64,000 bases of DNA from Trichoplax adhaerens (Eukaryota; Animalia; Placozoa). Below are positions 1-64,000 of the stretch, piece after piece; the first letter of the stretch is position 1, and each line of letters opens with the position of its first letter. Position numbers and translations under genes: made by a program. A model generated the notes under the pieces. That model saw only the letters and a program-made list of their open reading frames with translations, searched no databases and was not told where the DNA came from. The stretch is from NCBI RefSeq assembly GCF_000150275.1, contig NW_002060949.1:4284449-4348448 (forward strand). Direction: 5' to 3'.

Positions 1-567
1 AATATAATCAATTTACCTAGTTCTACTTACAAGGCTACGTGTGAAGATTATTCTTGCCTGAATTTGCTTTAAGAAAGTGAAAAATGCTACCAAAAATTCA
101 TTAATTGAAACATTCCGTCAGAAATCTAGGCTAATTCATTATCAGAATTGTAGTGATTGAGCTTATATACTCTAGCTAGGTCTTATAAATCGTAATATTT
201 AAATTTATACTTCATATTCACCAGCTATCTGATATCCGAATATTATTTATTTGATGATCTGCGTATACTATAAGATTGTAGGAAAGGTAATATACTCGTA
301 CGCGTATGTGTAAATGTTTTTTATTCCTGGAGTTAAATGAGCGAATGTAAGGTTACGATTGAAATTGCTGTATTTATTTTTAGACATTATAAGATTATTT
401 TTTTATCACAGCAATTGAATCCGTTAATCGGATAAATTATTTGAGGGTCCTAATTCAAAGTTTTATTATTAAAGATGGTTAGATACCTATGTTACACGGT
501 ACGTGTTATAAGAATTTAGAGAGTCTTAATACACTAAAAACAAGTGTTGCTTTTAAGCAATTTCTGA

Positions 568-3500
568 TTAATCATCTAATTCAAAGATTAAATTATTCTT
601 AAATTTTGAAGATAAATCCTTAGTAATCCGAATACTGGTTTTAGCTTGAGATAAGTCTAAATTTGTTTTAGCTTGCTGATTTTGAGAGTTGTCATCATTA
701 TCTAGAACTTTATTTACAATTTCATTATCATCTGCACTGGTAAGCGAAGGAATATCTTCAACAGGAGATATTAATACTTTCGTATCCGGACTAGTCTTAG
801 TTGCATCGTTATTACGGATATCTACCGATGTTTCGATAGATTTTAAATCGTCTATTGATGAAATTGAGTCATCTTTTGGGGTGGCTTTCACAGCAGAACT
901 GCTCGTTATAAGGTTTTCTGAAGTAGCAAGTGTTATTTTCTCCTCACTTTTGTTTGCATTACTAATTTCTTGTTCGTTTTTATAAGATTTTTGATCACCG
1001 TTGTGGTCAACAGAGGATTTGGTAACGTCTTTTTCGTAAGAATCAGTCATACTGCTTTTAACTTTTTCCACATCAATATTGACTACCAATTGTTCCGAAG
1101 TTTTCTCAGCGACTTCTGCTGCCACTTTATAGTCACTACCGTTGGCCTGATAAAGTAAAATATAGAAATTTTTATATCAAGCTTCAGCCATAATCGAAAT
1201 GACAAGCGCAATATGAGATGTAATATTATCGCACAGCTTTTTAGTCAAGATGAACTAGGGAAAGAAAAGCAATTCGCGGCATATGCCGTAAACTTACCCA
1301 GTTATCATTTTCATTCTCTTGTGATAACATTTCAATATTTTCTGGAGTTATAAAAAATTTTTCCTACGCGAGATCAGAATAATTTTACTATTATACAATG
1401 CACTGTTCAATATATATGCCATTAAGGTATCTATTGAATCTCTATGTATAGCAAATAAGTTACCTCTAATTCACAGGGTGATATCCCTGCCATAAATTTT
1501 GACCACTGATATTTATAACTACTATCCTTAATTAACTTAACAACTAGATTGTAGGGCTTTATATCAATATTGCAACTATTAATGTTGAAACACCCATCAA
1601 TAAATTCAGTGTATAGAGAAAAATGCTTGATTTCTCTTTCAGTTGTATTAGTTGCTTCTGTAGCCGAAAATTCTAATGAGAACTAAATAGATAGCGACGA
1701 TATTAATAAGTAACATATATATGAACATGTAAGAAGTGAATACGGTGATGAAAGAAGCTACCTGTCGTTCTAAAAATTTGGATTTCATTGTAGATGAATC
1801 AATATCTTGCACATGAATTACAAAGACAACTTCATCGTCAGTTTGAGAATATGTATATTGTGGGCTATTAACTTCATCTGGTAAACGAAAATAATCTTCA
1901 TTAGTAAGTCCATTCAAAGCTAGTAAGAAAGAATAACTAGCATACTTTTGATTGGTTTACTTTCCGATGAGTCTTGAATCTGTAATGCAACGGAAGACAA
2001 TGCTAACGTTTTAGCAATATACTGTATATTAGCCGGTAATGTCATCGTTGTAATTAATTTACCGTTACTGGATTATTTGTTTCTTTGCTCGGTAAGACGG
2101 GTAAGGTTACAATAAGACACTTTTTCAATGTATCAAACTTTGCACTGCCATTATCAGTATCAACTGGATAAGGAAGCGCAGCACTAAGATTATAGTTTGG
2201 ATCTTTATGTTGCAGCGTTATATAGGTCTCGAAGACATCGAGATCTAATCCAGTTGCTGAATCCTATTAAATGCATAATTTGATACATATTATTGTCGAT
2301 CATAATTCCTAATATCCACGGATATTGCTGCAGTATGATTACAGAGTTCGTAAAACATACTAGTAATGGTAACTCAATGGAAACAGAAAGTTCATTTGGT
2401 CGTGTGCTTGGAGCAGAATCCCTAAAAAATTCGTAACTTGGTTTAATGAGTCGCTACAAAATTATTCCTAAAATGGTTGATAATTGTATTAAAGAAATGG
2501 TAAATTCTACCTAGAGTCACGATAATCTTTCAAATCAAAATTACTGCGTTGAACAATTGTATATTTAGGGGCAGTAGGGTCTTGCTTAGATTTGCTATTA
2601 TCCTTAGCTTGGTGTTTTCTTTGTTCTTGCCTTTCCTTCAGTTCGTCCACAGCTTTATAAGGATTAGGAAATTTTATTGGACTATCTTGATCATCAGGTG
2701 GTGTACGGTGTCTATTTAGATATGAAAAAGATGCATACTGAGCAAAAAATTATTATTAGGCTGTATCATTAATTATAATTATCAAAGCGAATTCAGGATT
2801 AGTGAAATGTATAGAATACTTCATTGGTGAGAATTGCTATACATGCCTCTTTTGATTTATTCCTTATGACAGTGGGTGAAGGGACTCCCTTGTAAGCTAA
2901 TTTTGGAAATTTTAAGTCTAGAATATATTTAATTTTAGAAATTAGTTATAACGACTCACGCACGTGCTATTTCATTAACATTTGTCCTGTGCCTTACTTT
3001 TTCTATCTAGCTTTTTTTTGAATTCTCTCTCAATACCATCTAGAGCCGTATCGATCAGAAGCTGCTTCAGTCTTTGATCCTACAGTACGTAACAACCTTT
3101 CGTGAATAGACCAGGCATAAAGATCTAATTCACAAAATGATGATAGAACTTACATTTTGAGATTTTTCATAAATCTCCTGATGGAAGACTGCGTCACAGA
3201 CATCACAGCTATTGTGCGCTGTTAGCAAAGATATTAGAAAGTTATCGTACTTTCATTTTTCTGGTATGTGGAAATAAACATAACATCGATGCTGTTTTGA
3301 ATTTAAAGTGTTTTAGTTATACCTTTATCTAAATCTTCTCGAATGGGCGCTAAACTATATGGGATTGACCATTGTTGACCAGGTCTAAATTATGCATAAT
3401 TGATTATATAATAAAATAAAATTTATAGAATAGTGTAGAAATAGATATTAAATCAGGGCTAATAACTTGTGATAGACTACCTTTTGGATCCGTCTGGAGA

Positions 3501-4372
3501 AACTTTTTTTGAAGTTGCTGTAGCTTTTGCAACTGCATCTGACCAAGCAATATTAATTAATACCTTTTTCTTCGTGTCTTTATAAGCTGTCTTGACAACA
3601 AATCCAGGCTATAATGATGAACGAAAGGATTAGTGAGTATATAGCCTAGTATTATCATTGCCTAATTAGCGATGAGTTGATATATACATGCGTGACATTA
3701 ATCTTCATACATTTACCATGATATCATTAATCATTTATTTAATAATAATTTGTAACATAATTAACACGGGTGTTTACAGTACGCACTTTAGGATGGAGAA
3801 ATTTAACATCGACTCCTCGTTCCATTTCCATCATGGCAATTTCCTCTTCATATTTCTATAGGTAATAATTGATAAATGCTTTAAAATTATTCAGGCAATG
3901 TATCTCATGTAACGATGATGGAGGTATAAACATGGACTTGCGTCACAACAACCTAGGTTATTTAATTTGTTGGTGTTTATGTCATGCTGTATTCGACTGT
4001 ACTGCTCAACATAAGAATAGCACAGAAGAGAGCTGCTAGTTATGCAATATTGTATCTGCATACAGTATATAGTCCTACCTTTCTATTTTCTGGATCCGAT
4101 ATCTCTTTTGCGTAATCAAAAAACATCTTACGAAATTCTTCATTTTCGAACGCTTTCTTGAATCGATCCGATTCCTAGAATCAATGAAGTTGTTTTGTAG
4201 TTTCCAATAGCAACGATTACTTTTACAAGATATTTTTGCATTGCTAAATTTATATCGTATCACTGTGTAACGTAGACATCCTTATTTTGCAATATTCGAT
4301 ATAATCATATAATAATTAGTCAAATTTTACATCTTTCGTCAGTTTTAAATCGCTTTTCTTATCAGCAGCCAT
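568..4372 (-). CDS. DNAAF2: Dynein axonemal assembly factor 2 (kintoun/PF13), PIH1-domain protein, multi-exon
   Basis: Exon 1 MAADKKSDLKLTKD (ATG 4372) is followed by exon ESDRFKKAFENEEFRKMFFDYAKEISDPENRK, matching the kintoun N-terminus. Later exons include WSIPYSL, a CS-like region (YTYSQTDDEVVFVIHV), an acidic low-complexity last exon and the C-terminal FKNNLIFELDD typical of kintoun. Confidence 0.88.
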
Positions 4373-4439
4373 GTTTGCAGTTCAATTTACGAGCTGTTAA
4401 CGCGTTTAGAATTTTGAAATGGAGCGAAAGGAATATTCG

Positions 4440-4700
4440 TACAGTACTGTACAGTACAGTCAGTACTTACAATTACTACAGTACAGTATACTGTACAATA
4501 CTGTACTGTACACTGTACAAACAGTACTGTACACTGTACATACAGTACTGTAGTCAGTAATTTAGGCATATGACATTATTTATGCTTGTAACCTATACAA
4601 AGCAATGTATATCATTTATGATTCGTGTCGTACAGTATCTAGCCATAACGAAGCTACAGTACTGTACTACTGAACTGTACTGTGCTGTCCCGTACGCGTA
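4440..4700. repeat. TACAGTA/TACTGTA array in the DNAAF2-WASHC5 divergent promoter
   Basis: Many interleaved CAGTA/TACTG/TGTACA units. Confidence 0.85.
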
Positions 4701-4847
4701 TAAAGCTCCATAGAAAAAGACTACAGGACATTGTGCCATCGCTAGCGTGTACAGTGATTGAAACTATAGACTGTACCGGATCCGCATGAATGCGGGTTTT
4801 AAGGGCATGATCATTAGGTAATCCAGTAGTAAATCACATGACCTAAC

Positions 4848-7800
4848 ATGGCAGACTTCCTAGCTGAAAATAATTCTTGCGGTCAAACTTTGTTAAAGCT
4901 TGTCAGTCGTGGCAATGCAATTATTGCCGAGTTATTGCGACTATCAGATTTTGTACCTGCAGTATTTAAATTAGAAACTAGAGAAGAGAGAGAGAGATAT
5001 GGCGATATAATTATTGATTTTTCCTATTTTAAGACCTCAGAATATGTCGAAAAGAAAATTGAGAATTCACCTGTAAGTACGCAGAAATGATTGATGATGC
5101 AGTATTGTATACGTATACAGCATACATGTATATATGTATACATATATTATAGTTAGGGCTTGGGATAGCTGATGAACTGTTTTATCATTATCCAATTCTA
5201 AATCGTTAAGATTGTTGTCACTTGGTCAATCCTTCTAGAAAGTAGAATATGATACACTACCATAGCGTAATTAGGACAGTAAAACATGCACGACTATCAT
5301 GGCATAACCCTAGTTTACTTATAGCTGACAGGTCCTAATATTGTAATTTAAAGTCTACAGGTAGAATAATTATACAGTAATAGCCAAAATACTATACTAG
5401 TCAGATAGATATTAATGACTGTCATGATTAATTTTACAGGAACTACAAGATTTCGATGAAGCTTTCCGGGATAATAACTTGGAAATTTTAACTAGATTTT
5501 ATTTAGCGTTTGAAAGTGTGCACAAATATGTTACCGACTTAAAAAGGTATGTTGCATCCTACTGGTTTTGACTGTGCATGACGTGAATGAAAAGAAAGTA
5601 CTGAATTATCTGTTGCATCGTAATAAACGGAAAATGACTGCAATAGAAAATGAATGATCTTGTGAATAAAGTAATCTTATAATTTTTAGTAAATTGATAC
5701 TGTTTCTGATATTGTATAGCTATTTGGAAGATCTAAATGAGGGAATATTTATTCAGCAAACGCTAGAAAGTGTCTTATTAAATATCGATGGCAAACAATT
5801 AATGGTAAGTTAATTTCTTAGGTTAACTCTTGTTATAATAGATACTGAATTGGCCTTACGTGATCTATTGGATGATTGCTTTCTTAGTGTGAAGCGTTAT
5901 ATCTCTATGGTGTTATGTTGCTAACCATCGATTGGAAATTCGACGGTACTGTTCGAGAAAGGTTGCTTGTATCATATTACCGATACTGGTAAGGCCGTTA
6001 AATGTTTCATTTTTGCTAATTTATTCAATCACGTTAAAACTGTATGGCTAGAACATGCAGCAATTGACAACAAAATCTTGCGTAATTTACTCAATTATAG
6101 CGCCGCTAAAGATGCTGCTGAATCCAATATTGATGATGTCTGTAAGTTACTACGTAGTACTGGTTACTCACGTGCGCCTGGAGCTAAACGACCATCGAAG
6201 TATCCAGAAGAATATTTTAGGTCTGATAGAATACTTCTTTCCATCAATGTACCCATTATACAGTATTTAGATGAGTAATCCATAACAAACAGCTTTGCAA
6301 CCTGTATTTAGGCGTGTACCTGTACCGAATGAGTTATCGAAAATGTTAATAGGAAGATTACGATCAGATGATATTTATAATCAGGTAAATTAGAGCCAGA
6401 ATTTTTGTTGCCTCTTTTTTAGTAGTGAACAATTTTATCGATGGTATGTTGATTTCATCTGGCACAGCGATCTAACGTAGTTATTCCTATCAATAAAATG
6501 ATAATCTATGAGCTCATGCATCATTTATGACATTACAGATTACTTCATACCCGATACCTGAACATCGCAGTACTGCATTAGCAAATCAAGCGCGTATGTT
6601 GTACGTTATCTTATATTTTGCTCCAGAAATGTTACATAACGAAAGCGCAAAGATGAGAGAGATAGTGGATAAACACTTTCCTGATAATTGGGTAAAATAA
6701 TACTGGATATACTTTCTATGAAATACCATGGCTTTACGGTGTTTTCTTGGCCATTTACTTAACCCGATTATTATTATACGTATATTCTTCTTTCCAATAC
6801 CTTTAGGTAATAAATGTCTATATGGGACATTTAGTAAATCTAGTAGAAGCTTGGGAACCTTATAAAGCTGCAAAAACTGCTCTTAGCAACACCATAGCAC
6901 AGACAAATCTAAGAGAATTTGTAAGAAAATGCTAACCTTAAAATTAGCGCTGATTTTTTGATTACTAGTTCCACAATCAATAATATTAGTCTTTAAAATT
7001 GAAGCAGCTAGTCTTACAATTATTATTTATATATTTCTAGGCTGTAAAGTTTGGTAAAAGTGTTCGTTCCTTAGATTCATCGGTGCGTAATTATAATAGA
7101 TTAGGTTGCGCCTTTTATTGTTGGCCTGCGGTATAATGCAATTGTGCTAATGTAAATTGTAAAGAATTACACTGAATTTACCAGAATTATACTTTATGTT
7201 GTAAAATCTAAAAGTGTATTTTAATTTAATTTAAGGTTCTTAAACTTTTAAAAGAAGGTGCATTAACTGAAGATTATGTTTTGGATAATATTCCAAAATT
7301 AATGCACCTTATACGTGAGTGTAACGTTACTCTACGCTGGATAATGTTACACATTACTGATGTCGGTATGTAATTATTATAATAGTTACTAATTTACTTT
7401 GATAATTGCTTAGCGAATGTAATATATGATTGCATTTATTCGCCTTGTGCCAGTGCTGTATGTTTCATAATGATTGTCATTCTTACCATTCTATTCCAAA
7501 TCAGGTGCAGATAATATTAAGAAATGTCGTCAGTTACGTGAAGCTGTTATAGTTGGATCTGAATTTAGCCCTAAATCTCTGTTTGACCTGTTAATTGACA
7601 CTTCACAGCTCGAATTTGTTATTAAAGAGGTCAGAGAATAATGGGATGCAGTATTTCATTTAGCCAGAAACGAGAAACTATACATTATTCTTGTTAATTC
7701 TTCGTACATACAATTAATTGCAGATGTTTAGGAATATGCTTTCCAAGAAAGAAAGTGAATGGGAATCGAGTAAAAAGGAAAGTTCTGAAAGAATGGAAGA

Positions 7801-10800
7801 GCTTGGCGAAGTTTTTTCTGGTAGTAAACCTTTGGCTCGGATAGAAAAAAATGGTTAGATGATTTTCGATTTTTAGACATTGTTTCACGTATACAGTTGT
7901 CATGTTGATTAATGGCATACTTTTATATATCGCGGTGTACAAACTAATTATAGCTAGCCTACAGGCTTGGTTTACAGAAATGAAAAATCAGATTAATTTA
8001 CTGAACTATGATGATTCCACATCTGCTGGTAGAAAGATCGTTCAACTAATACAGGCCCTGGAAGAAGTATGATTAAAAGACTTTAAAATATTTTAATAAC
8101 CATTCCATTGTTAATATTTTCGATGTCTAAAATAGTATCATCGAAAATTTTGGCAATTTATAGGTCCAAGAATTTCATCAACTAGAAACGAATTTGCAGG
8201 TCAAGCAATTCTTAGCGGAGACTGGGGGTTATCTGCGCAAGATGCTTAGAATAATAAATATTAAGGAAGAGGTACTGACAAGTTAGCGTAAGAAATTTTT
8301 GAAATTGTTTTTTATCCCCTTATCCCCTTATGTGCTTGCTACTAACTGAATGTCGTAAAAACTTCAGAACCTGATCAGTTTAGATATTGTAGCGGATATG
8401 TCATACGCATGGGAGATAATTGACAAGTATGTTTGTTCTTTTTTACTAATTGTAGATATTGTGTTAAATGTTATTTATCTATTCTATCCAAATAAGCTGC
8501 AAGAGATCTTTAATTAGGAATTTGTTGAATCTTTTAGCTTTACCGAACTAATGCAAAAAGGTATAAGAAAAGATCCTAGCTTGGTAACTAAACTAAGGGC
8601 TACTTTCTTGAAGGTTAGTAGGATATAATCCTTTGAAATGATTACAGTAACTGACCATGTATGCTGAACTTAACCGTTAATGTTATTAAACTATGATCTA
8701 TAACTTTAAATAGGCTGCGTCAGCTTTAGAATTACCTTTAGTTAGAATTGGCCAATGTAATAGTCCTGATCTTAGGAGTGTCTCGCAATATTATTCAGCT
8801 GAGCTTGTATCTTATGTTAGAAAGGTAATTCATATGCTGTCAAAGATGTAAATTTAATCTATGATCAACTGGTTCTGTCAAAACTCAAGAAATTATTATA
8901 TTACAGGTGTTGCAAATTATACCTCAGACAATGTTTGCATTACTTGGAGAGATTGTGAAATTGCAAACTATGAACCTAAAGCCGGTAGTCTTTTTAGATG
9001 AAACTAACAAACATTGTATTCGTACATATTATGCAAGCATTAATATACATTTTTGTTTAACTATCGCAATCAGCTTCCTACTCGTCTCGATAAGGATAAA
9101 TTGAAAGAGTTTGCTCAACTAGAGCAGCGACAGAAGGTATTGCATACAATACAAAACTATACATGATTTATACCGTATTGTAGTATTTCCGAGTTTAGGC
9201 TGGTTCATTATAACATCAATGGAAAAGTTATCCACTTCTTCAAAATGAACTTCTCACTCTTTGGTTATTTAGGTAGCTAAGTTGACACATTCAATATCTA
9301 TCTACACGGAAGGAATCTTGTTAATGAAGACAACTTTAGTCGGTATTATCAAGGTAGTAAAACTTGCTTTAGTAATCCATTTTTTGTATTTGACCGAAAA
9401 TATAGTAGATATTTAGATTATCCTTTTCGATCATTAAATTTGAGGTCGATCCTAAGCAACTACTTGAGGATGGAATTCGGAAAGAGTTAGTACTACGGGT
9501 TGCCTTTGCGTTACACAAAGGCTTAATGTTTAATCCAAAATCAAAGGTACTGTCATTATATCTATGAAGAATGATTTTCCTTCCCATAGCTAACTACGAG
9601 TATAACTTATTGAGTGCCTTGATTCAACCAGGCACATGAGCTACTACACTGTCTCAAATCTTTACAAGCAATTATGGATGGATTTAAGAGATCGTTCGAG
9701 TATATCCAGGATTATGTAAATATATATGGATTAAAGATATGGCAAGAAGAGGTTACTATGAATATATTATATCTAGGTTGAGGCATTGGCTTCTTATCGC
9801 TTTCTAATGTATGTTGTAGGTCACTAGGATTATCAATTATAATATTGAACAAGAATGTAACAGTTTTTTAAGAAAGAAGATAGAAGATTGGCAGTCAATT
9901 TATCAATCAACCGCTATACCAATTCCACGTTATCCACCAATGGGGGACGGTTCCGTAAACTTTATCGGCAGGCTAGCGAGAGAAATATTAAAATTTACTG
10001 ATTACAGGTAAGGACTATATACTACGTCGTATGTATCTTTAATGAAGACGTTAATGAGTTTTAAATTTTTAACATTACTTTTAGAACTAGCTCTTACATC
10101 AACCAAATGAATGCATGGTACGACGTGAAAACAAAGGAAGAACTAGTTAATATTAAATTATTTTCACAATTACAGGTACTATTGTACGGAACGTATTATA
10201 TTCAGGTCATTTGTGCTATAGTATATCACAGATATGACTATTTACAGTAAGTGCTCCTAACTGTTTAAAATTTATCCACCTAAGGTTAGTCTGGGTACTT
10301 GTGGACTAACAGGACTTGATCGACTATTGTGCTTCATGATTGTAAAGGAATTACAGGTGTTCTGATTTAATTTGAAATTTAAAGGGTAAATAAAATTTGC
10401 TTACTAATTAGGAATTGTTTGATAAACTGGATCGATACAGAATTTCAAAGTTTTCCACGTTAAAAGAGCAATGAAAGATGGAATGTTTTGTACTATGTTG
10501 AACTCTTTGAACCAACAAATACAACCAACAACAAAATTAGTTGGTAATTATCTCTTTACATCTATTTACTCATAATGCCAGAAGCCTTAATATAATATTT
10601 CATTTTAAGGTAATGCGTCAAAAATTTATTCTCTTTTCATCGCTAAAATCGAGAAAAAATGGCCTTTATATTCCGCAATCATTTTAAGGGTGAATATAAC
10701 AATAATTGGCATAATGAATATTAGATTAGAGTAATGGCTATGTTTATTGAACTTTTAATGGGAGTAATCATGGTATTTAAACGGTTACAGGTTGGACAAA

Positions 10801-11948
10801 TGCAATTGATTCGCTGTCAAATCCTCCGGGAACTTAATTTTTCTTGTAAATTCGACTCTAAGATGTTATCTGGTTGCTTAGAGACTTTCAACAAGTATGC
10901 TTTAGCTAAATTAAAACATAGTTGAACCATCGATATAACTGTTACTATAATAATAACAATCAATGTAGAGCGATCCTAATGGATATACAGAAACATTATT
11001 CCGATCCGAATTTACCCTATCCCGGTGAAGATAATCCATTGTTGTTCGAATTAACAACATACTTAGAAACTGCTGGAATTGCTAATCCTCTTAAGAAGGT
11101 AAACTTTGACTATCAAATTCGAAAAATGAGGTTAGATCTTGATTACGAGTGTTTCAAATTAGCGCTTAGAATATTTTTTCTTTCAAGATTTATGTCACCA
11201 TGAACAACATCCCACATTTATCACTCTTCATTTTCTCCTTCGTGCTGGCTCAGCTGCCTAAGTTAACTTTTGTTAAAAGTGCTGGTATGTGCTTTTTGTT
11301 TATTTAGCCCGTATTCCATCTTTCAAATCTGAAAATTGTAATATGTTTCAACATTTCCTCTTTTAATATATTACATTTCACTTTTGCAGGTGGTCTCTTT
11401 TGCAAGAAAGTAAATGATCCTTGTGACGGCGCCCCATTTGTTGCAGGAATTGTGACATTACTGCAGCAATTTCATACGAAAAATACTGATGTATTTTTAC
11501 AACTTATCGCTCAATACTTACGATCAGTAATGGATTCTTCTAGTTCCACGTAATAATTACATCCTTGTGCTATGTGTATATTTTAGCTGAAATCTCATTG
11601 AACTATTGTTATTAAATAACTGCTATGATCTAATTGCAGGACCAAAAGTAGCGATTTATCTCCTGATGTTACGAACTGTTTTGTATTCTTGGATAATTTC
11701 ATACACTATGCTAACATTCCTCGAAAGGTTTGTATAAAACAATCGATAGATCAAATTCTTTATAATTAGATTACCTATTTTTGTCGGTATGCTATAAACA
11801 AGCATTGCTAATGGATAACAGCGCAATCTTTGTAAGACAATATTAATTTTTTTATTGCTTGATATCATTCATATTATTTGATTAGAATATCGAAGCGATT
11901 TTCCCGGATTATGTATTCAACGAATTTTATCACTACGTTAGTAGCTAA
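4848..11948 (+). CDS. WASHC5: WASH complex subunit strumpellin, ~30 short exons
   Basis: The N-terminus [37 protein letters not shown] is a near-canonical strumpellin start. Internal exons read [26 protein letters not shown] and [13 protein letters not shown]. The last exon 11886-11948 ends in TAA. Confidence 0.96.
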
Positions 11949-12921
11949 GAAATGAACCAGCTATCATTAGTTCTCAATATAGACATTTTCGTTATTTCGA
12001 AATTTAAGTGATTCCCTTGTAACATTGCATTAATGTCATATGATTAAACGATATAGTGCATTCAATATTAAAATCTCGATTATGATATCAATAATGATGT
12101 AATTCTATAGTGTCCTAGTTGTAAATTGGTGAGTCCTGAATTTTAAAAGTAGGTTATACTAATATATAAACGTATGCTCTTCAAATAAAGACGTAATGTG
12201 TTAGATATACATGGAATAATCCGTAATTCGTTAGTTCCGGCATAAATTGGATTGTCAGTAAACAATTCTAGATTATTTACTATATCATAATACACATTTA
12301 TGGATACATTGGAAATGTACAGTCAGACAAATATCTTTGCTGACTAAACTTAATTGTATCTTATTAGTATTGTTATTTTACATCATGGCAGATGTCGGCA
12401 TAGAGCATGTAGAAATAAATTTGGTCGACATAGGAATAAATTTTTTACATAGATTCATGAATATTTCTTATTTTTATAAATAGATACAGATACCATGGAG
12501 ATTTAATTCCAATAAAATACGGATAAAATTGCGTCAGTTATAACATTTTCTTTTCCTATCCTTTTTTATTAAGGAGGGGTTTATACCATTGTAACCGATC
12601 ACTTTGATAGCGAAAGTTAATATGAATCCATAACGTAAGCTTAATTAATCATGACTACCCTCAATCTAGGCTTGCATATACGATCAATTTTAGAGTAGAT
12701 GTCATTGATACAATTTCTTCCATTCAGCCCTTGCTTGTGGTATAATATAATAAAACGTACAAGTCATCAAGTGATATATATGAGCATTATGACACCAGTA
12801 TGTTGTAATTTATCTCATCGTTTAAGATCAAATTTATACGTCTTCTGATCTTAGCTTGCTAGTTAAATACATAGTTTACCACATGTCAGCCATGAGATTT
12901 TATAAAATTATGATGCCCAAA

Positions 12922-13461
12922 TTATGAATGTTCCAATTCCGTTTCACTTTGTGAATAACATTGATTTATTCGCCTAAAAGGATTCGGCGGCAATCTTTCT
13001 TTCATAATGTTAGGAACGAGTAATTGATATCGAGCATTACCGTTATCACTATCGTGACTGGCTCTTCGTGATTTTTTAAAACTAGTCCATATTATAAGTG
13101 ATATTATTAATAGGAATATAACTAGCAGTATAACTAAGACCGATAGTATTTTACAAATATCAATTTTTTTCCAAGTTCTATCTTGACTTTGTTGCACTAT
13201 AACACAGCTGTGGTTGTAATATCGGTGTAGCGAAAGATCTGATGTCGGCGTTTTTATTGTTACTAAGATGACGAAAATGGCTATAAATAATAATGTGATC
13301 GCGATTAGTGCTATGATTAAGCATATATTCCTCTGAACAACTACCGTAAGAGATTTTCTATCGTCCTCATTTTCATGTGTTAGGTAGTGATAATCGTTGA
13401 TGCCGTATTTTAAAAATTTCGTCTCATCAGATAATTCTCTGTTGTCTTTTAAACCATCCAT
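12922..13461 (-). CDS. Uncharacterised single-exon protein, 179 aa, two predicted transmembrane helices
   Basis: ATG-initiated 540-nt ORF in very AT-rich DNA with two long hydrophobic segments. No recognisable family. Confidence 0.55.
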   Translation of the reverse strand: MDGLKDNRELSDETKFLKYGINDYHYLTHENEDDRKSLTVVVQRNICLIIALIAITLLFIAIFVILVTIKTPTSDLSLHRYYNHSCVIVQQSQDRTWKKIDICKILSVLVILLVIFLLIISLIIWTSFKKSRRASHDSDNGNARYQLLVPNIMKERLPPNPFRRINQCYSQSETELEHS

Positions 13462-14337
13462 TTCATAGAAGTAAGTGAATTAAAATGAATTAACTGAAAG
13501 GAGCGAATGATCTTGAACCGGTAAATGGTATCGTCTATAATTGAAATGGACAGGAGGATGCTTGCGAATAATAGAATACCGATATTTCGATCCGTTGCTG
13601 TAAATACTGTAGAAGAGTGTTAATAATTATATCTCAGAATAATAACGAATATCCCTTGAAGATAACACATTAGGATATAGACAATAACTACTGGATGATC
13701 AAAAATTGAGTTCGCAAAATGAAGCTAGCGAGAATTAAAGAACTGATCCATCACTTTACTCTGTAGTTTTCGATACCGTTACGAATAACAAAGGGTATTG
13801 TTACTTTAATATTAACTGCATGTCTGCATCGTTCAGTGATCCTGTACTAATACTCTATAAATTTATAGTTTCTTGCTTACGATTTAATCAAACAACCGTA
13901 CACAATGACCAAGGAACAAAATAAAATAATTAAAATGACAATGCCTGATAAATGGATTGTAGCCTTTTGTCTATGCACGGAGTTAAATTGTATTGGCTAT
14001 ATTAAAGAGTAGAAGGGTGAGGGGTTTGAAGTTTTAGGACAGTTAATATATAATGTTTTTTTTGCTAATCAAAGACTAATTCCATTATTAATAATATCAA
14101 AGTCGCTATATCGTACACAGCTTCACATATGGGTAACAATCTTAAATTTTATTTTTTCCCACATTAGGCATAATATAATAGAATGAATAGATCATTTGAT
14201 ACAAAACAATTTTTAGACATGTCGAAAGTAAATTGAAACACGTAAACATTGCCCTAGTGCTTTTGTAATGAAAATCAAGTATATGCCTTAATAAGAATAC
14301 GCTGAGTATTCTAAAAATCATCTTAAGACCAGATAAG

Positions 14338-14387
14338 NNNNNNNNNNNNNNNNNNNNNNNNNNNNNNNNNNNNNNNNNNNNNNNNNN
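14338..14387. other. Assembly gap (50 N)
   Basis: Run of n that interrupts the last coding exon of USP14. Confidence 1.
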
Positions 14388-18988
<4,601 letters not shown>

Positions 18989-19124
18989 CTTGATATTCTT
19001 CTTAGTTCATGAAAACTTTGCAAAATGGTGCTCTTCAATGAAAAGAATTCTATCGCGCCGATTTTTGTACTGACATCAGCAAGACAGGTGAGGCGACCCT
19101 GTTGCAGTCTTGGACCCTAGGGTT

Positions 19125-20520
19125 TACAGTGCTGTCATGTACAGTATGTACTGTACGTTATGATGGTGTTGTACTGTACAGTACTGTACGTCATGGTTAT
19201 CGTGTGTAGAAGAAGGAGAGAAAGACGGACAATGTCTTGCGTTCAATCATCACTGCCTTAGAAAGAGAGAGGGACGCCTAGCGGCTGTTCAGTGCAAAAT
19301 AATGAAGGGCTTATCATTTTTTCAATCATTCTACTGTACGCTACCACCGAAAGCGTATACTGCACTGTACAAAACTAAATCAACGGCTAATTTGCATGGC
19401 AATCGTGGACAGTATAGTGTATCGTTTCAGACATACAGTACGCTTCGGCTAAGATGACCAGCAAAATAGTCAGCCCTCTCATTTTTAATATACTGTACAG
19501 AACTGTACAGAACGACCCTTCTCTGTCCCTGTCTTTTTCTTTCTTTTAGTAATCTCTACCAGGAATGGCTAGAAATCACCCGGCCTGTCATTTGCTAGTC
19601 ACTTTGCTGTATTGTCGAGCTGCCACCATGCATGGTACAGTACAAAACCTACCTGGCAACAGTAAAAGAATCACTTTGACAGTCATTGTCCATCCGGCTG
19701 ATGCCACCCGTACAGTACACTGATTGAGTACTGTACAGTATATTGTACTGTACAAAGTGGCCGAGGAAACTTTTACGTACTGTACTGTACTGTATTTAAA
19801 CCGAAGCAAAATAAAAAAATATACAGAACTTTAACAAATTGTATATTAAATCATAGAGAAGAAATCCAATAACACGAATCCGTTGTTATAATTTGCGTAT
19901 CCTAGCTTTTATCCTATCGTATTGTTTGCCGCTGCCAGTACCAGTGTAATGTCGCCTTGTATACTAACTGTATAGTATATAGTGTATGTTACTGTGGAAC
20001 AGTATCATGTTCTACAGTACAGTATTTTGTATAGCATTTGTTTTCGCCGTTATGGTAGTACAGTACTGTACCCTGACACAAAAGTCTCTAGGTAACATCT
20101 ACGTCATCACGACGTTATTATGACCGGACCGACGACGCCCTTGTAGACCCTAACCCAGTACTACGCGGACTTGTATCTTCAAAGTGCATCATGGCAGCTA
20201 TGTTTAGCGACTGGGTGATAGACTTGCCAGTTGATATCCATCGTGACTTGTTAGTCAAGTTCTATTTTTAGGACTAGCTTCCAAGAAGAACTCCCAAAAT
20301 AGAAAATCAATCAATAAAATATATAGTGACATATACAGTACAGTACAGTAGAAGAGAGTACGGTACTGCTGCTAATCAAAGCATTTGCATCACGGATGAG
20401 GGTGGTACTGATACATATCACTATTCATGATAGTATACTGTATAGTTGGTGAAAAGAAGACGGTGAATGGAGTAGGGCCATTCGTGACAAGTGCTTTAAT
20501 GACAGTACAGTACTATATCG
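19125..20520. repeat. Several TACAGTA/TACTGTA patches between divergent USP14 and CIB
   Basis: Patches at ~19130-19190, 19490-19510, 19710-19795, 20010-20070 and 20335-20370. Confidence 0.75.
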
Positions 20521-20854
20521 ATCATTTTCTTGAGCTATCTGCTATCGTTAACTTAACTAGACAGAGCTATTGCCACTAGTCATAGCGCTAATTAGAATTG
20601 ATCAATATACAGTACATAGCTCATCCGATTTCTTGTTGTTATTATTGAAAAAGTTACATATTCCATTGGAAATATCGATATAATTCAAACATTTTTATAG
20701 CCGATTGCCGCCGATATCGACAATAGAAGACACCTTGATACGCGTATAATAAACCAAGTTCTGTCGATTCAACAGGATTTTTAGCTTTACTGTAATCAGA
20801 TTACTCAAGCTTGCTAAAGAAGGACAGAAAAAAATAAAAAATAAAGACGTCATT

Positions 20855-23697
20855 ATGGGGGGACAACAATCAGTTTTCACAGAAGAAGAACTACAAGACT
20901 ACAAAGTAAGTCCATCTTGACGGATGTTAGTCAATACTAGATACGGGATAACTTTTAATGTTACATTGTACAAGTGATGTAAAATTGTATTGACTTGTTT
21001 GAACGAATTGAGATCAAAAGAAGATTAGGTTATTTAACCTACTACTATTACGAATTCTTATGTTAATTGCAACTTATCGTAAATCGACTTTAAAACGTCA
21101 CCTTTGTTTCGCATTTGATATTACTCACTACCTCTTGCTGAGATACTATGTAATGCCTTAAGACTATTATTAACTATAAGTAAAACGACTCGCTGAAGTA
21201 TTTTATTCAACTTTTTTTTATCAACGCCATCACTTATTAAGTACAGTATATATTTGAAACTTTTCAAATTTATCGCCTACCCGTTAACTAACAATATTAG
21301 TAAAGTACTTACTTTTATATTGCCGGGATCGTACCTATATTAGTTTTAGGTAATATCATTTCCTTGCTTGATTGTACGCGTGATTACTAAAAAGTCATCT
21401 AAAAAAGCTCTACTTTAACACGCTACTACTTCACTTCCATTTTTCACATGTACGTATCTATAAATCAGAAATCACTTAAAATGGACTTCATATACTGTAA
21501 ATGATCGCATTATCCACAGGTTATTGAAAGAAAGATGTAAAGTACTAACTTATTATTATACAGTTTCGTTTACAGTGTACACTTAATTACAGTTTAAAAG
21601 ATAAACAACAGCATTCATTTATGATAGAAATGTAAAGTTATCAACATAATGCTCTATGGTATAATTGAAGGCAATCAACTTATGTCGGAAAGTGTCATAA
21701 TAGCCGCTTCCTTTGAATATTAGCTTGTGTCGTAGTAACTCCAACAAGCATTAATTATATAAATGCATAGATGAAAGAATATCAATCCAATCTCAAAGCT
21801 AATCACTGGCACTTGTATTCCTATGATAAGATGCGGTTTAATTTTTCTTATGTACTGAAAATTGGATTTTGTTCCTTCTTTATATTGCTGCCTAATTTTA
21901 TAGGATTTAACATATCTATCGAAGAAGGATATCATAAGGTATTAGATCATAACATTAGTTAAATACCTATTCAATTATACTTTCTCATCTCCATCTTTGT
22001 AGGTAAATTACTAGGAAGTATACACTAGATTACAATCACTGATCTTACAATCTAGTAATATTTACTGGTGTTATTATACAATCTAAAATCGTGTAATATT
22101 TACTGCTATTATTATGTCATCTAAAATCGATCGTGAAATACACCGATAATAATTTACTTCGATTGACCGCGTTAATTTAAAGAAAAACGTTGTACTTATA
22201 GCTTATTTGTTTAATTTGATTAAGAGCACATAAGAGATGGGTGGCGCTCGCTCCAGAAATTTTAGAGAACGATATACGCGCGACGTTAAGCGCAGAAAAA
22301 TTGCTTAATGACTTACCCGAACTCCGTGTAAGATATTGATAGCATTATCAATGCTAGTATAGTCCCTTAACTAGTTTCTAGTCACATTACTGCTTGTTAG
22401 AGATTGTGATACAAGACTTAATAATCTGCAGTAGTATTAAAATGTGGATACTCCTACAATACGTAGAGAAACGCTAGCGTTGATTAGATCTACTACTGTT
22501 TAGGTGAATCCATTTGCGGATCGACTTTGTAAGGTATTTTCTTCCTCAGAATCAAATGATGGAAGTTTATGCTTCGATGATTTCATCGATATGATGTCCG
22601 TATTTAGCGAAAGGGTAAGAAAAGATGGTGCTAAAGTAGCTATGCGAATATTTCAATCTATTTAATATATGTGGCAGTTGTACTCTAGTCAAATTATAAA
22701 CTTTCCATAGCGGTTTCCTCAAATTTCATCGATAGAAATATTGTCTTAATACACATAAAATTAGATGCTATCAGATCTAATCTAGTAAAATTTGATGCAA
22801 TACACTCTTACAACTTTGAACTAATAAATTCCTTTATCCGACTAGGCTCCAAAGGCATTAAAAATTGAATATGCTTTCAGGGTTTATGGTACATATATTA
22901 CTAAAAGCTGCATTGACTTTGTTTGAACTTGTAGCGCATTGCACAGTAAAAATATCTCTTAATTGACTCGTAGTATTTTGTCATACTAAATACTGACATC
23001 TGTGACCTATTTTGCTCTTAGTATTGGCATTCAGATAATATTTTATATATTTCATAATGAAAATTGTATAGTAATTTTAAAATATGTCTATATCTCACCC
23101 TAAAGAATGATATGTTGAATTAGTGATTTAGTATGAATTCGTGTTATTTATATAATTATTTATTTACTGATGGTTACTGTAATATGTTTAAATGACATAA
23201 TTCCTGAAAATGGGTAAAGTAACACAACTTCTTTATTTCGTAAATAGATTTCAACGACGATGACTTGATTGATATAGCAGATCTTACGGAGTTAGTTTCT
23301 AGGCTTTGCGGAGAATCTGAGTTAAATCAAGAAGATATCGAAAATCTAATTTCTAAGGTTTGTGCACATGTAGAACAAAAATAGTAATTGTAATTTCTTG
23401 TAGGTAGCAAATTCCCTAGGATGTCAATCGAAATTTAAATGTCCTACCTGATTCAATATTAATTAACATTGATTAACATCCAAATAAAATCTCAGATCTT
23501 TCAAGAAGCCGATCTTGATAATGATAGTATGTTAACATTTGCTGAATTTGAACATGTCATTTCTAAATCGCCAGATTTTGAAAAGTAAGTTAATTTTCCG
23601 ACGTAAAGATCTTCATAATTGAGATAGGCACACGTATGTCTAAAGTTTTTAAGACTTCTTTTTTAATTTCGCCAGTACATTCAGAATTCGTCTATGA
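20855..23697 (+). CDS. Calcium- and integrin-binding (CIB) family EF-hand protein, CIB1-like, N-myristoylation-type start
   Basis: Exons read MGGQQSVFTEEELQDYK / DLTYLSKKDIIR / AHKRW...LPELR / VNPFADRLCKVFSSSESNDGSLCFDDFIDMMSVFSE / APKALKIEYAFRVY / DFNDDDLID / EADLDNDSMLTFAEFEHVISKSPDF / TFRIRL*. Confidence 0.9.
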
Positions 23698-24909
23698 ACA
23701 GCTTCAACTTCACCGACTATTCATATTTTCGAAATGAAAAATAAACGACTTCGTGATTTCGTTACGAAAGAATCAGGATACCGAAATTACATTCTTTAAT
23801 TACTTAAAATAGCAACTGTATCATACGTGTCTTTTGCTTGTAATACTATGTAATTAATTAATTTTAATCGCTAATTAATACTATAGTGCAGTACTGACGT
23901 TAACTCGCTTGCTTAGTGCATACAATATTCAGTATTGTATTATAGCTTTCGAGAAAGCTTTTCAATGTTTAGTATATTCTAAGGGTAGTAGGATTATGTT
24001 GATCCTAGATATGCCATATCCACTATCCAATTCTTTTTTACGCGCTAACCATCGATATAGTTTATACTTGATATTAAAGACGATAATTATTATTGAAGTC
24101 ATCTGTTGTACCATTTTTAGTTACATGCTATACTATGTTCTTATATACTGTAGACGTACTGATATGATATCTCTTGGAATTCAAGGGATGACTATAACTG
24201 TCACTCGTGCTTAAACATAATACAGAAGTTTGACTGTTATTGTTAATTTATACTTTCTTTAAAATAATAAAAAAACTACGTTGCAGCACTAATTCACAAA
24301 GTCTAGTTTAAATGCCGAAGCAAACTTGTTACGATAACTAAATGATTGTACTATTTACGCTTTGCGTTACAAAATTTCTGAGCTATAGTAAATTTCAATC
24401 GACCTAAGTCTGTTCGATGTACGTCATTTCTAAACTACGTTAAACTGTAACCTCAAAATATCAGTCATGTCACATCATGCTTTAGGCTAATTCAGTGTAA
24501 ATTTATTGATAGAATATTGATACGTGTAGTGTTCAAGTACGATTATTATAATCATACATTAACGGGCAAAGCAATAGGAGCATACTTTCTGGGTAAAAAT
24601 ATTGTAAGTCATGGACATAGAACTAGAGCTTAACCTATTACAAATTATAACTTATTTCGAAGGTAGGTCGAAAAGTTGAATTATTATAGGAGTAAAGTAA
24701 ACATAAATATATACGATATAATAATAGATACCACAGAAGGGAATATCACCGTGTATTACATATTAGTATTTATGCAACCTCTCTTGCATTAACTTATTGT
24801 GCCAAGATATATAATTATTGAATGATTAAACGCTAATTTACCGAATCTATGTCAATATGCTACTTAATTAACCCTAATTTCAATCTACACCATTGTATGA
24901 CCATAGTAT

Positions 24910-27900
24910 TTATTCCTTAACCAGATGCGAGTCTGCTCCCACTATGCATAACCTATTGATCTGCTGTAAGAAATGATTGTCCGATTTTCTCTCGAAGTGA
25001 AAAGGCATCGGTAGAATACCATTCAAACGATTCCTATAACAGTATTTGTAATTTTATACAGTTAGATTCGGAAAGTAGTGGCTTTAGATATTTATTACTC
25101 TAAATCCTCAACTTACCAAACTTTTTCTTCTATAACATAGTAAGCCAAGGGCTTTTGAAAGCCATTAAAGTTTGAAGCTGCAGCTGCTGTATACGCACCC
25201 ATATCTAGAGATATAATATACGTAATTAAATATTGGAAAGTTTGAAAGTAGAATTAAAAGTTGTGATAGTAGATAAATTTACTAACCTTCGAAGTACATC
25301 CAGTCTCCAACATCCAACTATTCAAATACGTGAAGTTTTTAGTTAACGTTTGATATAAATATGCGTTACGTAAGATAGGTTACTAAGTAAAGTAAGTAAA
25401 CATACCTCAGGAAGCATGCATTCCTTCATGACACAATCTAGTCCGTCACAAGTTGGTCCCCATATACTACTAGAATACTGCTGCTCGTTATCTCTTCCCA
25501 AAGTTTTAGGGTATACAATCGCATGATCGTACAGCAGACAATTGAAAGAACCATATACACCATCGTTTACATAGTACATGTATTTCTGCTGTAACGATAA
25601 CAGCCGCGATTAGCCACTGAACATATAAGCAAAAATTCTTAAACGGTTAAAATGACGCCTAAATACGAACCGTGAGGGCTTTTTTCACGTTTTTGTTGTC
25701 AACATTCCTATCTGTTACGAAAAAGCGTATGAGTTACGTTGGGTTTGCATAAGAGTTAGCGTACATGCATGCTGTTTACCTTGCGCTTGCGTATTGTCAT
25801 CGTTAACTTGGCGCTTAGCAATAACATTCACAGCTAAGTTAAAGGCAGATGCCACGTAATAGCGACCTTGATGCAAATAAAAGAGTAAATTTAGCATATA
25901 CTGTATTTCATATTCTAACAAAATTAATGCTATAAATTCTGCAATATGAAAAACAGCAAATTACATAATAATACCTGGCTCAGCGATGATCCTGACTCCG
26001 CTTTCAACCGGAAAATGTTTGTTTAATGCCTTATTTAGAGTTGCACTAATCTACATATACCCATAAATAAAGCACCCTTATTTAGACGCTAAATAGCGTT
26101 AACTTAAGTAGTCTATAACCATGACACCACATATATCATACAAGAATTCGCTTTCACACACACGTACCTCTTCAAAACTAACTGTTGCCCGTGGTGAGCC
26201 CGGAAATCCTCCACCAATGTCCAAAATATCGAATTGAAAGCCCATAGATTTCTGTATAACAATTGAAATGTATTACATCTTGTACTTCATCACGTAACTC
26301 ATTAAGCCACAAATCGGGACATTTTTACTATTTGCTTTATCGATTTTTGCACTCACTCCATAGTCAAATGCCGTTTTCGCAATTTCAACCGCAGATGAAA
26401 ATGCCGAAGCATCGTAGCAGCCACTGCCTACATGAAAGCTGATAAATATAGTAACTATACGTGAGTATTATATTACTTTACGAACAATAGAGTAAACAAG
26501 CATATATTGCACAGTAAATAACTGCGTTACACGGGCTCAGGATTTTAATCTTTCTTAATCATCTTCATCACTAGTATGTGATTACAGTGAGGGCAAGTTT
26601 ATATCTTCATAGCTCGCAATGTTAACAGAATCTCAATCGCTTGCTTACCTTATGCCAACAACATTTAGGTCAAGGTTTCGTGCTACTTGCAAAAGGTTTG
26701 GAACAGTTTTAAGAGGAGCACCATACTTCTGTCCCAGCTTCCGATTAAAATCATATCACATCGAACAATTTTAGAATGAAGAAGTCATCAAGGTTATTTT
26801 GAGTTAATTCTATACTCACTCGGCAAAGCGATTTGGAATCATCAGTGAGCAATCGTAAGATTAATCTAATAGTAAAATGAAAGTTACATTTAACACTTGT
26901 TCAAGTCATGCTAAATAAATATATGAAATCAACATTATATGCTTACTTGGCCGTAGGATGGAGTTGCTTCACTTTATGCAGTTCAGGTTCATTGTCAAAT
27001 GTCATCATACTTACTTCGCGCTTGGCAGCAAATCTTTTAATAAATTACATAACAAAATGAAGTTTTATGACTTCTGTACTACGGATAAGACAAGATTTAC
27101 GTATCATAGGCATGCAAGATAATTACGATAATTACTCACTTCAAGTGAGAAGCCTGTTTGCACGGATTAGCGTATACGATTTTGCTTGGAGGAACACCCA
27201 ATTTCAGAACTGCCTTAATTTCAGCCTGATAAGGAATTCACAAGGCATCATATATATATCAATATTTTTTATCAATTTTGTTAAGCAGCAAACATAATTT
27301 TTTAGACTTTGAAGTACAGAAAAAGTAAGAAAGATTAACTGAAACAATTATCTACGAAACTAACCATGCTTGCACAATCAAAACCAATTCCCAATGCACT
27401 CAGCGTGGCTAAAACGTTGCGGTCGTCATTGCATTTTACAGCTAATATAATGTTATAAAAGATCTAAATATTTGTATGGTATGATATTCAGCACCATAAA
27501 AAATCGAGAAACTTACCATAGAATGGCTCTACTCGTGGTAGGAGGGATAACCACTGTTTACGTGAAAGGAAATTAATACGTATTAATTACAAGTTGTTTT
27601 TTTGCATATAATGTATTGGCTACCTGCCGTCAAGTCATCAATTTTAAACCATTAGGAGTACAATGTATAATGAAGATACTAAAATTTCGTATATGTATAT
27701 AGTACGGCTGTCTTTAGTCACTATGATGTGGGTAGAACGCCGTATACTGTATGGCATATGTTCCATTTTTTGGTTCTAACCGCAGTACAGTATCGTACAG
27801 GAACTAGTCAGTGTATTCTACTCACTCGTATTCAGGAATTTTTAAATATTTACAATTCACATTCGCTAAGCACATTCACTGATTGTCCTGTATACGAGTA

Positions 27901-28537
27901 TTGCACTTATCAGATATCAGAAGTACTGTATACACGTGTTAACATCAGAAGCACCAATGTCCGTTGTACTTTTCATTTATAAAATACATACAGCTAAAGC
28001 ATATAACAAAAAGTTTACTGTCAAGATTACAAATACACAATACAGTGGTAGGAAAGAGCGTAAAAATTGAAACGAAAAGACTGCTTATAACTAATAAGTC
28101 AACCAATACTGTATTCAATATCCACGTAAACTATAGAACTTATACGTTGTATACTTTTAAAACTGAGCTATAGCAGCCGTATGGATATTTTAACGAATTT
28201 TTAGAACGTATGCTAACTGTACAAGAATTTATCATAGTGAAAATCTGGACTTACAGTTTTGTGCTTCTTTAGAATGTTACCAACATTCACAATGTAAAAC
28301 GGATCGTCTTTATCCTTTGAAAGTTGATAGTAAATAGTAGGATTAGACATTTACAGTAAGATGTCACCACAATCTCTAGTGTGCATATTCTTAAAACAGA
28401 ATTACAGTGCTGTAAATGCTAAATACACGCGTTCGTACACTTACATCGCGACCAGCAGCATTGGCTTTAATTGTTACTAATTCGCGAAGAGAAAGTGATG
28501 GTAAAACTTCCAAAACAGTGTCGTAAGCAGGTTTCAT
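24910..28537 (-). CDS. ODC1: Ornithine decarboxylase (catalytically intact, not an antizyme inhibitor)
   Basis: Starts MKPAYDTV at 28537. Retains the PLP lysine in PFYAVKCND, plus [44 protein letters not shown] and the catalytic Cys in WGPTCDGLD. Stop TAA at 24912-24910. Confidence 0.96.
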
Positions 28538-28754
28538 CCTTTCGGATAGAGTTTTATGCGGGTTCAGAAATTACTAATTACTTATACTAAGTTATTCCTA
28601 TAATACTAGTAAGATAACGTCGTCTGTATAGCGGGCTGGCGGGCCTACAGAAATTCAATGAAATTCAAGTTGGTCATAGGATTTTGAATCACGAACTTAT
28701 ATAAATAGCAAGATTTTACCGCGAGAGGTTGCACTTTGAAAATTTGAGCAAATA

Positions 28755-28984
28755 TCAGCTAGGGTCCCACTCAGGTTCGAAGTTGATATCCAACTGATCC
28801 CGAAACAAGCAGGGAAGATCCACCGTGACACAACAATCTCTTCCCTACCAAATGCAACGATATCCGATGTTAAAATTCAACTAACCGGTTTCATATTACA
28901 ATTATCGAAGATTTAATACTGTTAAAAACCTACCTGCCGGTGAGAAACCCTCTCAATCTTCACGAAAGCTTTAAAACGAAGAAT
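28755..28984 (-). CDS. AUU-initiated regulatory upstream ORF (uCC-type) of ODC; 2 exons (28984-28934, 28844-28755), 46 codons
   Basis: The gcaaaaATTc start is followed by ILRFKAFVKIERVSHRQ, a phase-0 89-nt gtaggt...ttggtag intron, then GRDCCVTVDLPCLFRDQLDINFEPEWDPS-TGA. The C-terminus matches the EPPWxPS* signature of ODC/AZIN1 uCCs. Confidence 0.88.
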
Positions 28985-29042
28985 TTTTGCGGATTGAAAA
29001 GGACGATGTTTCCAAGATACAAAATCTGGAGTGTGAGGATGG

Positions 29043-29101
29043 CAAGATGGCTAAACCGTCGTTCACCAAGAACGTGAATGAAACTACGAATGAAAAACTG
29101 A
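29043..29101 (-). promoter_or_regulatory. Probable ODC core promoter: Inr-like TCAGTT (29101-29096) and YY1-type GCCATCTTG (29051-29043)
   Basis: The motifs lie immediately downstream of a TACAGTA array and about 115 nt upstream of the uORF AUU. Motif matches only. Confidence 0.4.
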
Positions 29102-29109
29102 TAGCTAAT

Positions 29110-29645
29110 ACCGTACAGTACAGTACAGTACAGTCGTTAACGGATAGTGTATACTGTATACTGTACTGTACAGTACTGATAGTGCGTATTACACTGGTTA
29201 GACCTGAAAGAAAGGTTCGGTTATACAGTACAGTACCTGTACTGTACACTACAGTATACTGTACTGTACTGTACACTGTGTACTGTACAGTACAGTACTG
29301 TAATAATGAGTAAGTTAAGTCAGAACTCTATAGTACTGTAGGTATTTTCTTACCCCTATGGGTTGAACCGCTGAGTACAGTACAGTACATACAGTACAGT
29401 ACTATACACTGTAGACTAATGAGTGATACGGTACATACTGTACTGTACTACTGTACAATGCACTCTTTCGTTATCAAGCTGTGACATCATTTTTCAAATT
29501 TAGAAAGTGTACTGTACTATACTGTACAGAACAATATGCGCGGGAATCAGGCCTGCAAGGCCTGCGAGTCCGTACTGTACTGTATAACAGTTTAACAGTA
29601 TGTACTGTATCTAGGTACAGTATACTGTACAGTGTACAGTATACC
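29110..29645. repeat. TACAGTA/TACTGTA array upstream of ODC
   Basis: One of the densest arrays in the window, abutting the putative ODC Inr. Confidence 0.85.
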
Positions 29646-32600
29646 TTAACCTTAATGTTACTTCATTGAGAAAAGGTGATTCAATTCAAAATCGACCGTC
29701 TACCTATTAAAGTAAGTGCATAATGAAGTGTTTGGCACAGTAAGGTATTTTGACGAGATGAGGCCGAAAAGGTCTGTCCGTCCAACAGTGAATAGTGCGG
29801 GACTGCAGGTCTTCTTCTATCATATTGCACGAAACCAAGCTAGCAGCCAATAGCAGGCTAATATGCGATACAGTTGAAATGACTAGCAAAATAATCAGCC
29901 AAAACATTATTAGCATAGTAACAGATCGCAGATCGTTTCCTGTCTCGTCTCTGTCTAGTTAAAGAAATAAAATTACTCAAGACTGCAAAAGAAAGGAACA
30001 AAAATATCAAGAGCCAATTACCCAAGGTTGTACCGATCTGTCTGGGTAGAATTTGAGCCAACTTTAAAGATATAACTTAAGGCATCATAATAGCTGAGCA
30101 TCTTTCAACCATTTTTAGAGGGCTCGCCTAGCCTCTGCAATACTAATCCTATACTGTACGGTACTGTACAATCAGGTCTACTGTACTGTACTGTACACAG
30201 TGTACAGTACGATACTATCTGCAATTGATATTCAAAGTAGCTGGTGTTATGTGTTCGTATTACTGCTTGAGTCAAGTAATAAACTTCGTATGATGTGTAC
30301 ATGATGAGAAGATAAGGAAAAGTTTATTAGGACAACTGTAATATAACAAGATACGGTAGATTTACAGTACTGTACTGTACAGTGTACAGTATAGTTAATA
30401 TACTGTACAGTACAGTAAATCTACAAGCGTAAATCAGTGTACTGCACTGCATGTAATCGCTGTAATTATAACTCGGGTAAATGGACAAGGATTATAGAGA
30501 TAAAGAAAGGATCTTTATTAGAGAAGCAGATATACCTTAACTAGTAAAGATCAGCTTCAGCATGGAGCCAACGTAGAGACGCAGCAACTGCGTCAGTTAC
30601 ATCTAACAGCCATATATGTATAGTGCAGTACAGTAAGCGTACAATCGCGTGATATATATCGTGGTACGCTACTGAGTTAGATAAGAATCATTGAACGAGC
30701 ATGTAATAAGGGTACTACATACAGTGGGTCATACGACAATCGCAAGGTAAGAATGTACATATAGTACAGAATGGAAGTAGCATGTAAGAGAAGGATGAAC
30801 GTAAAATTATATCAGTCTTAAATTAATTAATGAACAACTTTGAAGAACTAAAAAACTCCGCACTACAAAAAAAATTATTCAATTAATAACAAATATCCGT
30901 TTAAATGGTAACAAATGAAGCATGTTTATCCATGAGTTGCACGCGTGAAATTACATTTTAGGCGAACATAAAAGGCGTGCAATTGCGTAACAACAAGCGT
31001 GATAGTATACAGTATATATATGTAATAGATGCTTAACACATACTAACAATTCTGAATATATAATAGTTATTTATCAAACTAACATAGTGTATGTAATAGC
31101 TGGAAGGTTGATTTTGTGCAATATTTCTCTTAGAAATCCCTAGTATGGTATACGATTTCATTGGATACCGTCACGGACTACTAGAAGAAGACCTGGTTGT
31201 CTATAGTACCGTATAGTGGAACGACCGGGAAAATGATAGACCTCTCACTTTATTTTGCACTTATTATGGTATAGTCATTCACTAAATTAACATTATTTTA
31301 TGTTCGATGAGTTTTAGCATGGTTTTGATTTTAGACGTGGATTAACTATGGACCACCAGAAAAATATTCTTCTAGTGGTCTATACATTAATATTATGCGA
31401 TGGACTGCTGTAGAGTGACACTTTTATCAGTTATATTATGTATGTTAGAACTAAAGAGGGACAGTGACTTCTATCTAGTGTTACAATAAAGGTTATTGCA
31501 GGACTCTACCAGGGAATTCTGAAACAAATACAGTATTTATCTCTGACTGTACACTGTACAGTTAAGGCATAGCATGCAAACTATCACCGGCGAAGGTTCG
31601 ACTAATACAAAACATTAATTAGTAATTACTGTGCGAGCATATAATGGCTACTAAAACCCGTGGAAATTTTACGGGGTTTTAATTAATTAATATTATATTT
31701 ATCATAAACTGCATTATTTATGACCCTATTTACAGTATCCCTGTCTAGTCTAGCATGGTCCCATATTAATTAATTTTAATTTGATTTTAATGTGTATCTT
31801 GGCCGATTAGAAGTATTGTTCGAATCTTAAATTTTTTTTAGTTCAGAGACGATTCATAAGTTTCATTTATTTTGTTCTAACTAAAAATCTAGATTTTAAT
31901 AGGTATAATGCAGATCTTAAAGTTGAAAGTCATATCATTCGAGGCAGTATTTCTCACTGTATGGAATGATGTACAGTACTGTAAATAAGAATAGGAATCT
32001 CGTAAGGTTTAAGCATTATTTCGGGATTTGCCCATAACTTTTGTTGATTTATTGGTAGACTATGTATGATTTAATTTAAAAGTTCGTATCCAGTCTCTTC
32101 CAAACGGCTATACATTATCAGTAGGTCTAAAGACGTAGAATATTAACAAGTACTATGCGCGTACGTTTACCAGAGTGTATTGGCATAGTACAATGTTGGC
32201 ATCAGTAATTCCGTGTGTGTTTTGACTCATGGATATAACCTCGTATTTATGTGGTAGTAGTAGATGAGTACAAATATATACTCGTATATAGGGTAATTGC
32301 TATTCATTTGCACTTAGCGAAGTTTTACGTGCATATATAAGTATCAATCGGTGATATGAACAGGAAGAGTATTTCGGTATACTGTATGTAAAGTACAGTA
32401 GAGTACAGTGTGTGTGTCACTATGCATGCAGATAATTAAATTTGAATTTAAAATCTTGAATGACTTCTGAAACCTGTTATTACAAATACTATTAACGAAT
32501 TTCATTTCAGCAGTCGGCGATTCGTACGAGTAAAGTAGTCCGTGGAAATACAGTACTTAAATTGTGTTCTAGAATTGCCGCATGAAATAGAGTTCATATG

Positions 32601-34214
32601 TAACGCGGCAGTACTGCGACTTGAAATTGAGCGTTGCGGCAGTTCACATAGTGAGTTATACATTTACAGTGCAAAGTACCTTACATTCTATACAGTTATA
32701 ATTCCTTCCAATTATAAGTTGTTTATTAGGAAAATTGTTTTAAGATATAATATTTCATCATGTTAGTGTATCTTGATACTATAAAAAAGAAAATATAAAT
32801 TTCTCTTAATAAAAACGCCAACTCAAAGATTGAACTTTGCATTGTAAAATGCTTCCAACTCTGATACTAAAGCCTACAGTATACAGTACAGTACAGTAAA
32901 AGGAACAGTTACGGTATCAAAGACCGTATCATGCACTTTAATAAGGACTGCCGAGCTAAGTACAGTACAGTACAGTATGCACGTAGTATACTGTACTGTA
33001 CTCTGAGTGTACAGTGTACTGTACTGTACAGTACAGTAGAGACCCTTGTATAATAAATCAGTTTTAGCACGGAGTGTACTTTGCTAGTTGTCATTTCGGC
33101 AGTCGTGTTCTGCGATTGGGCTGGCAGGGAAACGTGTATCACAATGTACGCGAAAGTCAGTTATGATAATTAGGCCACACTCATTGTGAACTCTACATGA
33201 ATGTCGATGGTATTAATTTTTTCCTAAAATAAATAATGGAAAAATTCGATGATGCATTAATTTGCGCAAAAATTAAATTTTTTGCATGCCTCATGAAGTA
33301 TCCGTGACCTCTCGTTCCAGCCGGTACAGTAGTTGCCGTTGATTTATGCTAATACCATACAATTGATTGACCAAAGGTAAGTAAATAAATGTTCAATGAC
33401 TGCGCACTATGAGAGTATGAACCTGAGTGAGCATGCATGTATCACGTTGAGTATATCATAAATCATGCGTAATCATTATATAGTACAATACAAAATCAAA
33501 ATGATAAGACATTCAATTGAATGGTCACTGTAATTTCTAGTAATTCTAATGTTAGTAATTACTCGTATTATGAATCACCGTATTTGTTGACAGCAAAAGA
33601 GGTGTTATTCTTCAAGAATAAATACACTATTTACACTGCTTCTCATCACCGGCTAGGCTAGCTAATGACAAGACTTTCGATGTGGTATTGCATTATACTG
33701 TACGTGTACTTTACATGTAATGAAATAAAATTTAAAATTAGTAAATATTCGTCAGTATGGGATCGAAAAGTTTTACAGTCAGTTCTTTTTCAAATGGAGG
33801 AGTGAAGTATTATTTGCGGTAAATAAATAAAGGAGATCAAATTATTGGGAGATCATTCCCATATTAACAGAAAAACAACGCGTAATGTAATTATACGTAC
33901 TGAATACGTTAATACGTCATCAAGACTGTGTACTGATTGAATTGCAATGGAGAGTTGATGCATGCAGACTTTGAATCATGTTTGAACTACATGTACACTG
34001 TACTCCACTGCTGCACACTGTGTACGGCGCATAGTATAGTGCAGTGGTCCGTAACCTTTTACAAGTGCATGCGTGACCTACGTCTTCAGTAGTTTATTTT
34101 GCACGATAAATAACAAATCTTCACTCGGGGTCGTTTCTTACGGTGGTGGCCCATGATCCCATGATCCCATGGGCCACCGTAGTTTCTATTTTGCTGTTGG
34201 AAATTTACACCGGT

Positions 34215-34380
34215 TGTAGTGTACAGTACAGTACTGGAGAGAAAGTTTCATACAGTACTGCACAGTACATACTCTAATACTGTATATACTGTACTGTACT
34301 GTATGGTACGGCAGTATCCAGTCGGTACTGTACAGTACAGTACATTACACTCTGATGAAAAAGAAAAATACTGTACAGTC
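34215..34380. repeat. TACAGTA/TACTGTA array upstream of KLF10/11
   Basis: Dense CAGTA/TACTG units just upstream of the CCAAT/GC-box cluster. Confidence 0.8.
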
Positions 34381-34434
34381 ATTGATTTCAATTTACTCGA
34401 CTGTTGTGAGTACAACAGGGTTTATTGTTGTCTT

Positions 34435-34672
34435 GCACGTGAAAGACCACGCACAGCCCACATGCTACAACGGCCCCTATTGGTAGACAGTTGCAACATT
34501 GATCTTTGATTGGATAGCCACCGAGCTCACGCCCCTAGCCACACCAAAGGATCTGACCAAGGTTACACTCCTTTTATGTATTATGGACAAGGTTAAAGTT
34601 AAACCGGTGCGGCACATCTATGCAAATTACCGTGCTGCTGTAAATGGAGTCAATACCGCCGTAGTATATTAA
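34435..34672 (+). promoter_or_regulatory. KLF10/11 proximal promoter: GCACGTG, two ATTGG boxes (34479, 34509), CACGCCCC and GCCACACC, TATA-like TATATTAA (34665)
   Basis: GC-elevated cluster of recognisable motifs 120-360 nt upstream of the ATG at 34794. Confidence 0.5.
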
Positions 34673-34793
34673 TGAGTGTCTACACGTACAATAACAATAA
34701 TAACAATTGCCAAAAAATTCATTCGGTCATCATTTCGCTTATCACTTCAGCACTGTCAACCATCACAAGCGAATAACAAAGTACAAATAGGTG

Positions 34794-37342
<2,549 letters not shown>

Positions 37343-38838
37343 CAATTAGATACACTAGTTAGTAGATAAATGCATTGAATCATAGTAATTGGTTTACCTG
37401 ATCGTGACTTCATTGATTTATAGTAATGTATACTTTATATGAATATTTAATCGTTTTCAACTTCGTCTGTATATTGACATACAGTTATCTATGATATGAG
37501 AGAAACTCCACATTTCCTGATAACTAACGTATCAATGACTAATATAAACTGTATTAACATTGAGTACAAACGTGCTCATTAGAAATGCATGGCATTAGTA
37601 ATGATAGCATGTGATATACTGTATATTTCTACTTTATATGCATGATAACAAATCTGAACTAAATTAACTTAAATGAATGTGATAACTTCTTAAACGTTAT
37701 GAAACACTTTTGAATTTATTTAAGAGAACTTTTCTGTACTAAGGTGCAATTTGTCACCGGTTTATCTCGGCAGGATTTTTGCACATCAGTAATGGTGAAA
37801 TTAATACTTTGTACTCCATCAAAAACCAGTGTATTAATATTTAAGTATTCAAAGAATGCAGAACAATTGCAGTAGACAGTACTTAATTTCAGCCAAGATT
37901 GTACTTAATCCTGAAGTTGTTGAAATAAAGTTATGAATGTGTAACTGCAAATCCTTTATGGTTGTGTCCGTTTTGTGTTAGTTATAATGGCGTAAACTAC
38001 AAATGATTTTCATCCTTTGAAGTATGAAATTTATAATTTATCCAGTTAGAATGATACTATTTTAGTCGTAACACGAGAAATAACAGAATAAAAGCGTCTG
38101 ACTTTGTCAGTTGGCTGTAAAATAGTAAGGATAGCTAGGATAAAGATCATCTCGTCTACGAATAACCCCGATTAGAAGACAATGGTTATAATAGTATAAA
38201 TTAAGTTATCAAGAACTAGAAATATTTAGGCTTATGGGTGCATCACAGTTTGTAAGAAAAACAGCTGAAATTATTGTTACGAAACATCGAAAGGGATAAT
38301 CAAAAGTGATATCTAAATTTATGTTCTTGGCTTGTAAATGTAAATATCCGTAAAACATAGCTTGGTCCTTTATATCAAGTAATTCGTACATTGTTAATTT
38401 ATTTTATTCTCTACTTTACGAACGAAACATAAGAAACCAAGATATTTTTACACGAACACAATACACAGGGCTGAATGAATATTATAATTTCTACACTACA
38501 GTATTTTGAATTAAGTGATTTATAGTATATACAGGATTAATTTAATTCGAAACTTAGTTATCTATCCTCTGAAAAGTTTCTTGACCAGTCTCTCAGTGCT
38601 AAATATCATCACAGTTTGTAATCGTTCTCAATCGATTACGTAATTTGATGAAGAGCACTTTAAGGGTTGGGTTATGAAATAAATACACGGTAATGTAGTC
38701 TTTAAATTATTATTAACGCATGAATATAAAACTGGATTTAATTCCTTTACCTCAAGTACACATTATAAGTAAATATAAAAGATTCTTTCTTGATAATTAT
38801 GTGATCTACAGTAGTCTAGTATTCAATCCATTTTTAAC

Positions 38839-41464
38839 TTAATTGAATAATTGGTTCTTAATCACTTGAGACATTAATCCATGGACAGCTTCCAAAGCGA
38901 TTTTTGAGCTGAAAATTAAATTCGATTAAGCTTTAATGTTAAAATGTCAATTATTTGATAGTATGTCGAAATTGACACAGTTAATAAAATTTTACCTATC
39001 CTTGGCGGTTGAATGTAGTTTCTTCGAGTCGCCCTTAAGTCCGTGCTTAGAAAATAATCCCGAGCTTGTCTATATAATGTAAGAGGTAACAAATTAACAG
39101 GTATGCATGTAAGCTACAGTTTAATGCTACAAAGCTGATCGTTATAAAGCCGATATATAGTGCATAAAGAAAACCAATATTTTACCTGTAACAGTTGTTG
39201 AGCTTGATCTAATTTTTCGGATAAATCTACAATTTGCTGAGTCGTATACTCGGCATTCTAGACAAGCACATAACCCGGTATTAAAGCAATTTACTTTTGC
39301 CTTGATTTAAGAATAGACGATGTTTAAATTTCAATCTATTATCTTACATTTAGAAGGCTAGAGGATGAAAGAGTGCTGACCCAATACTTATTCCACAATA
39401 ACTCTAATAATTTACCATCCAGTGATGATTTAAAGTATGTCACATCTAAAGAATAGTACCTATCCGAAATGAAATTTTTATGGTCTTGAAGATTATTAAG
39501 TATATTAAAAATATATTTAATAAAGGTACCTTTTGCAATGAACACCGAAATCTTCAATTTTATTTAAAGGAATTGTTTGGTATTCTGAACGCCCTTCATC
39601 TTTCGGAACGTAATCCTGATCAAATTTGATCAATTAGAAATGATATACATAACTTTTTATTTTATCTACAATATTTATGAAGTACACACAATTTTAATCT
39701 TACCTTGCTGTACGTTCTAAAAGCTCCCAGACTGACTTTTCCAGACGACATAGTACGAATAGGATCAATCTAATATCAAAACTCGTAAGATTAATATCGT
39801 AAATAGTAATACATTTATAATTTTTCTTGCAGATAATGACCCTACTATATGGTACACAAATTATAGCGTGTTGATATAAAATCAATGATTTCGTTTCGTT
39901 ACGCAGTATAAGCAATAAATTATTTTCTATATTGCATTTTAAAGTACTTACGACAATAGCTACGAAAGGATCCTGGTATGTCTGATTTAGCATTTGCGTA
40001 CTAACATCAATACCTGATAACCAACAGCCATAGCCTGGATGGCTATGATACCAACCAATGACGTTTTCTAGCCTGCCAACCTGTAACATTAGAGAAAGTT
40101 GCAGCATGTATAACCGAAATTTCATAAGGTTCAAGAAATAAAGATTTAGCGTCGCTGGTTTAAGTTACCTGTTTAGCTGCTTCTACATACGCAGTCATAT
40201 ACTCGTAAGCAGATTCTTGAGCATTTACACGCGTCTCGGTCCCCTCAACAGGCAGGGCAAAAGAATCCATGATAATCATATCTTCGTTTCGTACTTTTCC
40301 CAACATCAGTCCCATAATCTCGATATTACCGCCACTTTTAGCATGTGTTAGCTTTTGTCGTACGATCATAATTAATTATAACGGAGTAAACATACATATA
40401 AGACAAAATTATTACTTCACGTTCCAGTTACTATGTAATGCCAATAGATTAACGCCTATTCTGTTTGATATAAGCAAGGTCTTAGCAAAGATGGGTTATT
40501 ATATTGTGCAAGCAATACAGTACAGTACTTACAATCTGTAATTAAGACGAAATAGCAAGATGAATACTAGAAAAAAGACTCGTGCTAGTCCTAAGAGCTA
40601 AGCTTTTTGTTGTAGAGTATTGCTAGATAAATTTAGTTTTTTAGTGTACGTATAGTATACTGTATAATAACGTATACATTCTCAAAAATTCGTAACATTA
40701 TTCCCAAATTTTATCAGTTTAGATTAACGGACTTGCCAACATTAACTATTTTAAAACAATGTGAATACGCGTAGCAATAAGATGTTACGTACCATTTTCA
40801 GCAAGGCTAAAGCGGAGATTTTGACCTTCTTAAAGTAATCTTCTCTGTGTTGTGAACGTGAATATTAATTCGTTAGTACTATATACGCGTACAGTAGTAT
40901 ATTTAGTAAATGTCAAATTAAGGTAAAGCGATCAATTATGCATTGTGAAAATGATGAGTACTATTAGTCAACGCGTTACAAAATTTTGGGCTTAGACTAG
41001 TAGGATCATCTGATTTGCTAGTAAATGATCGCATGTAGTAGACTAATTTTTGAACTAATTACCATGCATCACATGTGATAGCTATTACATTGATTACTTT
41101 TCCGTCAAGCATAGTATGGGTAATACTAATCAGGGATTAATCAGTTGAAATTTCTAGATCTTCAAATTAACGTGGTGTATTCCTACATCACCTAAGGTTA
41201 CCGACAGTAATTTAAGCTGATTTTGACCAAAGTACGCATCAACTAACAAATGAGTAATCGATTAATAACGTATGATGTGAAAACTCACGATTGCTTCCAT
41301 GGTTTCCTTATTTGAATTTCACGTTGCTCGGTTGCATCATAATGATAGATTTCATCAATTTGAATATTATTTACTGTCTTAAATGCTTGCCATGCTTGCT
41401 GGCTAGCTTCATTTGTGGAGGTATCAATGGATTCGCTGCTGTTAGCATTGCTGCTAGATGCCAT
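38839..41464 (-). CDS. COPS5: COP9 signalosome subunit 5 (JAB1, JAMM deneddylase)
   Basis: Exons read [44 protein letters not shown], the JAMM motif [31 protein letters not shown], and the terminal [14 protein letters not shown]. Confidence 0.96.
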
Positions 41465-41504
41465 ATTGTTTACGTCCGAAAAATGACCTGGGCTAAAATA
41501 TACA

Positions 41505-41745
41505 GATAGTATACTCTAGTACTGTGGACAGTATAATCACACTCACTGTAATGATACATATATGTACTATACTGTACATACAGTACATTCACTAATTGTC
41601 CAAGTAGTACGTACGCCATAGCTAGAGGTCGAGGTTTTGGCGATCACCTATGCCCGGCTGACAGCCATAGGAGATAGCCATAGGATCTCCACTTTGCGGT
41701 ACTGTACAGTACAGTACTTTATATAGCGTACTGTACACTGTAAAC
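41505..41745. repeat. TACAGTA/TACTGTA patches upstream of COPS5
   Basis: Units start about 45 nt upstream of the ATG at 41464. Confidence 0.7.
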
Positions 41746-44160
41746 TGGACAGGACTTTAAATCAATTTTTCTTATGTAAGGTCCTTTATTCATATGAATG
41801 ATCGCAATAGTAATATTTATACTAAACCTTCATCTACCAGTACATATAATATTAAGTCATTTTAATTGCAATAAAGGAAGTCGATTTTTTATATCGAAAT
41901 TCCAAAACGAAGGTAAACAAGTTGTACTGTACACCCCCATGTTAGTTAATGTCACTATTCTTATCTACAGTATAGTATTTGGATCATATACTTTTTAGAT
42001 ATTTTGATCACAAAATACGTAGATGCACATATTTGCTTAATGTTATATCCTATTTCATATATCGCCACTGTAGAGTTTAGTGAATATGATTGTAACGTTA
42101 ATTTATGAGAACAAATGAACAAACATTGAAGTAAATTCGTTTGGTGTGAGTACAGTACTTCAGATCGAGAGAAATCGCCATTTTACAGTATTTTTCTACA
42201 GTACTATACACGATCAGGCATGATCACTAATTTTACTTTGTATTGTAGCCAATTCTATCTTTAGATTGATATTTTGGCATGGATATTACTTAAAATGTAA
42301 TTCCATTGATACATGTCAAAAATTTGGCTCAAATGCTATACGCTGGTATAAAATACTTATATTTTACGTCAGTTTTAGTTACAGTTTTCCATTTTAAATA
42401 TCTGAACAGAAAATAACCTTGGCAATGTAAATGGTCTGGTCTGGTCAAAGGTCTAACCAGGAGGTCTGACCAGACCATGAAGATCTCTACCAGGTTATGT
42501 CACGGTTATAACGCGATTAGTACGGCACAGTACTGCACTGTACTGTATGCAAGAAGTGTCTGATCATAGAAGCTCCTAGTATCGTTGACTGATTGAATGG
42601 GTGGAGTTGGGTGGCGTACAGTCATGGTTACGATCCTGCAGTAACTTAGCAACATGTGCTGCACTCTCCCCGTTACTTCACCGTACTGCATGGGGACTGT
42701 CCGTGACTGTTAGTAACTAGAGTAGATAACTAATAATATAAATAGTTATTAATTAATTAATTAATTAAAGACAGGTACGTATACCAGCGATATTTCAGGA
42801 TTTGCAAGGCTATCAACGACCAGTAGCTTTATCAAAGTACTATAAATAATATCCTACTCTTTCATAAACACTAAGTGATCTTTTGGTCAATCATAAGATA
42901 ATCAACTTAGCGACGCATTATATTGCAATTACGAATAAAAAACAAGGGACACTTTAACGTCTTTGAGTAAAACATCATATAAAGTATGTACGTAATATAT
43001 TGTATATGATGGTATCCTGATTCAAATGCACAGCAATTGACTGTATATTATAAATAAATATAATAACCGTGTATAGTATTCCGGTCCAAATGTACAGTGA
43101 TTGACCATATATTACGGATATAATGACCGTGTAGCATAGTGTGCATGTTCCCTACGGTATGTATGAATCAGTCAGTAGTCACCATACTGAACCTACGTTG
43201 AACTAAATACTCGACTAGTAAATAAAATTTACACTACAATATAGACCTGAGTACAATGGTATCTACTGTATAGAAAGATACACCTTGTATAATATATTAC
43301 GGTACTGCTACATAAAAAGAATTATTAAATATGATGATCATCTATCTGCTGCAACATAGCAGATCGTAGCATAGCCTCCGCCTATACATTAACCTTTAAG
43401 GTACTCAGTGTCAGTACCGACTGCTGTTGTGGCTTACGGTGCCAATCTATCGACGATCGCATATATTCACTAACAGGTAAAATTGAATAAATTTCTAAAA
43501 GAAGACGTCTGCATTCGTAACTTAAAAGAGCCTTAGTCAATTTAAGGTTATATTTTTTACATATCTAGATTGTCATTTCAAACCTTACCGCAATCATTTT
43601 GATTACGATCACTCGTCGTTGTTTCCCTCATTTTAGAATAGTAGTTCTTACGCATCATTTTTAAGAATTAGGATAGCTAAACTAGAACTGTTAATTTAAC
43701 CGTTTATCTTTGTTGAATGGGATTATTGATATCATGCTATAATTGTGTATATTAAAGTAATCAATACAATTTTAAAATGTTCATTCCAAGATATGATAAT
43801 CGAAACATAAAGTTTATTGCGTAGAAACTGTTAATTTGACAGTTTCTGAAACAGGGCTTCTTTAGTTCTTAATACAAAAGAAGAGTATCATATCAATGTC
43901 ATTAAGCGTGATTCTTCATTAGTGTGTATATTAACATGCGGCATACTACGCGTATAATGAAGTTGTATTTATGCTATTTATTGAAATCTTTCGCTTTTAC
44001 TTACAAAATTGTATAATCTTAGCCTCTTATGTTCTATTTCTAATCAGTTGTATTCATTACAGTAGTAGACAACTTCATAGTGGAGGATCATAAAGTCTCT
44101 AAAGCGATTCTTAAGTAAGGATACATCTTCGCACTTAGATCAATATAAGCTAAGAAAAAA

Positions 44161-46619
<2,459 letters not shown>

Positions 46620-47579
46620 AAGTAAATCTGCATTGTAGTGTATTTTTATTTGCGAATGAAGCTGTAAGTCTTAATGCACGTGGAAATTGTTGATCAGTGA
46701 TTGATCTAGTATTTGTCTTAAATTATATTGTCATGGTGGCGGTTTACTTTAATTATGTAAAATATATACTGTACTTGTTTCGAGCACACGCAGAGGCGAT
46801 ACACCAATGCGATGAGATCTACTGCGTCGTTTCGCAGCTTTTCAATGTACCAATATTTAAGTACAACGACGATTTGCCTTATCGTGGTTCGTATCATATC
46901 TCATTTTACCAGCCTACTAAGCTAACAATTATTATTATTAATAATAATAAGTTGACTAGTCTCTTAAGTTTCTGCAATACAGTTAGTTTGAACGGCATAG
47001 ATAAGGATATAAAATGGATGCATTTAGATATGTAAATCAATTATAATCAGTTTTAAAAAGTAAAGGTAATTGCTGTAATGCAGAGTAAATGGGGCCTAAT
47101 ATGATTGTTATATTAACAAATATTTTAACTTCCTTGATGATGATAATAACCACTTAATGATCAACTAAAATTTTATTACAACTTTTTAGATTACAGACTT
47201 AGAATTCTATTACCATGTAAAACACTGCTCAGTTTGCTTGCTGTGGTCACTACGTTACTAACGTTGAAAACAATAAAAATGTTGTATAAAATATTGCACT
47301 CTTATACAAGCCTTATTAGTGAATACAGTATGCGTGAAGTCGAACTCATATCAATCGCTATCATCATCTCCCTATTGGATTGATTTATCTTTCGTTGACT
47401 GTATTTTTAGTGTTGTGAGGCACAATTTTATTAGTATTTGTAGTACTGTACGTTGGTAGCATGAAGTATTTACTTTTGGATGAGACAGTAGCTGCAGTGC
47501 TAAAAGATTGCATGCATACTGCTGCAGTATTAATAGTATCTGCGTTCGGTTTTTACCGTTCACACCGGTTTCCACCACG

Positions 47580-48330
47580 TACACTTGTACAGTACTTTAC
47601 AGTGTATTGTACAGTGTATAGTACTGTAATAGTGTACAGTACAGTACAACAAAACCATGGGTCAGTCTAGACCTGAGTGGTTTGGTCCGGTTCAATACCT
47701 TTATGGTCTACCGTCAGCCCTCTAGGTCCTGCACTGTATAATGAGACAAAGAAGTAAGTTTAAACCACAGGAGAATCGTCCACTGGAACACGAAAAAGGA
47801 TCCATCTCTACAGTATTTTAATGTAGTGCACAGTACAGCAGAGAGGGCGTAGCACTGGTATAGTGCATGGTGTAGCGCTGTGCACTCATGCCAATGATTG
47901 GAATCGCTCGAAAGAAAGAACAAATTTCTTGATTTGCCTGGATCATTGCATGGATTACTGCAAGTGATTCTTGTAAAGAAAGCAGGGCCTGTTGTAAACT
48001 ACCAGTACAGTATAATTGTACAGTGTACAGTACAAGATACCAAGTATGGTATCACAAGCGAGGGTTCGATAAGAAAAAAAATTGTGTCAGCGAGACAGTA
48101 ACCTGTCTCCTGATTGGTAACATCGCGACCTTTGCAATCTTACAGTACTGTACACTATACAGTACTGTACTGTAGCGTCCTTGATGGGTACCGTACAGTG
48201 TACAGTACTTTACTGTACTGTACGTCTGCACTGTACACTGTATACAGTAGACTCAGCGACTCAGTCATGACCTGCTGGACTAGCATAGTAGGGTGTACAG
48301 TACTGTCTATTTGCTAGTACTGTAGACAGT
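47580..48330. repeat. TACAGTA/TACTGTA arrays upstream of PEX13
   Basis: Patches at ~47580-47650, 48000-48035 and 48140-48330. Confidence 0.8.
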
Positions 48331-48542
48331 ATTGACGATGCCAGCAGGCAGGGTTATTCTATACGGATATCATTGCCTTGTGTCATCATCGTTATATCCC
48401 GCTGATCGAACTTTGGATTACACTCTACTTGTGGTCATTTTGATTTTATTCCTTCCGTTATATTACATTCTGTACTTGAAACCTTGAAGAGTAAGTGTAA
48501 TTCTATACAATTAATATTGGAGATTGATGATATAATCATATC

Positions 48543-49769
48543 ATGGCATCACCACTTAAGCCATGGGAACGCGGCTCAGACAATGTTAACGAAATTGCCA
48601 ACGATAGTAATTCACGAATTGCAACCATTGGCCCATCAGCTTCTGAACCGAACTTCGGAAGTTCTTTACAGGTCGACAGTAAACCTACAATACCTCCAAG
48701 ACCAAGATCTTATAATAATACATCATCATTATCATCAACGTACGGCTACGGAAATTCTCTTTATGGTGGCTATCGTAGCGGTTATGGCACCGGCTATGGT
48801 GGCTTAGGTGGCGGTTATGGTGGCTTGGGTGGCGGCTATGGTGGCTTGGGTGGTTATGGAGGTTACGGTATGTCCAGCAGTATGGGTGGTTATGGCAGCA
48901 GTTATGGAGGAGGATATGGTATGTACGATCGTCAAGGTTTAGAGGGCGATGGAAGTGATTTCTTAAATAGAGCAGAAGACAACAGCCGTGCCGCATTTCA
49001 AGCGATCGAATCAATTGTTCAGGCATTCGGATCTGTTACTATGATGTTAGAATCGACATTTCATGCTGTGCATAGTTCGTTTAGAGCTGTTTTAGGTGTA
49101 GCCGAAAATTTTAATCGTTTACGTGATCACTTTTCAGCTATTCTCTCCACTTTTTCCCTTATACGTGCCTTACGTTACATCTATAACAAATTGTTAGTAC
49201 TATTGCGAATTAGACGCAATAATCTAGACGAGCAAGCTTGGAATCAGGCCGAAAATTTGGGTGAAACATTAGGAAAGCCTTCACAGAATGATGGACCAAT
49301 CTCATGGCCCCTCGGCCTCTTTGCAGTAGTAGCAATTGGTGGTCCATGGCTAATTTGGAAAATTATAAAGGGATTAGAATCAAGTAATGGAAAATCACGT
49401 AAATCATGGGCTACAGGCCAAACAGATCATCTAATAGCGCGAGCTGAGCACGACTTTAAAAGTGAAAATCAACGAGAGATTTCTTTCCGTCGTGGTGATA
49501 CCTTACGTATAGCACCTAAGGATCGTCAACCTCGAATTAAGGGTTGGCTGCTGGCTACCTTGGATGGAGAAAACATTGGGATAGTCCCTTACAATTACGT
49601 AAAGATATTAGGCTTAAGAAAAGGTACCGATAGTAATACTGTTGATGCGCGAAATAAACCTGCTCAAGGATCTGATACTTCCAGTAAGCGAAAGAGCACT
49701 TCTAACGATATAAATCTTGATAGCGAATTTAATGGTATTTCTGATCCTTGGTCGGATGATATCATTTAG
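48543..49769 (+). CDS. PEX13: Peroxisomal membrane protein PEX13 (single exon, 408 aa)
   Basis: N-terminal KPWE motif, Tyr/Gly-rich region, AEDNSRAAFQAIESIVQAFGSVTMMLESTF core, a TM segment, and a C-terminal SH3 domain (ARAEHDF...EISFRRGD...GWLL...GIVPYNYVKI). Confidence 0.96.
   Translation: MASPLKPWERGSDNVNEIANDSNSRIATIGPSASEPNFGSSLQVDSKPTIPPRPRSYNNTSSLSSTYGYGNSLYGGYRSGYGTGYGGLGGGYGGLGGGYGGLGGYGGYGMSSSMGGYGSSYGGGYGMYDRQGLEGDGSDFLNRAEDNSRAAFQAIESIVQAFGSVTMMLESTFHAVHSSFRAVLGVAENFNRLRDHFSAILSTFSLIRALRYIYNKLLVLLRIRRNNLDEQAWNQAENLGETLGKPSQNDGPISWPLGLFAVVAIGGPWLIWKIIKGLESSNGKSRKSWATGQTDHLIARAEHDFKSENQREISFRRGDTLRIAPKDRQPRIKGWLLATLDGENIGIVPYNYVKILGLRKGTDSNTVDARNKPAQGSDTSSKRKSTSNDINLDSEFNGISDPWSDDII
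48792..48854 (+). repeat. 21-nt coding tandem repeat x3 (GYGGLGG) in the PEX13 YG domain
   Basis: ggctatggtggcttaggtggc / ggttatggtggcttgggtggc / ggctatggtggcttgggtggt. Confidence 0.85.
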
Positions 49770-51035
49770 CAAAAAAAGTTGCTCATGCAACAGTAACAAT
49801 GAATAATTTGTAAAGGACGCTTAAATCTACCATTAAGCAACAATATATTGATGATACAAGTATTTATATTGTACAGCGCAGCATACAGCTTACTGTATAG
49901 CCATTTTAATAATATATGATTATTCTAGGCTAATCATTAATATCGATTCTAATGTTTTGCCTATTCAATTTTATATCAAGAAACATGCTATAAATATTTT
50001 TGGTATTATCTTAACTTAATAAGGTTACCGTGTGAACTATGTAGGGTGTCATATGGTAATTCTGTCATATCTTACAAAAATCAATACACAGTACCGGTAA
50101 TGATGAACAATTTCTCATTGCAAAGCTTACTAACACTACATTGTATCATACAATATACCTATGATTTATATTAAAACGTATCATAATTTTATTAAGATTG
50201 TATGCATATTGTTGTCTATTAGCTTTATTCTGTTAATCTATGCATCATTATACCTCGGATGATGTTTCCTATGAAGCAACCCTGAAAAGCCTAACCATTC
50301 ACTAATACAGTAGTGCTCTCGGCTATTTTACATAGTAAAACTTATACCAATACTACTGCATTCGTATACTGGTTACTTATAATAATTAATTAAGCTAATA
50401 ATACTCTGTCAACTTCTCTTATACAGTCTGGTTCTATATGATGTAGTGGCGGTAAATACAAGGTAGTTTAATCACAACTACTGTGCCAGTCTTAAAAAGT
50501 AATTTAAGTAAACTATCGCAATAACAGAGATGTAACCTCGATTACACGCAAGTTTTAAATAAATGATTATACAATTTCATTACACTGATACAGTATTTAT
50601 TTGACAAATATATAGTTAATGAAAAGCTTACAGTGTTGTGGACCATTAGTGTACGGCTTGAACATTATTTTATATCTTGCTAATATACATTCGTTAGCAA
50701 GTGCATAGCTAGACTTACGAGCATATAACAACTATGTCGTGAGTACTCAACAAATAGCAATCAGTTAGCAATACGAATTCGCTAAAAATAACTATACAAG
50801 ATCAACTTGGTTGTGAGATAGCATATAATAAATTATCTACGCTGTAAAAATTCCTTTAATAATTTGAACTTAACATTATACTATTACAATTACATTATTA
50901 AACATGTACGATGATGATGACAATGGTAATTCACTCGTGAGAAATTACATTTCGAAATTTTTAACTAGATTACATCAAAATAGTGGTGTCTGACCGGATC
51001 GATCCATTACTGTAGTGCTACGTAAATGTCCATCA

Positions 51036-51314
51036 CTACTCCTGAGGATGAGTAATTTCTTGATGTTCGTTCGGATTTGGTTGATGGAATAGAGCTTGTT
51101 GTTGCTGTTGTGGCTGAATTTGATAAATTGGCTAGGTTGTAACAAATAGAGAAATTATTACCGTAATTATTCAGTTGTACCTTTCATTATTTAGCAAACA
51201 TTACCAACAAAAATTTACACTTGGAAGTCTTTATTGATTATAATATTAACCTGTGAAGTATAACTAAATTCAGCAGGTTGCTGAGCCTGAGACTGTTGTT
51301 GCGCCTGCTGCTGC

Positions 51315-51348
<34 letters not shown>

Positions 51349-53829
51349 GCTGTTGTTGTTGTTGAGGCTGATGTTGGCCGTGCTGCATTGGTACAGACTG
51401 TACCCTAAGGTAAGGCATTTGTGACATAGTAGGATGAACCTGTATATCAAATATGAGTGGCATCATTGAAAAGACTCCCAACAAAATCTACTTGTTAACG
51501 ATACTACCGCAGTATTCAACTAATACAGTATAATGACTTTGAAAATACTTTTACATATCATCACCTGATATTGAATTTCGCCTTGCTCATGCATTTGATT
51601 ATTACCCTGTGGAATACCCTAGTATAACAGTTTTTAACGTTATCATATGATGACAGAAAGTTAAATATTATATTTATATTGCGTTTATACCATGGGCATA
51701 TTAGGAGTAACGGACTGCAGTGTATTATGCAAAGTCGTTGGTATGCTAACAACATGCTGTTGGTTCGATTGAGATGAAAGGTGCTGTTGAGCCTGTGGAT
51801 GCGGCTGCTGCGATTGCTGTGGTTGCTGTTGTTGGATTTGTTGTTGTTGTTGTTGTTGCATTTGTACAGCATGAGATTGAGCTAACTGGAAATAGTACTG
51901 AACCTGATCCGCAGCCATCATAGGTTGCCTAATTTCCTCCTAGCGTGCAGGTATAAAAATTTAAGCTAAATAATCGAACGTAAAATGTTATCTCATACAT
52001 GATCAGCGTTTACCTACCTGTCGTTTTGGAGTTTTTAACTCGTCGCGAGGAACGATGTCAATAAGAAAATCAAACTGATCGAATTTTGTAATAGCCATTG
52101 CAATGTCATTTTTCTAATAAGTCACGAATTATAGCACAAATATGTTAATAACGAGAAGTGGATAAAATAGTACCGGGTATTATAATACTATCGATGCAGC
52201 ATTAACACAAAATGATTTAAATTGATAGCTAAGGTTAAGACAGATCTAAATAATTACTAATTCCTTAAATCATATTAAATTTTTTTGATTTATAGTTATA
52301 CCACAAAGAAAAAACAGTCTAATGGATACCTGTAATGTCCTTCTTTTGTTATCTTCAGTATGTACCCAAGCCCTCAGTGTTAGCTCACTGACGAACATTT
52401 GTGCAGCTTTTGCGAACAGTACAGGAGCCTAAAATAGCCGTTAGAACCTTAGAGTACGTTTACTAATTGAGTTAGCAAAGCAACTCATTGTTGCACTATG
52501 ATACAGATTGCTTCGTAATGGATAGCGTTAATACGAGTTCTATCCAATTAGTACATAATTATAAGACAAACATTAGTTATCAAACACTTCAAGTGCCAAT
52601 GGTCGTCCACATAATTCTAGGGATGGTACTTAATCCATGTTATTGACCTTACCTCAGCACTAATCATCTATTAAATTGAATAAAAGAAGCCCATTAGAGC
52701 AATAATGGATATAGCTATCTTACGATATCTAGATTAATTCTAAATATAAAAATACTTGCAAAGGAAATTTTATCATGTTAACCTTGACATCTTCATCCTG
52801 CTTCATAATTTTCTTAATTCGAGCCAAAGGCAGCTCTTGCACCTTAAATTCGACCGGCCCCTAAACATTGCATAAGTGTATCTAAATATTCTATCTACTA
52901 TTATAATATGCACCTGGCCAGATTTATTTAAAAGGCAACGATGCAATAACTTTTAACTACAGGCGCAATGTAAAAATTTATTGTGAATATTTATGATTAC
53001 AGTATACGCGTATATCTCTTATATTGTAAGGTTACTGTAAAAAAGGGAATAGGTACTTTAACATTGGCTAACGGGTGTAGCTTTTGATGCTTGATAGGGA
53101 AGGTTTTATTAGGCGATAGGCTAATGTTAATATAGTACATATCGTTTTTATTTATATTATACTAAGACACAATAACAAGTTTTCAGCATGCAAGATACTT
53201 ACCATATTTCGAATTTCTTGTTGCTGCCGCTGCCAAAAATTGTTTAGTGTTTGCTGTGCATCGGTCTAATGTAAATGGTTCAACAGGCAAAAGTTAAATC
53301 GTTCGATGTAGGTACAAAGGATACATTGACACTAAATAAACATCGTTCAACTGAACTGCTGTATGCATTATAATTATGCTTCTAAAGTATATCTACAGTA
53401 GATATACGCATAAGGATTTCAATCAAACCAAGGTAAGAAAAATACCGTATTATCAAAGCTACAGGAATATCATTTTACCAATATTCGATTTAATGGCCAA
53501 ATACTATAAGAACGGCATATATGCTTAAATAGTGCAAGAACTGCATATACCATCAAGAGGTACTATAAATAAGTGAGAGGATTTACTACGAAATCGATGA
53601 TGAGAAGGGATCTGGACTGATTTAAAAACTCGACTGTTGTCAATTAAACGGAATTCTTTAAGATATAGATTTCCTGTTGTACACAGTAGTCTTAACAGTT
53701 CTAAATATTACAGAAAGTAATACTTTTACATTTCGTGAAAGATCCCTCTTTCAATTTCGCTAGGGATCTCTCGTAAAAGAACTTTATCTTGATTACAATC
53801 TTACATACCTGATTGTATTGTTCACTCAT
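51036..53829 (-). CDS. NFYC: Nuclear transcription factor Y subunit gamma
   Basis: Histone-fold exons read [19 protein letters not shown] / MISAE / [33 protein letters not shown] / [26 protein letters not shown], followed by a Q-rich C-terminus with [10 protein letters not shown]. Confidence 0.95.
51305..51364 (-). repeat. CAA/CAG microsatellite encoding Q20 in NF-YC
   Basis: 60-nt (ttg/ctg)n tract on the + strand. Confidence 0.95.
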
Positions 53830-55609
53830 GTTTTTTCCTAAGCGCGCCTTGCTTTAACCGTCTATAATACGGAAAATCAGCATACTGTAAGCATATACTT
53901 GTATATCACTACTAGCTCGAGATATGCCATCAGAAATATACAAATTAAGATACAATTTTGACATAATAAATTTTGGCTAGAAGTGTATTACTGTAATGAT
54001 CAATACTTCATCAGCAAATGTATGGATAGCGTTTTATACTTTATTTATTAAATACTGGACAGGTACCGTCATCAATCCTATTTGGAGTTGGAAAATGGCG
54101 GTTTACAAAATTCTGGTGCAATTTAGTTAACTTAATACTGTATTATGCGGCTTAAACTGTAATAGAGCCATTTATTTATAACTTGATATTTTAACTACTA
54201 TAAAAATAAGAGGGCTGGTGTCACTTTGAAGCTGCCCGATGATATCGACTTTATTTTGAATTGTTGCTTATCCCAATTCCAAAGGTTACAAATGCTGGTA
54301 AATATGACTAGCGGTACAAATAATACATTATAACGTTACATCAATACAATTAAAAGGGTCAACAGTGATAGTATTGAAAGCTAACATTATTGCCAACAAT
54401 CTACGTAGGACGTACAGTATAGTAATAGGAGTCGCATTAAAAGCATTACTACTTGAATACTGTTCTATCACATAAACACAGTCCATTTGGCATCAGATGC
54501 AGTTCAAAAAGCAAGTTATTAAGAATATTCGATGTTTGGTAAAGTTTGACAAATAGCTCTGTCCGTTATACACAGGTCACGCAATCGTGATTGAGACAAG
54601 CTATCGTCGGCGTAGAAAAACGGGGGGAGGATAGAGCAAAATATTAGTAATAGTTGCTTCGAGTTTAGGAAGTGTATATGTATGCGTACAATGACAACAT
54701 ACGATTATAGTCGTACGGTAAAGAATTTCTACTCCTATTTGCTAATAGCAATCATAAGCAAATCGAGTTATGATTTAGGACTACGTAGTGTGCGTAGGAT
54801 CTTCTCTGTTGTTATCGAATGATACATAACAGAAATTTAAAGATCAATAAAAAAATACTACCACAATATCAAAAATGATTCTTGGTAATGTTGATTGTTG
54901 AGTCTAGTATACCATGAGTCGTTTTAATGTCGTATTTTACGAATTAGTCAAGAAACCATTATGACAGTTTAACAGGGGACATGAGTGAATGAGAATATTC
55001 AGGTTGACCATTAGTTTCAAGAACTAGATGGCTTCATTTACTAATGACTGTTGCACTGTCGGTTGCATTACTTTACTGTATGCAGTAGAAATAGTTACGA
55101 GTACTGTACTACTGTGTATATAGAGACCTAAAAAGAGAGAGACACATCTATGACTTCTTTGCTTTGAGTTAAAACAGTAATCCTAAAATCAACGGATTGT
55201 ATTTTCTATTTAATCTATTCGATTGCTAGCCTACAAGCACTATTGTTACAGATATTATAAATTCTTGTACGCGGTCTTTTGCATCATCCATGACTTACTA
55301 TTCTATTCGATTGCTACCTCTATTTTACCATGATGGAAAGATTAGTAAACCCGCCTTAAGACACACAGAGTGATGTGACTTTTGCATCGTTCAAGAACAT
55401 TTTAATCAAGCATCGTACTCTATGGTTAAGAACTAACCAAATGTTCTTATACTTTACCGTGTTCAGGCTATCTTTGATATCATGAAATGAGATGTTGCAA
55501 AGCTCTATTTGTTAATAATGGACCCAGTTGAATGTTGATAAATTATTCCTCAATATTGATTTCTTTCTTTTCTATCTCCAACTTTCCAGTAACCGTTTGT
55601 ATTGTTAAA

Positions 55610-56660
55610 CCCTACAGTACAGTACTCGCATTCATACACAGTACTGTAGTGCTACCGCAACTGGTACAGTACTATCTTGCGTCCTGTACTGTACGTACAG
55701 TACTGTACGGTAAAGAGAAGAGAAGCACTGTAGTGACCGTACTGTCCGTGTACGGTATGGTACGGTACGGCGCGGAATGAAACGGTACGGTATGGTACAG
55801 TACATTACAATAGGGGACAAACTTGTAGAGGTGTACACTGTACAGTACTGTTGTCCTGTGTTTGTTTACCCACCGGTACACTGAGAGTGACTGAGTGTAC
55901 GTACACTCTTCCTGTCAGGGACTACCACACAATTTTTTCCCATTCCAAATCCTCAAAATCTCAATTCTAAAATACTGTTAAGAACTAAGATACTGAGTTA
56001 CAGTATGTCACGGACCACTGATTGAATAAGTACAGTACTGTATGTCCAGCAACGACCGCTAAAAAGAAGAGAAGTATAGCACAATACTGCCTGTGTTGAA
56101 GTCACTTTAAATTTTTCCAATTTTAAAATGAACCCTATGGGTTTCGAGAAACGTATACTCAGAGTGTTTCTTTATCTATTTTATATATCGTGACCAGTAC
56201 GAGTGCCAGCAACATTTAGACTTGAAAACATAACGGAAGCGAGTCATTGCGATACTGAGATCAGCCATGGACTACTAGAAGAAAGAAAATCTTCTAGTAA
56301 ATCTTCTTCTAGTAGTCCATGCGTATTCTTCATTCCTGGAGTGGGTTGAATAAAACTCGACCCACGTGTACCATGACTGTAAATGTACAGTACAAAACAG
56401 TATTGGATAATTTCAGTAGTGTGTGCTAGTTTGCCTTCCTTGCCCTAAATTCAGGCTGTTGTACCATTCTGAGTATGGTAAGTTAGCACTCTTTTTACAG
56501 TACGTACTGTACCTTAATGGGCTGTACTGTGCACTGTAGACTGTACCGTACAGTACGTTTATGGCGGGATTCTGTCCAGTACTGTATTGTAGTGTACTGT
56601 ACAGTACAGTACTGTAATGTACTGTACAGTATATCAAGATAGCTTTGCACTGTACTCACT
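55610..56660. repeat. TACAGTA/TACTGTA arrays in the NFYC-HARS divergent promoter
   Basis: Two dense patches (~55610-55905 and ~56495-56660), one facing each gene. Confidence 0.85.
56266..56321. repeat. Perfect 18-bp inverted repeat CATGGACTACTAGAAGAA...TTCTTCTAGTAGTCCATG
   Basis: Arms at 56266-56283 and 56304-56321. Related copies occur at 31172, 31348 and 57368. Confidence 0.85.
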
Positions 56661-56728
56661 TGATGCATTCCAGTACTGGAGAGTGTCCGTATTTCTATCA
56701 CTCAACCTTTCCGGAAGGGTGTAAAATC

Positions 56729-60548
<3,820 letters not shown>

Positions 60549-60911
60549 TGTCGGTGAAGAATTATTCGATATTAAACATCTGTGATACTAAATATACAAA
60601 AATGAATGAACATATTAACATGAATCGAATGAAGAATGTATACAATTTTAGACTGTATAAAAACCAAAGGTGCTCCGAATATTTGTACGTACAATATATT
60701 TGACAAGATATTTTAATAAACATGACGCCAAGCTGCTCATTATGCACGAAAACATTGGTCTTGTCATCGGACATTATTCAGCTACTTAGAAATGTAGGAT
60801 AAACTATTATAAAATGTGCAGTATTAATTTACGTACAGGCTATATGTCTTAGCTTAAATTGTACGATAATAGCTTACGTACAGTATGTACGTTTAGTCAT
60901 GTGTTCACTGT

Positions 60912-63900
60912 TCAGTGATTAGAACTGTTAGGCTTAGGTATCATTGTTCTCTTATTGCGATACGGAATCTTGGATGCTTTAGAGGTATCTGTAAGTTTGC
61001 TAGCAGGAGAATTAGTTGCTGAATGCAACGAATTATTTAACGATTGTTGACTTCCACAACTAATAGTAGATTTTACGTCATCGGATAAATTAGATTGACT
61101 CTCTGCTCTTTGCGTCAGAGTGCTAAATTCAGAACCTGCATCAGACATGTCGTCATCGCTACCTACTGGTGTATAAATATATCTCCTAAATTTGGATGTC
61201 GCTTCTCGAGGCGACTTCATTGAGGTCTTAAACCCTTGCATCGACTGGTGTACACCGTCTGCTAATATAAACTTCTCTTTTAATTCTTTCTTCGCCGCAG
61301 CACCTAATTAAAAACAAATCAAATACGTTAAAAGCAAAAATTTATCACTTTTAAGACTTCTTTCTAAGTTTTCAGTTATTACTGACTTCTGCACGGATCG
61401 TTTTTAGATAGAAAGACTGATAATTCTTCCCAACCACCTCCAACACGGACCATGACAGAGTTTCGCAAAATTCTGACAAGCCTGAGTTTTTGTGATTCAC
61501 CAAACTAACGTAGCAAAGCACATTTTAAAAAATTTATCCATTAGGGATATTAATTAAGTAACGAATTTAGATTTTTACTACTGTTTTCTTATAAATTTTA
61601 AATAATCCATTTAAAATTAGTTACACTACGAAATTTGAAAACTACTGTGTATACCCTATATTTTCCTTCTCCAGCGCGAGAGACACGAAACGGTTTCATA
61701 CATTTACAATCAGCTACCAGTCGTAATATCTATTAGTAAAGAATATAATAATGATTAATCACTATAAAATGGTGTTAAAAAATCACTATCTACGCATACG
61801 TATCGATAGTTCGATACGCGTCTACTTGTAGTAAGAAGCCTGTGAAGGTAACAGGATTAAAAAGGAAAAAGCATTATGATTTTTCTATTATGAATGATGT
61901 AAGTTACTTCCACAAGTGGCACTCCACATTACAATATTAGTGTCTAGCGTACAACATTAAACAATTTACCGAACGATGAAACTATGGTGGTTAAAGTACG
62001 AGTTTACAGACGTTATAATATTTATATCTAAACGCAGTTGCTAGAGTTTTGAGATTTATACCGGAAATTGTAAGCTAAGTCAAGAAAAATATTCCATGAT
62101 GATCTAGAATCATAGTCATCGTGGTCTGTATTGGCAGAAATTTGTAGTATAACGCTAACCATAGCAATCCCATTTTGACTAACTCATAGAGTCGAACCAA
62201 AGTAAAAGATAAATAACATCATTGTTTCTTACCTCAGTATCGATTTTTTCTGCGTCAGTTTTGGGCTGCTTGAACTAATTATATCAAAGATACTTAGTTA
62301 ATAGCGCGTTTAGGTAAAATTTTTAACTACCATAATTCCAACATTCCCATTCCAAAATCAAATGAACAACTTACCGCTGACGGCCTAAGGGAACCAAGAA
62401 ATTCCTTAGTGTCTATAAATCCATTCTTATCGAATCGATTGGCAACACATTCCATCTCCGTCTCTGATGTGCTACAACCTGTCAAAATTTAGGTTAATGA
62501 AAGTTATACAATTGCAATGGGTATTGCTATTATGGTAACTGATTCAATTTTCATAAACTGTATGACAATGTCTAAAGTAACCAACTTACCATTGTCTATA
62601 AAAGCTCTAACAAAATTATTCCTGTAAATTTTGTTGTTATTGCTAATGGGTCGCAGGAATTCGTTTACTTTTGCTACTTTATCATTAAAGTGTCTCATAA
62701 CCTTCACATTCGTCATATGGATCAAGAATTAATACTTCAATTGAATATTTTAAGTAGAACAAAGATAGTTCAAAATTTAAGATACATTACCCCTTTTCTC
62801 CATACATCCCAGTCAAAAGTTTGTTTCATCTTTTGCTAAACAGCAAAAATAAAAATTAGAAGAAACGTACAAGGAATTCAACAGAGATAATCAATATATT
62901 TTATAAATAGACCTTTTAATTTTAAAAAAATTGAGTGCAGAGTTGATACGTAATACACTAACATCTCATTTACTAGAATTTATCACATTAAAGAACTATT
63001 TGCTAATCTTTACCAAAGCCTGATCATATAGCATCTTTTGCAGTTTTATTCCCTTCTTTTCTACTAATTTTTCTAAATTATTCCATCCGCTGTTGACATT
63101 CTTAAGACGAGTAGAAGCCACGTTATTTGAGTCATGATTAATTTTTTTTGCCGTAATTGGTATAAAGCTAGCACCACGTCGAATCTTATTTAATGATGCA
63201 GTTGTATTTCTAATGACACCGTATTTATTTGCCATAGTACGTTCGAAAGCCTACAATAATTGAAAATTCCATATATCATAATATAGTCATATAGTACTGC
63301 ATAGTACGTATACATCGATTACTTTCGCAACAGTAACTTAATCTAGCGTATTAGGCGTGATAAGTATTAATAAGATTATAAATATCGGAAGCAAACAAAA
63401 GTCAGTAATCAATTGAAAGTTACGCTTTAAAATTTACTACCATAGCAAAATAAGTTCTACAATCAATACAAGCGTAAGTTAGGTCTGGCAATAATTGTGG
63501 AACATCGCAAAATTATATACTTTCGACAGTACATATTCGCTTGAAAGGCTATTGCGGTATTAATACGACGAAAGCGCATAGCAATACTGATATCGAATAT
63601 ATTGCTATCGATTCCTATCATCTTAAATCAATTAGATTTCCAAAAATCAAATATATCATTGTAAGATATCTAATATGAAAGTACAAATACTGTTACTAGC
63701 ATTTGCTTCTGTTTTCTAGCTAAGCTTGCTATGTCATTAACAGGAATTAAAATCTTAGCATCAGATTCCTATTGGCAATGCCTAGATGCCTCAAATTTGT
63801 AATGGTATAGTAGATCATAATTGATAGGACTGCTTAACCCTTTAATTACGATATCATTAATTGTTTATAATATAGCACACATACGTACGTATTTGATATC

Positions 63901-64000
63901 AATAATTAATAACTTTAATTCTTTTACTACATTCAAAGTATTCAAAAACTACAATGGCATTATCTTTTACAGTTAACTTACCTTGTGTTGTTCAATTAAT
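60912..64000 (-). CDS. Spectraplakin (MACF1/dystonin/Short stop family), 3' part only
   Basis: Contains the last spectrin repeat (LIEQHK|AFERTM...WNNL), FDWDVWRK, an EF-hand-like region, and the GAS2/GAR domain CKCMKPFRV...[29 protein letters not shown]...KNDPCR. Ser-rich tail contains SKIP. The gene continues beyond the window. Confidence 0.88.

Follow-up and report, generated by a model that had tools for sequence, protein, structure and literature searches.

The ODC leader of Trichoplax adhaerens, on the - strand of the 64,000-nucleotide stretch of DNA analysed here (the window), contains a 46-codon upstream reading frame that has no AUG and is split by a predicted intron into 17 and 29 codons. 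From its sequence, this frame is a well-supported member of the metazoan family of upstream conserved coding regions (uCCs) of ODC and AZIN1. It shares with that family its location in an ODC leader, an AUG-less frame with an ATT, a length of about 50 codons, a Pro-Ser-stop end, peptide homology and gene structure; the one family feature that it lacks is a pair of adjacent prolines before Trp. Since all the family features tested are present except Pro-Pro, and since undoubted members also lack Pro-Pro, we place the Trichoplax element in the family, as had been claimed from the sequence alone; homology, both intron positions, and the spacing and context of the ATT agree on this. We consider it quite probable that the frame is a placozoan orthologue of the uCC of animal ODC and AZIN1, is started at an AUU (28984) and gives negative feedback on polyamine synthesis. 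The class is already described, and the Trichoplax member is new as an annotated feature of the genome. A literature search for Trichoplax ODC, uORF or antizyme, which did not take in the species aligned by Ivanov et al. (2008, 2018), returned nothing relevant.

ODC homologues from animals and from three groups of fungi have been described with uCCs in their leaders; most of these uCCs begin at a non-AUG codon, usually AUU (PMC2811004). Prolines are found close to the C-terminus, Pro-Ser is the last residue pair of the animal forms in six phyla, and Pro-Pro was described as present in "almost all" of them (PMC2811004). The vertebrate uCC has about 50 codons, and repression of mouse AZIN1 by spermidine depends on the AUU together with the final ten codons (PMC4458265). 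When polyamine is high and eIF5A function is impaired, a pause at PPW queues ribosomes back to the AUU and thereby raises initiation there (PMC11058473, PMC9082881). This queuing work on the AZIN1 uCC is that of Ivanov et al. (2008, 2018), as related in PMC2811004, PMC4458265, PMC11058473 and PMC9082881. Polyamine-dependent repression that depends on the AUU, the last ten codons and eIF5A has been demonstrated for mouse and human AZIN1 only (PMC2811004, PMC11058473, PMC9082881, PMC4458265).

The first part of the Trichoplax uCC (28934-28984, - strand) consists of the ATT (28984-28982, context gcaaaa-ATT-c) and 16 further codons, the last being the CAG before the donor. It would be joined to the second part across a predicted 89-nt phase-0 intron (28845-28933; GTAGGT...TTTGGTAG). 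The second part (28755-28844), which is single-copy in the genome, has 29 codons (28844-28758) ending E-P-E-W-D-P-S, followed by TGA (28757-28755). The nucleotide motif TATTTGCT (28747-28754) abuts this stop codon and is kept across phyla in our alignments. From the stop, 35 nt of leader exon 2 (28720-28754) lead to the donor of a predicted second leader intron of 75 nt (28645-28719; GTAAAA...TCTGTAG), and leader exon 3 (28538-28644), 107 nt in which a sequence scan finds no ATG, runs up to the ODC start codon at 28537 on the same - strand. The uCC stop is thus 218 genomic nt or 142 spliced nt from the ODC ATG. The stretch upstream of that ATG would be transcribed as a leader, for which we predict three exons. 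An earlier reading, made from the sequence alone, had proposed the ATT at 28984 opening 17 codons, the GT-AG intron 28933-28845 joining them to 29 more, the PEW-DPS-stop terminus, and the second intron 28719-28645 followed by the ODC ATG; each of these we reproduced, for the introns as coordinates and sequence signals.

The acceptor TAG of intron 1 is a stop codon in frame with uCC exon 2, so the long uORF needs spliced RNA. We also considered a uORF made of exon 2 alone on unspliced RNA and rejected it, since the same TAG closes that frame and the conserved intron favours splicing. The layout was compared in six genomes: Patiria miniata, Branchiostoma lanceolatum, Saccoglossus kowalevskii, Mizuhopecten yessoensis, Oculina patagonica and Nematostella vectensis. 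All six have an AG acceptor at the homologous point before uCC exon 2, where the first residue after the acceptor is Gly, or Ser in Nematostella, and all six have a GTAAG donor after the uCC stop. The distance from stop to donor is 35 nt in Trichoplax and in the three deuterostomes (Patiria, Branchiostoma, Saccoglossus), as against 33 nt for Mizuhopecten, 37 for Oculina and 39 for Nematostella. In coral both leader introns are real, because transcript L028 maps on the Oculina genome sequence (L022) in three leader blocks: exon 1 ends at about 7176, exon 2 starts at about 7290 after an intron of about 115 nt, and the exon with the ODC ATG begins at about 9989, after the second leader intron. 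Coral intron 1 divides the uCC at the same point as the intron predicted in Trichoplax. The position of intron 1 in Trichoplax, where splicing is predicted, therefore has strong indirect support: the six genomes conserve it, and a transcript confirms the intron in coral only. In Trichoplax itself, both splicing and the TSS are inferred. We suggest that the shared gene structure, a phase-0 intron within the uCC and a leader intron about 35 nt past its stop, is itself a family feature, derived here. The protein collections searched yielded no transcript-derived Trichoplax ODC protein.

The end of the uCC and the absence of ATG from its leader are both unusual for this DNA. Across all six frames of the 64-kb window, the only W-x-P-S-stop is the one that ends the uCC. 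When the window was simulated with a first-order Markov model, 0.15 occurrences were obtained per 64 kb on both strands, so that about 5e-4 would be expected per leader-sized stretch. On the - strand from 29389 down to 28538 there are just two ATGs, at 28894 and 28677, and each lies within a predicted intron (intron 1 and intron 2, respectively). The predicted leader exons below 29100 (399 nt) hold none, against 7.5 expected from the ATG density of the window (Poisson P ~5e-4), and the exon junctions CAG/GGA and GCG/GCC create none. An AUG-free spliced leader, claimed previously, is thus borne out in every frame of the predicted exons.

The homologues of the peptide were found by way of the downstream gene: one ODC exon led to animal ODC proteins, two more protein searches named them, and the contigs encoding them were then scanned. 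The Trichoplax exons were searched and aligned singly, not as a joined ORF or protein. Every leader that reached far enough held a related upstream frame, and the exon-2 peptide of Trichoplax aligns with ODC leader peptides from five other phyla. These peptides end L-E-P-E-W-D-P-S-stop in Patiria (L032), F-E-P-P-W-D-P-S-stop in Branchiostoma (L033), F-E-A-P-W-N-P-S-stop in Saccoglossus (L025) and A-E-P-P-W-D-P-S-stop in Mizuhopecten (L024). Among transcripts, the end is P-P-W-E-P-S-stop in a mollusc (L026) and P-P-W-D-P-C-stop in L031, and a bivalve-like transcript contig (L020) contributes its last four codons only, W-D-P-S-stop. The anthozoan ends are D-S-D-P-S-stop in Oculina (L022) and in coral transcripts L028-L030, A-S-D-P-S-stop in transcript L021, and D-S-E-P-S-stop in Nematostella (L023), whose locus has an N gap and whose uCC was found with a widened end pattern (EPS-stop). 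A BLASTP comparison of the Trichoplax exon-2 peptide with that of Saccoglossus gives 12 identical residues in 18 (E 2e-9), and over the whole length of the exon the identity is 48-52% with Patiria, Branchiostoma and Saccoglossus. Thirteen of the last 15 residues are the same in the starfish Patiria, including an identical EPEWDPS-stop, and the C-terminal half of the Trichoplax peptide groups with the bilaterian, not the anthozoan, sequences. The whole uCC has 46 codons, compared with 48-50 in transcripts L021, L026, L028 and L031. In the codon alignment, third positions change freely wherever the amino acid is conserved. Two corals differ at nine uCC codons, eight of them synonymously and one non-synonymously, which indicates that the constraint acts on the peptide. 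Conservation in relatives, cnidarians among them, had been set as a check on the sequence-only reading, and homologues are present in starfish, amphioxus, acorn worm, molluscs and anthozoans. The sole placozoan match in the protein searches was the annotated Trichoplax protein P0190, the next relatives being at most 63% identical.

The gene downstream of the leader is a multi-exon ODC, identified by exon-wise homology and by relatives with Pfam annotation. Its AVKCN, GGGFPG and WGPTCDGLD motifs, which belong to the catalytic site, are intact, in agreement with the earlier description of a catalytically intact enzyme. The true first coding exon (28445-28537, - strand) has 31 codons from ATG 28537, ends at the donor GTAAGT and encodes a peptide resembling the N-termini of two mollusc ODCs (P0003 and P0042). 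The remaining exons, which carry the three motifs, lie by homology within 25113-28314, with approximate ends; the alignment with a mollusc ODC took five well-placed pieces. The public model TRIADDRAFT_27475 (P0190, 391 aa) begins at ATG 28350, within the first coding intron, and contains neither the first coding exon 28537-28445 nor any of the leader. Standard annotation does, as predicted, miss the uORF. At the other end of the gene, the annotated stop TAA after the final Trp codon (25110-25118, - strand) overlaps a near-consensus donor, TG/GTAAGT, and Trichoplax ODC ends earlier than most animal ODCs; on these two grounds a further C-terminal exon may have been missed.

A search of the genome (105.6 Mb, 1414 contigs) with an ODC exon gave about 14 ODC-like copies of that exon, 34-51% identical, several of them in tandem arrays about 7 kb apart. 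They lie on contigs C1397 (~944-965 kb and 1131-1138 kb), C1373 (~14-25 kb), C1362 (~3-10 kb) and C1414 (7.30 Mb and 12.97 Mb). The uCC exon is present once, and it belongs to the ODC copy with the greatest similarity to the ODC of other animals. Ten 10-kb regions fetched around the ODC-like paralogues contained no W-x-PS-stop or PPW frame. A profile search of the genome for antizyme (PF02100) gave no match, with the controls equally silent. As to the neighbourhood, a C2H2 zinc-finger gene lies upstream of ODC, head-to-head in Patiria (L032 1-2542) and Branchiostoma (L033 1082-6365) and on the same strand in the coral Oculina (L022 539-4606). In Trichoplax, degenerate TACTG/ACAGT pentamer arrays (29222-29408 and 30383-30424) are found directly upstream of the ODC leader, before the divergent neighbour; they have no ATG on the ODC strand and could be a promoter spacer or a common placozoan simple repeat.

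The C-terminus of the uCC is where Trichoplax departs from the PPW form. As the sequence-only reading had noted, PEW stands in place of PPW, so there is no Pro-Pro step before Trp. PEW is no special mark of an early-branching animal, as Patiria has the identical EPEWDPS-stop. Pro-Pro is likewise absent from Patiria (PEW), Saccoglossus (APW) and all four anthozoans, the last also without Trp. Because clear family members do without it, we treat Pro-Pro as frequent rather than defining. The columns kept in nearly all of the 11-12 leaders compared are instead [D/E/N]-P-S-stop, an AGC codon and the post-stop YRTTTGCT. Serine before the stop is encoded by AGC in 11 of 12 leaders, though six Ser codons exist. 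In 8 of the 12, spanning placozoan to chordate, the stop is immediately followed by YRTTTGCT (in 9 if L021, with one extra T, is counted), for example at 8755-8762 in L032, 9271-9278 in L033, 9653-9660 in L025, 7394-7401 in L022 and 8251-8258 in L023. Nucleotide conservation of this kind suggests that the mRNA itself is constrained where termination occurs, besides the constraint on the peptide. We found no mention of conserved nucleotides after the uCC stop in the literature searched.

By analogy with AZIN1, the Trichoplax uCC most likely acts on ODC as the AZIN1 uCC acts on its own gene. At low polyamine, most scanning ribosomes would pass the weak AUU and translate ODC. At high polyamine, those few ribosomes that translate the uCC would be delayed at the conserved C-terminus or at the stop codon, with scanning ribosomes lining up behind them as far back as the AUU, where initiation would rise. 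Fewer ribosomes would then reach the ODC AUG, giving negative feedback on polyamine synthesis. Both polyamine dependence and eIF5A dependence are carried over to Trichoplax by the same analogy and should be read as presumptive. What speaks against an AZIN1-like model is that Trichoplax lacks Pro-Pro, the step to which mapping in AZIN1 assigned the eIF5A-dependent pause. Either a single Pro, the Trp or the Asp-Pro context may be sufficient, or the decisive pause may occur at Pro-Ser-stop.

The same conserved uCC could be initiated elsewhere than at ATT 28984, which we regard as unlikely. A second in-frame ATT (28955-28957, context gtgaagATTg), which would give 37 codons, has A at -3 and G at +4, a stronger Kozak context than that of ATT 28984 with its C at +4, and in the coral transcript L028, too, a further in-frame ATT precedes the junction, by 9 codons. 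If the TSS lay inside or after intron 1, ACG 28826 or GTG 28823 in exon 2, each with a purine at -3 and G at +4, would apply and give about 23 codons. The exon-1 peptides are poorly conserved in the alignment, a point that leaves room for such starts and for which reason the assignment of the start leans on spacing and context. Both of these favour ATT 28984, which is the first near-cognate codon past an in-frame TAG (29053-29051). Four transcripts reach far enough 5' for comparison. The distance from ATT to junction is 17 codons in Trichoplax (context AAA-ATT-C) and also 17 in the two anthozoan transcripts, L028 from coral and L021 (both ACC-ATT); it is 16 in the mollusc transcript L026 (AAA-ATT) and 15 in L031 (AAA-ATT-C), so that the AAA-ATT context of 28984 recurs in these last two. 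The transcripts of the other species moreover extend 57-103 nt 5' of their ATT, which also counts against a start elsewhere. Of the two ATTs we favour 28984 by a fair margin, and in Trichoplax initiation would probably use this AUU.

Two further explanations concern what the element does. It could act mainly at termination, and not by a PPW elongation pause: a pause caused by the acidic-Pro-Ser-stop terminus together with the fixed AGC and the nucleotides kept after the stop would differ in mechanism from AZIN1 and produce a like output, polyamine-dependent repression of ODC. The near-universal columns listed above are just these, while Pro-Pro, and in anthozoans Trp, are missing from several leaders, Trichoplax included. 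eIF5A also stimulates termination, and tripeptides containing Asp-Pro are among the eIF5A-dependent pause motifs known from ribosome profiling, both of which count for this explanation. Against it, transcript L031 combines its PPWDPC-stop end with no post-stop motif, and in the single case tested the pause was assigned to PPW (PMC11058473, PMC9082881). On balance we hold this explanation to be quite improbable for Trichoplax. Less probable still, and in our judgement very improbable, is a chance ORF or decaying relic that has no regulatory role in Trichoplax. Its one favourable circumstance is that a single placozoan sequence was compared. The chance expectation of ~5e-4, the homology at E 2e-9, the intact frame, the splice signals at both conserved positions and the AUG-free leader all oppose it, and a chance ORF was rejected on these grounds. 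The reading that we prefer is the AUU-initiated orthologue of the animal uCC.

Several consequences would follow from placing the Trichoplax uCC in the family. The Trichoplax ODC gene model is corrected by the addition of the first coding exon and the three-exon leader. On the sequence comparison, the AUU-initiated leader peptide, with both leader introns, would predate the divergence of Placozoa, Cnidaria and Bilateria. The presence of the uCC on a motif-intact ODC in these animals fits the idea that vertebrate AZIN1 inherited its uCC from an ODC ancestor. The natural series of PPW, APW, PEW and no-Trp ends is a ready mutant set with which Pro-Pro could be set against Pro-Ser-stop and the nucleotide context. 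We tentatively raise a bolder possibility, which we think doubtful at present: the animal ODC uCC may have as its ancestral core, and as its one nearly universal part, a termination module consisting of acidic-Pro-Ser(AGC)-stop and YRTTTGCT. The acorn worm (APW), the starfish and Trichoplax (both PEW) and the anthozoans (neither Pro-Pro nor Trp) would in that case sense polyamines by slow eIF5A-assisted termination within a conserved stretch of mRNA; PPW would then be a reinforcement in some bilaterians, and the element and both its introns would predate the placozoan/cnidarian/bilaterian split. The Trichoplax uCC represents no new kind of regulation.

Compared with the AZIN1 uCC as it has been described in publications, the Trichoplax uCC likewise lies in the leader of an ODC homologue, has no in-frame AUG and has an AUU near the 5' end with A at -3. 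Its 46 codons correspond to about 50 in AZIN1, its C-terminus is Trp-x-Pro-Ser-stop, and its AUU is about 40 codons before the presumed pause site. It differs in preceding a catalytically intact ODC and not an inactive paralogue, in having P-E-W instead of P-P-W, and at the +4 position of the AUU, which is C and not G in Trichoplax. There is resemblance also to the ODC uCCs of other invertebrates (Patiria, Branchiostoma, Saccoglossus, Mizuhopecten and the mollusc transcripts), which share the exon layout, with the acceptor before Gly and the donor 33-35 nt past the stop, as well as the post-stop TATTTGCT. Relative to these, the exon-2 peptide of Trichoplax is about 4-5 residues shorter (29 codons vs 32-33), its second residue is Arg and not Gly, and the spliced distance from stop to ODC AUG is 142 nt vs 77-78 nt in the mollusc transcripts.

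The anthozoan ODC uCCs (Oculina, Nematostella and two Logan transcripts) have the same two-exon layout as Trichoplax, with 17 codons from ATT to junction, and share with it the [D/E]-P-S-stop end, the AGC Ser codon and the post-stop TTTGCT. Unlike Trichoplax, they have no Trp; they end S-D-P-S or S-E-P-S, without Pro-Pro, and their start context is ACC-ATT. More distant parallels, to which no sequence homology is expected, are the ODC uCCs of fungi (Pezizomycotina, Basidiomycota and Zygomycota) and the small uORF of plant AdoMetDC, which ends Pro-Ser. These are likewise non-AUG or conserved-peptide elements in leaders of the polyamine pathway, with Pro close to the C-terminus, and they are regarded as having independent origins (PMC2811004).
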